Positions 1 to 64,000 of a DNA stretch of 64,000 bases are shown piece after piece. The stretch is from an uncultured Actinomycetota bacterium (lineage in GTDB: Bacteria; Actinomycetota; Actinomycetes; Propionibacteriales; Nocardioidaceae), in NCBI GenBank assembly GCA_963750265.1, contig CAVVQG010000015.1:8858-72857 (forward strand), in the 5' to 3' direction. A program made the translations under genes and the position numbers. Numbering within the stretch: the first letter of the stretch is position 1; the number at the start of each line of letters is the position of its first letter. The notes below the pieces were generated by a model. That model was given only the letters and a program-made list of their open reading frames with translations, did no database searches and was not told the DNA's origin.

Positions 1-1
1 C

Positions 2-82
2 CGCATTGCTGATGCGATCGCCGAGCTGCACTTCGCGGTGGGTCCGGCGCCGCGGTCGTTCGGGTTCGGTGGTGTGTCGTGA
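2..82 (+). CDS. 3' end of upstream gene (partial), probably an alpha-E / circularly permuted ATP-grasp protein
   Basis: Frame reads RIADAIAELHFAVGPAPRSFGFGGVS*; its TGA overlaps the GTG of the transglutaminase (GTGA). Identity is inferred from the usual ATP-grasp/alpha-E/transglutaminase operon context. Confidence 0.45.
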   Translation, partial: RIADAIAELHFAVGPAPRSFGFGGVS

Positions 83-951
83 AATATCAGGTGTCGCACC
101 GCACGACCTACTCCTACGACGACGATGTCACCGACAGCCTCGGCATCGCCTATCTCGTCCCGCGCGAGCTGCCTTGGCAGCGGGTGCTTGAACATGAGCT
201 GGTCATTGATCCGCCGGCGATCGATCGAACCGAGGACCTCGACTACTACGGCAACACCGCGACGTACTTCCAGGTCACGAGCGCGCACAAGGCGCTCGAC
301 CTGCTCGCGACCAGCACAGTTGAGGTCGATGAGCCGAGCTACGACCAGCAGACGCTCGAGGCGCCTTGGGAGCTGGCGATTCCATCGCAGCGAGACGATG
401 TCGAAGGAGCGTGGAGAGCCCAGGACTTCGCACTCGCGTCGAAGCTCGCCGAGCACACCGACGACGTGCGGGACTATGCCGCCGAGTCGCTGGTGCCGGG
501 ACGTGCGATCGGCGAGGCGGTCACCGAGCTCATGCACCGCATCAACACCGATTTCTCCTATGACAAGACGGCCACGACCGTCACGTCGACGATCCACGAC
601 GTCTTCGAGAAGCGCGCTGGGGTCTGCCAGGACTTCGCGCACCTGACACTGGCCTGCCTTCGTATGCACGGACTCGCCACCCGATACGTCAGCGGATACC
701 TCGCCACGCAGCCACCTCCGGGCAAGGAGCGGGTCTTCGGAGCTGACGCGACACACGCGTGGGCGGCGGTGTGGATGCCCGATGGCAGCTGGCTCGCGGT
801 CGATCCGACCAACGACCAGTGGGCCAACGACCGGTACGTCACCCTTGCGTGGGGGCGTGACTACGCGGACGTGCCGCCGGTGAAGGGCGTCATCTTCACC
901 GAGGCCAAGACGTCTTCGCTCAACGTGGAAGTCGACGTCGCGCCGGTTTGA
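79..951 (+). CDS. Transglutaminase-like family protein with bacterial transglutaminase N-terminal domain
   Basis: N-terminal YxVxHxTxYxY; catalytic triad motifs GVCQDF, ATHAW, VDPTN; GRDYADVPP. Confidence 0.92.
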   Translation: MKYQVSHRTTYSYDDDVTDSLGIAYLVPRELPWQRVLEHELVIDPPAIDRTEDLDYYGNTATYFQVTSAHKALDLLATSTVEVDEPSYDQQTLEAPWELAIPSQRDDVEGAWRAQDFALASKLAEHTDDVRDYAAESLVPGRAIGEAVTELMHRINTDFSYDKTATTVTSTIHDVFEKRAGVCQDFAHLTLACLRMHGLATRYVSGYLATQPPPGKERVFGADATHAWAAVWMPDGSWLAVDPTNDQWANDRYVTLAWGRDYADVPPVKGVIFTEAKTSSLNVEVDVAPV

Positions 952-987
952 GGCGACGATTCGGGTGAATGCCACCTGAATGAGAGA

Positions 988-2124
988 ATGGGGGACGTGT
1001 CCTCCGTCAATCCCAACCCGCTACCACTCGTCTTCGAGCAGAAGCGCGGCCGAGTCAAGCCGCCACGTCACCTCGCCGACCTGACAGCCGAAGAGCGCGG
1101 CACGGTCGCCGAGACGTTGGGTGAGCCGGCGTTCCGGGTCAAGCAGGTCGCCAACCACTACTACGCGCGCCTCGAGCGCGACCCCGCGAACATGACCGAC
1201 CTTCCGGCCGCCAGTCGCGACAGGATCGTCGCCGAGCTGCTGCCAACCCTGCTCAACCCCGTTCGTACCCTCGAGGCCGACAAGGGCACGACGGTCAAGT
1301 CTCTGTGGAAGCTGTTCGACGGGGCTCTCGTCGAGTCGGTGCTGATGCGTTACACCGACCGCGCCACGATCTGTGTGTCGAGCCAAGCCGGCTGCGGGAT
1401 GGCATGTCCGTTCTGCGCGACCGGCCAGGGTGGTCTTGAGCGCAACATGAGCTGCGCCGAGATCGTCGATCAGGTCCAGGACGCTGCGGGCAAGATGGCA
1501 CGCGGCGACGTCGCGGGCGGTCCCGGACGCCTGTCGAATGTGGTGTTCATGGGCATGGGGGAGCCGATGGCCAACTACAAGGCTGTCATTGGCGCCATCC
1601 GGCGCATGGTCGCTCCAGCACCTGACGGACTTGGCATGTCGGCCCGCAACATCACCCTCAGCACAGTCGGTCTCGTGCCCCGGATGAAGCAGCTCGCGAC
1701 CGAGGGCATACCGGTCACCCTGGCGTTGTCGCTGCACGCACCCGACGACGAGCTTCGCAATGAGCTGGTGCCGATCAACACGCGCTGGTCGGTGCACGAG
1801 GCCGTAGAGGCAGCCTGGGAGTACGCCAGCACCACCAAGCGTCGGGTGTCGATCGAGTACGCCATGATCAAGGACATCAACGACCAGGCATGGCGCGCCG
1901 ACCTGCTGGGCGATGTTCTGCAGTCCTACGGCGACTGGGGCTGGGTGCACGTCAACCTCATCCCGCTCAATCCCACCCCGGGATCGAAGTGGACTGCGTC
2001 GCGGCCTGAGGACGAGCGCGAGTTCGTCCGTCGGCTGATCGCCAAGGGCATCCCGACGACCGTCCGCGACACCCGCGGCAGCGACATCGACGGAGCCTGC
2101 GGCCAGCTCGCTGCGACTGAGTAG
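988..2124 (+). CDS. rlmN: 23S rRNA (adenine(2503)-C2)/tRNA methyltransferase RlmN (radical SAM); start may be GTG 997
   Basis: [18 protein letters not shown] cluster motif, MGMGEP, C-terminal DIDGACGQL. Confidence 0.96.
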
Positions 2125-2157
2125 TCCGTCGTTCGACGGACGAAGTCGGGCACCCGG

Positions 2158-3441
2158 CTAGTGCATCGATTGCATGTAGTCACGAATGGTCGGCACGGCG
2201 TTCAGCTTGTCGTGGAAGAACGTGTTCACGACATTGATCACCCGGGCCCGGGCGCCGGCAACCTGCGCAGCCCGTTCCTCGGTGAGTTCCTGCGTCTCCA
2301 GCGTCCGGCTCATCGTCTGAAGCGCGGCGACGATCTCGGACTCCTCTGCGCCCTCTAGGGTCTTGATGACCTCCAGCACCAGCGCGTCGACCTGTCGACG
2401 AACCGCTTCGAGCGGGATGGTGGCCCCCGGTTGTGTTGCGTTGTCCAAGGCTGTGATGAGTGACCAGACCTGGTAGAGGATCGTGGTCGGCTCGTCGAAC
2501 AGCTCGCGTACGAAGGCTGCTTCCTGGTGCCGACCAGAAAGCCGGAAGACGTTGTACATCCGCTTTGCCGCCTTCCCGTAGTTGGGCGACTCGATCTTGA
2601 GGTACTTGCGCACCTCGTTCTCCAGCTGGGTCACGTAGTGGTCCAGCGCATCGTCAGAGACATGAGCCACGACCTTGGTGAACGTCGGTACGTCGTCAGC
2701 GTCCAGGTAGACCTCTTGGAAGTATGCGTCCAGGTAGCCGTCCAAGGGGACGATCTCGCCGTCGGGACCTTCCCAGGTCACATCGATGACATTGCTCGCA
2801 TTCGACAATCCACCCCGCGCTGCATCAACGACGACCCAGTCCGCCTTGACCCATCCGGGGTCCTGAGCTGCATCGGCCCAGGTGACCGGTCCGTCGGGGG
2901 TCTCGAGCACACCGGCCTCGATGTCGTCGAGCGTCCAGGAAAGCGGTGACCCTGACTTGCTGCTGCCGAGCTTGGCTTCGAGGAATTGGTAGCCGTCGCC
3001 GTGCGCGAAGGCCAGGATCTTGGCCTTCAGACATTCTGCGAGCACGTTGCACGCCTCGGTCCTGGTGTTCGCGACGATGTTGAAACGCTGGAAGAAGTCG
3101 GCGTCGCCCGGGTAGGACTGGATCTTTGACTGGGCGGCCGATCCCGACAGTGCCAGAGCACCTTCGGTGGTGTCTGCCGGTCCGGTGAGCTCGACGATCG
3201 CACCGATCTTGCGAAATCGCGCCAGGTCGCGCGGGGAGAAGTCGAGCATCGCGAGCCGATGGCCGAAGGTTCCAGATTGGTGATCGACTGCGAGGTCGTC
3301 CTCGCCCTCGGACTCGATGGCAGCCAACCAGGACCCCATCTCCGCCGCGTTCAGCTCCATGCCGAGCCGTTGGGCGGACAGGACGATTTCCTGGAAGGCG
3401 TCCTCCGTGGGGCGCTCGCGCGGTTGATCGGCTTGTCGCAT
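2158..3441 (-). CDS. Uncharacterised protein with Pol-beta-superfamily nucleotidyltransferase signature
   Basis: LSGSAAQSKIQSYPGDADFF matches hG[GS]x(9-13)DhD; candidate third carboxylate in WVKADWVV; basic helix NYGKAAKRMY. ATG 3441 is preceded by AAGGAG (alternative start GTG 3471). Confidence 0.65.
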   Translation of the reverse strand: MRQADQPRERPTEDAFQEIVLSAQRLGMELNAAEMGSWLAAIESEGEDDLAVDHQSGTFGHRLAMLDFSPRDLARFRKIGAIVELTGPADTTEGALALSGSAAQSKIQSYPGDADFFQRFNIVANTRTEACNVLAECLKAKILAFAHGDGYQFLEAKLGSSKSGSPLSWTLDDIEAGVLETPDGPVTWADAAQDPGWVKADWVVVDAARGGLSNASNVIDVTWEGPDGEIVPLDGYLDAYFQEVYLDADDVPTFTKVVAHVSDDALDHYVTQLENEVRKYLKIESPNYGKAAKRMYNVFRLSGRHQEAAFVRELFDEPTTILYQVWSLITALDNATQPGATIPLEAVRRQVDALVLEVIKTLEGAEESEIVAALQTMSRTLETQELTEERAAQVAGARARVINVVNTFFHDKLNAVPTIRDYMQSMH

Positions 3442-3467
3442 GGGGTCTCCTTGGGGTTCGGGCCCCG

Positions 3468-4019
3468 TCACCTGGCTGATGCGGCCTCCGCCTGGATGGT
3501 CTTGAACAACTGTGCCTGATCGCGGGCGTCCGCAAGGGCGTTATGCGACAAGGTCTCGACGTCGTCGTATCGCTGGGCGAGGTGACGCATGCTGGTCTCG
3601 TGCCAGGCGCAACCGGTGAAGCCGGCGTAGTAGGCCTTGATGTCCATCGCGGAGTGACCGAACGGATTGGTGATGTCGTAGCGGGTGAAGTACTCCTGTA
3701 CGAACATCCAGTCGAATGCAGCGTTGAAGGCGACGAAGACTGGCTGATGTGTGGAGGCCGGCGAGACCTCCCGCACCCAATCAGCGAACTCGGCCATTGC
3801 CTGCGGGGCCGCAGTGCCGTTGCGCTGGAGCGTCGCGAGGTCGAGCCCGCTGACGGCAAGGGCGTCTGGAATCGATGCATCGCGGTCAGGTTTGAGCTCG
3901 ACGTAGAAGCCGGTGCCAATGTCGTCAACGAGACATGCGCCTATCGACAGCAGGGGATAGGCGCCTGGAGCGGGGCCCGCCGTCTCCACGTCGACCGAGA
4001 TGAGGCGCTCATTGACCAT
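3468..4019 (-). CDS. DEDDh 3'-5' exonuclease (RNase AS/Rv2179c-, Cap18-like)
   Basis: ExoI ISVDVETAG, ExoII FNAAFD, ExoIII SHNALADA. Confidence 0.9.
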   Translation of the reverse strand: MVNERLISVDVETAGPAPGAYPLLSIGACLVDDIGTGFYVELKPDRDASIPDALAVSGLDLATLQRNGTAAPQAMAEFADWVREVSPASTHQPVFVAFNAAFDWMFVQEYFTRYDITNPFGHSAMDIKAYYAGFTGCAWHETSMRHLAQRYDDVETLSHNALADARDQAQLFKTIQAEAASAR

Positions 4020-4085
4020 CGGCTCAGGCTAGTCGAGTCGGACCGGCCCCGGTCATCTTGAACGGTCCGCCGGTGAGGTGTGGCT

Positions 4086-5807
4086 TCAGACCAGCGCCGG
4101 CTTCTTGACGAGCAGCTCGACATTGCGATCGGCCGTAGAACCGCTCGCACCGCTGGCGCGGCCCTGCGGGTCGTTGGCCGAGAGCTCGCGGGCCAGACCG
4201 GCCAGCGCGACGGTCGACGTCAGCGGGCCGGGATTGCCGACGGTCCCTGCATGGTCGAGCATCGTGGTGAAGATCGACAGCGAGCCGTCGGTGTTGTCGA
4301 CCAGCTCGATCAGGCGTGACTGCTGTGGGAAGTCGATGTGCGATGCGGTGTTGATCTCCCAGAAGCCACCGGTCCCGTTGGCGGCCTTGTGTGCCGTCAC
4401 CTCGTTGCGGTGCGTGTGACCGTTGACCCAAGCAACGACGTTCGGGTTGGCCAGCAGGAGCTCAACGACCGCCGAACCGAGCACCCGCATCTGAAGATCC
4501 AGTCCGGTGGCGATGAGCGGATTGGTCATGGTCGACGAGGTGTGGTGGCTGAAGATCATCACGTACTTGTGGGTCGAGCTCGCCAATGTCGCGGTGAGCC
4601 AAGCCATCTGCTTGGTGTCGAGCGAGCCGTCGGCGTAGCCATTGGGGTTGACCGAGTCCAGCACGATGCCGCGGAACAGGCCCTTGTCGAAGGTGTAGTA
4701 GGCGGTTCCCTTCGCCTTGTTGTCGGCGGTGAATCCGTGTCCGACCGGGGTGCCGCTGGTGTTGAAGTGCTCGGCCACCACCTGCTTACGGGTGAGCACC
4801 TTCCGCTTGGCATCGGGGGTGACGAGACGCGCACTGGCAAGACCCAAGGCTCCCGTGAGCACGTTCGGGTTTGCCGTCTTGAGGCTCGTGATCGCATCGG
4901 CCTGTGAAAGACCGGGCGGCAGGGCCGTGGCCTTGAGCGGACCGGTCGCGAGGATGGTCAGCGGCAGCGTGTTGGGGAAGTTGCCCTGGACGAGCCCGTC
5001 ATGGTTGCCGAACACCGAGTACCAGGGCATCTTGATGCCCTCGGCCTTGAAGGGAGCGCGTGCCGCGTTGAGCAGGCCGGTGACCTGCGGGAACCCGAAT
5101 CGGGTCTTGTAGATGTCGGCGGCCTTGCCTGCAGGTGGGGCGTCCGGGTGCCAGTAGTGAACGTCGTAGTCCACGTTGTCGGCGACACCTTCGTACTTCG
5201 CCTTGCTGCCCGAGTCCGGGGTGACGGTCTTGCCGTCGAGGATGTCGATGTTCCAACGGAACTCGTTGAGCTGGCAGTTGTCGGCGTTGTCGCCGGTCTG
5301 GATGGCGAACGCCAGCGGGGCACCACTCACCGGACCGTACTTTGCCTTGTTGATGGCGCGGACCATCGCGTCGGCGGTCTGCATGGTCAGCATCTCCTGC
5401 GGTCGGTAGCTGGACTGCAGCATCCCGATCGTGGGGTCTCCATCGGCGTACTTGTCCTCAAGTCGGTCGACGTACTCCACTCGAGCGGGCGACTGTGCGT
5501 CGACCATGTGGACGTCGGTCAGGTGCGCGAACGCCGTCACCGGCTGCCGTCCGGAGACCGAGGTGGAACTGGCAGGTACGCCGAGGTCGGTGCGCACGAC
5601 GTGGGGTTCTGCCGAGGCTCGGACCACGGGTGTGTATCCGCCCGGACCCGGCGTCCCGCGTACGAGGGTTCCAGCCAGCGTGGTGGTGGGTGGAGCGGTC
5701 TGGCCGCCCACCGCCCATGCGGCCGGCGAGAGCGCCAAGTCCGTGAATGCCATCGCCCCGCCGATGACTGCGCCCGATTGAATTAGCTTGCGACGAGACA
5801 GGTCCAT
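4086..5807 (-). CDS. Tat-exported calcineurin-like metallophosphoesterase (TIGR03767-like)
   Basis: Tat motif SRRKLI with AWA cleavage site; motifs TDVH, TGDNAD, GNHD, SHH, GHTH. Confidence 0.88.
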   Translation of the reverse strand: MDLSRRKLIQSGAVIGGAMAFTDLALSPAAWAVGGQTAPPTTTLAGTLVRGTPGPGGYTPVVRASAEPHVVRTDLGVPASSTSVSGRQPVTAFAHLTDVHMVDAQSPARVEYVDRLEDKYADGDPTIGMLQSSYRPQEMLTMQTADAMVRAINKAKYGPVSGAPLAFAIQTGDNADNCQLNEFRWNIDILDGKTVTPDSGSKAKYEGVADNVDYDVHYWHPDAPPAGKAADIYKTRFGFPQVTGLLNAARAPFKAEGIKMPWYSVFGNHDGLVQGNFPNTLPLTILATGPLKATALPPGLSQADAITSLKTANPNVLTGALGLASARLVTPDAKRKVLTRKQVVAEHFNTSGTPVGHGFTADNKAKGTAYYTFDKGLFRGIVLDSVNPNGYADGSLDTKQMAWLTATLASSTHKYVMIFSHHTSSTMTNPLIATGLDLQMRVLGSAVVELLLANPNVVAWVNGHTHRNEVTAHKAANGTGGFWEINTASHIDFPQQSRLIELVDNTDGSLSIFTTMLDHAGTVGNPGPLTSTVALAGLARELSANDPQGRASGASGSTADRNVELLVKKPALV

Positions 5808-5931
5808 GCAGAAGTAACGATTGTGCGTTCGCGAAGTGACGGCGCAATGAGGCTCACGTCACACGGGTCGCCGGATCGGTCTGCGAACCGACGCGGGAGG
5901 ATGGAAGGACACGACTTTCGCGAGGAGAATC

Positions 5932-6652
5932 ATGCTGGGTGTCACCACCGACGGCGATGTCGTCATCCTCGAGCTGCAGCGCGAGGAACGACGCAACGCA
6001 CTCAACCTCGAGCTGTGCCGCGCGATCCACGCAGCAGTCGATGAGGCGGTCGATGATGGTGCGCGAGTCATCGTCATCACTGGGCAGGGAACGGCGTTCT
6101 GCGCGGGCGCGGATCTCGGCGGCGTCTACGGGCCGGAGTTCCTCGAGGCGCTCTACGGAATGCTGCAACGACTGACCAAGGTCTCAGTACCGCTGATTGC
6201 CGCCGTCAACGGGCCAGCGATCGGCGCCGGCACCCAGCTCGCCATGGCGTGCGATCTGCGGGTGGCGGACACGACGGCCAAGTTCGCCGTTCCCACAGCT
6301 CGCAATGGCATGGCAGTCGATGCATGGACGATTCGTACGCTGGCCGCGCTCGCCGGTGGTGGTCCGGCCCGGAGGTTGATGCTGGCCGCGCAGACTCTCG
6401 ATGTGGAGGCCGCTCTCGCGACCGGTCTGGTCGACCGCACAGGAACGCTCGCCGACGCCGTGGCCTGGGCGCAGCAGATCGCCGAGCTGCGCCCCGCTGG
6501 CACTCGCGCACAACAAGCTCGTGTTGAACGGCTCCGCCGCTGACGATGCCGCGATCGACGCGAGCTTCGCTGCGGTGTGGGCCAGCGAAGACGTTCGCGA
6601 GGCGGCGACTGCGCGCGACGAGAAGCGCTCGCCGAACTTCAGGGGGCGCTGA
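5932..6652 (+). CDS. Crotonase-fold protein, EchA6-like non-catalytic enoyl-CoA hydratase (frameshift ~6489)
   Basis: AFCAGADL, NGPAIGAG; C-terminus ...EKRSPNFRGR continues in ORF 6401..6652; both catalytic Glu positions are substituted. Confidence 0.85.
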
Positions 6653-7098
6653 TGACGAGTCTGGTTTTCCGCGCCCTCGACCGCCATGTGGTTGGCGGCC
6701 TCGCAGATCATCCGGCGATCGCCGACGAGCGCGGCTCGTTGTCGTACGCGCAGCTGCTGCACGAGTCCGCCTGTTTGGCCGGGGCGATCGGTCACTTCGG
6801 CGTGGCGCGGGGCACGCCGGTTTCGATCGACCTTCCGCACAGTCGCGAGCTGGTGATCGCCGTACTCGCGTGCGCACGGCTCGGAGCTGAGCCACACGCG
6901 GCGGCTGCGCATGCCTTTGTCGGCACGCCGCCGCAATTTCGCACCCCCGACACCGAGGTGACGTGGGAAGTGCTGATCCGAGCCGGCCGTGCAGAGCCGG
7001 CACCCGCGCCCGAACGCGATCCGGAGGGCTACGAAGAGCTGCTACGCGCTGAGCACGGCGAGCTGATCGACTCCCTGATTGCTGGCCGAACTATCTAG
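6652..7098 (+). CDS. Short AMP-binding-domain-like protein (only the N-terminal part of the acyl-CoA synthetase fold)
   Basis: ALDRHV..G.ADHPAI, LSYAQL, LACARLGA; no SSGTTG P-loop; TGATG-coupled to the crotonase. Confidence 0.75.
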   Translation: MTSLVFRALDRHVVGGLADHPAIADERGSLSYAQLLHESACLAGAIGHFGVARGTPVSIDLPHSRELVIAVLACARLGAEPHAAAAHAFVGTPPQFRTPDTEVTWEVLIRAGRAEPAPAPERDPEGYEELLRAEHGELIDSLIAGRTI

Positions 7099-7561
7099 TG
7101 CCCCACGCGTACGTCTGCTTCTCCAGCTGGAGGTAGACGAATGTCTCGGTCATCACGACCCGGTCCAGCGAGCTGATCTGGCCGGAGACGATGTCCAGGA
7201 GCTCGTCATCGCTCCCGGCCACGAGCTCGGCGAGAATGTCGAAGCGACCTGTGGTGATGACGATGTAGTCCAGCTGCTCCATCGTGGCCAGCTCAGCGGC
7301 CACCTCGCGTACGTCGCCGGAGACCTTGATGCCGATCATTGCCTGCCGGGCGAAGCCCATCTGGAGGGGATCGGTGACAGCCACGATCTGCATCACCCCG
7401 CTGTCGATGAGCTTCTGCACCCGGTGGCGGGCGGCGGCTTCGGACAGGCCGACCTGTTTGGCGATGGCCGAGTAGGACAGCCGGCCGTCGCCCTGGAGCA
7501 GCTCGATGATCTTGCGAGCCTTGTCGTCGAGTGCAATGGCGCGGTCCGTCATGCGGCTCAT
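7091..7561 (-). CDS. Lrp/AsnC family transcriptional regulator
   Basis: LDDKARKIIELLQGDGRLSYSAIAKQVGLSEAA HTH; TGRFD in RAM domain. Confidence 0.93.
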   Translation of the reverse strand: MSRMTDRAIALDDKARKIIELLQGDGRLSYSAIAKQVGLSEAAARHRVQKLIDSGVMQIVAVTDPLQMGFARQAMIGIKVSGDVREVAAELATMEQLDYIVITTGRFDILAELVAGSDDELLDIVSGQISSLDRVVMTETFVYLQLEKQTYAWGTR

Positions 7562-7646
7562 TGTGCCGCATGGCGCATCGACGACCTACGGAATCGCGTG
7601 TGGGCCGCTCAGTGCACGCCGGATTCCGGCGCATCGCCTGACACGG

Positions 7647-9029
7647 TCAGAGCAGACCTTGCGCCTCGGTCAGCACGCTGCGCAGGATCTGTTCGATCTC
7701 GTCGAAGTGCGACTGGTCGGCGATCAGTCGGTGGCGACAGCTGGATGACGGGGTCGCCCCGATCGTCGGCCCGGCAGTAGAGGCCTTCGTTGAACAATGC
7801 CTTTGACAGGAAACCGCGGAGCAGCTTCTCCGACTCCGCGTCGTCGAAGCTCTCCTTGGTGGCCTTGTCCTTGACGAGCTCGATGCCGTAGAAGAAGCCG
7901 TCGCCCCGTACGTCACCGACGATGTCGAGATCGAGCAGCTTCTCGAGCGTGCCTCGGAACGCGCCTTCGGTGTCGCGTACGTGCTCGTTGATCTTCTCGC
8001 GCTCGAAGATGTCGAGGTTGGCCATGGCGACAGCCGTTGAGACGGGGTGACCGCCGAATGTGTAGCCGTGCACGAAGCTCGTGGTGCCCTGCAGGAACGG
8101 CTCCATGATCCGGTCCGAGGCGATCATGGCGCCGAGTGGCGAGTAGCCGGAGGTGAGCCCCTTCGCGCAGGTGATCATGTCGGGGACGTACCCGTATCGA
8201 TTGGCGCCGAACATGTCGCCGAGCCGACCGAATGCGCAGATGACCTCGTCGGAGACCAGCAGCACGTCGTGGCGATCGCAGATCTCGCGGACCCGCTGGA
8301 AGTAGCCGGGCGGTGGCGGGAAGCAGCCTCCGGCGTTCTGCACCGGCTCGAGGAACACCGCGCAGACCGTGTCGGGTCCTTCGGCGACGATCGCATCCTC
8401 GATCTGGTCAGCGGCCCACCTGCCGAAGGCCTCGAGGTCGTCGCCGTGCTCCGGCGCACGATAGAAGTTGGTGTTGGGGACGTGCACGGTCTGACGGGAC
8501 GAGCGGCTCGTACGGTTCCTTCAGCGCCTGGGATACCGGTGATCGAGAGGGCGCCGTGCGTGGTGCCGTGATAGGCGATCTGGCGACTGATGACTTTCGT
8601 CTTGTGAGGCTTGCCGGTCAGCTTGAAGTACTGCTTGGCGGCCTTCCACGCGGTCTCGACAGCCTCGCCGCCACCGGTGGTGAAGAACACTCGGTTGAGG
8701 TCGCCGGGAGCATACGACGCGATGCGCTCGGCCAGCATGATCGCGTTGGGGTGGGCGAACGTCCAGATCGGGAAGAATGCGAGCTCCTTGGCCTGCTTGG
8801 CCGCAGCCTCGGCGAGCTCCTCGCGGCCGTGACCTGCCTGGACGACGAACAGTCCGGCGAGACCATCGAGATAACGCTTGCCCTGGGCGTCCCAGATGTA
8901 CATGCCATCACCCTTGGTGATGATCGGGATGTCGTGGTCGGCATAGGACCCGTGGCGCGAGAAGTGCATCCACAGGTGGCGCTTGCCGGCCTTCTGCAGC
9001 CGCTGGAAGTCCTCGTCGGAGTACGTCAT
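7647..9029 (-). CDS. Class III PLP aminotransferase (putrescine/omega-amino acid aminotransferase-like); frameshifts near 8520, 8490, 7730
   Basis: YLDGLAGL, GGEAVE, AYHGTT, EPVQ, DEVICAFGR, AKGLTSGY spread over ORFs 8175..9029 and 7609..8487. Confidence 0.88.
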
Positions 9030-9141
9030 GTCGCCATGATCGCAATACGACCTGGGGGATTACAAGGGATTTCGTCGTCAGATGCATGATTTGCTGCTAA
9101 ATCCGTTGCACGACTGAGGGCGTATGCGGTTGGATGAGGCC

Positions 9142-10579
9142 ATGGATCGCACCATCACAAATGTCATCAACGGCGAACTGGTCCCGGCCCGCAGCGGCGC
9201 AGACCTATGACGTCTTTGATCCCTCGACCGGCGCGGTCTACGCGACGGCGCCGATGTCGGGCCCTGAGGACGTCGACCTGGCACTTCAGGCCGCGTCAAC
9301 GGCGTTCGAGACGTGGCGAGACACCACGCCATATGAGCGCCAGAAGGCGATGCTCAAGCTGGCTGCTGCGATCGACGAGCGCGCCGAGGAGATCGTTGCG
9401 GTCGAGTCTCGTGACACCGGCAAGCCGGTCGCGCTGACGATGAGCGAGGAGATGTACCAGGCAACCGAGGTGATGACATTCTTCGCGGGTGCGGCTCGTG
9501 TGCTGGAGGGCCGCTCGGCGGGCGAGTACATGGCAGGCCACACGTCGATGATCCGACGCGAGCCGATCGGAGTCGTCGCCCAGGTCACGCCGTGGAACTA
9601 CCCCCTGATGATGGCGATCTGGAAGATCAGTCCTGCCCTGGCAGCCGGCAACACGATCGTGCTCAAACCGAGCGACACCACCCCGGCTTCCACGTCACTG
9701 CTCGCCGAGATTGCGCAGGAGTTCTTCCCACCGGGTGTGTTCAACATCGTGTGTGGCGACCGCGACACCGGCAAGGCGCTGGTGTCCCACCCGATCCCAC
9801 AGATGGTGGCCATCACCGGATCGGTCCGCGCCGGAATTGAGGTGGCGACCGCTGCCGCACTGGATCTCAAGAAGCCACACCTGGAGCTCGGCGGCAAGGC
9901 GCCCGTCGTGGTGTTCGACGATGCCGACATCGCGGCGGCTGCAGAAGCCATTGCCGGTGCCGGCTACTTCAACGCCGGCCAGGACTGCACCGCAGCGACG
10001 CGAGTGCTGGTTCATCCCAGGGTGGCTGCAGACTTCACCGCCGCGCTCACCGAGGCCGCCAAGGGCACGAAGGTCGGCATGCCCGACGACGACGAGACGT
10101 ACTTCGGCCCGGTCAACAACGTCAACCAGCTCGCCCACGTCAGCGGATTCATGGACGATCTGCCCGACCACGCCAACATCGAGACCGGCGGGCAACGGGT
10201 TGCAGCGCTGGGCGACGGCTACTTCTATGAACCCACCGTCGTCTCGGGACTCCAGCAGGACGATCGAGCCAGTCAGGAAGAGATCTTCGGACCGGTGATC
10301 ACGGTCCAGCAGTTCGGTGACGAGGACGAAGCCGTTCGCTGGGCCAACGGGGTGGAGTACGGACTGGCGTCTTCGGTGTGGACCAAGGACCATGGCCGGG
10401 CGATGCGGATGGCCAAGCGTCTCGACTTCGGCTGTGTGTGGATCAACACCCACATTCCGATCGTCGCCGAGATGCCGCACGGCGGCTTCAAGCACTCGGG
10501 CTATGGCAAGGACCTGTCGATGTACGGGCTCGAGGACTACACCCGGATCAAGCACGTCATGACCAACTTGGAGGCCTGA
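9142..10579 (+). CDS. Gamma-aminobutyraldehyde dehydrogenase (frameshift ~9198 near N-terminus)
   Basis: TPWNYP, LKPS, ITGS, LELGGK, NAGQDC, EEIFGP, GYGKDLS. Confidence 0.9.
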
Positions 10580-11790
10580 TGAAGATCCTGCTGGTGGGTG
10601 CCGGAGGCGTTGGCTCGGCGTTCTGTGCAATCGCTGCGCGTCGTCAGTTCTTCGACGCGATCGTGGTAGCCGACTACACGCTGGAGAGTGCCGAGCGAGC
10701 TGTCGCCAGTGTTGATGACGCACGGTTCACGGCGGCACAGGTTGACGCGTCCGACGCGTCGTCGATCGAGAGGCTCGCCAAGGAGACCGGCGCGACACAC
10801 GTCATGAACGCGGTCGATCCGCGCTTCGTGATGCCGATCTTCGAGGGCGCGTTCATGGCCGGCGCTGACTACCTCGACATGGCGATGAGCCTGTCGAAGC
10901 CTCATCCCAACAACCCTCATGCCGAGTGTGGAGTCAAGCTCGGCGACGAGCAGTTCGCCGTCGCCGACCAGTGGGAAGCTGCCGGAAGGCTGGCTCTCGT
11001 GGGGATCGGCGTCGAGCCGGGCCTCTCCGACGTGTTCGCCCGCTACGCCGCTGACCACTTGTTCAGCGAGATCGACGAGCTCGGCACCCGCGACGGTGCC
11101 AACCTCACGGTCGACGGCTATGACTTCGCGCCATCGTTCTCGATCTGGACCACGATCGAGGAGTGCCTCAACCCTCCGGTCATCTGGGAGGACGGGCGCT
11201 GGTTCACGACGCCGCCGTTCAGCGAGCCCGAGGTCTTCGACTTCCCAGAAGGCATCGGACCTGTCGAATGCGTCAACGTCGAGCACGAAGAGGTGCTCCT
11301 CATGCCGCGCTGGATCGAGACCAAGCGCGCCACGTTCAAGTACGGGCTCGGCAACGAGTTCATCGAGGTGCTCAAGACCCTCCACAAGCTCGGGCTCGAC
11401 TCCACCGAGACGGTCAACGTCGGTGGAGTCGAGGTTTCACCGCGTGACGTCGTGGCGGCCTGCCTGCCGAATCCCGCGACTCTCGGCGACAAGATGCACG
11501 GCAAGACCTGCGCCGGGCTGTGGGTCCGCGGCAAGGACAAGGATGGAGCGCCGCGGTCGACCTACCTCTATCACGTGGTCGACAACGACTGGTCGATGAA
11601 GGAGTACGGCCACCAGTGCGTGGTCTGGCAAACCGCCATCAACCCGGTTGTCGCGCTCGAGCTGCTGGCGAACGGAGCCTGGGCCGGCGCCGGTGTCCTC
11701 GGTCCCGAGGCGCTGGACGCGGCACCTTTCCTCGAGCTGCTCACCGACTACGGCTCGCCGTGGGGTCAGCTGGAGCTCACCCCAGCCTGA
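10579..11790 (+). CDS. Saccharopine dehydrogenase-family protein (carboxyspermidine dehydrogenase-like)
   Basis: GAGGVG Rossmann motif, YLDMA, GVEPG, HEEV, GVLGPE; TGATG-coupled to the aldehyde dehydrogenase. Confidence 0.85.
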   Translation: MKILLVGAGGVGSAFCAIAARRQFFDAIVVADYTLESAERAVASVDDARFTAAQVDASDASSIERLAKETGATHVMNAVDPRFVMPIFEGAFMAGADYLDMAMSLSKPHPNNPHAECGVKLGDEQFAVADQWEAAGRLALVGIGVEPGLSDVFARYAADHLFSEIDELGTRDGANLTVDGYDFAPSFSIWTTIEECLNPPVIWEDGRWFTTPPFSEPEVFDFPEGIGPVECVNVEHEEVLLMPRWIETKRATFKYGLGNEFIEVLKTLHKLGLDSTETVNVGGVEVSPRDVVAACLPNPATLGDKMHGKTCAGLWVRGKDKDGAPRSTYLYHVVDNDWSMKEYGHQCVVWQTAINPVVALELLANGAWAGAGVLGPEALDAAPFLELLTDYGSPWGQLELTPA

Positions 11791-12604
11791 CGGCCTGCAG
11801 CGTGTAGCTGTGGGGGAGTCGCTCGGGACGGTCGCGCAGGCGCCACTCACCATTCGGCAGGTGGTCCATCTGGCCCTCGATCGCCTCCCACGGGACGCTG
11901 TCGTGCTCAGTGAGCCCGGTGATCGTCAGACCTGCCTCGAGGAGCGCGGTGACGATCTCGCCCATCCCGTGGTTCCACTCGTGGGTGAGGGTGTGCTCGA
12001 ACTCGACATCGGTCTCGACGTACGTGCCGGGCTCGTCCCACACGGTGGGCGCTTCGTGCTCGAAGTAAGGATGCTCGATTGCCAGCACCCCGTCCGTACG
12101 ATCGGCGAGCGACCAGAGCACCGGGTGGCCCTCGCGGATGAACAGTCGTCCGCCCGGCGCCAGCAGACCCTCGACGACTGCGGCCCACCGCTTGATGTCG
12201 GGCAGCCAACCGATCGCCCCGATGCCGGTGAAGACCAGGTCGAATGAGTGCTCGGGCAGCACCTCGGTGGCGCGGTACACCTCGGCCTCCACGAACTCCA
12301 CGTCGTGGCCGAGATCGTCATTGAGCCGTCGTGCCTCGGCGATCGAGGCGCCACTGAAGTCGAGACCGGTCATTGCCGCGCCCAGACGGGCGAGCGAGAT
12401 GGTGTCCGTGCCGATGTGGCATTGCAGGTGTATGCCGCGCAGCCCCTCGACCGGACCGAGCCGCGGTATGTCGAAACGGACCACGTCGGAGATGTAGGTG
12501 GGATCGGCGCGAAAGTTGTCGACGGCATATCCCGGCGACGCTATGTGGGCGGGGGCTCGTTCGTCCCAGTTGGCGCGATTGATGTCGCGATAATCGTCCG
12601 GCAT
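11777..12604 (-). CDS. Class I SAM-dependent methyltransferase
   Basis: HLQCHIGTD, GLDFS, FDLVFT, LAPGG motifs. Confidence 0.88.
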   Translation of the reverse strand: MPDDYRDINRANWDERAPAHIASPGYAVDNFRADPTYISDVVRFDIPRLGPVEGLRGIHLQCHIGTDTISLARLGAAMTGLDFSGASIAEARRLNDDLGHDVEFVEAEVYRATEVLPEHSFDLVFTGIGAIGWLPDIKRWAAVVEGLLAPGGRLFIREGHPVLWSLADRTDGVLAIEHPYFEHEAPTVWDEPGTYVETDVEFEHTLTHEWNHGMGEIVTALLEAGLTITGLTEHDSVPWEAIEGQMDHLPNGEWRLRDRPERLPHSYTLQAVRLG

Positions 12605-12624
12605 TGCAGAAATGTAGCGCCTGG

Positions 12625-13278
12625 CTAAAGTAGTCCGGCGTCGTGCATGCAGATGGCGACCTGAACGCGATTGGTCGCGTCGAGCTTGGTGAAGATGTGT
12701 GAGATGTGTGCCTTCACCGTGGCCACGCTCATGTGGAGCTCGGCGGCGATCTCGGCGTTGGACGATCCCGCACCGACCGCTATCGCGACTTCGCGCTCTC
12801 GAACGGTCAAGGTGTCGGCCAGCGAGAGTGCTTCGTCGCCACGATCGTCGGGCGCCGCTTCGGTGACCTGCCGGATGAGCTGGGCTGTGATGGTCGGCGA
12901 CAACATGGGTTCGCCGCCGACGACCTTGCCGATGGCCGCGACGATCTCGGCCGGTGGCGTGTCCTTGAGCAGGAACCCGTGGGCGCCGGCCGCCAATGCC
13001 CGCACGACGTACTCATCGGCGTCGAAGGTGGTCAGCACGATGACCTTCGGCGCGTCGGCCAGCGCGAGCATGGCAGCTGTTGCAGCGATCCCGTCCATGA
13101 CCGGCATACGGATGTCCATCAGCACGACGTCAACGCCGCCCGCTCGTACGGCGGTGACTGCTTCGGCGCCGTTGACTGCCTCGCCGACGACGGTGATGTC
13201 GGGTGAACCGCCGAGAATCAGCGACAGCCCGGCGCGGACCAGAGGATCATCGTCGGTCAGCAGAACTCGGGTCGTCAT
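12625..13278 (-). CDS. NarL/LuxR family response regulator
   Basis: DDDPLVR, LMDIRMP, LTTFD, LLKD; C-terminal LuxR HTH. Confidence 0.95.
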   Translation of the reverse strand: MTTRVLLTDDDPLVRAGLSLILGGSPDITVVGEAVNGAEAVTAVRAGGVDVVLMDIRMPVMDGIAATAAMLALADAPKVIVLTTFDADEYVVRALAAGAHGFLLKDTPPAEIVAAIGKVVGGEPMLSPTITAQLIRQVTEAAPDDRGDEALSLADTLTVREREVAIAVGAGSSNAEIAAELHMSVATVKAHISHIFTKLDATNRVQVAICMHDAGLL

Positions 13279-14426
13279 GCTGGCCACGGTAGCCACGTTG
13301 ACAGGACGAACTCCTGTTCCGGCGTCACCCGGTGTGTCATGACGCCACCGGCGAGTGCCGTGCGCTCGGCGAGACCGATCAGTCCCAACCCTGACTCGGG
13401 GCTGCCTGACACCGCTCCGATCGGTAGACGATTGCGGACCTCAGCTCGAAGACCCTCGTCCGGGCTGCCCTGCAGGCTGACGCAGACGAGGGTGTTGGGA
13501 GCGTGCTTGCGCGCGTTGGTGAGGCCCTCCTGGATCACGCGATAAGCCGTCCGGCCCAGCGTCTCCGGGATCGGCTCGAGCGAGATGAGGTCGGACTCGA
13601 TGTGCATGCCCGCCCGGCGCGCTTCCTCGATCAGTGCAGGCACGTCGGTGGCTGCCGGTTGTGGCATCTCCGGCGCAGAGTCGCCCGGTCCATCACGTAG
13701 CAGTCCCAAGACCTCACGCAGCTCAACCATCGCTTGGTGGGAATTCTCCTGGATCACCTCTGCGGTGGCACGCATGTCGTGAGCGTCAAGGTCCGTTCGG
13801 TAGGCCAGCGCACCGGCGTGCATCGTGACCAGAGAGATGCGGTGAGCAAGAACGTCGTGCATCTCGCGGGCGATCTGTGCTCGTTCGGCGGCGCGCGCCT
13901 GGGCCACCCGGGCAGCCTGAACTGCCTCGGACGTGTTGGCGCGCTCGCGCAACGTGCAGAGCAGTTCTCTCCGCGACCCGACGTACATACCGATCGCGAC
14001 CGTCACCGCGACCGCGGCGAAGATGATCGGCCAGGTGATGACCTGCGACTCCTCCGATGCCGGATTCATCGAGTCGAGGATCAGAGCGCCAACCAGGTTG
14101 ACCGCCGCGGCAGGAATGATCTCGCGCCAACGTCGGCGCGTGGCAAGCGATACCAGCGCGAGTGTCGCCGCACCTGCCGCGAACCCGGACACTGCGCCGA
14201 CCGCTCCCGTGATCAGGGCGATGGGCAGTGGGAATCGGCGCCGCCACACCACCAGGGCAACGCAGGCAGTGCCGAGGACGAGGTCCAGGACGAGCCAGCC
14301 GCGGTCGTGGTTGTACTGCCAGATGCCCAGCTCGATCCATCCGGCGACGCCGAGTCCGAACACCAACCCGTAGCGCCACGCATGGCTCCACCAGCGAAGG
14401 CGCGGCTGGTAGTCGTCGGGGTCCAC
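13275..14426 (-). CDS. Membrane sensor histidine kinase (HisKA_3)
   Basis: N-terminal TM helices; ERAQIAREMHDVLAH, QEGLTNARKHA, GLGLIGLAER. Confidence 0.94.
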   Translation of the reverse strand: MDPDDYQPRLRWWSHAWRYGLVFGLGVAGWIELGIWQYNHDRGWLVLDLVLGTACVALVVWRRRFPLPIALITGAVGAVSGFAAGAATLALVSLATRRRWREIIPAAAVNLVGALILDSMNPASEESQVITWPIIFAAVAVTVAIGMYVGSRRELLCTLRERANTSEAVQAARVAQARAAERAQIAREMHDVLAHRISLVTMHAGALAYRTDLDAHDMRATAEVIQENSHQAMVELREVLGLLRDGPGDSAPEMPQPAATDVPALIEEARRAGMHIESDLISLEPIPETLGRTAYRVIQEGLTNARKHAPNTLVCVSLQGSPDEGLRAEVRNRLPIGAVSGSPESGLGLIGLAERTALAGGVMTHRVTPEQEFVLSTWLPWPA

Positions 14427-14556
14427 CCCTCAAGGCTAGGGGGAACGGCTGTGAGTGGCGTCGCCCGAAGGGCTGTGCCGTCTCATACTTTCGGCTCGGC
14501 AACTGCCGCCCTCAGGACGATGCGGCGTTTGTCCCGCATCGCGCAGACTGTTCGAC

Positions 14557-15471
14557 ATGATCACAGTTGAGAACCTCTCCAAGACGTACGGCGGCTTCAA
14601 AGCCGTCGATGACGTCACGTTTCAAGCGCGGCCGGGCTCCGTCACCGGCTTCCTCGGGCCCAATGGTGCTGGCAAGTCGACGACCATGCGCATCATTGCG
14701 GGCCTCACCCCAGCGACATCGGGTGTAGCCACCATCTCGGGCGTGAACTACTTCGACATCCCCAACCCGGGAACACAGATTGGGGTCCTGCTCGACGCGT
14801 CGGCACAGCACGCGGGCCGTACCGGCCGCGAGATCCTCGCGATCAGCGCCGCCACGATGGACCTGCCGTCGTCTCGCATCGACGAGATGCTTGAGCTGGT
14901 CAGCCTCACCAAGGATGAGTCCAAGCGTCGGGTCAAGAACTACTCGCTCGGCATGCGCCAGCGTCTCGGCATCGCCAATGCATTGCTCGGCGATCCCAAG
15001 ATCCTGATGCTCGACGAACCCGCCAACGGGCTCGACCCGGCCGGCATCCACTGGATGCGCAGCCTGTTGCGCGAGTACGCCAACCGTGGCGGCACTGTCC
15101 TGTTGTCGTCGCACCTGCTGCACGAGATCGAGGTCATTGCTGACGAGATCATCGTGATCGGCCACGGCCGCATCGTGGCGCAGGGCACCAAGGCCGAGCT
15201 GCTCCAGACAGCGGGAACGTTCGTCAAGGCGTCCGACCCGTCAGCACTCGCCAACGCACTGACTGCCGCAGGCATGAAGTCGGCACCGTCAGGTGACGGC
15301 GGTCTGCGCACCGAATCAACCCCGGAAGCCGTGGGCCAGGCAGCCGCCGCGGCGGGGGTTGCCCTCATCGAGCTGCGCCCCGCCGAGGGCGCCGGTCTCG
15401 AGGAGATGTTCCTCGAGCTGACCGGTGACACGCAGCGCGAATCCCAGCCCGTCGAAGGAGCCTCCGCATGA
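14557..15471 (+). CDS. ABC transporter ATP-binding protein (ABC-2 type)
   Basis: GPNGAGKST, YSLGMRQR, LDEP, SSH. Confidence 0.94.
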   Translation: MITVENLSKTYGGFKAVDDVTFQARPGSVTGFLGPNGAGKSTTMRIIAGLTPATSGVATISGVNYFDIPNPGTQIGVLLDASAQHAGRTGREILAISAATMDLPSSRIDEMLELVSLTKDESKRRVKNYSLGMRQRLGIANALLGDPKILMLDEPANGLDPAGIHWMRSLLREYANRGGTVLLSSHLLHEIEVIADEIIVIGHGRIVAQGTKAELLQTAGTFVKASDPSALANALTAAGMKSAPSGDGGLRTESTPEAVGQAAAAAGVALIELRPAEGAGLEEMFLELTGDTQRESQPVEGASA

Positions 15472-16256
15472 GCACCGCAACCGTTGAAAAGATCGACACC
15501 GCCAAGCCTGGAGTTCCGCTGAGCCGTCTGATCAAGGTCGAGCTGCGCAAGATGTTCGACACCCGGTCGGGGTTCTGGCTGATGATGAGCATCCTCATCC
15601 TCGGATTCCTGGCGACCGTGGCGGTGATCATCTTCGCGCCCGACAACAACCTCACGTACGGATCGTTCGGTACGGCGATCGGTGTGCCGTTTGCGATCCT
15701 CTTGCCAGTAGTCGCGATCTTGTCGGTGACCAGCGAGTGGAGCCAGCGCACCGGGCTCATCACCTTCACGCTGGTCCCGCACCGAGGGCAGGTCATCCTT
15801 GCGAAGGCCCTCTCGGCGATCATCGTGGGTGTTGCCTCGATGATCTTCTCCTTCGCCATCGGCGCGCTCGGCAATGTCGTCGGCGCCGCCGTCAATGGCA
15901 TCGATGCGCAGTGGAACACCAGTTTGGTGGAGATGCTGTACATCGTGCTGGCCAACATCCTGGGTCTGCTGATCGGCTTCATGCTCGGCGTGCTGATCCG
16001 CAACTCGGCGGGCGCGATCGTGGGCTACTTCGTCTACTCGTTCGTCATCCCGTCCATCCTGGGCTTCTTGGCCTTCACACAGGACTGGTTCGAGAAGCTC
16101 CAGCCGTGGGTCGACTTCAACTTCGCGACGACTCCGCTGTTCGAAGGCAGCCTGACCGGAGAGCAGTGGTCCCAGCTCGCGGTGTCGAGCCTCCCGTGGC
16201 TCATCATCCCGCTGGCACTGGGCGTCTGGGGAGTCCTGAGGGCCGAGGTCAAGTAG
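15468..16256 (+). CDS. ABC-2 type permease
   Basis: About six TM segments, SEWSQRT motif, ATGA overlap with the ATPase. Confidence 0.9.
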   Translation: MSTATVEKIDTAKPGVPLSRLIKVELRKMFDTRSGFWLMMSILILGFLATVAVIIFAPDNNLTYGSFGTAIGVPFAILLPVVAILSVTSEWSQRTGLITFTLVPHRGQVILAKALSAIIVGVASMIFSFAIGALGNVVGAAVNGIDAQWNTSLVEMLYIVLANILGLLIGFMLGVLIRNSAGAIVGYFVYSFVIPSILGFLAFTQDWFEKLQPWVDFNFATTPLFEGSLTGEQWSQLAVSSLPWLIIPLALGVWGVLRAEVK

Positions 16257-16323
16257 CGAGCAATCTCCCGGGGCGGGGGGCAGGGCAGTAGGACTACGGC
16301 CTACTCCGTCCCGGGGCACGACA

Positions 16324-16364
16324 GCAGATGGCGGCACCTAGGGGGGTGTCGCCATCTGCGTTTC
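16324..16364 (+). terminator. Intrinsic terminator-like hairpin after ABC operon
   Basis: GCAGATGGCGGCACC-TAGGGG-GGTGTCGCCATCTGC (15-bp stem) followed by GTTTC. Confidence 0.7.
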
Positions 16365-16408
16365 AGGGTGAATAGGCCGAAGACCAGCACATGCGAGAGA
16401 ATGGCCAC

Positions 16409-17611
16409 ATGCAAAAGCGTGTCGCCATCCTCGGCTCGACTGGCTCGATCGGCACGCAGGCCCTCGAGCTGATTGCCGCCAACCCCGACCGCTTCGAGGT
16501 CGTGGCGCTGGCCGCCGGAGGCAACAACCCGGCGCTGCTGGCGAAGCAGGCCATTGCGTTCAACGTGCCGCTGGTCGCGGTTGCTCGTGCCAGTGCGGCA
16601 GAAGATGTCCAACTCGCCCTGTATGCAGAGGCGCAGAGACACGGTTACGAGAACGGCGACCATCGCATTCCCCGACTCCTCGCCGGTCCGGATGCGGCCT
16701 GCGAGGTCGCTCGGGTCGACTGCGATGTCGTGCTCAACGGGATGACCGGCTCGGTCGGCCTCCTGCCAACTCTCGCGGCCCTGGAAGCGGGTACGACACT
16801 TGCGCTTGCCAACAAGGAGTCGTTGATCATCGGTGGTGAGCTCGTGACGGGTGCTGCAAAGCCCGGACAACTCGTGCCGGTCGACTCCGAGCACTCCGCG
16901 CTGGCACAGGCCATGCGGGGTGAACGTCGTGACGACGTGCAGCGGTTGATCGTCACCGCCAGCGGTGGACCATTTCGCGGCATGACCCGCGCCGATCTCG
17001 CCGGGGTCACTCCGGAGCAGGCGATGGCCCACCCGACGTGGGACATGGGGCCGGTCATCACGATCAACTCCGCCACGCTGGTCAACAAGGGCCTCGAGGT
17101 GATCGAGGCCAATCTGCTGTTCGACATCGGCTATGACCGCATCGACGTGGTGGTCCACCCGACATCGGTCGTGCACTCGATGGTGGAGTTCGCCGACGGG
17201 TCGACCATGGTGCAGGCGTCTCCACCAGACATGAAGCTGCCGATCGCGTTGGGACTTGCCTGGCCAGATCGCGTGCCGGGCGCGGCGCTGGCGTGCGACT
17301 GGAGTGCGGCCTCGACGTGGGAGTTCTTTCCGCTCGACGAGGAGGCTTTTCCGGCCGTCGGCCACGCGCGCAGGGCAGGGAAGTTCGGGCGTACCGGTCC
17401 TGCGGTGTTCAACGCGGCCAACGAGGTCTGCGTGGACGCGTTCGTCGCCGGCCATTTGGACTTCCTCGGCATTGTTGACACGGTGGGCGCGGTTCTCGAC
17501 GAGCATCTCGGCGATCCCGATGTCGCCCGCCAAGAGATCACCCTTGATGGCGTGCTCGGCGCCGACGCATGGGCCCGGACCCGGGCCGCCCAACTCGTGG
17601 AGCAGCGATGA
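16409..17611 (+). CDS. dxr: 1-deoxy-D-xylulose-5-phosphate reductoisomerase
   Basis: [34 protein letters not shown]. Confidence 0.97.
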
Positions 17612-18906
17612 ACACCTTGATCTACACGCTCGGCGTGGTGGTCTTCGTGATCGGTGTCGTGCTCTCGATCGCCCTGCACGAGCTCGGCCACATGTATCCC
17701 GCCAAGAAGTTCGGCATCAAGGTCACCCAGTTCTTCGTCGGCTTCGGCAACACCGTCTGGTCAACCAAGCGTGGCGAGACCGAGTACGGGTTCAAGTCGA
17801 TTCCGCTCGGCGGTTACGTGAAGCTCGTCGGCATGCTTCCGCCGGCCAAGGACGCCGATCCGCACGAGGTGCGCAAGACCAACACAGGTCTGTTCACGCA
17901 GCTGGTGTCGGACGCTCGTAGTGCTGAGTACGAGCACGTCAACGACGAAGACCTCGACCGGCTGTTCTATCGCAAGCCGTGGTGGCAGAAGCTCATCGTG
18001 ATGGCGGGCGGGCCGACCGTCAACATCATCATCGCGGTGTTCCTGTTCAGCGTCGTGTTCATGGGCATTGGTGCCCTGACACCGACGACCACGGTGCAGA
18101 CGGTGTCCGACTGCGCGATCACCGACGCCGAGGCTGGACGTGCCTGCACCGAGGCCGATCCGGTCACGCCAGCACGTAAAGCCGGCCTCGAACCCGGCGA
18201 CCGGATCGTGTCGTTCAACGGAGTGGAGATCACCGCCTGGGACCAGCTCACGCAGCTGATCCGCGCAAACGGTGGCAGTGAGGCCACGATCGAGCTCGAG
18301 CGCGACAACGCCGCTCGCACAGTCACGGTCGCGACCTCGGTGCTGGCCCGTGTCGACGTCGACGATCCCAGCAAGACAGTCGATGTCGGCTTCCTCGGCG
18401 TGGCGCCGACCTCGACGATGCAACGTCAGGGCCCGGGCTACGTCGTCGACGTGATGGGGGAGTACGTCACGGGCACCGCCTCGGCGATCGTGCACCTGCC
18501 GCAGCGCATGGTCGGCGTGGTCAAGGCCGCCTTTGGCGCCGAACGCGAGACCAACGGCCCGATCAGCGTGGTCGGAGCGAGCCGGGTCGCCGGTGAGCTT
18601 GTCACGGTCGATGATCCGAGCTGGGCCGAGCGTGCCCAGCGGGTGCTCGTCCTGCTTGCGGGCCTCAACCTCTTCCTCGCAATGTTCAACTTCATCCCGC
18701 TGCTGCCTCTTGACGGCGGACACATCGCCGGCGCGCTGTGGGAGGCGATTCGACGACCCGTCGCCAAGCTCCGTGGCCGACCCGATCCGGGCTATGTCGA
18801 CGTCGCCAAGATGTTGCCGGTCGCCTATGGCGTGGGTGCCATCCTTATGCTGATGAGTGTGATCCTGATCTACGCAGACATCGTCAACCCGATCAAGCTG
18901 TCATGA
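17608..18906 (+). CDS. rseP: M50 site-2 zinc metalloprotease with PDZ domain (RseP/Rip1)
   Basis: [20 protein letters not shown]; lies between dxr and ispG. Confidence 0.9.
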
Positions 18907-18916
18907 GGGCCCGCGC

Positions 18917-20062
18917 ATGACTGATCTCGGACTTCCGGCGATGCCCCCACCGGTGCTTGCTCCCCGGCGCAAGACCCGCAAGATCAAGGTCGGCTCGATC
19001 GACGTCGGTGGCGACGCTCCGGTGTCGGTGCAGTCGATGACCACGACCCTGACATCTGACGTCAACACGACGCTTCAGCAGATCGCCGAGCTCACCGCGG
19101 CCGGCTGCGACATCGTGCGCGTGGCGTGCCCGAGCCAGGACGACGCCAACGCCCTCGCCGAGATCGCCCAGCACTCCAACATCCCGGTGATCGCCGACAT
19201 CCACTTCCAGCCCAAGTACGTGTTCGCCGCGATCGATGCCGGATGTGCTGCCGTTCGGGTCAATCCCGGCAACATCCGCAAGTTCGACGACCAGGTGGGC
19301 GCAATCGCCAAGGCCGCCAAGGATGCCGGCGTCTCGATTCGCATCGGCGTCAATGCCGGTTCGCTCGACAAGCGCATCTTCGAAAAGTACGGCAAGGCGA
19401 CACCCGAGGCACTGGTCGAGTCGGCCGTCTGGGAAGCCTCGCTGTTCGAGGAGCACGACTTCCACGACTTCAAGATCTCGGTCAAGCACAACGACCCCGT
19501 GGTCATGGTGCAGGCCTACGAGATGTTGTCGGAGCGCGGCGACTGGCCGCTGCACCTAGGCGTGACCGAGGCCGGACCGGCGTTCCAGGGCACCATCAAG
19601 AGCTCGGTCGCGTTCGGCTCATTGCTCAGCAAGGGCATCGGTGACACGATCCGCGTCTCGCTGTCGGCGCCTCCTGTCGAGGAGGTCAAGGTCGGCATCC
19701 AGATCCTGCAGTCACTGAACCTGCGCGAACGCAAGCTTGAGATCGTGTCGTGCCCGTCCTGCGGCCGCGCCCAGGTCGACGTCTACACGCTCGCCGAGCA
19801 GGTCACCGCTGGTCTCGAAGGACTTGAGGTGCCGTTGCGCGTCGCGGTGATGGGATGTGTCGTCAACGGTCCGGGCGAAGCGCGCGAGGCCGATCTTGGC
19901 GTCGCCTCCGGCAATGGCAAAGGTCAGATCTTCGTCAAGGGTGAGGTCATCAAGACGGTGCCCGAGTCCAAGATCGTCGAGACCTTGATCGAAGAGGCCA
20001 TGCGCCTCGCCGAAGGCATGGAGCCTGTCGAGGGATCCAACGCGGCCGTCACCGTCAGCTGA
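18917..20062 (+). CDS. ispG: HMBPP synthase (flavodoxin-dependent)
   Basis: [34 protein letters not shown]. Confidence 0.97.
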
Positions 20063-20116
20063 GTACCGGATCTCGTTCGCCCAGTAGGCTGAATTCACCA
20101 CCCACCGGAGGCCGCT

Positions 20117-20959
20117 GTGCTCGAGACCGCAACGCACGTACGCGCGTTGGCGGCGCCTGACGTCCCGGCCTTGCGTGAGCTTCTTGACCGCGACCGGTTG
20201 GTCAACTTGTTCGTGCGCAGTCGAGTCGACGCAAGTCGGCTGCAGTCGAGGTGGCTCGGCGGCGAGATCTGGGGCTACTTCGAAGGTGACGAGCTGGTGT
20301 CGGCGTGCCATGCCGGCGCCAACATCGTGCCGGTCCAGGCCACGCCGCGAGCCATCGAGGCATTCGCCGATCGTGCACTCCGTGAGGGGCGGCGCCCGTC
20401 GTCGATCGTTGGTCCCCGCTCCGCTGTGGAGCCGATGTGGGAGATCCTCCAACCGCACTGGGGCCCTGCCCGATCGCCACGGCTCGACCAGCCGTTCATG
20501 GTGCTGGAGGACGATCCAGCGATCGCTGGCGATCCACGAGTCAGGCCTGTGGTGATCGACGAGTTCGACCTGGTCTACCCCTCATGTGTCGCGATGTTCA
20601 CCGAAGAGGTCGGCGTCGATCCCGAGGCAGGCAACGCCAACGGCTACCGCGCCCGAGTCGCCCAGCTGATCACACAGGGCTGGGCCTTCGCGATCATCGA
20701 GGATGGCGACGTCTTGTTCAAGACCGAGGTTGGTGCGGCGACGTCCTATGCGTGCCAGCTGCAAGGCGTCTGGGTCAGGCCCGACCAGCGAGGCCGGGGC
20801 ATTGCCTCGGCCGCCGTCGCGGCTGTGGTGCAGCAGGTGCGCCAGACAGTTGCGCCGTCTGTGACGCTCTACGTCAACGGTCACAACACTGCGGCACGAC
20901 GAGCCTATGAACGCGTTGGCTTTGAGCACACCGAGACCTTCACGTCGATCCTGTTCTGA
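20117..20959 (+). CDS. GNAT acetyltransferase (DUF4081 + FR47-like)
   Basis: QGVWVRPDQRGRG, LYVN..N..AR..YE.VGF; conserved position after ispG. Confidence 0.88.
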   Translation: MLETATHVRALAAPDVPALRELLDRDRLVNLFVRSRVDASRLQSRWLGGEIWGYFEGDELVSACHAGANIVPVQATPRAIEAFADRALREGRRPSSIVGPRSAVEPMWEILQPHWGPARSPRLDQPFMVLEDDPAIAGDPRVRPVVIDEFDLVYPSCVAMFTEEVGVDPEAGNANGYRARVAQLITQGWAFAIIEDGDVLFKTEVGAATSYACQLQGVWVRPDQRGRGIASAAVAAVVQQVRQTVAPSVTLYVNGHNTAARRAYERVGFEHTETFTSILF

Positions 20960-20971
20960 GAGGCTGCTGCC

Positions 20972-21334
20972 ATGAGTCGTGACGTCACCGCCCTTGCCAT
21001 CGGCTTCGCCGCCTCCGGAGCTGCCCACCTGGTGAAGCCCGATCCGTACGTTGCGATCGTGCCCAGGCCGCTGCCCTACAAGCGCGAGCTGGTGCTGGGC
21101 TCGGGAGTGCTGGAGATCGCCATCGGCGCGATGTTGCTGCATCCCCGCACACGACCGGTGGCCGGGCGGGCGGCGATGGCCCTGCTCGCGGCCGTGTTCC
21201 CCGCAAACGTGCAGATGGCGATGGACGTCGTGCGCGACGAAAAAGCCCCCACCTGGTTCAAGGTCGGAGCCATCGCTCGACTCCCGCTGCAGGCTCCCAT
21301 GATCGGCATCGCTCGAAAGGCCGCTGGCGGCTGA
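20972..21334 (+). CDS. DoxX-like membrane protein
   Basis: G..H...P..Y..IVP, SGVLE, AVFPAN, RLPLQ. Confidence 0.75.
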   Translation: MSRDVTALAIGFAASGAAHLVKPDPYVAIVPRPLPYKRELVLGSGVLEIAIGAMLLHPRTRPVAGRAAMALLAAVFPANVQMAMDVVRDEKAPTWFKVGAIARLPLQAPMIGIARKAAGG

Positions 21335-21378
21335 ACACCGCTCGTTGGAGCACCCGCCAACCCCGCTAGGCTCGCCTC

Positions 21379-23128
21379 ATGCGTATGTCCCGGATGTTCC
21401 TGCGAACCCTGCGAGACGATCCGGCCGACGCCGAGGTCCCGAGCCACCGTCTGCTGGCGCGAGCGGGTTATGTGCGCCGAGTCGCACCAGGCATCTATTC
21501 CTGGCTGCCGTTGGGTCTGAAGGTGCTGGCCAAGGTGGAGCGCATCATCCGCGAGGAGATGGAGTCGATCGGCTCGCAGGAAGTGCGGTTCCCCGCCCTG
21601 CTGCCGCGCGAGCCGTACGAGATCTCCGGCCGTTGGACGGACTATGGGCCCAACGTGTTTCGGCTCAAGGACCGCAAGGGCAACGACATGATGCTCGGTC
21701 CGACGCACGAAGAGTTCTTCACGCTGCTGGTCAAGGACCTCTACTCGTCGTACAAGGACCTGCCGCTCAGCCTCTATCAGATCCAGACGAAGTACCGCGA
21801 CGAAGCGCGTCCCCGCGCCGGCATCCTGCGCGGTCGCGAGTTCATCATGAAGGACTCCTACTCGTTCGACATCGACGATGCCGGGCTTGAGGTGTCCTAC
21901 CAGGCGCACCGCGAGGCGTACGTACGCATCTTCGAGCGCCTCGGCTTCGAGTACGTCATCGTCAAGGCCACCTCGGGCGCGATGGGCGGATCGGCGAGCG
22001 AGGAGTTCCTCGCAGTCTCCGAGACGGGCGAGGACACCTTCGTACGCTCGCCCGGCGGTTACGCAGCCAACGTCGAGGCCGTCACGACCGTCGCGCCCGA
22101 GCCCGATCCCGTACGACGACGCACCTGCGGCGCACGCCGAGCAGACGCCTGACACGCCCACGATCGACACGCTCGTGGATCACCTCAACGAGAGGTTCCC
22201 TCGCGAGGATCGCCCGTGGGCGGCCAGCGACACGCTCAAGAACGTCCTCGTGATCCTGCGCCACCCCGACGGCACCCGTGAGCCGGTCGCGATCGGCCTG
22301 CCGGGTGACCGTGAGGTCGACGCCAAGCGTCTGGAGGCCCAGGTCGCGCCGGCAGAGGTCGAGCCGTTCGAGGAAAAGGACTTCGCGGCGAACCCGGGCC
22401 TGGTCAAGGGCTACATCGGACCGGGGGCGCTCGGCACCGAGGGCAGCACGGGCATCCGCTACCTGACCGACCCCCGGGTCGTCGAGGGCACGCGCTGGGT
22501 GACCGGTGCCAACGTGCAGGGTTCGCACGTCATCGATCTGGTCGCTGGGCGCGACTTCACTGCCGACGGCACGATCGAGGCCGCCGAGGTACGAGCCGGT
22601 GACGAGTCGCCAGATGGCTCGGGCCCGCTCGAGCTCGCGCGCGGCATCGAGATGGGGCACATCTTCCAGCTCGGGCGCCTCTACGCCGAGGCGCTCGGAC
22701 TCAAGGTGCTCGACGAAAACGGCAAGCTCGTCACGGTCACCATGGGCTCGTACGGCGTCGGCGTCTCGCGAGCTGTTGCCGCAGTCGCCGAGTACGCCCA
22801 CGACGAGCTCGGTCTGGTCTGGCCCCGCGAGCTCGCCCCATTTGCCGTGCACCTCGTGGCCGCCGGCAAGGACGAAGCTGTGCTGTCAGCCGCTGAGGAC
22901 GTCTACGCCGAGCTCATCGGCGCGGGACTCGAGGTGCTGTTCGACGATCGAGTCGGCAAGGTCTCGCCGGGCGTGAAGTTCAAGGACGCCGAGCTGATCG
23001 GTGTGCCCACGATCGTCGTGGTCGGCAAGGGCGTCGTCGACGGTGTGGTCGAGGTCAAGGACCGCGCCACCGGAGAGCGCACTGACGTGGCGATCGGCGA
23101 TGTCGTCGCACACGTGCAGGGCATGTGA
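21379..23128 (+). CDS. proS: Proline--tRNA ligase (frameshift ~22105)
   Basis: [23 protein letters not shown] in ORF 21379; [21 protein letters not shown] in ORF 21878. Confidence 0.95.
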
Positions 23129-23138
23129 CGACCTGAGA

Positions 23139-23540
23139 TCAGGGCAGGCCGGGAAATGCTCTGGCTGTACCGCCCCAGTCGAGCTCGGTGAGTGCTGCCT
23201 GACGTACCGACGTGGTGGCGTGGTCTCTGGCCTTTCCTGAGGCCTCTCCCACCAGGACGAGACATGCAGCGGCGATGCGGCTCTCGACATCGCGTACGGC
23301 AGAACGTGCCTCGGCAACGCTCGACAGCGGACCGACCTCGTAGGCCAGGGCTGTGGCGGCCGGTTCTGCACCGGCATCGCTCAGTCGTGCAAGTAGGTCG
23401 TCGCGGGTCAGCAGGTGCTTGTCACGGGTTTGCCGCGAGAGCGTCGCGAGCTCACCGAAGCGCGAACCGACCACAGGAAGCAGCCAGATCGCCTCGTGCT
23501 CGAGGGTCAACCATGTCTGCATGGCAGAGATCTCGCTCAT
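23139..23540 (-). CDS. DUF4439 ferritin-like domain protein
   Basis: EHEAIW, C-terminal W.G...AFPGLP; conserved position opposite rimP. Confidence 0.8.
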   Translation of the reverse strand: MSEISAMQTWLTLEHEAIWLLPVVGSRFGELATLSRQTRDKHLLTRDDLLARLSDAGAEPAATALAYEVGPLSSVAEARSAVRDVESRIAAACLVLVGEASGKARDHATTSVRQAALTELDWGGTARAFPGLP

Positions 23541-24028
23541 GAGATGTCCCCGATAGTTCGTGACGCCTGGGCGAGACCTGCCGACATCGACGACAGGACG
23601 CGCGCGAGAGCCGGTGAGACGGCCCGTAGCGAGTCTTTGGCTCGCGCCGTGGACGCGCCGTCCAAGGTCTGCTCGAGGGCCTTCAGGGCGCGTGCAGGGT
23701 CGCTGTCGATGGCCTCCGCCGATGGGACACCGGACGGGCCGCCGACCGCGTCCACGTGCTCCTGACCGATCTTGGCGATGGGAGCGAGCGTGTTTGCCAG
23801 CTCGGGATGACGGGCACTGGTCAGCTCAATCTTGGCCAGCACGAGATTTTGCGCCTGGGCCACGGCAGCGATCAGTGTCTCGTCGCTGGCGACCGGACGG
23901 GGACGCGGTTTGATGCCGATCGAGTCGGCGATGTCGTCCAGCCGATGCGTCGCCGCACCGACGCCGACCGCGGCCGTCAGGGCCAGAGCGCCGGCGCCAG
24001 TCCCAAGCAGAGCGCGGCGGCTGATCAC
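23537..24028 (-). CDS. Tat-signal hypothetical protein (partner of DUF4439)
   Basis: SRRALL plus hydrophobic segment; ATGA overlap with DUF4439. Confidence 0.7.
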
Positions 24029-24119
24029 AACGGCAGGTTATCGACCAACGTTCGCTAAGGTAGAGGCGACACCGGGCACGGTGTCGACGTGCGTCACAAA
24101 AAAACAGGGAGGACGAGCC

Positions 24120-24572
24120 ATGAAGGAACGGCTGGAGACCCTCGTGAGTGAATGCGTGTCGACGCTTGGTCTTGATCTTGAGGCGGTCGAGCTCAGTGCG
24201 GGTGGCCGACGCAAGGTGCTGCGCATCGCCCTCGATGCCGATGGCGGAATCGGTATCGACCACATCACCGATGCGACGCGCGCGATCTCCGAAACTCTGG
24301 ACTCCTCCGATGTGATGGGCGCCGAGCCCTACACGCTCGAGGTCACCTCCCGTGGCGTCGACCGGCCGCTGACGCACCCGCGTCACTGGCGCCGCAATGC
24401 TGGGCGCCTGGTTCGGGTGACCCTCGAAGACGAGACCACGCTCGATGCCCGCATCGGCGACAGCGACGACACCGGTGTCGAGCTGACCACCAAGAAGGAC
24501 GCAACCCGCGTCTCATACGACCAGATCGTGACGGCACTCGTGCAGACCGAGCTGAACAGGAAGGACGCCTGA
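24120..24572 (+). CDS. rimP: Ribosome maturation factor RimP
   Basis: [14 protein letters not shown]; GGAGG RBS; first gene of the nusA operon. Confidence 0.95.
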
Positions 24573-25636
24573 TGGACATTGACATGGCAGCCCTGAGAGC
24601 GCTGGAGCACGAGAAGGGCATCTCGTTCGAGGTGGTCGTCGACGCGATCGAGACCGCCTTGCTCTCGGCGTATCACAAGACTTCGGGGTCATTCCCGAAT
24701 GCGCGGGTGGAGCTCAACCGCAAGAGCGGACACGTCATCGTGTGGGCCAAGGAGCGCCTGGCCGACGAGGACGTTCCCGTCGGCTCGGACGAACCCCTTG
24801 AGCGACCCGCTCCCCGTTTCACCGAAGAGTTCGAGCACACGCCCGACGACTTCGGCCGCTTCGCCGCGACGATCGCTCGCCAACTGATCATGCAGCGCAT
24901 TCGCGATGCCGAGGACGAGGCCAAGTACGGCGAGTTCTCCGGCCGCGTCGGCGATATCGTCTCGGGCGTCATTCAGCAGAGCCGGCCTGGCGACGTCGCG
25001 CTCGACCTGGGTCGTCTCGAGGCGATCCTGGTGGCCTCCGAGCGGGTGCCGGAGGAGAAGTACGCACACGGCGAGCGCCTCAAGGCCTATGTCTACGAGG
25101 TCGAGAAGGGCCTGCGCGGGCCCCGGGTCAAGGTGTCCCGTACGCATCCCAACCTGGTGAAGCTGCTGTTCGCTCTGGAGGCGCCCGAGATCGCCGACGG
25201 GTCCGTCGAGATCGTGGCGATAGCCCGTGAAGCCGGTCACCGGACCAAGATCGCGGTGCGGGCAAATGTGCCGGGCATCAACGCGAAGGGATCCTGCATC
25301 GGGCCGATGGGTTCACGGGTCCGCAATGTCATGCACGAACTGCACGGCGAGAAGATCGACATCGTTGACTACAGCGACGATCCGGCAGAGTTCATCGCGC
25401 ACGCGCTCTCGCCCTCGCAGGTCAAGGGTGTGACGCTGGTCGACCCGACCACACGCTCGGCGCGAGTCGTCGTTCCCGATTTCCAGTTGTCGCTCGCGAT
25501 CGGCAAGGAAGGGCAGAATGCGCGGCTCGCCGCAAAGCTGACCGGCTGGCGCATCGACATCCGCTCCGACACCGAGGTCCCCGCAGCAGGGGACGGCACG
25601 GGAACCGATGGCGCACCTGCCTCCCGAAACGGGTAG
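24572..25636 (+). CDS. nusA: Transcription termination/antitermination factor NusA
   Basis: S1 and KH domains: [43 protein letters not shown]. Confidence 0.97.
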
Positions 25637-25913
25637 ACTGACAGAGGTCCTTCGTACGTGCATCGGTTGTCGAGAGCGTGCGGACAAGACCACTCTGGTG
25701 CGAGTCGTCGCAGTGAAGGAGTCCACGGCAGTTGTCGTGGCGCCCGATCTGAGCCGTTCGTTGCCGGGTCGAGGGGCGCATCTTCACCCCACGGCACGGT
25801 GCCTGGAGCTCGCGACACGACGCAAGGCCTTCGGTCGGGCCCTTCGAATTGAAGGTCCGCTCGACCTGACACGGCTGAGCATCTTGATCGACGAATCAAC
25901 AACTGCTGAATGA
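25608..25913 (+). CDS. ylxR: YlxR (DUF448/RnpM) RNA-binding protein; start uncertain
   Basis: [22 protein letters not shown]. Confidence 0.88.
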
Positions 25914-26064
25914 CCACGAGGAGCGCACCCGCTCCCTGACCACGAATCGGAGCACCCCGCTCATGACGAACCGATGAGTACTCCCTGATGAGTACTGACC
26001 GATGAGTATGCACGTCAACTAGTGGTCTGATCCTTCTTCGGGTCGGACCCCCCGAAGGAGAAAA
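25910..26064 (+). promoter_or_regulatory. infB leader: chain of overlapping micro-ORFs plus alternative hairpins over the infB RBS
   Basis: uORFs 25910-25939, 25963-25977, 25974-25988, 25988-26005, 26002-26022, 26022-26030; hairpins 26024-26049 versus 26033-26060 (covers AAGGAG). Confidence 0.65.
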
Positions 26065-28851
26065 GTGGCTGTAAGAGTCCACGAGCTCGCCCGCGAGTTC
26101 GGTGTCGAGAGCAAAGTCGTCCTGTCCACCCTGAAAGACATGGGTGAGTACGTGAAGTCGGCTTCATCGACCGTCGAAGCGCCCGTCGTCCGTCGCCTCA
26201 CTGAGGAGCACGGCGATGCGCTGCGCGCCCAAGGTGCCAAGAAGTCCGGTGGCAAGGCGGCGGCCAAGAAGGCTGCCCCCGCGCCGGCGGAGACCGCTGC
26301 GACCGCTGAGGCCTCCACTGAGGAGTCCGCACCCGCTGCGGAGCCCGCGCCCGCTGCGGCCGCGACCCCCGGCCCCAAGCCCGGTCCGCGCGTCGCCCCC
26401 GCACCGGAGCAGCCTGCTGCAGAGGTGCCGGCCGAGGCGCCCGCCGCAGAAGCGCCGGCCGCAGAGGTCGAAGCTCCTGCCGCGGCTTCGGACGCACCCG
26501 CCGAGACCCCTGGCGCACCCGGAGGAGCCCGTCCCGGTCCCCGTGCGCCCGGCGCTGGTGGAGCGCGTCCCGGTAACAACCCGTTCTCATCGACGCAGGG
26601 CATGCAGCGCGCCCCGCGTCCGCCTGCCGCACGCGAAGGCGGAGCACCTGCTCCAGGCGTTCCCGGCATGCCACGACCCAACCCGGCGATGATGCCGCGT
26701 CAGTCCGGCCTCGGTGGCCCTCCCACGAGCCGCGATGCGGCACGTGGCGGCCCCGGTGGTTCACGTGGTGGCGCGCCCGGCCGCGGAGCACCCGGCGGGT
26801 TCGCCGGTCGCCCCGGCGGCGGTGGAGCGCCCGGTCGCGGTCCCGGTGGAGCACCCGGCGGTGGAGGCGGCTTCGGTCCGCCCCGCAGCGGTGGCGGTCC
26901 TGCCGGTCGCAACACCCGAGGCGGAACGCAGGGTGCATTCGGTCGCGCTGGTGGTCCGGTGCGTCGTGGACGCAAGAGCAAGCGCGCCAAGCGCCAGGAA
27001 TACGACCAGATGCAGGCGCCCGCAATCGGCGGCGTCCGCGTACGCAAGGGTGACGGCGAGAACGTACGTCTGACCCGTGGCTCGTCGCTCAGCGACTTCG
27101 CCGAGAAGATCGGCGTAGACGCAGCGTCGCTCGTCGAGGTGCTGTTCCACCTCGGTGAGATCGTCACGGCGACTCAGTCGGCCAACGACGAGACGCTGAT
27201 GCTGCTCGGTGAGGAGCTCAACTACACCGTTGAGATCATCTCGCCCGAGGACGAAGACCGCGAGCTGCTCGAGTCGTTCGACCTGGAGTTCGGTGAGCAC
27301 GAGGGTGATGACGATGACCTCGCGCCCCGTCCTCCGGTCGTCACGGTCATGGGTCACGTCGACCACGGAAAGACCAAGCTCCTCGACGCGCTGCGCAGCA
27401 GCAATGTCGTCGACAAGGAGGCCGGTGGCATCACGCAGACCATCGGCGCCTATCAGGTCGCCACCGAGGTCGACGGCACCGAGCGCAGGATCACCTTCAT
27501 CGACACACCCGGTCACGAGGCGTTCACCGCCATGCGAGCCCGTGGTGCACAGGCGACCGACATCGCGATCCTCGTGGTCGCCGCAGATGACGGCGTCATG
27601 CCCCAGACGGTCGAGGCGCTCAACCATGCCAAGGCCGCGGGTGTCCCGATCGTGGTCGCGGTCAACAAGGTCGACAAGCCTGACGCCGACCCGACCAAGG
27701 CGCGCGGTCAGCTGACCGAGTACGGACTGGTCCCGGAGGAGTACGGCGGCGACACGATGTTCGTCGACGTCTCGGCCAAGGCCGGCACGGGTCTCGACAC
27801 GTTGCTCGAGTCGATCATCCTCACGGCAGACGCCTCGCTCGACCTGCGCGCCAACCCCGACCAGAACGCCGAGGGTCTCGTCATCGAGGCGCACCTCGAC
27901 CGTGGTCGCGGCCCTGTCGCAACAGTGCTGGTTCACCGCGGAACCCTCAAGGTCGGCGACTCGATCGTCGCCGGTCCGGCCTTCGGTCGAGTCCGCGCTC
28001 TGCTCGACGAGCACGGCGAGAACATCGAGGAAGCCACACCGTCGCGTCCTGCGCTGGTGCTTGGTCTCACCGCGGTGCCGGGTGCAGGTGACAACTTCAT
28101 GGTCGTCGCCGACGATCGTCTTGCACGTCAGATCGCCGAGAAGCGTGAAGCACGTGAGCGCAACGCCCTCCTGGCGCAGCGCAGCGGTCGCCGGACGCTC
28201 GAGGACTTCATGTCATCGCTGGAGAAGGGCGAGACCGACGAGCTGCTCCTCATCATCAAGGGTGACGGTTCGGGTTCGGTCGAGGCACTCGAAGATGCCT
28301 TGGCGACGATCGATGTTGGCGAAGGTGTCGCCCTGCGCGTCATTGACCGCGGTGTCGGTGCCATCACCGAGACCAACGTCATGCTGGCCGCCGCATCCAA
28401 CGCCGTCATCATCGGCTTCAACGTCCGCCCGCAGGGCAAGGCGACGGAGGTCGCTGACCGCGAAGGCGTCGAGATCCGCTACTACTCGATCATCTACAAC
28501 GCGATCGAGGAGATCGAGGCATCGCTCAAGGGCCTGCTCAAGCCGGAGTTCGAGGAGGCGCAGCTCGGCACCGCCGAGATCCGCGACATCTTCCGCTCCA
28601 GCAAGATCGGCAACATCGCCGGCTGCATGGTCACCGGTGGCGTCATCAAGCGCAACGCCAAGGCACGGCTCCTGCGAGACAGCGCCGTCGTGGCCGAGAA
28701 CCTCGACCTCGGAAGCCTGCGTCGCGAGAAGGACGATGTGTCCGAGGTCCGCGAAGGCTTCGAGTGCGGCATCGTGCTCAAGGGCTACAACGACGTCAAG
28801 ATCGGCGATGTCATCGAGACATACGAAATGCGGGAAAAGGTTCGAGCCTGA
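26065..28851 (+). CDS. infB: Translation initiation factor IF-2
   Basis: RVHELA N-terminus, [20 protein letters not shown]; AAGGAG RBS. Confidence 0.98.
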
Positions 28852-28963
28852 CAGCCGCGTAGGCATCGAGGGGCCGGGTCGGGCGCGTGGGACGCGTCAG
28901 GCCCGCCCCCTGGTCGCCTCGTCGACATCCCCAGTTCGATGAGTTGAGTAGCGAGGGAAAAGC

Positions 28964-29398
28964 ATGGCGGGTCCACGGAATGCGAAGGTCGGCGACCGGA
29001 TCAAGGTGGTCGTTGCACAAATGCTGGAGCGCCGGGTCAAGGATCCGCGCCTGGGCTTCGTGACGATCACCGATGTCCGGATGACCGGCGACGGTCAGCA
29101 GGCGTCGGTGTTCTACACCGTCATGGGCGACGAGACGGCACGGGCTGAGACGGCTGCGGCGCTCAGGAGCGCGACAGGTCTCATCCGGTCAGAGGTCGGA
29201 AAGCAGCTCGGTACGCGTATCACGCCGTCGATCGAGTTCTTCCTGGATGCTGTGCCCGAGACCGCCAAGGAGATCGAGGACCTGCTCGCCAAGGCGAAGG
29301 CCGCCGATGACGCCGTCGCGGCGCAGTCAGCCGGCGCCACCTACGCCGGTGACGCCGATCCGTACAAGAAGCCGCACGAGGACGACGAGTCCGAGTGA
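28964..29398 (+). CDS. rbfA: 30S ribosome-binding factor A
   Basis: [20 protein letters not shown]. Confidence 0.96.
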
Positions 29399-30268
29399 AC
29401 GACTCGGGGCTCGTCGTCGTCGACAAGCCATCCGGTTGGACCTCGCACGACGTGGTCGGCCGTATGCGCCGGCTCGCCGGCACCCGCAAAGTTGGGCACA
29501 GCGGCACGCTCGATCCGATGGCGACCGGGGTGCTGGTCCTGGGCATCAACCGGGCGACAAGGCTGCTTGGCCACCTGACTCTGGCCGACAAGGAGTATCT
29601 CGCCACGATCCGGCTCGGTCAGTCAACGATCACCGACGATGCCGAGGGCGACGTCGTGGAGACCGCGTCGGTTGCACATCTCGACGAAGCAGCTATTCGT
29701 GCGGTCCTGGGGCCGCTCACGGGCGACATCCAGCAGGTGCCGTCATCGGTCTCGGCGATCAAGGTCGACGGCGTGCGGTCGTATGCCCGGGTCCGGTCAG
29801 GCGAAGACGTTGCACTGAAGGCGCGTCCCGTCCGCGTTTCGGTCTTCGAGGTCATCTCCTCGCGCCGCGAAGGGGACTACTTCGACGTCGATGTTCGTGT
29901 CGTGTGCTCCAGCGGTACGTACGTGCGGGCCCTCGCGCGAGACCTCGGCGCTGCGCTGGGCGTCGGTGGACACCTCACCGCCCTGCGACGTACGCGGGTC
30001 GGAGCCTTCGCCCTCGACCGAGCGCACACTCTCGAAGAGCACGAGAAGGAGCTGACCGTGATCGCGCTCGACGACGTTGCGAGGTCGAGCTTTGCCGACA
30101 TATGAGCTGAGCGAGCATCAGGCAGCTGATGTCCAGTTCGGACGGACTCTTCCGGGAGTCGAGCTCGGTGCTGACGGACCGGTCGCGGTGTTTTCGCCTG
30201 CCGGCACGTTCCTCGCCCTCTACGAACAACGAGGCGGCGACGCCAAACCAATCGCGGTGTTCGTCTAG
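29395..30268 (+). CDS. truB: tRNA pseudouridine(55) synthase (frameshift ~30098)
   Basis: [20 protein letters not shown]; C-terminal domain in ORF 30077..30268. Confidence 0.94.
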
Positions 30269-30279
30269 GGTTGGCGACC

Positions 30280-31521
30280 ATGGGACTGAGGCCAGTGGCG
30301 AGAAAATTTGTGCGCCGCGGCTTCTTGACCATGATCGTGCTGCAGATCGTGACGATCGGCACCTTGATGATCATCACCAAGGTCCGCAAGATCCTGCGTG
30401 GCCGCTCGGCAACGCCCTTCCCGGTGACGCCGCCGCGGCCAATTGCGATCGGGCAGGGCACCGCGACGGCATACACCTACGGCGCCGACCTGTACGAGGA
30501 CATGCTGGCGGCGATTGACGCTGCCCAGGAACGCATCCTGTTCGAGACCTACATCATCAAGGCCGACGCGATGGGGGAGCGGTTCAAGCAGGCTCTGGTC
30601 CGAGCCGCCGATCGAGGCGTTGAGGTGTACGTCGTCTATGACGTGTTCGCCAATCTCGTGGTCAGGCCGAGCTTCCTGAGGTTCCCGCCATCGGTCCACG
30701 TGCTCCGCTATCCGATCTACGCGGGTGGATGGAATGTCTTCAGTCCGCGCAGCTATGGACGTGACCACCGCAAGATCCTGGTGATCGATCAGGCCGTCGG
30801 CTACATCGGTGGATTCAACATCGGGACCTTGTACGCCACCGAATGGCGCGACACCCACGTCAAGATCGTCGGGCCGTCGGTGTGGGATCTCGACAACGCC
30901 TTCGTCGACTTCTGGAACCTTCGCGACGACCCCACGGCGAAGCCACTCGACCAGCTCGGTGAGGCCAGCTGGGAGCCGCAGGTACGTGCACATCGCAACG
31001 TCCCCCGACAGCTGCTCTTCCCGATCAGAGGCATGTACCTCGAGGCGATCGACCGGGCCAAGGACCACATCTACATCACTGCGGCGTACTTCATCCCTGA
31101 CCGCGACATCCTGCGAGGTTTGATCGAGGCGGCGAGGCGTGGTGTCGACGTGCGCATCTTGGTGCCCGAGGTGTCCAACCACGTCGCGACGGACGTGTTG
31201 TCACGCGGCTTCTACGGCTCGCTGCTGCGTGGCGGTGTGCGCATCTTCCTGTACCAGGACTGGATGGTGCACGCGAAGACCGCCACGATCGACGGTCGGT
31301 GGACCACAATCGGCACCGCCAACATCGACCGGCTGAGCCTGACCGGCAACTACGAGATCAACATGGAGTTCCTCGACGCCGGTCTGGCCGCCGAGATGGA
31401 GACGATTTTTGCGAACGACTCGTCGATCGCGCGTGAGCTCAGTCTGGCGGAGTGGAATTCGCGTCCGTGGGTGTCCCGCGCGTGCGAGCTGATCGTGCGG
31501 CCCTTGCGGCCCCTGCTCTGA
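30280..31521 (+). CDS. Phospholipase D family / cardiolipin synthase-like protein
   Basis: Two HKD motifs: DHRKILVID and HAKTATID. Confidence 0.88.
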   Translation: MGLRPVARKFVRRGFLTMIVLQIVTIGTLMIITKVRKILRGRSATPFPVTPPRPIAIGQGTATAYTYGADLYEDMLAAIDAAQERILFETYIIKADAMGERFKQALVRAADRGVEVYVVYDVFANLVVRPSFLRFPPSVHVLRYPIYAGGWNVFSPRSYGRDHRKILVIDQAVGYIGGFNIGTLYATEWRDTHVKIVGPSVWDLDNAFVDFWNLRDDPTAKPLDQLGEASWEPQVRAHRNVPRQLLFPIRGMYLEAIDRAKDHIYITAAYFIPDRDILRGLIEAARRGVDVRILVPEVSNHVATDVLSRGFYGSLLRGGVRIFLYQDWMVHAKTATIDGRWTTIGTANIDRLSLTGNYEINMEFLDAGLAAEMETIFANDSSIARELSLAEWNSRPWVSRACELIVRPLRPLL

Positions 31522-31540
31522 CACGGCCTAGGCTCATCCC

Positions 31541-32467
31541 GTGATGATGTGGCGAGACGTCCCCGGCGCGACGACTGACGCACGTACCGAACGTGCGGCC
31601 GTCGCGATCGGCACGTTCGACGGTGTGCACCGCGGGCACCAGCACGTACTGGCGCGCACTCGCGAGCTTGCCGATGGAGCCGCTGTTGTCGCGGTGACAT
31701 TTGACCCGCATCCAATGGCTGTGGTGCGCCCCGATCACGTGCCGCGCAGACTGACGACTCTCCAGCGGCGGGTCGAGCTGCTGCTCGCCAACGGTGCAGA
31801 CGAAGTTCGAGTGCTTGCCTTCAGCACCGAGATGTCGGGATGGTCGCCCGAGGAGTTCATCCAACGTGTTCTGGTGGATGAGCTGCACAGCCAGGTCGTT
31901 GTGGTGGGGGAGAAGTTCCGCTTCGGTCACAAGGCTGCCGGTGATCTCGCAGTCCTTGTCGCGGCGGGGGAGCAGCACGGATTCAAGGCCGTCGGGCTGC
32001 CGCTGATCGGCGACGGCGAAGTGCTGTCGTCGACCCGGGCACGTGCGCACGTGGCCGCCGGAGAGCTGCAGGAGGCCGCCGTCGTTCTCGGTCGGCCCCA
32101 CGAGGTCAGTGGCGTCGTCGTCCGCGGAGACCGACGCGGCCGCGATCTTGGCTTCCCGACCGCGAACGTGCCGGTCGACGAGTCATGTGCCGTGCCGCCC
32201 GACGGCGTGTATGCCGGGTGGGTCGTACGAGCCGATGAACGCCTTCCCGCCGCGATCTCGGTGGGCACCAACCCGACATTCGACGGCGTCGAGCGACGGG
32301 TCGAGTCATATGTGCTCGACCGCACCGATCTCGACCTGTACGACGAGCTGATTCGCGTCGAGCTGGTCGCCCACCTCCGCGGAATGGTCAAGTACGAAGG
32401 CGTCGAAGCGCTGGTCCAACAGATGCATCAAGACGTCGCTGACACCCGCGAGATCCTCAAACTCTAG
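31541..32467 (+). CDS. ribF: Bifunctional riboflavin kinase/FAD synthetase
   Basis: GTFDGVHRGH, SST, GFPTAN, GTNPTF. Confidence 0.96.
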   Translation: MMMWRDVPGATTDARTERAAVAIGTFDGVHRGHQHVLARTRELADGAAVVAVTFDPHPMAVVRPDHVPRRLTTLQRRVELLLANGADEVRVLAFSTEMSGWSPEEFIQRVLVDELHSQVVVVGEKFRFGHKAAGDLAVLVAAGEQHGFKAVGLPLIGDGEVLSSTRARAHVAAGELQEAAVVLGRPHEVSGVVVRGDRRGRDLGFPTANVPVDESCAVPPDGVYAGWVVRADERLPAAISVGTNPTFDGVERRVESYVLDRTDLDLYDELIRVELVAHLRGMVKYEGVEALVQQMHQDVADTREILKL

Positions 32468-32504
32468 GCAGAACACGTTCTAGTCACCGTAGGATCCGAG
32501 CACC

Positions 32505-34718
32505 ATGACTCCCCTTCGCATCCTTGGTGCCGCAGTTGCCGGCGCGCTCATCGTGCCCATGTTGACCTTCTCGCCGGCTCCGGCAATCGGCCGTTGCGGT
32601 GACCACCCTTGGTGCAACACCTCGCTCAGCGACACAAAACGCGCTGACCTGTTGCTCGCCGAGCTGACCCTCCAAGAGAAGATCGGCCTGCTCGGCGGGG
32701 ACGACTTCATGTCGGGGGCGTTCAGCAGTCCGGACACGCACACCGGCGTGCAAGACGGTGTGCCGCGACTGGACATTCCGACGATCTACTACAGCGATGG
32801 ACCGGTCGGTCCGCGGCAGGGCGAGTCGATCGGTCTGCCCGCGCCGCTTGCATTGGCAGCAACGTTCAACACCGATCTCGCGCGCTCGCACGGAACGGTG
32901 GCAGCCAGCGAGGCACGTGCCAAGGGCAATGACGTCATTTTTGCCCCCACCGTCAACATTGCCCGCACGCCGCTCGCCGGTCGCACCTTCGAGGGCTACG
33001 GCGAAGACCCCTGGCTCACCAGTCGAATCGGGGTCGAGTGGATCAAGGGTGCGCAGTCGACCGGATTGGTCGGCAACGTCAAGCACTTCGCGGCCAACAA
33101 CCAGGAAGGTGTCGATGTCGACATCACTGGAGGTCGGCTCAGCGCGTACTCGCCGATCGGGCTGGGGGTGTTCGGCACCCGATACGCACAGAACTCCGTC
33201 GTGGACGACCGCACGCTCCGCGAGATCTATCTCCCGCAGTTCGAGGCTGCGGTCAAGGAGGCGAAGGTCGGGACGATCATGTGTTCCTACAACCGCCTGA
33301 ACGGCCGCTATGCGTGCCAGAACCCGACGCTGCTGCAGGACATTCTGCGAAAGGACTGGGGCTTCACCGGCTACACGATCGCCGACTACATCGCGATGCA
33401 CAGCACGGCCGGCGGGCTCAACAACGGCCTCGACTTCGAGCCGTTCCCTCCGCTGGCTTATCAGCCGTTGCTGATCAGCACGGCCGTGGCCTTGGGGCGC
33501 GTGGCGGAGGTGACGATCGACCAGCACGTGCACGCGATGCTCAGGACCTGGTTCCGCTTCGGGGTGTTGGACCGGGCCGCATACGTCAATGACGACGCCC
33601 AGATCGACAAGGTGGCGGATGGGCGAGCGTCGCAGACCATTGCCGAGCAGGCGGCAACGTTGTTGCGCAACGAGGGCAACATCCTGCCGATCTCGCGGAC
33701 TGTTCGATCGATCGCAGTGATCGGCAAGCCGGCCACTGAGTTCGCCGTCGGTGGCGGGTCCGGCGAGGTCACCCCATTTGAGAACAACTCGTTGCTCGAC
33801 GGCATCAAGGCTCGGGCCGGCTCTGCCGTCACCGTCACATATGACGACGGGTCCGACAAGGCAAAGTCCGCCGCGGCGGCAAAGGCCGCCGACATTGCGA
33901 TCGTGGTGGCCAAGGACCAGTACGGAGAAGGTGCTGACCGCAGGTGTCTGTCACTGAACTGTCCGAGCATGAACGGCGACCAGGACGGCCTGATCGAGGC
34001 CGTCGCCGCCGTGCAGCCGAAGACCGTGGTGGTGCTGGAGTCCGGTGGTGCTGACCTCACGCCGTGGCGCTCGAGGGTCGCAGGGCTCATCTCGGCCTGG
34101 TATCCCGGAGCGCACGGTGGGCCTGCCATTGCCCGCGTGCTGTTCGGAGATGTCGACCCCGGCGGCAGACTTCCTATCACGTTCCCCGAGAGCGAGTCGC
34201 AGTTGCCGACCGCCGTGAGCAGAACGCGTTACCCCGGCGGCGGCCTGCTCGGTCTCGACACTCGTTACGACGAGGGCGTGTTCGTCGGCTACCGCTGGTA
34301 CGACGAGAAGAAGCTCGCCCCGGCATACCCGTTTGGGTTTGGACTGTCGTACACGACGTTCGCGCTGTCGAAGCTCAAGGTGACGCGCAGCGGCACGGGA
34401 GCAGTGGTGAGTGCAATGGTCACGAACACGGGCAAGCGGACCGGATTCGCCGTGCCTCAGCTTTACGTGGGCCTGCCCGACCAGTCCAGCGCAGTCCAAC
34501 AACCGCCGTCTGCGCTCAAGGGCTTCACCAAGGTCAAGCTCGCACCGGGTCAGTCACGGACTGTCACGATGCCGCTGGACGCGCGAGCCCTGTCGTACTG
34601 GAACGCGTCGGCCAAGGCCTGGAAGGTCACCAAGGGCTGTGCCGCGGTGAAGGTCGGCTTCTCGTCGAGGGACCTGCCGTTGCGCGGGTCACTGCCGATC
34701 GGCGGAGGCCGCTGCTGA
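32505..34718 (+). CDS. Secreted GH3 beta-glucosidase with FnIII domain
   Basis: Signal peptide; SDGP, GRTFEGYGEDP, KHF, ADY, YPFGFGLSYT. Confidence 0.9.
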   Translation: MTPLRILGAAVAGALIVPMLTFSPAPAIGRCGDHPWCNTSLSDTKRADLLLAELTLQEKIGLLGGDDFMSGAFSSPDTHTGVQDGVPRLDIPTIYYSDGPVGPRQGESIGLPAPLALAATFNTDLARSHGTVAASEARAKGNDVIFAPTVNIARTPLAGRTFEGYGEDPWLTSRIGVEWIKGAQSTGLVGNVKHFAANNQEGVDVDITGGRLSAYSPIGLGVFGTRYAQNSVVDDRTLREIYLPQFEAAVKEAKVGTIMCSYNRLNGRYACQNPTLLQDILRKDWGFTGYTIADYIAMHSTAGGLNNGLDFEPFPPLAYQPLLISTAVALGRVAEVTIDQHVHAMLRTWFRFGVLDRAAYVNDDAQIDKVADGRASQTIAEQAATLLRNEGNILPISRTVRSIAVIGKPATEFAVGGGSGEVTPFENNSLLDGIKARAGSAVTVTYDDGSDKAKSAAAAKAADIAIVVAKDQYGEGADRRCLSLNCPSMNGDQDGLIEAVAAVQPKTVVVLESGGADLTPWRSRVAGLISAWYPGAHGGPAIARVLFGDVDPGGRLPITFPESESQLPTAVSRTRYPGGGLLGLDTRYDEGVFVGYRWYDEKKLAPAYPFGFGLSYTTFALSKLKVTRSGTGAVVSAMVTNTGKRTGFAVPQLYVGLPDQSSAVQQPPSALKGFTKVKLAPGQSRTVTMPLDARALSYWNASAKAWKVTKGCAAVKVGFSSRDLPLRGSLPIGGGRC

Positions 34719-35615
34719 CGGCCGACCTGTTCGTTCGATCGTCGCGGCGACGGCGGTGGCGACCGACTGCATTCCGGCTGCATTGGGGTGGATGAAGGCG
34801 CCGTCTCCCGGGTCTGGCTGGAATCCGTTGACCCAGGCGTTCTTCCCTCGACACGACTCATGACCGACGCTCAGTTTGCTCATCGAGACGTATTCGACCT
34901 CGGCTCGCTCGGCCGCTTCGGAAAGTGCCGCCTCGAGAGCGTTCTGCCCGGCGGGCGCTGCACCGGTCCGATCCGCGGCGAGACCCGGAACTTCACACCC
35001 GCCCGGCTCGGGCAGAAGTCGCAAATAGCCGACCAGGATGATGCGCGCCTGGGGTGCCTTGGCACGGATGTCTTCGAGCGCTTTGGTGACGCGACTGGCT
35101 GTGCGCCCGAGAATCTCGCCCAGCTCGCCGTCAGCGAACGGTGGACAGCTGGGCGGCGGGTTGTGAGCGGTCCCCCCGGCACAGGAAAAGAGCATCTTGC
35201 CGAACAGGTTTTCGTCGTTGCCACCGATCCCGAGGGTCACCAAGTCTGTGTCTGGCCCGACGGCATCGATCTGGGCGTCATCCTGCCCGGCCGCGGGTCT
35301 CGCGGTGACGATGTCGCCTGACGTCGCACCGCTGCAGCTGGCGTCGTGGAACGATTTGACCTGCAGCTTCTTGGCGAGCAGTCTCGGCCAGTTGCCCAGG
35401 GAGCGTTCGCAGGCACCCGACGTTGCGTCGACGGGCAGGATGCCTGGTCCAGCGACGTAGGAGTCGCCCATTGCGACATATGACGTGTAGGCGCTCGTCG
35501 GCCCCGGACCCGGATCCGGCTTCGGTTCGACGTCGACGTGACCTGGGGAACATCCGACGATTGCCAACAGGCCGACGGCCGCAACGGCCTGGCCGACCCG
35601 GTGAGCAACTGGCAT
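34689..35615 (-). CDS. SGNH/GDSL hydrolase lipoprotein
   Basis: Lipobox IVGC; MGDSY, SCSGA, GGND, FIHPN. Confidence 0.88.
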   Translation of the reverse strand: MPVAHRVGQAVAAVGLLAIVGCSPGHVDVEPKPDPGPGPTSAYTSYVAMGDSYVAGPGILPVDATSGACERSLGNWPRLLAKKLQVKSFHDASCSGATSGDIVTARPAAGQDDAQIDAVGPDTDLVTLGIGGNDENLFGKMLFSCAGGTAHNPPPSCPPFADGELGEILGRTASRVTKALEDIRAKAPQARIILVGYLRLLPEPGGCEVPGLAADRTGAAPAGQNALEAALSEAAERAEVEYVSMSKLSVGHESCRGKNAWVNGFQPDPGDGAFIHPNAAGMQSVATAVAATIERTGRPSAAASADRQ

Positions 35616-35662
35616 GTCGACGAGGCTATCGGGCCGGCCAACCGGCGTGAGCTGGCTGCGAG

Positions 35663-36484
35663 CTACCGCTTGCAGGCGGTGAAGAGCAGGTATTCCCACT
35701 CCATCACGCCGCCGCCGACGTCGTGACCCGCTGCAAGGTCAGTGAGCTCGCGATCGAGAGACGCCACGCGCTCGGCATCGTCGCCGATGAACTTGTAGAC
35801 CGCGATCGTCGGGCCGTAGCAGGCCTTGAAGAAGTCGAGGAACTCCTGGGGTGTGCTGAACGTGTCGACGGTGAGCTTCGCTCGACGGGCCGCGACATCG
35901 GTGACCCGGCCACCGAACAGCTCGGTGAGGTGCTGCTCGTCACCCCACAACGGCGGTGGCTGAGCGCCGGCGGGCGGCGGGGGAGCGTACGGCTTCATCA
36001 CGGTGAACATCTGGCCGATGAATCCTTCAGGCGTCCAGTTGAGCAGACCTAGCGATCCACCCGGTCGCAGTACGCGTACAAGCTCGTCGGCGCTCTCCTG
36101 GTGATGTGGCGCAAACATGATGCCGACGCACGAGATCGCGGCGTCGAACTCAGCATCGGCGAATGGCAACGCCTCTGCGTCGGCCTCCCGCCAATCGAGC
36201 GAGAGCCCGTTCGCCTCCGCATCCCTACGGCCCGCTTCGAGCAGCTCGGGTGTCAGGTCGGACGCCACGACCTCAGCGCCGACCCGAGCGGCGGGGAGCG
36301 ACGCATTGCCCGATCCGGCGGCGATGTCGAGCACTCGGTTTCCGGGTTGGATCCCGGCCGCCGTCACGAGCTCGGGTCCGAGTGGTGCAATGACGTCAGC
36401 GGCAACCGATGGGTAGTCGCCGGACGCCCACATGGCGCGGTGCTTGGCCTTGATGTCAGGCGCAGCAGTGTCAGTCATCTCCAT
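35663..36484 (-). CDS. Class I SAM-dependent methyltransferase
   Basis: VLDIAAGSG, SDLT, ADAEALPF, RVLRPGG. Confidence 0.9.
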   Translation of the reverse strand: MEMTDTAAPDIKAKHRAMWASGDYPSVAADVIAPLGPELVTAAGIQPGNRVLDIAAGSGNASLPAARVGAEVVASDLTPELLEAGRRDAEANGLSLDWREADAEALPFADAEFDAAISCVGIMFAPHHQESADELVRVLRPGGSLGLLNWTPEGFIGQMFTVMKPYAPPPPAGAQPPPLWGDEQHLTELFGGRVTDVAARRAKLTVDTFSTPQEFLDFFKACYGPTIAVYKFIGDDAERVASLDRELTDLAAGHDVGGGVMEWEYLLFTACKR

Positions 36485-36538
36485 CTCCCTCTGGTGTGGT
36501 CATGACCCGAGATTGCACCGCAGTGCGTACGTCGATCC

Positions 36539-36580
36539 AGTCACAAATCTGGACCACTTCGACGGTCCACGATCTGTACT
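36539..36580. promoter_or_regulatory. Paired inverted-repeat operator between divergent methyltransferase and HxlR regulator
   Basis: AGTCACAAATCTGGACC...GGTCCACGATCTGTACT; TGGACC-N8-GGTCCA dyad. Confidence 0.45.
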
Positions 36581-36637
36581 AGCGCTCGAGCCCGATCGCA
36601 CGGTCTACTGAGGAGAGCACGATCAGAGGAGAGACTC

Positions 36638-37333
36638 ATGACGTCATACGGCCAGTTCTGCCCGGTGGCAAAGGCCATGGAGGTGCTCGACGAGCGGTGG
36701 ACTTTGCTGATCTTGCGCGAGATGCTCGCCGGCAGCTCGCACTTCAACGACCTGCGCCGTGGCAATCCCAAGATGTCGCCAACTCTGCTGTCGAAACGGC
36801 TACGCACGCTGGAGCGCGCCGGAGTGGTCCAGCGCGTCGTCGAGGACGGGCGTACGAGATACACGTTGACCGAATGCGGCGAGGAGCTGCGCGACGTAGT
36901 GGATGCACTGGGCGCGTGGGGTGTTCGGTGGATCGGCCAGCTCGGTGAGGAGGACCTCGACCCGCATCTGCTGATGTGGGACATGCGTCGAACGGTCCCG
37001 GTCGAACAGTGGCCCGACGGCCGCACCGTTGTCGCCTTCGAGTTCGTCGACGTCATGCCCAAGGCTGCGCATTGGTGGCTGTGCGTCAGCAGGGGAGAGG
37101 CCGACATCTGTGACTACGATCCGGGCTTCAACGTCGCCGCGACGGTCACAACGAGCCTCCGCACGCTCACCGAGGTCTGGCGCGGTGACATCTCGTGGCA
37201 CCAGGCCATCAAGGACGAGCGGCTCGGCCTCACTGGATCCAGCACTGCTGTCCGCTCGGTGCCCGGGTGGCTGGGCCAGATGCAGCTCGCCTCTGTTCCC
37301 AGACTGGATTCGCAGTTGGCACGCGCACGCTGA
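36638..37333 (+). CDS. HxlR-family winged-helix regulator with C-terminal SCP2-like domain
   Basis: YGQFCPVAKAMEVLDERWTLLI, LSKRLR, YTLT. Confidence 0.88.
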   Translation: MTSYGQFCPVAKAMEVLDERWTLLILREMLAGSSHFNDLRRGNPKMSPTLLSKRLRTLERAGVVQRVVEDGRTRYTLTECGEELRDVVDALGAWGVRWIGQLGEEDLDPHLLMWDMRRTVPVEQWPDGRTVVAFEFVDVMPKAAHWWLCVSRGEADICDYDPGFNVAATVTTSLRTLTEVWRGDISWHQAIKDERLGLTGSSTAVRSVPGWLGQMQLASVPRLDSQLARAR

Positions 37334-37343
37334 TACTCTGAGT

Positions 37344-37427
37344 GTTGCCGTGTAACGGCCACGGATTGATAGTGCCCCGGTGGACAAGCCCGAGCGCGCC
37401 GTGCAACGAAACCCTCAGAGGAGAAAA
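37344..37427 (+). promoter_or_regulatory. Putative S15 autoregulatory leader
   Basis: TACTCT -10 box at 37334; closing stem GTTGC/GCAAC with internal stems; S15 autoregulation through its leader is established in several phyla. Confidence 0.5.
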
Positions 37428-37718
37428 GTGTCGAAGAAGACTGCTGCGCCCACGGTCGCAGACATGCCCAAGGACGAAATCATCAAGCTCTATGCACTCA
37501 GTGACGGCGACACCGGATCCCCCGAGGTCCAGGTTGCACTGCTCACCGGCCGCATCGCGCACCTGACCGGTCACCTGCAGGAACACAAGCACGACCACCA
37601 CAGCCGTCGTGGTCTGCTCCTGCTGGTCGGCCAGCGTCGTCGTCTGCTCAACTACCTGCAGAACAACGACATCGAGCGCTACCGCTCGCTCATCGAGCGT
37701 CTCGGTCTGCGCCGCTAG
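37428..37718 (+). CDS. rpsO: 30S ribosomal protein S15
   Basis: [24 protein letters not shown]; GAGGAG RBS. Confidence 0.97.
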
Positions 37719-37724
37719 GACCCT

Positions 37725-37761
37725 GTGGCGGTCACTTCCTCATGGGGGTGGCCGCCATCTT
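37725..37761 (+). terminator. Hairpin after rpsO
   Basis: TGGCGGTCACTTCC-TCAT-GGGGGTGGCCGCCA followed by TCTT. Confidence 0.6.
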
Positions 37762-37818
37762 CACAACTGCACAACGAATGACGCGAAAACCCACGACGAG
37801 TGGCACCGGCACGACGTG

Positions 37819-37900
37819 CTCGGTCCTCGGTAGTGGCCCTCGGATCCGGTCAAAGAGATTTGACGTGGTGCCCGCAGGCCTCGATCGAAGACCGACTGAG
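37819..37900 (+). ncRNA. Actino-pnp RNA motif (pnp 5' leader)
   Basis: GGTCCTCGGTAGTGGCC ... GGCCTCGATCGAAGACC pairing upstream of pnp resembles the described actinobacterial pnp leader (recognised by eye, no covariance search run). Confidence 0.7.
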
Positions 37901-37961
37901 TTTTACCGCCGGCCCGCAGCTCGTCCCAAATTGCAGGCTCTGACCTGCGGAAGGGACTTCC

Positions 37962-40184
37962 ATGTCGGAATCCACACTTCACACCGCTGAGACAGTCATC
38001 GACAATGGCAGCTTCGGCAAGCGCACCATCCGTTTCGAGACGGGCATCCTCGCCCAGCAGGCCGCCGGTTCGGTCTCTGCATTCCTCGATGACGACACCA
38101 TGCTGCTGTCAGCCACCACGGCCGGCAAGCACCCCAAGGAACAGTTCGACTTCTTCCCGCTGACGATCGACGTCGAAGAGCGCATGTACGCCGCGGGTCG
38201 CATCCCGGGCTCGTTCTTCCGCCGCGAAGGCCGTCCCAGCGAGGACGCCATCCTCACCTGCCGTCTGATCGACCGCCCGCTGCGCCCGACCTTCAAGAAG
38301 GGTCTGCGCAACGAGGTCCAGGTCGTCATCACGGTCCTGGCGCTCAACCCCGACGCCCCCTACGACGTTCTGGCCATCAACGCGGCCTCCGCGTCGACGC
38401 AGATCTCGGGTCTGCCGTTCACCGGTCCGATCGGCGCCACCCGCGTCGCCCTGATCGACGGTCAGTGGGTCGGCTTCCCGACACACAGCCAGCTCGAGAA
38501 CGCCGTGTTCGACATGGTTGTCGCCGGCCGCATCGCCGACGATGACGTCGCGATCATGATGGTCGAGGCCGAGTCGACCGAGTCGACCTGGGGCCTCGTG
38601 CAGAGCGGTGTCCAGGCGCCGACCGAAGAGGTCGTCGCCGGCGGCCTCGAGGCTGCCAAGGTCTTCATCAAGCAGCTCTGCGAGGCTCAGATCGAGCTCG
38701 CGAACGCCGCTGCCAAGCCCGTCAAGGACTTCCCGGTCTTCCTCGAGTTCGAGGATGACGCATACGAAGCCGTCAAGGCCGTCGCATCCGCCCCGCTCGC
38801 CGAGGCCATGACGATCCTGCACAAGGCTGACCGTGAGGCTCGTGAGTCAGAGATCAAGGCAGACGTCATCGACAAGCTCGGTGCTGACTTCGAAGGTCGC
38901 GAGAAGGAGCTCGGCGCTGCAGTTCGCGCCGTGACCAAGTCGGTCGTACGCGATCGTGTCCTGCGCGAGAACATCCGCATCGACGGTCGTGGCCTCGCTG
39001 ACATCCGCGCCCTCAGCGCTGAGGTTGGAGTCGTCCCACGCGTGCACGGTTCGGCACTGTTCCAGCGCGGCGAGACCCAGATCATGGGCATCACCACGCT
39101 GAACATGCTTGGCCTCGAGCAGAAGCTTGACACGCTCTCGCCGGTCACCGCGGTCCGTTACATGCACAACTACAACTTCCCGCCCTACTCGACCGGTGAG
39201 ACCGGTCGCGTTGGTTCGCCGAAGCGTCGCGAGATCGGCCACGGTGCCCTTGCGGGTCGTGCGCTCCTTCCCGTGCTGCCGACGCGCGAGGAGTTCCCGT
39301 ACGCGATCCGTCAGGTCTCCGAGGCACTCAGCTCCAATGGCTCCACCTCGATGGGTTCGGTCTGCGCTTCGACGCTCGGCCTGCTCAACGCGGGTGTGCC
39401 GCTGCGCGCGCCGGTTGCCGGCATCGCGATGGGCCTCATCTCCGGTGAGGTCGACGGCAAGCAGACCTTCGTCACGTTGACCGACATCCTCGGCGCTGAA
39501 GATGCTTTCGGCGACATGGACTTCAAGGTGGCCGGTACGCGTGAGTTCATCACCGCCCTGCAGCTCGACACCAAGCTCAACGGCATCCCGGCCGACATTC
39601 TGGCCGGTGCGCTGACTCAGGCCAAGGGTGCGCGTCACGCGATCCTCGACGTCATGGCCGAGGCCATCGACGAGCCTGACGAGATGAGCCCCTACGCCCC
39701 GCGGATCATCACGATCAAGATCCCCGTGGACAAGATCGGTGAGGTCATCGGCCCGAAGGGCAAGATCATCAACCAGATCCAGGACGAGACCGGCGCCAAC
39801 ATCTCGCTCGAAGATGACGGCACCGTCTACGTCGGCGCCGAGAACGGCGAGGCGGCCGAGGCTGCTCGCGACGCGATCAACGCGATCGCCAACCCGACGA
39901 TGCCCGAGGTCGGCGAGCGCTACCTCGGCACGGTCGTCAAGGTTGTCGACTTCGGTGCCTTCGTGTCGCTGTCACCGGGCCGCGACGGTCTGCTGCACAT
40001 CAGCAAGCTCCGTGAGCTCAATGGTGGCCAGCGCGTCAACAACGTCGAAGACGTTGTGTCGGTCGGTCAGAAGATCCAGGTCGAGATCGCCGAGCTCGGC
40101 GACCGCGGCAAGCTCTCGCTGATCCCGGTCATCGAAGGCGGCGCGGACGCTGCTGCCGAGGAGCCGGCCACGGCCGACGCCTGA
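37962..40184 (+). CDS. pnp: Polyribonucleotide nucleotidyltransferase
   Basis: [39 protein letters not shown] and S1 domains. Confidence 0.98.
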
Positions 40185-40201
40185 TCTGCACAGCTTGATT
40201 G

Positions 40202-40234
40202 GAAGGGCCCCGTCGCACAGCGGCGGGGCCCTTC
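40202..40234. terminator. Hairpin between convergent pnp and ceramidase
   Basis: GAAGGGCCCCGTCGC-ACA-GCGGCGGGGCCCTTC. Confidence 0.75.
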
Positions 40235-40238
40235 TGCG

Positions 40239-42074
40239 TCAGATGACGGTGAACGCGTCGGTGGTGGCAGTTGATCTTCCGACGTAGGAGATCCGGTAGG
40301 TGCCGGCCTCGGTAGCCAGCCACGTGATCGTTGCCGACCAGCGGAGACGCCAGGTCCGGTGCCACGTGATCGTGGTTGTCAGTGAGCTGTCGTCGGCCAC
40401 AGTGGTCCACTGCTCGTCGATGAGCCTCTCCACCAGCAGGTAGGTGGGACGGAACTCGCTGTTGGGATGGTCGGCGGCGAACTTCACCGCGACGGTCTCA
40501 CCCGTTCGAACGCTGCGCGGTGCTTCGAGCACGGCGATGGGGGACTTGCGCTCCAGCAGAGGCGTCCCCATGGGTGACCCCACATGGGCGCGCTGGCGGC
40601 GCGGACTCGGTCCGGGATCCACCGGCGATCCGGCAGCCATTGCCGCAGCCAGGTCGGCGGCGGCGCCGATCAGAGCCTCGAGCTCGTACCGGCCAAAGAT
40701 GGTGCTGCCGCCCTCGTAGTTCTGGAACTCATACTCCTCAGGTGTGGTGACGTAGTGGCCGAAGCCGTTGGCGTAGCCCTGACAGAGCACATGGTCGAGG
40801 TCGGCGCCCATGATCTCGGCCACTCGTCGACGCAGTCGCAGGCCCGAGACGATCGTGACCTCAAATGGCAGGCAGATGAGATGGAGACTGCCGATCCGCA
40901 CCAGCTGAACGGGAAAGTGGCGCTGGGAGAGCCGCAGCGCGCCCACGGGGATCGTCATGTCCTTGGGTGCCTGGCTCGCCGCGAGCGCGGGAGATCTGCG
41001 GTAGAGCCGCTGACTGATCCTGTCGAAGAACGGGTTGTTCTTGCCCTCGTCGAACAGCGGTGAACCCGGCCCGTCGGTCAGCTTGCCGGCAGCGAAGCTC
41101 GCGCCGAGAATGCCCGGTGTCGTGCGGCCACCGGCGGTTGTCTGGTCGGCCATGTCGACATACACGAGGCGGCTGTCGACGAGTGGTTCGAGCTCCTCGC
41201 CCGGCTGACCGGCAAGCTCTCTGGCGGCCGCGAGCTGGCGCTCACCGATGATGCGGGTGTTCTCGCGTTCGTCATCAGTGGGACCTGTTCCCGGCTTCAG
41301 CTCGAGGTTGGGCGAGATGTCGCCCGCGTTCGTCTGCGCGAATGCCGTCACCAGCTCGGCGCGGGAAGTGCGCGGCTCGGCGCCGTCGGCCTCCCAGGAG
41401 TATGCAGCCCACCCCTTGTTGTCCGAGCTGATCAGTCGATTGCGGTTGGTCATCGAGGTGTTGTGCACGGCAAACCAGTTGATCGCGCCGGCAAGCGCGC
41501 CGTCGCGCTCGATGCGCAGCAGCGTCGTCATCGGGTCGATCGATCCGGGGAAGTGGTCCCGTTCCTCGGCCGGGTCGAGGTCGAACGCGGCCTGGCTGCG
41601 GTTGGCGCTGGCGTTGGTCAGCTCGCCGCGATTGAGCACCAGCGTCGACGGGGTGAGGTCGTCGTACGCCCGGATGATCGCCTCGACGACCCCGCTGACA
41701 ATTCGCTCGTACGTACGACGGTGAAAGCCGGCGGTGGTGATGTTGTAGAGCACATCGTGTCCGTGACCACCCGGCCCGCAATGCGTGTGCGTCGCCGTCA
41801 GCACCACGTTGTGGTCGCCGAACCGATCGCCGAACAGTGCGCTGAGCCGCTCCAGCACGCCAGCGGTCGTGGCCTGGAAGAACATGGCGATGTCAGCCAC
41901 GACGTACGCGATGCGCCGCTCGCCGTCATCGAAGACGAAGGCGCGTGCGTATTGCCTGGTGAGGATCCCGTTGGTTTGTTGCTCGGGCATTCCGTAGCCC
42001 ATCATCCCGGCGCCCCAGGGCTCTCCGGTGATGTCTGCAATACCGCGTCCGACAAGTAAGGAGGGCGAGGGCAT
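40239..42074 (-). CDS. Neutral/alkaline ceramidase (no signal peptide)
   Basis: VGRGIADITG, ATHTHCGPGG, AVHNTSM, SDNKG, GDISPN, YEGGST; start ATG 42074 behind TACGGT. Confidence 0.88.
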   Translation of the reverse strand: MPSPSLLVGRGIADITGEPWGAGMMGYGMPEQQTNGILTRQYARAFVFDDGERRIAYVVADIAMFFQATTAGVLERLSALFGDRFGDHNVVLTATHTHCGPGGHGHDVLYNITTAGFHRRTYERIVSGVVEAIIRAYDDLTPSTLVLNRGELTNASANRSQAAFDLDPAEERDHFPGSIDPMTTLLRIERDGALAGAINWFAVHNTSMTNRNRLISSDNKGWAAYSWEADGAEPRTSRAELVTAFAQTNAGDISPNLELKPGTGPTDDERENTRIIGERQLAAARELAGQPGEELEPLVDSRLVYVDMADQTTAGGRTTPGILGASFAAGKLTDGPGSPLFDEGKNNPFFDRISQRLYRRSPALAASQAPKDMTIPVGALRLSQRHFPVQLVRIGSLHLICLPFEVTIVSGLRLRRRVAEIMGADLDHVLCQGYANGFGHYVTTPEEYEFQNYEGGSTIFGRYELEALIGAAADLAAAMAAGSPVDPGPSPRRQRAHVGSPMGTPLLERKSPIAVLEAPRSVRTGETVAVKFAADHPNSEFRPTYLLVERLIDEQWTTVADDSSLTTTITWHRTWRLRWSATITWLATEAGTYRISYVGRSTATTDAFTVI

Positions 42075-42113
42075 CCGGACACCGTATCGGCTCAGTCGTG
42101 AGAGCATCACTCG

Positions 42114-43360
42114 GTGACGACACGCGCTGAGGTCCTTGATGCTGCTGACCCGCTGGCCGGGTTTCGTGAGCGCTTCGTGCTGTCTGGCGACATCACCGCG
42201 TACCTCGACGGCAACTCGCTGGGGCGCCTGCCCAAGGCCACGGCGGAGCGGTTGAAGGCGTTCGTCGCAGGGGAGTGGGGTGAGCGGCTGATCCGCGGCT
42301 GGTCCGAGGGTTGGGTCGAGCTGCCGGTGACGGTCGGGGACGAGCTCGGAGCTGCTGTGCTGGGCGCCGCCTCGGGCCAGACCGTGCTCGCCGATTCGAC
42401 GACAGTGAACATCTACAAGCTGCTCCACGCCGCCGCTTCGGTACGCCCCGATCGGTCCGAGCTCGTGATCGATGTGACGAGTTTTCCGACTGACCGCTAC
42501 ATCGTGGAATCGGTGGCATCGGCACGCGGTCTCACTGTTCGATGGCTCGAGCCCGACCTGGTGGAGAACGTCACGTCCGAGGTGCTCGCCACGGTGCTGA
42601 ACGAGCGGACGGCTGCAGTCCTGCTCGGTCACGTCGACTACCGGTCGGCGACCTTGCTCGACCTCCCGGCACTCACCGCGCAGACCCATGCCGTCGGCGC
42701 CGTCATCATCTGGGACCTGTGCCACTCAGCTGGCGCCGTGCCCATCGCACTGGACGACGCTGAGGTCGACTTCGCCGTGGGTTGCACCTACAAGTACCTC
42801 AACGCCGGCCCGGGCGCTCCGGCCTATCTGTACGTCGCGGAGCGCCACCTGTCGGCAGCCACCCAGCCCATTGCGGGCTGGTGGAGCGCTGCCGACATGT
42901 TCGCGATGGCAGATCAGTACGACGCCTCGCCCACGATCACCCGCATGCTCAGCGGCACGCCACCCATCGGCGGGATCATCGCGGTGCAGGAGGGCGTACG
43001 CCTGATCGCCGAAGCCGGTATCGAGGCGATCCGGGACAAGTCCGTCGCCCTCACCGAGTACCTCGTCGAGCGGCTGGATGACGCAGGGTTCGAGATCGTC
43101 ACGCCGCGAGACGGCTCTCGTCGCGGGAGTCACGTGACGGTGCGGCACCCAAGCGCACGAGCGATCTGTGCGAGCTGATCGACCGCGACATCATCCCTGA
43201 CTTTCGCGAGCCTGACTTCATCCGGCTCGGTCTCTCACCCCTGTCGACCAGTTTCGGCGAGGTGGAGATTGCGCTGGATGCGCTCGTCCAGGTGGCTGGT
43301 GAAGGCAGCTCAGCCAGAAATATGGGAACGCTCCCAAAAACCCTTGACGAAAGATTGTGA
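42114..43360 (+). CDS. kynU: Kynureninase (frameshift ~43170)
   Basis: YLDGNSLG, WDLCHSAG, GCTYKYLNAGPG, RGSHV; DFREPD.IRLG follows in the shifted frame. Confidence 0.88.
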
Positions 43361-43389
43361 CGCAGGGCACACTCGTGGGAACGCTCCCA
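43323..43389. promoter_or_regulatory. Two CebR boxes flanking the ceb promoter
   Basis: TGGGAACGCTCCCA at 43323-43336 and 43376-43389 (consensus TGGGAGCGCTCCCA); TTGACG(43344)-N18-CACACT promoter between them. Confidence 0.88.
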
Positions 43390-43418
43390 CGGTGGGAGCT
43401 GTGGAGGAAAGGTACGAC

Positions 43419-44705
43419 GTGAATCGCATGAAGCGCATCGCCACCCTCGCAGTCTCTGCTCTCGCGGTGGGAGCACTCGCCGCTGGCTGTGGATCTGACA
43501 GCGGTGGATCTGACAAGGACGTGACTTTGCGGGTCAACCTGTTCGGGCAGTTCGGCTACGCAGATGTCTACAAGCAGTTCGAGAAGGACAATCCAGGAAT
43601 CAAGATCGTCGAGACGGCCGAGGGAGACCTCGGCAGGTACAACACCAAGCTGAGCCAGCAGATTGCCGCCAACGCGGCTGCCGGGGATGTGGTGGCGATC
43701 GAGGAGGGTCAGACCGTCAACTTCCTGCAGAGTGCCGACAAGTTCGTGAACTTCCAGGACGAGGGCGTCACAAGCTCGAAGGACGACTGGCTGCCGTGGG
43801 TGTGGGAGAAGGCCACCACGGCTGACGGCAAGACCACGATCGGCCTCGGCACAGACGTCGGAGGACTCGCGATGTGCTATCGCCGGGACCTCTTCGAACA
43901 GGCCGGACTTCCTGCAGACCGCGACGCGGTCGGCAAGCTGTGGCCGACCTGGGATGACTTCATCGAGACCGGCAAGAAGTTCCAGTCCGGTATCGGCGAC
44001 GACAAAATCCACTTCATCGACGCTGCCACCAACACGTACAACTCGATCCTGATGCAGGGCGGTGACGAGACCTACTTCGACCGCGACAACGCGCTCATCG
44101 TCGAGTCGAACCCCGCCGTCAAGTCGGCATGGGACGAAGCCAACAAGATGATCGAGGCTGGTCTCTCAGCCAAGCTCACGGCATTTTCGGATGAGTGGAA
44201 CGCCGGATTCAAGAACGGCTCGTTCGCGACAGTTGCCTGCCCAGCCTGGATGACGGGCTACATCAAGGGACAGGCCGGCGACGACTTCACCGGCAAGTGG
44301 GACATTGCCACGATTCCAGGCGGTGGCGGCAACTGGGGCGGTTCGTGGCTCGCGGTGCCCAAGAACAGCAAGCACCCCAAGGAAGCTGTCGCACTGGTGA
44401 AGTACCTGGCAGGCAAGGACGGACAGCTCGGGGCGTTCAAGTCCGAGGGCCGTCTGCCTTCGCTTCCTGCCCTGTATGACACGAGCGATCTCAAGGATGC
44501 AACCAACGCATACTTCAACGACGCTCCGGTCGGTCAGCTCTTCGTGTCCGGCGCGGCAAATCTGAAGCCGGTCTTCCTGGGCGCCAAGAACGTCCCGGTC
44601 CGTGATGCTTTCGAGAACGTCCTGCGCAGCGTTGAGGGCGGGCAGCGCTCGGAGGCTGACGGTTGGAAGGAAGCGATCAAGGCGGCGACGAAGGCCGCCA
44701 AGTAG
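43419..44705 (+). CDS. cebE: Cellobiose/cello-oligosaccharide ABC substrate-binding lipoprotein
   Basis: Lipobox LAAGC, GTDVGGLAMCYRRDL, GGGGNWGGSWLAVP; CebR boxes upstream. Confidence 0.85.
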   Translation: MNRMKRIATLAVSALAVGALAAGCGSDSGGSDKDVTLRVNLFGQFGYADVYKQFEKDNPGIKIVETAEGDLGRYNTKLSQQIAANAAAGDVVAIEEGQTVNFLQSADKFVNFQDEGVTSSKDDWLPWVWEKATTADGKTTIGLGTDVGGLAMCYRRDLFEQAGLPADRDAVGKLWPTWDDFIETGKKFQSGIGDDKIHFIDAATNTYNSILMQGGDETYFDRDNALIVESNPAVKSAWDEANKMIEAGLSAKLTAFSDEWNAGFKNGSFATVACPAWMTGYIKGQAGDDFTGKWDIATIPGGGGNWGGSWLAVPKNSKHPKEAVALVKYLAGKDGQLGAFKSEGRLPSLPALYDTSDLKDATNAYFNDAPVGQLFVSGAANLKPVFLGAKNVPVRDAFENVLRSVEGGQRSEADGWKEAIKAATKAAK

Positions 44706-44711
44706 CGTCCG

Positions 44712-44814
44712 CCGGCAGCCCGGTGACCACCGGGATGCCGGAAGGGCTGCGGTGCATCCGCATCGCCAATCCTCCGGTGCCTGCGCCCGATCTCCAGCGG
44801 GCGCAGGCACCGGA
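44712..44814 (+). other. Intercistronic stem-loops after cebE
   Basis: CCGGCAGCCCGGT/ACCGGGATGCCGG and a perfect 17-bp stem TCCGGTGCCTGCGCCCG/CGGGCGCAGGCACCGGA without a U tail. Confidence 0.7.
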
Positions 44815-44834
44815 CTGACGAAGAAAGGACTCCA

Positions 44835-45749
44835 GTGAAGCTTCGCGATCGAATCAGCAGAGCAGACACCCGGCTGGCGCCGTACGTGTTCGTGTCGCCC
44901 TTCTTCATTGTTTTCGCGATCTTCGGGCTGTTCCCGCTGGTCTACACAGCCTGGGTCTCGATGCACGACTGGAGCCTGCTGGCAGGCAACCAGGGGTGGG
45001 TGGGTCTCGGCAACTATCGCGAGCTGTTCGGCGACGGCGACTTCTGGAACGCCTTCATCAACACAATCGGGATATTCATCCTCGCCACGATCCCGCAGCT
45101 CATCATCGCCACCGTGCTCGCCCAGGTGCTCAACGGCCGCATGCGTGGGCGCACCTTCTGGCGGATGGGCGTCCTCCTTCCCAACGTCACCTCGATTGCT
45201 GCGGTCGGCATCATCTTCGGTCTGATCTTTGCCCGCGACTACGGAATCGTGAACTGGGCGTTGGGGCACCTGGGGCTTGAGCAACCGATCGACTGGCAGG
45301 CACACCGCTGGTCGTCGTGGCTGGCCATTTCGATCATGGTCGACTGGCGATGGACCGGCTACAACGCACTCATCCTGCTCGCGTCGCTTCAGGCGGTCCC
45401 CAAGGATCTGTACGAGGCCGCCCGCATCGACGGCGCTTCGGCATGGCGCCAGTTCTGGACCATCACGGTGCCGATGCTTCGACCGACCATTATTTTTGTC
45501 TCGATCGTGGCGACGATCGGCGGTATCCAGCTCTTCACCGAACCACTGCTGTTCGGATCGGGCGTCAATGCCATTGCGGGAGGAACGACCGGCCAGTTCC
45601 AGACCGTCGCGATGTACCTCGTCCAGCAGGCGTTCACGGGTCAACGGTTCGGATACGCCTCCACGATCGCCTGGGTGCTGTTCTTGTTCATTGCAGTGTT
45701 CGCCGTGATCAACGTGGCGCTGCTTCGTCGAATCAAGTCGGTGGACTGA
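44835..45749 (+). CDS. cebF: Sugar ABC permease
   Basis: EAARIDGAS loop, TM helices. Confidence 0.88.
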   Translation: MKLRDRISRADTRLAPYVFVSPFFIVFAIFGLFPLVYTAWVSMHDWSLLAGNQGWVGLGNYRELFGDGDFWNAFINTIGIFILATIPQLIIATVLAQVLNGRMRGRTFWRMGVLLPNVTSIAAVGIIFGLIFARDYGIVNWALGHLGLEQPIDWQAHRWSSWLAISIMVDWRWTGYNALILLASLQAVPKDLYEAARIDGASAWRQFWTITVPMLRPTIIFVSIVATIGGIQLFTEPLLFGSGVNAIAGGTTGQFQTVAMYLVQQAFTGQRFGYASTIAWVLFLFIAVFAVINVALLRRIKSVD

Positions 45750-45750
45750 C

Positions 45751-46590
45751 ATGTACGAGAAGACTTCTGACCGGACGCGCAATTGGGCGCTCTACCTCGG
45801 CCTCACCTTCGTCGTGCTGCTGTCGGCGGGCCCGCTGATGTTCATGGCCGTGATGGCGTCCCGCAAGAACAACGAGATCCTCAGACTTCCTCCGCCACTC
45901 AGCTTCGGCGACGAGCTCGGCGACAACATCGACCGCGTGTTCGCCAATGCCGACGTGACATTCGCGCAATCGCTCCTCAACAGCCTGATGGTGGCGACGG
46001 TGGCGACGTTCTGTGTCGTGGTGACCTCGTCGCTGGCCGGATTTGCGCTGGCCAAGCTGAAGTTTCGCGGCCGCAACGTAATGCTGCTGTTCGTCATCGG
46101 GACGATGATGGTTCCAGTCCAGCTGGGCCTGATCCCGCTGTACATGTTGATGAGCAAGCTCGGTATCGCCGGAAAGCTCGAGTCGGTCACCCTGCCGTTC
46201 CTGGTCGCCGGATTCGGGGTGTTCATGATGCGTCAGTACGCGCAGCAGGCCATCCCTGACGAGATGATCGAAGCCGCCCGCGTCGACGGCGCCTCGACGT
46301 TCCGCATCTTCTTCAGCATCGTGTTCCCCGCACTGCGTCCGGCCGCGGCGGTGCTGGGCCTGCTGACATTCATGGAGCGCTGGAACGACTTCCTGTGGCC
46401 CTATCTCACGCTCGATGCCGAGCACCCGACGGTGCAGGTGGCCCTGTCCCGCCTTTCGAGCGGCTACTACTCCGACCAGTCCTTGATCATGGCGGGCACT
46501 CTGTTGGGCACCCTGCCGCTGGTCCTGGTCTTCATCGTGTTCGGCCGCCAAATCATTGGCGGAATCATGGAAGGTGGGCTCAAGGCATGA
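45751..46590 (+). CDS. cebG: Sugar ABC permease
   Basis: [16 protein letters not shown]. Confidence 0.88.
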
Positions 46591-47948
46591 CAGTCGACAT
46601 CTCGGCGTTCCCCGAAGACTTCTGCTGGGGCGTGGCGACTTCGTCCTACCAGATCGAGGGCGCCGTGGCCGAGGACGGACGAACGCCGTCAGTCTGGGAC
46701 ACATTTGTCCGCCAGTCGGGACGGGTGAACGGCGGCGACACGGGTGACCAGGCGATCGACCACTACCACCGGTGGTCCGACGACATCGACCTGATGGCCG
46801 GCCTGGGACTCGACGCCTACCGATTCTCGACAGCCTGGCCACGCATCCAGCCCGATGGTCGTGGGTCCGGCAATGCTGCGGGAATCGCCTTCTACGACCG
46901 GCTCGTCGACAGACTGCTGGAAAAGGGCATCACGCCGTGGGTCACCCTGTACCACTGGGACCTGCCGGAGGCGCTTGAGCAGGCCGGTGGTTGGCCCGTG
47001 CGCGAGACCGCGGAACACTTCGCCGACTACGCAGAGATCGTCGCCGAGGCGCTGGGTGACCGGGTCAAGCACTGGATCACCCTCAACGAGCCGTGGTGTG
47101 CCGCATACCTCGGCTATGCGAGTGGCATCCATGCGCCAGGGCGTACCGAGCCGGCTGCTGCGGTCGCCGCATCCCATCACCTGATGCTGGGCCATGGACT
47201 CGCCGTCCAACGGTTGAGGGACATCGTGCCGGATGCAGAGGTCGGCGTGACCTTGAATCTCTATCCGGTAACTCCGCTTGACGATTCGGGCCGCCACGAC
47301 GACGCCGTGCGGCGCATCGATGGATTGATGAACCGCTGGTTCCTCGACCCGACCCTCACCGGCAGCTACCCCAAGGACGTGCTCGTCGACCTTGCCGCGG
47401 TGACGGACGCATCGTTCATCCACGACGGTGACCTCGCCACGATTCATCAGCCGCTGGACTTCCTGGGGGTCAACTACTACACCCGACATGTCGTGGGAGC
47501 CGGACTCTGGCCGGGCAGCGCCGACGTCAGGTTCCAAACCGAGAACGGCAAGCAGCAGACCGTCAGCGGGTGGGACATTGATCCGCAGGGGCTCGTCGAC
47601 GTCCTGACCCGGCTGCAACGCGACTATCCGGCGATCCCGATCCACCTGACCGAGAACGGCGCGGCGTTCGACGACATCGTGAGCGAGGGCGTGGTCCACG
47701 ACCAGGATCGGATCGCCTTCCTCGACGGCCATCTCCAGTCGATCGCCGTCGCTCGATCGCTCGGCGTCGACGTGCGCGGCTACTTCGCCTGGTCGCTGTT
47801 CGACAACTTCGAGTGGGCCGAGGGGTATGCCCATCGTTTCGGTCTCGTGCACGTCGACTACGACACGCAGGTTCGTACGCTCAAGGACAGCGCACATTGG
47901 TACGCCAACCTCATCCGCACCCATCGAGACGCGATACTGGACAGATGA
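46587..47948 (+). CDS. bglC: GH1 beta-glucosidase
   Basis: [25 protein letters not shown]. Confidence 0.92.
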
Positions 47949-48967
47949 GCGCCATCGATTCGGGCCAGCCGACCCTAGAACAGGTCGCAGCGCTCGCGGG
48001 CGTGGGCCGGGGAACAGCCTCGCGCGTCATCAACGGCTCGCCCCAGGTCTCCGCGCACACCCGAGAAGCGGTGCTCAAGGCCGTTGAGCAGTTGGGATAT
48101 GTGCCCAACCAGGCGGCCCGCACGCTGGTCACCCGCCGTACCGGAACAGTTGCTCTCGTGATCGCGGAGTCGGAGGAACGCATCTTCGGTGAGCCCTTCT
48201 TCGCGGGCGTCGTACGGGGCATCTCCGCGGTGCTCAATGATGCTTCGCGCCAGCTCGTGCTCTCACTGGTCCAGAGCGACGACCAGGCGGCACGTCTGGG
48301 CACCTACCTCACCCGCCAGCACGTCGACGGAATCCTGCTGCTCTCCCTGCATGATGACGGCGGTTTCCCGTTGGACATCGCTTCGCGGGGCATACCGATC
48401 GTGCTCGGCGGTCGCTCGCAGTTGTGGGACTCGGTGTCATTTGTCGATGTGGACAATCGCGACGGCGCCCACCAGGCCGTCTCCCATCTCGCCAAGACGG
48501 GTCGCCGAACGATTGCGACCATCACGGGACCGTCCGGGATGGCCTCGGGCCGTGATCGCCATGACGGTTACGTTGACGCCATCCGTGAGGCGGGTCTCGA
48601 GCACGATCCAGAGCTGATCATCGAAGGTGACTTCAGCGAGGTCAGTGGACGCGAAGCCATGCGTGCATTGCTAGCTCGTCGCCCCGACATCGACGCGGTG
48701 TTCGCGGCGAGCGATCTGATGGCGATCGGGGCGATGTGGACTCTCGGTCAGCACGATCGAACCGTCCCGGACGACGTGGCTGTCGTCGGATTCGACGGCA
48801 CCGCGGGCTCGGAGACCACGGTTCCGCCGCTCACGACTGTCCGTCAACCGCTGGCGCGCCTGGGTCAGGAAATGGCCGACATGCTCCTTCGTCAGATCGA
48901 AGAGCCGGTCACCGAGGCCGAACATCTGATTCTGCCGGTCGAGCTGGTCGTACGCTCATCGGCGTGA
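47945..48967 (+). CDS. cebR: LacI-family repressor (CebR-like)
   Basis: [31 protein letters not shown]; adjacent CebR boxes. Confidence 0.85.
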
Positions 48968-48987
48968 CCCGCCGATAGGGTGCAGTC

Positions 48988-49729
<742 letters not shown>

Positions 49730-49735
49730 GTCCGC

Positions 49736-50041
49736 TCAGACCATCCGAACGAGCGCAGCGACGAGCGCTGCCGCGAACACCATCGGAAGAAATGGCACCC
49801 GCAGGGTGAGCAGTACCGCTGCGACGACCAGGGCCAGCACCCGGGCGTCCACCGTCAACGCTGAACCGCTGCCGAACACCTGCACCGCGATCAGCGCGCC
49901 CAACAGGGCTACCGGGATGAGATCGGCCGCCCGCACGGTCAACGGATGGATGAGGACCGCCGCGGGGACGGACAATCCCGCGTACTTCAGTGCGAAGCAC
50001 CCGACCACCATGATGGCGATGCCGAGCCAGAGAGTGGTCAT
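49736..50041 (-). CDS. azlD: AzlD-family exporter small subunit
   Basis: Hydrophobic 101 aa protein, PVALLGAL, coupled to AzlC. Confidence 0.8.
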   Translation of the reverse strand: MTTLWLGIAIMVVGCFALKYAGLSVPAAVLIHPLTVRAADLIPVALLGALIAVQVFGSGSALTVDARVLALVVAAVLLTLRVPFLPMVFAAALVAALVRMV

Positions 50042-50709
50042 GTCTCGGACTCCGTTCGCCAGAGCAGCCCGAGGACCACGGCCGCCGCCCCGCCGATGAT
50101 GATCGGCAGGCCAGCAGCGGTGACCGGAAGGACTCCCAGCGCAACGGCGGCGGCGAACACCGCAACGATGCGTGCGTGCCAGGACGACAGCCGCGGCCAG
50201 AGCAGACCGAGAAATGCCGCGCCGACGGCGGCATCGAGTCCGTACGTGCGGGGATCACCCATCGCATTGCCGGCCAACGCCCCCAGGAACGTCGAGAGGT
50301 TCCACAGCACGAAGATCGAGATGCCGGTCCAGTAGAAACCAAGCCGGGTCTGCCGGGTGGTCTCGCGTGTCACGGCCATTGCCGTCGACTCATCGATCAC
50401 AAAGTGTGCCGACGCGAGCCGAGCCGGTGCGCTCAGATCGAGCTTCCTGACCAGGCTGAGGCCGTAGAACATGTTGCGGCTGCCCAGCAGGACGGCCGTC
50501 AGAGCGCCGGTGATCGGGTTGCCGCCGGACGCGATGATCCCGATGAACGCGAACTGTGAGGCGCCGGTGAACACCAGGAGTGACAGTGCGCAGGTCTGCA
50601 ACACGCTCAAGCCCGAAGCTGTGGAGATCGCACCGAACGACACGCCGTACAGGCCTGTAGCGACACCAACCCCGAGGGAGTCGAGGATGACGGAGCGATC
50701 AGTCGTCAC
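50038..50709 (-). CDS. azlC: AzlC-family branched-chain amino acid exporter
   Basis: FTGASQF, IDESTA, GLDAA. Confidence 0.88.
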   Translation of the reverse strand: MTTDRSVILDSLGVGVATGLYGVSFGAISTASGLSVLQTCALSLLVFTGASQFAFIGIIASGGNPITGALTAVLLGSRNMFYGLSLVRKLDLSAPARLASAHFVIDESTAMAVTRETTRQTRLGFYWTGISIFVLWNLSTFLGALAGNAMGDPRTYGLDAAVGAAFLGLLWPRLSSWHARIVAVFAAAVALGVLPVTAAGLPIIIGGAAAVVLGLLWRTESET

Positions 50710-51239
50710 GTGAGGCTCGTGTGAAGCCGGATCTGCTTGACGGTGCTCCCGTCATCAGCTGCCAGCTCGCGGTGTGCCCCGTCGGGCTCCCACCCGGACT
50801 CACTCACGAAGCGGCGCAACGCATCGTCGGTCGAACCCACCCACCACACGGCACGCGTGAACTTGTCCGCTGCGAGCGTGTCGATCGCCGCCTGCAGCAG
50901 GCGGGACCCATGTCCCTCGCGCTGATGGTCGGGATCGATGATGAACTCGCCGATCTCGCCGTCCGCGACCTGATCGCTGTCCGGGTCGTATGACGGGTGC
51001 ACCAAGGTGAAGCCGCGTACGTCGGCCCGCTCCAGCGCGACCAGCACACGCATCCTGGCCTCTTTGGGAGTGCTGATCGTCGTGGCCCAACGTTCGGCGA
51101 GCTGTTCTGGGTCCAGCGCGTCGAGCTCAGCGGCCGAGATCAGCTCGGCGAAGTTCTTGCGCCACGCGGCAACCTGGATCTGCCCCATGGCTCTCGCGTC
51201 GTCGGGCCACGCGAGCCGGGCGCTGACATCCGCGTTCAC
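50706..51239 (-). CDS. GNAT acetyltransferase
   Basis: PDHQREGHGSRLL acetyl-CoA motif, GWEPDG. Confidence 0.85.
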   Translation of the reverse strand: MNADVSARLAWPDDARAMGQIQVAAWRKNFAELISAAELDALDPEQLAERWATTISTPKEARMRVLVALERADVRGFTLVHPSYDPDSDQVADGEIGEFIIDPDHQREGHGSRLLQAAIDTLAADKFTRAVWWVGSTDDALRRFVSESGWEPDGAHRELAADDGSTVKQIRLHTSLT

Positions 51240-51736
51240 AGGGCGGTGAAGCCTTCGACGAGGCCGGACTTCGCGCCGCCGGCGTCAAGCATGGCGGCAG
51301 TGCGCGACACATTCCGCAGCGTCGGCCACGTCGCCCAGGCAAGTAGCAGGATGCCGGGGAAGCCGACGATCACGATTGGCCAGCCGCCATAGGGGGCGAC
51401 GAATGCAGCAATGACGCCCGGCAGCATGGCGGCCTCGACGTAGATCAGCTTGCGCACCGTGTGCGACGTGTAGATGCTGAGCGCCTCGGCCCGCAGCTGG
51501 ACCGAGTCGGCGCTGGGGGACAGGGGAGAGGCGGAGAGCCAGACGCGTTCGGCAAGGAATGCCGCGACGGGGATCGGGATCACCAGCAGCACGGCGAGCC
51601 ATGTCGGCGGGTAGTTTGCATCGGAACCGCCGTTGAGCAGGAACAAGATCACCAGGAATGCTCCGGTGAGGGCTAGCTGGAGGGTGGCGAAGTTACGAAT
51701 CTCGCGAGGCGACGTGTTGTACTCAGCGCTCGGCAT
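51236..51736 (-). CDS. Hypothetical membrane protein
   Basis: About four hydrophobic segments; GTGA overlap with GNAT. Confidence 0.65.
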   Translation of the reverse strand: MPSAEYNTSPREIRNFATLQLALTGAFLVILFLLNGGSDANYPPTWLAVLLVIPIPVAAFLAERVWLSASPLSPSADSVQLRAEALSIYTSHTVRKLIYVEAAMLPGVIAAFVAPYGGWPIVIVGFPGILLLAWATWPTLRNVSRTAAMLDAGGAKSGLVEGFTAL

Positions 51737-51786
51737 GGTCAGAGTTTCGCACACGCTTGGTCGGCGCCGATTGATAGTCTGCCGTC

Positions 51787-52581
51787 ATGCAGGCCTACCT
51801 CGATCTTGTCCAACGGATCCTCGATGAGGGTGTGGCCAAGGGCGATCGCACCGGCACTGGCACGCAGAGCGTGTTCGGGCACCAGATGAGGTTTGACCTC
51901 CGCGACGGATTCCCGCTGGTCACCACCAAGAAGGTGCACCTCAAATCGGTGGTGGCTGAGCTGTTGTGGTTCATTGCCGGCGACACCAACACGACCTACC
52001 TCCGCGACAACGGGGTCACGATCTGGGACGAGTGGGCCGACGACAACGGCGATCTCGGTCCGGTCTACGGCTACCAGTGGCGTTCCTGGCCGACCCCGGG
52101 CGGTGAGCACATCGATCAGCTCGCGCAGGTGATCGAGCAGATCAAGACCAACCCCGACTCGCGGCGGCACGTGGTCAGTGCGTGGAACGTCGCCGAGCTC
52201 GACGCGATGGCGCTGATGCCGTGCCACGCGTTCTTCCAGTTCTACGTCGCTGAGGGACGCCTCTCGTGCCAGATGTACCAACGTTCAGCAGATGTGTTCC
52301 TCGGCGTTCCGTTCAACATCGCCTCCTATGCGTTGCTGACCCACATGGTCGCGCAGGTGGCCGGCCTCGAGGTCGGTGACTTCGTGCACACGCTTGGCGA
52401 TGCGCATCTCTACGTCAACCACCTCGACCAGGCGCGCGAGCAGCTCACCCGTGAGCCGCGTTCACTTCCCGAGCTGTGGCTGGATCCGTCCATCACCTCG
52501 ATCGACGACTTCACGCTCGACACGATCAAGGTCACGGGATACGACCCGCACCCAGGCATCAAGGCGCCGATCGCCATATGA
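51787..52581 (+). CDS. thyA: Thymidylate synthase
   Basis: DRTGTGT, PCH, YQRSAD, PFNIASY. Confidence 0.97.
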
Positions 52582-53067
52582 CCGTCACGCTCGTCGTGGC
52601 CATGGGCACCAACGGGGTCATCGGGGCTGCCGGCGGCATCCCGTGGCGACTCCCGGCCGACTTGGCCAATTTCAAGGCGCTGACGATGGGCCATCCGATG
52701 GTGATGGGGCGGGCGACGTACGACTCGATCGGCCGGGCGCTGCCGGGGCGTACGACGATCGTCGTCACCCGACAGCAGGCGTGGAGTGCACCGGGGGTGT
52801 CTGGTGGCCCCCAGTCTGCCTGACGCGCTGACACGGGCCGCCGAGCTCGACGACGAGACCTTTCTCGTCGGAGGCGCGCAGATCTATGCCGAGGCGCTCG
52901 ACGCAGGTCTCGTCGACGCGATGGTCGTGACTCGGGTCGAGCTGGCGCCCGAGGGCGACACGTATTTCCCCGAGGTCGACTGGGACGACTGGACCACGGT
53001 GAGCCGTGAAGACCACGCTGACGACTCGCCACCGTTCACCATCACCCGCCTCAACCGCACGGGTTAG
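52578..53067 (+). CDS. folA: Dihydrofolate reductase (frameshift ~52795)
   Basis: IPW.LPAD, MGRATY, LPGR, GGAQIY, GDTYFP. Confidence 0.93.
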
Positions 53068-53068
53068 T

Positions 53069-53125
53069 TCACCAGGTGAGCTCGATCTCGAGCTTCTGGG
53101 TGGTGTCGATCTCGAACAGTGACAC
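53069..53125 (-). pseudogene. 18-codon minigene: internally deleted amphi-Trp domain protein remnant
   Basis: AAGGAGG RBS + GTG, MSLFEIDTTQKLEIELTW*; both termini resemble amphi-Trp proteins. Confidence 0.55.
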
Positions 53126-53233
53126 GGGGCCTCCTTGGTCGATGTGCGGACGACTGTAGCCAGCGCCCACAACGAGGATCGCGAGGCGGCGGTTTGCCTG
53201 CAAGACTGGGCTGACCCGATTTGAGGAGACGTC

Positions 53234-53596
53234 ATGGCTCACGGAGACATCACGCACGTCGACATTCCCGTCAGCGACAACGCCCGTGCCACCACCTTCT
53301 ACAGCACGCTGTTCGGCTGGCAGATGAATGAGTTCGAGGGCATGCCGATGTGGCAGGCACCCAACGAGATCAGTGGCGGCATGCTCGCGCCCCGAAGCGA
53401 GGGCTTCACGCAGCCGCGGTCAACCGTCGAGGTCGACTCGATCGATGACACGCTCGCACTGGCGGTCGAGCACGGTGGCAAGGTGCTGGCGGAGAAGACC
53501 CCGATCTCCGAGACGAGCTGGTGGGCGATCTTCGAGGACCCTGATGGCAATCACATCGGGATCTACGAGGGCGTCACCGACACCTCAGCTAGCTGA
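53234..53596 (+). CDS. VOC/glyoxalase family protein
   Basis: HVDIPV, FYSTLFGW, FEDPDGN. Confidence 0.9.
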   Translation: MAHGDITHVDIPVSDNARATTFYSTLFGWQMNEFEGMPMWQAPNEISGGMLAPRSEGFTQPRSTVEVDSIDDTLALAVEHGGKVLAEKTPISETSWWAIFEDPDGNHIGIYEGVTDTSAS

Positions 53597-54374
53597 GCAG
53601 GATCGCGAGCTGGCGGCTCTGCGCCACGAGGTTTCCGGCTTCATCCCAGAGCTCGCAGTCCTCCTCGTGGAAGCCGTTGATGACGTGGCGCGTCGTGAGG
53701 CGGGTGGCGAGCCAGCCGGGCACCGGCCGACGATGCATGTGCACCGTGAGCTGCACGGTCATCGACTGGAACTCGCCGATCTCCAGCACCGGTGGGGCAT
53801 AGGAATCGCACAGGAACGCCAGACCCGGAAGGTCGATCTCGCGGCCACCGGCGAGGCGCTGCCACAGCTCGACTGTCGGATCGCCACTCGGCTTGCCGTC
53901 AGCCCAGCCGGGACGTGTGGCGAGCCGGTAGTCGACGCGGTCGAAGATTCCACCCTCGGGCATGCCCTGACCACGCGGGTCGGCGCAGTCATCCGGCGCG
54001 GGCAACGCAGGAGGAGTGCCGAGCTCATGGGTCCGGCCCCCCGTTCGCGGACCGAAGCTTGCGAGAAGCTGGGCGATGTGCCGTTCGCCCTCCCAGAGCG
54101 CCGCCTCGCCGGTCTGCACTCGGCGGCCGTGTCGCAGCCCGTTCGTACGCAGCTCGGCCGGACCGGTCTCAGGTGAGGCGAGATAGGTGATCGCGGCGAC
54201 CATCGCATCGTCTGCGCCCATTTCCTCGCCCAGACCACGCAACATCGCTGCCAGGATGTACCCGCCGTTGGGCTTGCCGAGGGGCGTGTTCCAACGGTCC
54301 GTCAGGACGAGATCGCGCACACCGTCTCCACGCGGCACGGATGCGGTGTCAATGTCATAAAAGTCCTCAGCCAT
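53589..54374 (-). CDS. Double hot-dog thioesterase family protein
   Basis: PNGGY, LCD..P, TVQLTVH, VAQSRQ. Confidence 0.85.
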   Translation of the reverse strand: MAEDFYDIDTASVPRGDGVRDLVLTDRWNTPLGKPNGGYILAAMLRGLGEEMGADDAMVAAITYLASPETGPAELRTNGLRHGRRVQTGEAALWEGERHIAQLLASFGPRTGGRTHELGTPPALPAPDDCADPRGQGMPEGGIFDRVDYRLATRPGWADGKPSGDPTVELWQRLAGGREIDLPGLAFLCDSYAPPVLEIGEFQSMTVQLTVHMHRRPVPGWLATRLTTRHVINGFHEEDCELWDEAGNLVAQSRQLAILLS

Positions 54375-54425
54375 GCCGCACATACTGCCGGTCGCTCTGG
54401 ACGTCGGAAGCGGTAGCCTCGGAGT

Positions 54426-55341
54426 ATGACGTCGCCGCTCGCCACTGAGGCCGCGCCCTTCGGGCGCGTGCTGACCGCCATGGTCACGCCGTTCACCCCC
54501 GAGGGTGAGCTCGATCTCGACAGCTGCGCAGAAGGTGGCTAGCTACCTCGTCGACCAAGGCAACGACGGACTCGTCGTCAGCGGTACGACCGGCGAGTCG
54601 CCCACGACGACAGTTGCCGAAGACGGCCGGTTGCTTGCTGCCGTCATCGAAGCAGTCGGCGACAGGGCCACCGTCGTGGCTGGCGTTGGCACCAACGACA
54701 CCAGGCACTCGATCGAGCTGGCCCAGCAGGCCAAGAAGGCCGGCGCCGACGGGCTGCTCATCGTGTCGCCCTACTACAGCAAGCCGCCCCAGTCGGGCCT
54801 GCTCGCGCACTTCACCGAAGTCGCCCGGGCGGGTGATGACACACCCGTCATGTTGTACGACATCCCGGGCCGAACCGGCATCACCATCGCCGACCAGACG
54901 TACGCGGCACTGGCCGACAACCCGCTGATCGTGGCGACCAAGGACGCCGTCGGCGATCTCAACCGTGGCGCCTGGCTGATGCGCGAGACCGGCATCAAGA
55001 TCTACTCCGGCGACGACCCGGTCAACCTCCCGTGGCTCGCCATGGGCGCCAGCGGCATCGTGAGCGTGGTCAGCCATGCTGCGTCACCGCTTTACGTCGA
55101 CATGGTTGCGGCCGTCGACGCAGGCGACCTGGCCACGGCCCGCGACATCAACACCAGACTCCTCCCGCTCGTGCGGGCAATGATGACGATCACCCAGGGA
55201 GTCATCACGGCCAAGGCCGCGCTGCAGATATTGGGCGTCATCGACCATCGCACCACGCGTGCACCCCTCCCCGAAGCCACTGAAGCCGAAGTCGCGATCG
55301 TTCGCGACGGACTGGTGGCGTCGGGCCTTCTCGAAAGCTAG
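54426..55341 (+). CDS. dapA: 4-hydroxy-tetrahydrodipicolinate synthase (frameshift ~54510)
   Basis: LTAMVTPF N-terminus, GTTGES, LYDIPGRT, KDA, YSGDD. Confidence 0.94.
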
Positions 55342-55352
55342 GCCAAGTCTCA

Positions 55353-57032
55353 ATGAGCCACATGCACCTCGAACTTGATCCACCCCCCGCACTCCCGCGC
55401 GGAGCACTGCGCGTCATCCCGCTCGGCGGGCTCGGTGAGATCGGTCGCAACATGACGGTCTTCGAGTACGACGGCAAGCTGCTGGTCGTCGACTGCGGCG
55501 TGCTGTTCCCCGAAGAGCACCAGCCGGGTGTCGACCTGATCCTGCCCGACTTCGGACCGATTCGTGATCGCCTCCAGGACATCGTCGCCATCATGCTGAC
55601 GCACGGCCACGAGGACCACATCGGTGGAGTGCCGTACCTGCTTCGCGAGCGTGGCGACATCCCCGTCATCGGCTCCAAGCTGACCCTCGCGTTGCTCGAA
55701 CCCAAGCTCAAGGAGCACCGTCTCAAGGACGCTCCGACACACACCGTGGTGGAGGGCGAGACGGAGACGTTCGGCCCGTTCGAGCTCGAGTTCGTCGCGG
55801 TCAACCACTCGATCCCCGACGCCCTTGCCGTCGCGATCAAGACTCCCGCAGGCGTGGCACTGCACACCGGCGACTTCAAGATGGACCAGCTGCCGCTGGA
55901 CGGCCGCATCACCGACCTGCGCGCATTCGCACGTCTGGGCGATCAGGGTGTCGACCTGTTCCTGACCGACTCGACCAATGCCGACGTCCCGGGCTTCACG
56001 ACCTCCGAGCGCAACATCACGCCGGCGATCGACGCCGTGTTCGCCAACAGCGACCGCCGCATCATCGTGGCGTCGTTCGCCTCACACATCCACCGCGTGC
56101 AGCAGGTCATCGACGCAGCGCACAAGCACGGGCGCAAGGTTGCGTACGTCGGCCGGTCGATGGTTCGCAACATGCAGATCGCCCGCGACCTTGGCTACCT
56201 CAAAGTTCCGGACGGTGTCGTGGTCGACAAGATCGATGCCGCACCCCCGAACAAGATGGTCCTGATGTCGACAGGTTCGCAGGGCGAGCCGATGGCGGCG
56301 CTGTCGCGCATGGCCAACAACAGCCACCAGCAGGTCAGCCTCGAGCCGGGAGACACCGTCCTGCTGGCCTCGTCGCTGATCCCCGGCAACGAGAACGCGA
56401 TCTATCGCGTCATCGACGGGCTGACCAAGCTCGGCGCCAACGTCGTGCACAAGGGCAACGCGCTCGTGCACGTCTCGGGTCACGCCTCGGCCGGCGAGCT
56501 CCTGTACTGCTACAACATCGTCAAGCCGACCAACGTCTTGCCGGTGCACGGCGAGATCCGCCACCTGCACGCCAACGCCAAGCTCGCCACGGCGACGGGC
56601 GTCCCCAACGTGCTGCTCGCCGAGGACGGCTACGTCATCGACCTGGTCGACGGCCACGCCTCGATCGTCGGCGCGGTCGAGTGCGGCTACGTGTACGTCG
56701 ACGGTTCATCGGTCGGCGACCTGACCGATTCCGAGCTCAAGGACCGTCGTGTCCTGGGCGAGGAGGGGTTCATCTCGGTGGTCGTCGTGATCGACTCGAC
56801 CAACGGCAAGATCCTGTCGGGTCCGGAGATCCACGCCCGCGGCATCGCCGAGGACGACTCGGCCTTCGACGAGGTCATGCCCAAGATCGTCTCGGCACTC
56901 GAGGAGTCGCTCCGGGAAGGTGCGCACGATTCGCGCCAGCTCGAGCAGGTCATCCGCAGGGTGCTCGGCTCGTATGTCGGTCGCAAGCTGCGCCGCCGCC
57001 CGATGATCCTCCCGGTGGTCCTCGAGGCCTAA
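55353..57032 (+). CDS. rnj: Ribonuclease J
   Basis: GGLGEIGRNM, THGHEDHIG, GSQGEP, HVSGH. Confidence 0.97.
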   Translation: MSHMHLELDPPPALPRGALRVIPLGGLGEIGRNMTVFEYDGKLLVVDCGVLFPEEHQPGVDLILPDFGPIRDRLQDIVAIMLTHGHEDHIGGVPYLLRERGDIPVIGSKLTLALLEPKLKEHRLKDAPTHTVVEGETETFGPFELEFVAVNHSIPDALAVAIKTPAGVALHTGDFKMDQLPLDGRITDLRAFARLGDQGVDLFLTDSTNADVPGFTTSERNITPAIDAVFANSDRRIIVASFASHIHRVQQVIDAAHKHGRKVAYVGRSMVRNMQIARDLGYLKVPDGVVVDKIDAAPPNKMVLMSTGSQGEPMAALSRMANNSHQQVSLEPGDTVLLASSLIPGNENAIYRVIDGLTKLGANVVHKGNALVHVSGHASAGELLYCYNIVKPTNVLPVHGEIRHLHANAKLATATGVPNVLLAEDGYVIDLVDGHASIVGAVECGYVYVDGSSVGDLTDSELKDRRVLGEEGFISVVVVIDSTNGKILSGPEIHARGIAEDDSAFDEVMPKIVSALEESLREGAHDSRQLEQVIRRVLGSYVGRKLRRRPMILPVVLEA

Positions 57033-57965
57033 ATCCTTCGGTGGTCGACCCGGGGCATCCGGGGACCTCGGCGCTCGGGGCGGGCCAGCGGGCTCAGCTG
57101 GACCAGTCGTACGACCCGGAACCGGTGGCCGAGCCAAGGTGCGAGCACCTCGGCTAGCCCTGCGTCGTCGAGCCGTCGACCGACGAGTGCGGTGCCGACG
57201 TCCTTGGCCACGTGGAAGTCTCCGAACGGCACTGCGTCGGCATCGCCGAGGGCGCGTGAGCCGACTTCGGCTGCGGTCCAGACGCCGACGCCGGGGATGC
57301 TGCGCAGGCCTCGGTAGACGGCACCCGGATCTGAGGGATGCGACGCGGCCAGCCGCTCGAGCTGTGGACCGACGCGGGCTGCGGCCTGCGCAGTGCGCGC
57401 TCGTCGGGGATCGACCCCGGCAAGGTGCCACTCCCACGACGGTATCGCAGCCCACTGCTCGGCGGTGGGGAACACCCGCATGCCCGCGGGCGCCGGACCG
57501 GGTGGTGCGGCACCGAACTTGAGCGTTGAGCCGCCGCCAGGCCGCGAATGCGTCGAGGCCAACGACCCTCTGCTCGATGATCGCTGCGATCAACGCCTCG
57601 AGGACACGGCCTGTATGCGGGACCCGAAGTCCGGGGAACCTGCGCCACGCGTCGGCCAGCACGCGATGGGAGGGATCGAAGCCTGTCGGGTCGTCGTGGG
57701 CGCCCACCAGGCGGGGGAGGCCTTCCAGGAGTTCCGCCGCTCCGGCTCCCCAGGCGCGGGCCGACACGGCGCGGGGCGAGGACTGCGCGAGGACGTACGT
57801 GACGGGCCCGCTGTCCATCCTGCTGGTGTGCCACAACAGGTCACCGTCGCGCCGGGTCGTCGGGTCTCCGGGGCCGCGTCGCATCAGCGCCAACGTGCGC
57901 GCGACGTCGATGTCCTGGTCGAGGGTCAACTCGCGCGAGCGCTCGCTCTCGACTCGCCCGGGCAT
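57029..57965 (-). CDS. HhH-GPD DNA-3-methyladenine glycosylase II-like protein (frameshift ~57525)
   Basis: AIIEQRV, IPGVGVWTAAE, GDADAVPFGD. Confidence 0.85.
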
Positions 57966-58138
57966 TCACCCAGTGTGCCCGGGTGCGCCGACAGGTCGAT
58001 CGTCACAAGGTGGCCGGAGCACTCGTAACGCAAACGTCTCGCGATCGGTTAATGCCTGGGTAACATCCGGCCGCGATGGTGAACTATGCCTGCATCCGGT
58101 CGTGGTTTACGCAATTGCGGCCCTCGGGGGTGCAGACC

Positions 58139-58865
58139 ATGACGCGCAGTCTGCTGCTGTGCGCACATGGCCCGCGAGCACACGCGGTCGTGCCGCCCTC
58201 GCCGGACTGGTCAACGCAGTCCGGCGGGAGGCGCGCGATCTCGACGTGCTCGACTGCGTACGTCGACCTGCAGGAGCCGTCGATAATCAGCGCGATTGAG
58301 GCGACTTCCGGGCCGCGCGCACTCGTACCGCTGATGCTGGCGTACGACCGCGCGGTCAGCGTCGACATCGTCTGGGCCTCGCACCTCGATCCGTCGGTCA
58401 CGGTGGCGCCGCCCGCTCGGACCTGACTGGGTGCTGGCCGAGGTCGGCGTACGGCGGCTGTTCGAGGCGGGCGCCCGTGCTCGACGACACGATCGTGCTG
58501 GCAGCGGACGCGACGACCGATGAGCGGGCGCGTCGCCGACGTCGCCAAGGCGGCCCGGCTGCTCAGCGCCGTATGGGGCGGGCGAGTGCATGTCGGTGCG
58601 CTCGGGGGACCCGACACGGCGCTCAGCGAGGCGGTCGATGTCGCGCGTGCGTACGGTCGCCGAGTCGTCGTCTCGAGCTACCTCCTGACGACCGGACCGG
58701 CCCACGAGGCGATGCGCGAGTGCGGCGCGGATGTCGTCACGGACCCGCTGCTGGACAACAACCCGCCGGATCCGCGCCTCGTGGGCCTTGGTGATGGCCC
58801 GTGCTCGAGGCGAAGGCAGCTCGGCGCCGACGGATGACCTCACCGAGTGCCGTCTGGCAGACTGA
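58139..58865 (+). CDS. CbiX/sirohydrochlorin chelatase-like protein, about 6 frameshifts (assembly errors or pseudogene)
   Basis: LLLCAHG, YVDLQEPS, VPLML, PPLGPD, SYLL..G, VVTDPL recovered across frames. Confidence 0.6.
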
Positions 58866-58948
58866 CGCCAGATCGACGATTTCGGCGCTCGGCCGACACG
58901 GCGCCGGTGTGCCGCTGAAACCCTCGAGTTCTGCTTTAGCCTTTGACC

Positions 58949-61397
58949 ATGGCGACCCGAACGTCTTCCCCGCCGCGCAAGCGGCCGTCCGGTAGCCAGG
59001 CTCGAAAGAAGCCGGCAGCACGCAAGCCGCAGGCCAAGAGGCCGCAGCGACCGCGCAAGCCGCGGCGTTCCGGACCTGGCCCAATAGCTGCTGCCTTCAG
59101 CGGCCTGGTCAACTTCATGCGCACGATCTGGCTCGGCCTTGCCGGCGCTGACCGGCGCGATCGCCCGAAGCATCGGCAGCAGTGCCAAGGAGCTCGATCC
59201 CGCGCAACGGCGCGACGGCGTCGGCTTCGGCCTGCTCGGCTTCAGCATCATCGTCGCCGCGTCGGTGTGGTGGCAGATCCCCGGCCGCGTCGGCGACGCT
59301 GATCCGCACGATCACCTCCGGCAGCGTGGGCATCCTCGCGTGGGCCGTCCCGCTGCTGCTCGTCGTGATCGCCTGGCGCACGCTGCGTCATCCCGACCGC
59401 AACGGTCCGGCCGGCCGCCAGATCATCGGCTGGAGCGCGATCACCGGTGGCATCCTCGGACTCGTGCACCTCTCGCACGGCGTGCCGCGTCCCAGCGACG
59501 CCAATCCTGACGCCATGCGCGAAGCCGGCGGCGCGATCGGCTTCCTGTTCTCCGCCGTCCTCGTCGACCTGCTCAAGAGCCCGTACGTCGTGGCGCCGCT
59601 GCTGGTGCTCGTCGTCGCGTTCGGCCTGCTCGTCGTGACCAACACGCCGCTGCACGCCGTGCCCGGCCGCCTGACCGAGCTGCGCGACAAGGCGCTCGGA
59701 CGTACGCCGAGGAAGAGGTCCGAGGAGAAGCCCAAGCGGCCCAGGCACCCCAAGACCGCATGCCGTCGAGGAGTTCGAGAGCCCGCTGGTCGACGGACCC
59801 GACGAGGACCGCCAGTTCCCGCGCGCGTCTTCGAGGTCCACGAGCCCGAGCCCGACGAGGAGGTCACCGGACCGATCCGTGCGATCGAGCCGATCCCGGC
59901 CTCGGCCGAGCAGCTCGCACTCGCCAGCGACGTCATCTACACGCTGCCCGAGCCCGCGGTGCTCCGTGAGGGCTCGCCGCACAAGGCGCGCTCGGCCGCC
60001 TCCGACGCAGGTCGTCGAACGACTCACCGAGGTGCTCGAGCAGTTCCAGATCGACGCGACCGTCACGGGCTACACCCGTGGCCCGACCGTGACCCGCTAC
60101 GAGGTCGAGCTCGGCCCCGCGGTCAAGGTCGAGAAGGTCACCGCGCTGTCGCGCAACATCTCGTACGCCGTCGCGTCCGCCGAGGTGCGCATCCTGTCGC
60201 CGATCCCGGGCAAGTCCGCGATCGGTGTCGAGATCCCCAACGTCGACAAGGAGATGGTGTCGCTCGGCGACGTGCTGCGCTCCGGCAAGGCGCGCAGCGA
60301 CCATCACCCGATGGTCATCGGGCTCGGCAAGGACGTCGAGGGCGGATACGTCGTGGCCAACCTCGCCAAGATGCCGCACCTGCTCGTCGCCGGCGCGACC
60401 GGCTCGGGCAAGTCGTCGTTCGTCAACTCGATGATCGGCTCGATCCTGATGCGTTCGACGCCCGAAGAGGTGCGGATGATCCTGGTCGACCCCAAGCGGG
60501 TCGAGCTGACCGCGTACGAGGGTGTTCCGCACCTGATCACGCCGATCATCACCAACCCCAAGAAGGCCGCCGAGGCGCTGCAGTGGGTCGTCCGCGAGAT
60601 GGACATGCGTTACGACGACCTCGCCAACTTCGGCTACCGCCACATCGACGACTTCAACAAGGCCGTACGGGCAGGCAAGGTGCAGCTGCCTCCGGGCAGC
60701 GAGCGCGTGCTGGCGCCCTACCCGTACCTCCTGGTCGTCGTCGACGAGCTCGCCGACCTGATGATGGTCGCTCCGCGAGACGTCGAGGACTCGATCGTCC
60801 GCATCACCCAGCTCGCCAGAGCAGCCGGCATCCACCTGGTGCTGGCTACGCAGAGGCCTTCGGTGGATGTCGTCACCGGACTGATCAAGGCCAACGTGCC
60901 AAGTCGCCTGGCCTTCGCGACGTCATCGGTCACCGACAGCCGCGTCATCCTTGACCAGCCGGGTGCCGAGAAGCTCGTTGGACAAGGTGACGGGCTGTTC
61001 CTGCCGATGGGCCAGAACAAGGCCATGCGTATGCAGGGCGCCTGGATCACCGAGGCCGAGATCCACGCGATCGTCGAGCACTGCAAGAAGCAGCTGCAGC
61101 CGGTCTATCGCGAGGACGTGACGGCTCCGGCCGCGGCCCGACGCGAGATCGACGATGACATCGGCGACGACATGGATCTCGTCCTGCAAGCCATCGAGCT
61201 GTGCGTGACGACCCAGTTCGGCTCGACGTCGATGTTGCAGCGCAAGCTTCGCGTCGGATTCGCCAAGGCTGGTCGGTCTGATGGACATCCTCGAGAGTCG
61301 CGGGATCGTCGGACCCAGCGAAGGTTCGAAGGCGCGCGACGTGCTCATCAAGCCCGATGACCTCGAGCAGGTCCTCGCCAGCATCCAAGTCGGGTGA
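58949..61397 (+). CDS. ftsK: DNA translocase FtsK (multiple frameshifts)
   Basis: N-terminal TMs (RRDG), [30 protein letters not shown], gamma-domain [12 protein letters not shown]. Confidence 0.93.
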
Positions 61398-61841
61398 GCG
61401 CCATGCTCGAACCATTTGAGATCCGTCGACGTACGCGTCTCTTCGCCGTTCTGGGGCTGCTGTGCCTGGTGCTGGCCGCCATGCTCGGCTGGCTCGCGTA
61501 CGACCACGAGAGGGCCCTCCTGTGGGCGCCTGCGGCCGCCATGGCGCTGCTCGGGCTCGCCAACCTGTGGGGCACTCGTGATGCCCGGGCGCCGCTGTTC
61601 GTCGCAGACGATCATGGCGTCCGACTGCGTGGCCGTGAGGGCTGGGTCGGGCTGCTGTGGAGCGAGATGGCTGAGATCCGGGTCGAGCGACGTGTCGGGC
61701 TGCGCCATGATCCGCGAATCAAGGTGGTCAGTCAGCGACGGCACCCGATTCCACACGTCTCCGTTGGGTCTGGCGACCGACATCTCACCGAGCGAGGCAG
61801 AGGTTCAGTTGGCTTTGCGCCGCCCGACTGCCGCATACTGA
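61394..61841 (+). CDS. Small membrane protein with PH-like domain (frameshift ~61735)
   Basis: Two TMs then [13 protein letters not shown]; C-terminus in ORF 61416..61841. Confidence 0.55.
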
Positions 61842-61870
61842 GGGCCGGTCTTCACCAGCGAGAGGGACCC

Positions 61871-62483
61871 ATGGAAACGGCGCACCAGCCGAGCAGGCTC
61901 AACATTGCCAACGTCCTGACAGTGCTGCGCATCGCGGGCGTCCCATTGTTCGGATGGTTGCTGCTGACGCAGGACGGACAGTCGGTCGAGTTCCGGGTGT
62001 GGTCGTGGGTGGCGTTCCTGCTGCTGATGCTCACCGACAAGATCGACGGCGACCTCGCGCGCAAGCACAACCTGGTGACCAACTTCGGCAAGCTGGCCGA
62101 TCCGATCGCCGACAAGGCGCTCACCGGCATGGCGTTCGTCGGCCTCGCGATCATCTTCGACCACTGGCTGTTCTGGACCGTCACGATCATCGTGCTGGTC
62201 CGCGAGTGGGGCATCACGCTGATGCGCTTCGTGGTCAAGAAGTACGGCGTCATGCCGGCCGGCCAGAACGGCAAGATCAAGACCACGCTTCAGGCCGTCG
62301 CGATCGGTGGCTACCTGTTGCCGTTGGAGATCTGGGACAACACGTCCTCAGCGACATCCTGCGCTGGATCACCCACGGCTTCATGGCGGCAGCGTTCGCC
62401 ATCACGCGTGAGCACGGCGGTCGCCTACATACGTGATGCCCGCAAGCTGCGCCGTGACTCCAAGGCGGCTAGCTCGGTCATGA
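61871..62483 (+). CDS. pgsA: CDP-diacylglycerol--glycerol-3-phosphate 3-phosphatidyltransferase (compensating frameshifts ~62340-62410; 3' end uncertain)
   Basis: NIANVLTVLR, TDKIDGDLARK..LVTNFGKLADPIADK, GKIKT. Confidence 0.9.
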
Positions 62484-62953
62484 CGCTGGCCGACGAGGCC
62501 ATCGGTGCGCTGCGCAGGGCAGGTGCCACAGTCGCCACCGCTGAGTCGCTGACTGGTGGTCTGGTGTGTGCGACCCTGGTCAGCGTCGCCGGCGCGTCCG
62601 ACGTCGTGCTGGGCGGCATCGTGGCCTACGCGCCGCAGGCCAAGATCGACCTGCTCGGCGTTGACGCGGCGGTGATTGCCGATCGCGGGACCGTCGATGC
62701 AGACGTCGCGGCTCAGCTCGCTCTCGGTGCGCAGGATCGGTTCGCCGCGACATACGGGTTGGGCACGACGGGAGTTGCCGGTCCGGGCCCCAGCGAGGGC
62801 AAGTCGGCGGGCACAGTTCATCTGGCGATCGCGGGGCCTGAGGGCGTACGCACGACGGTGCTGCAGCTCGACGGTGACCGACACGAAGTCCGCAAGGGGG
62901 CGGTCGACGCGCTGCTGTCACAACTGGTCGCTACGCTGAGGGAAGAAACCTGA
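62480..62953 (+). CDS. cinA: CinA C-terminal domain / NMN deamidase (PncC)
   Basis: AESLTGG, GASD, TTGVAGP. Confidence 0.9.
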   Translation: MTLADEAIGALRRAGATVATAESLTGGLVCATLVSVAGASDVVLGGIVAYAPQAKIDLLGVDAAVIADRGTVDADVAAQLALGAQDRFAATYGLGTTGVAGPGPSEGKSAGTVHLAIAGPEGVRTTVLQLDGDRHEVRKGAVDALLSQLVATLREET

Positions 62954-62996
62954 TCCACCCGAGGTTGTAGGTTGTAGAGACACGGAGGAGGTGCCC

Positions 62997-63299
62997 ATGA
63001 CCGCCATGCGACAGCTGGTCGGCGAGGTACTTCGCGCGCGCCGCATCTCACAAGGCCTGACACTGCGAGACGTCTCCGGCAAGGCGCGGGTCAGCCTGGG
63101 TTACATCTCCGAGGTCGAGCGTGGACAGAAGGAGCCGAGCTCAGAGCTCCTCGCAGCGTTGGCCTCGGCGCTTGATGTTCCGCTCTCCAAGGTGCTTCTC
63201 GACGTCAGCTCGCTGCTGGAGGTCGAAGAGGCTGCTGAGGCGCACATCGCCAGCATCTCGTCCATCGCCCGCGGTGACGTTTCCGCCTCCGCAGCCTGA
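62997..63299 (+). CDS. clgR: XRE HTH transcriptional regulator, ClgR-like
   Basis: GLTLRDVS..ARVSLGYISEVERGQKEPSSELL; follows cinA. Confidence 0.8.
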   Translation: MTAMRQLVGEVLRARRISQGLTLRDVSGKARVSLGYISEVERGQKEPSSELLAALASALDVPLSKVLLDVSSLLEVEEAAEAHIASISSIARGDVSASAA

Positions 63300-63361
63300 T
63301 CCAGTACGTTCCGACGGCCCGCGAGGGCGTGACCCGGTGATGTGACTGTCGTTTACATTGC

Positions 63362-64000
63362 ATGCGCAGTGTTCGTATGGTCAGCCTTGCCGCCCTGTTC
63401 GCCGCCACCTTGGTGGCGGTTGATGCCAACCCTGACCGGTCAGCGGCTGAGGCTGCTCCACCGGGTCTGCGCGATGTCATGCTCGTCGGCAACAACTGGT
63501 CCGGCACGGCAACGATCGTCGACGCCAATACCCGCGAGGTGCTTGCGCACCGGGGTCAACTTCATCCCTGACAAGGACCAGGAGCTCGCCGACATCAAGA
63601 AGAATGCCGGCCAGCTCGCCTTCTACCTCCTGATCCAGCAGGGACCGGGGGAGGGCCACGACCAGTACGTCGACGACATGTTCACCACCAAGGACGGCAA
63701 GTACGTTGCCGTGTCGCGTCCCAGCTTTGCGGACGTGGTCTGGATCGACATCGAAAAGGCAGCTGCCGGCGACGCCGACAGCATCGTGCGCGAGCAGCAG
63801 ATGGACGGCTACCGCACCGATCACATGGGGCTGTCTCCCGACGGTCGACGACTTCTCGTGAGTGATTCGACCAAGGCGCAGGTCATCGAGTACTCGATGG
63901 TCGACGAGGTCGTCGGGACCGGCAGCAGATCAAGATGGGCGACCGGTTGCGAAGCTTTCCGTCCGGTGAGACTCCGCACGAGAACAACTACTCGCCCGAT
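63362..64000 (+). CDS. Secreted YncE/YVTN-type beta-propeller protein, partial and frameshifted
   Basis: Signal peptide, VGNNWSGTA, GEGHDQYVDDMF, RTDHMGLSPDG. Confidence 0.7.

Follow-up and report, generated by a model that had tools for sequence, protein, structure and literature searches.

The 64,000-nt stretch of DNA analysed here (the window) carries, between ylxR and infB, a chain of stop/start-overlapping micro-ORFs followed by a predicted two-state hairpin, and together these point to a conserved cis-regulatory infB leader in which the relay of micro-ORFs likely measures re-initiation and efficient re-initiation is predicted to shut infB translation, a reading to which we assign a probability of roughly 0.55. 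Sequence comparison supports the view that the chain is a conserved, class-wide infB element apparently built for termination and re-initiation. The leader appears to work like a leader-ORF translational attenuator that has no stalling peptide and takes serial termination-re-initiation as its input. A first-pass annotation of the window had proposed the chain as a candidate re-initiation sensor for IF2 autoregulation; absent from that reading were the output and its sign, for which RNA folding now predicts that a ribosome arriving at the end of the chain would repress.

Anatomy of the micro-ORF relay

The window has the gene order rimP-nusA-ylxR-infB-rbfA, and all of the micro-ORFs fall within the 151-nt intergenic region that runs from the ylxR stop (25913) to the infB GTG (26065; all features given here lie on the + strand). 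The upstream ORF, called at 25608-25913 with an uncertain start codon, is a ylxR/RnpM-like gene (over the cut-off for Pfam YlxR; E 8.5e-14, below the cut-off, for NCBIfam RnpM), and the downstream gene, infB (26065-28851), encodes translation initiation factor IF2 (TIGR00487, E 3e-228, above the cut-off) and has a GTG start preceded by a Shine-Dalgarno sequence (SD), AAGGAG, at 26055-26060. Elsewhere in the window, proS (21379-23128) is split over two overlapping frames, as ORFs of 257 aa and 416 aa, probably because sequencing or assembly introduced a frameshift.

Every micro-ORF coordinate in the first-pass annotation agrees with the sequence, as does the repeat it described: the unit GATGAGTA stands at 25973, 25987 and 26001, and its three ATGs occupy three frames. 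The relay opens with uORF1 (MTNR*, 25963-25977), whose SD (GGAG, 25949-25952; duplex -5.8 kcal/mol) is the putative entry point and lies within a genus-invariant CGGAGC..GCTCATG block. An ATGA link leads to uORF2 (MSTP*, 25974-25988), which reads MSTHR* in the sister loci L002 and L003; a TGATG link leads to uORF3 (MSTDR*, 25988-26005); and a second ATGA link leads to the last uORF (MSMHVN*, 26002-26022), which like uORF3 has no SD and whose stop stands at the foot of a hairpin, P1. The usual relay consists of three ORFs of 4, 5 and 6 codons, the class modes for the counterparts of uORF1, uORF3 and the last uORF, and the window and two sister species carry uORF2 as one additional 14-nt unit.

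The two flanking ORFs that had been counted into the chain proved incidental. MTTRSAPAP* (25910-25939) starts on the ylxR stop (TGA at 25911-25913) and GTG-GTC-TGA (VV*, 26022-26030) follows a TAGTG link and reads through the P1 5' arm; because the overlap of the former and the link of the latter each occur in 8/24 genus loci, we place the conserved relay at 25963-26022, a core of four ORFs. MTTRSAPAP* is left outside the chain because a 23-nt gap follows it, and VV* is missing from the sister locus L003. Dinucleotide shuffles of the 151-nt intergenic region (n = 10,000) yielded a five-ORF chain 4 times and a chain of at least four ORFs 35 times. Both strands of the window's own genome (4.58 Mb, 66% complete) contain no other chain of at least four ATG micro-ORFs, and two unrelated three-ORF chains lie elsewhere in it.

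Rfam covariance models gave no match in 24000-28000 at E up to 5. A promoter/terminator scan returned no promoter in the leader region and no terminator-like site in 25500-26300, so the hairpin and U run of an intrinsic terminator or attenuator were not found there. Two smaller structures are predicted near the relay entrance. The uORF1 SD sits inside a 4-bp GAGC/GCTC mini-hairpin in the genus-invariant block (25948-25965), which may tune relay entry. Hairpin P0 (25920-25935), just 3' of the ylxR stop and overlain by MTTRSAPAP*, is predicted at this position in most of the 24 genus loci (L001-L022, L026 and L160) with widely different arm sequences; its possible role is to shield the relay from ribosomes that have finished ylxR.

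Conservation across Actinomycetes and signs of re-initiation

We collected 250 ylxR-anchored loci, 239 of which included an IF2 N-terminus (173 from the same class, 66 from other classes); 7/180 same-class and 4/70 other-class loci were left out because the stretch examined lacked an IF2 N-terminus. Five of these seven same-class loci were recovered later, and in the other two, L097 and L130, the relay can be recognised by eye. The sample comprises the ylxR matches listed, so that 16/201 class-draw genomes with no ylxR match fall outside it, and one of the 173 loci is the window's own, while two others are copies within a single genome. Chains of at least three linked ORFs within 170 nt of the infB start were present in 169/173 Actinomycetes leaders, as against 1/66 other-class leaders and 242/17,300 shuffles, counts that overstate significance because related genomes are not independent. 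The first-pass annotation had suggested looking across Actinomycetota for chains that persist while their peptides drift; this pattern holds in the class Actinomycetes and is all but absent from the 66 loci sampled in the other classes of the phylum.

Several loci depart from the usual form. L087 and L114 fail the strict chain rule, and by eye their frame is kept, either by means of a CTG start or across a 2-nt gap, the CTG being the apparent start at the L087 link. In L074, L087, L117, L114 and L097 the last relay ORF has grown to more than 20 codons, with its stop still at the hairpin foot. In L097 (G049:C12:640642-641702) the infB start and N-terminal domain appear to be missing right after the SD, possibly through assembly collapse in a repetitive N-terminus.

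The element is tied to infB. A 19-nt core pattern run against all species genomes gave 120 matches in 3/64 parts (about 2,800 estimated), of which 119 sit 91-140 nt 5' of an IF2 N-terminal motif with chains of 3-4 ORFs. These matches take in Streptomyces, Kitasatospora, Actinomadura and Nocardioides, and the named Nocardioides leaders match the IF2 start of the sister genus, which makes Nocardioidaceae the likely family of the window; its genus may be Aeromicrobium. In five genomes of one family (L120, L122, L134, L152, L161 / L371-L375) other DNA follows ylxR and infB lies ~2.5-3.3 kb downstream of it or, in one genome, on another contig; the relay accompanies infB in 5/5. These genomes bear on the view that the relay is a three-frame stop barrier, or a non-functional tandem duplication, that does no more than stop read-through from ylxR. 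The ylxR frame does end over the first micro-ORF start in 43/167 loci and at a later link in about 17 more, which means that in such lineages the relay could be supplied with ribosomes from ylxR, and the three TGAs do lie in three frames. We nevertheless consider this view scarcely credible, since a start codon is retained at each TGA, the relay stays beside infB once separated from ylxR, and a two-state hairpin follows it at a fixed offset; the first two points led us to reject a three-frame barrier for ylxR.

The first-pass inference of a termination-re-initiation design is supported by the way in which the relay varies. Its links are RTGA (-4 overlap) in 331/340 cases and TGATG-type (-1 overlap) in 9/340, consecutive ATGA spacings follow 3n+2 in 295/335, and insertions come as whole units or multiples of three (for example in L002, L005, L019 and L074). 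Middle ORFs range from 3 to 26 codons with linkage kept and last ORFs from 2 to 39, and the last stop may be any of the three (TAG in 76 loci, TAA in 57, TGA in 38). A frame test that makes no use of chain logic, with 17 loci not scored, showed that 151/178 of the stop triplets immediately before P1 share the frame of the last ATGA. An A precedes TGA in 492/602 cases in the relay zone versus 29/281 upstream. SDs of -5 kcal/mol or stronger precede the first uORF in 126 of 169 loci, a middle ORF in 8, the last in none and infB in all 169, by energies computed with a generic anti-SD, the window's 66% complete genome having yielded no 16S rRNA 3' end. This pattern suggests a single entry point, inner ORFs that depend on re-initiation, and independent initiation at infB.

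Some base preferences exceed what the overlaps impose, and we count them against the relay-switch model: CGA precedes 255/340 links versus 58/269 genomic overlaps, and Ser is favoured as second codon beyond what the overlap forces (AGY in 342/511 versus 63/269). Together with the modal spacings of 11 and 14 nt, they would suit repeats (CRAUGAGY) to which an RNA-binding protein attaches (YlxR, NusA or IF2, for instance), with the ORFs a by-product. We hold this to be very unlikely, as the frame survives the long insertions in L002, L005, L019 and L074, the terminal stop may be any of the three and stays in frame, GTG replaces ATG at 57/511 relay starts, and SDs fall where a relay predicts them. 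Neither a conserved stalling peptide nor a stretch of sensor codons was found in the relay peptides, which drift except for the M-S/T..R imposed by the overlaps.

Published data from M. tuberculosis touch on the same element. Smith et al. (2022) give MSTP* there as a putative novel leaderless ORF that overlaps the Rv2840c stop, 89 nt 5' of the annotated infB start, in a list of transcription starts at RUG codons that does not in itself prove translation of MSTP* (PMC9094748). The first-pass annotation had looked to retapamulin profiling for a peak at each start; the Ribo-RET tables of that study list none for the later uORFs, nor for infB at its annotated start (PMC9094748). None would be expected at the later uORFs, because the drug would block the relay at its first step. 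Given the drug action set out in the same source (PMC9094748), retapamulin profiling likely misleads at such an element, trapping ribosomes at the first ATG and hiding starts that depend on re-initiation.

A predicted two-state hairpin between relay and infB

The chain does not lead right up to infB, as had first been thought: its last conserved stop lies 42 nt upstream of the infB start, at the foot of a two-state hairpin, and the corresponding distance is 33-66 nt in 168/171 loci. Coupling is nearly abolished at distances of about 20 nt (PMC10666635), and we judge direct delivery of ribosomes from relay to infB unlikely because the gap exceeds this range; the overlap, or spacing well under 20 nt, that coupling would call for was not found in these 168 loci.

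Between the two lie mutually exclusive predicted helices. P1 (26024-26049; 26024-33 with 26040-49; -16.8 kcal/mol) would leave the infB SD free, as the ON state, and P2 (26033-26060; 26033-42 with 26051-60; -16.3 kcal/mol) would mask it, as the OFF state. Both folds form in 24/24 genus loci, with energies at most about 6 kcal/mol apart. Over these loci the outer six pairs of P1 are paired in 143/144 cells, with a compensatory G-C/A-U swap in 6, and the nine pairs of P2 in 205/216, with a compensatory A-U pair in 4. The leader has two features of a leader-ORF attenuator, namely an SD of its own for uORF1 (in 126/169 loci) and, by computation, exclusive helices within reach of a leader ribosome, one of which masks the ribosome-binding site.

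The masking helix seems to be built from different sequences in different lineages. In most of the class the 3' arm of P1 (typically CCGGACC) is complementary to infB codons 3-5, and codon usage there is skewed: Arg5 is CGG in 89/104 loci versus 41/276 in IF2 codons 11-60, Val4 is GTG in 0/104 versus 83/614 in the background, and in several loci the synonymous base of the infB codons that pair with this arm has changed in a compensatory way. In the genus of the window IF2 starts MAVRV, which is unable to make the codon 3-5 pairing, and an anti-SD in the P1 loop is used instead. Six loci of a KPRV group, whose IF2 start likewise no longer pairs, also have a P1-loop anti-SD, of different sequence; P1 and P2 are near-equal in energy in both lineages.

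We modelled a ribosome at the last stop as a mask, removing the sequence up to d nt past that stop and computing the cost of opening the infB binding site. The median cost stays near 12 kcal/mol (11.8) through d = 2, reaches 16.0 at d = 8 and stands at 11.3 at d = 20. With d = 8 it rises by more than 1 kcal/mol in 130/168 loci and falls in 11, as compared with 124/504 up and 147/504 down for shuffled spacers under the same mask. In the window the cost goes from 5.1 to 17.4 kcal/mol and the probability of an open SD from 0.16 to 2e-7. Median effects by group are 9.4 (the genus), 8.2, 4.1, 3.7 and 2.9 kcal/mol, the last being the modest value for the largest group, where the effect exceeds 1 in 74/104 loci; it is 0.0 for two loci of the group that contains hairpin-less forms. 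Named genomes, mostly Streptomyces, replicate the direction (78 up and 5 down of 115; median 1.7 kcal/mol). In M. tuberculosis Ribo-seq, the footprints of terminating ribosomes end 12 nt past the stop codon (PMC9094748), and our mask peak at 8-10 nt fits such an edge if the 12 nt are counted from the first base of the stop.

The same calculations hold what can be said for a positive coupling, in which ribosomes completing the relay would either open up the leader or be passed on to infB, and relay throughput would raise IF2. Masks of at least 12 nt melt P2 and reopen the infB binding site in genus loci, so that the regulatory sign depends on the footprint edge. P2 is moreover the equilibrium (minimum free energy) fold of the window without a ribosome, where the probability of an open SD is 0.04 in long context, and the ON state would therefore depend on an unproven co-transcriptional trapping of P1; the computed barrier on the direct path between P1 and P2 is about 20 kcal/mol, as an upper bound. 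Three loci (L078, L094 and L100) have the relay, no hairpin and a last stop only 20-21 nt from the infB start, so close that a ribosome terminating there would itself lie over the SD or else be weakly coupled, and the overlap of the ylxR frame with the first micro-ORF start could likewise be taken this way. Even so, we think positive coupling quite unlikely: elsewhere the last stop is too far away for coupling (PMC10666635), infB owns a strong SD in every locus scored, footprint-sized masks close the site far more often than they open it, and in most of the class the masking helix is entirely out of the ribosome's reach.

A proposed circuit and its meaning

We therefore return to repression by efficient re-initiation, for which the following sequence of events can be proposed. 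A ribosome would enter at uORF1 through the SD of that ORF and could reach the SD-less later ORFs only through two or three rounds of termination and re-initiation. Each re-initiation would need fMet-tRNA and, by E. coli data, IF2; re-initiation in E. coli is reported to be promoted by IF2 and lowered by IF3 (PMC12548453). On the nascent mRNA P1 would fold first, leaving the strong infB SD open to ordinary initiation. A ribosome at the last stop would then cover the P1 5' arm and free its partner strand, which would pair with the SD in the genus and with infB codons 3-5 in most of the class. The ~20 kcal/mol barrier would make this a latch, such that IF2 made per mRNA drops as relay throughput rises. 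The outcome would be negative feedback through two or three multiplicative steps, with high initiation capacity repressing IF2 synthesis and low capacity releasing it. The first-pass annotation had taken the readout to scale as (re-initiation probability)^n; the exponent is small, at 3 steps here and 2 in most relatives.

That the sensed quantity is IF2 itself is something we infer. Very short ORFs are subject to factor-driven drop-off, and the same relay and repressive switch could instead respond to RRF/EF-G, RF2 at CGA-TGA, IF3, formylation, free 30S subunits or peptidyl-tRNA drop-off, infB then being the output of a general translation-state gauge. Every link needs TGA termination, recycling and re-initiation, CGA-TGA is strongly preferred at the links, and coupling is affected by IF3 and RRF (PMC12548453). 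We consider such an input unlikely, because the element is tied to infB alone (119/120 matches, and 5/5 once ylxR is separated), which autoregulation fits best. At somewhat short of even odds, then, we suggest that Actinomycetes autoregulate IF2 by a re-initiation counter, in which a completed serial chain latches the infB mRNA shut, a GCN4-like capacity gauge that would run from Streptomyces to Mycobacterium with its masking helix rebuilt from different sequences in separate lineages.

A close comparison is with the ermC and cat leaders, where a ribosome translating one short ORF determines which of the alternative helices forms, and one of these buries the SD of the gene downstream. The infB leader likewise has short ORFs and alternative helices, one predicted to mask an SD, but its ORFs number three or four and overlap in a chain, it lacks a conserved stalling peptide, and its ribosome would act at a stop codon; ribosome arrival is predicted to repress, and what is sensed would be how efficiently ribosomes re-initiate, in place of a drug or an amino acid. 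Yeast GCN4 also uses serial re-initiation over several uORFs, and infB is predicted to be made at low initiation capacity, the same sign, although the infB relay lacks long-range scanning, would act through an RNA switch and targets the initiation factor itself; the resemblance does not imply a common origin. Translation factors are known to autoregulate through mRNA design, as with the infC AUU start and the prfB frameshift. A further case of such design is the SD loop of bS21/rpsU (PMC13000453). The infB mRNA would similarly report the activity of its own product, through separate micro-ORFs and a switch rather than a codon inside the gene.

The relay links are the same -4/-1 overlaps as in ATGA/TGATG translational coupling (PMC6728339, PMC10666635, PMC12548453), whereas the relay is a series of 4-6-codon non-genes whose last ORF is uncoupled from infB by 42 nt and a hairpin. 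Ribosome termination structures, described as stable hairpins right after stop codons (bioRxiv 10.1101/2020.02.10.941153), resemble P0 (after ylxR) and P1 (after the last uORF), both of which could block re-initiation; P1 differs in having an exclusive, near-equal partner predicted to mask the SD that follows, something for which an insulator has no need. PMC2965389 mentions ermC and describes a terminator before rimP, a different element. The literature searched, with subscription journals and bioRxiv supplements beyond its scope, contains no description of an infB micro-ORF relay, in keeping with the earlier statement that no such system was known for infB, and likewise no IF2 translational feedback device and no bacterial sensor that uses chained re-initiation.

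The relay is a natural reporter for the disputed drivers of re-initiation (IF2, IF3 and RRF, on 30S or 70S), and at about 100 nt the element is open to predictable single-base tests. The gene that follows it is essential, the class that carries it counts antibiotic producers and mycobacteria among its members, and, if our reading is true, the element would constitute an undescribed feedback brake on the capacity of these cells to start protein synthesis.
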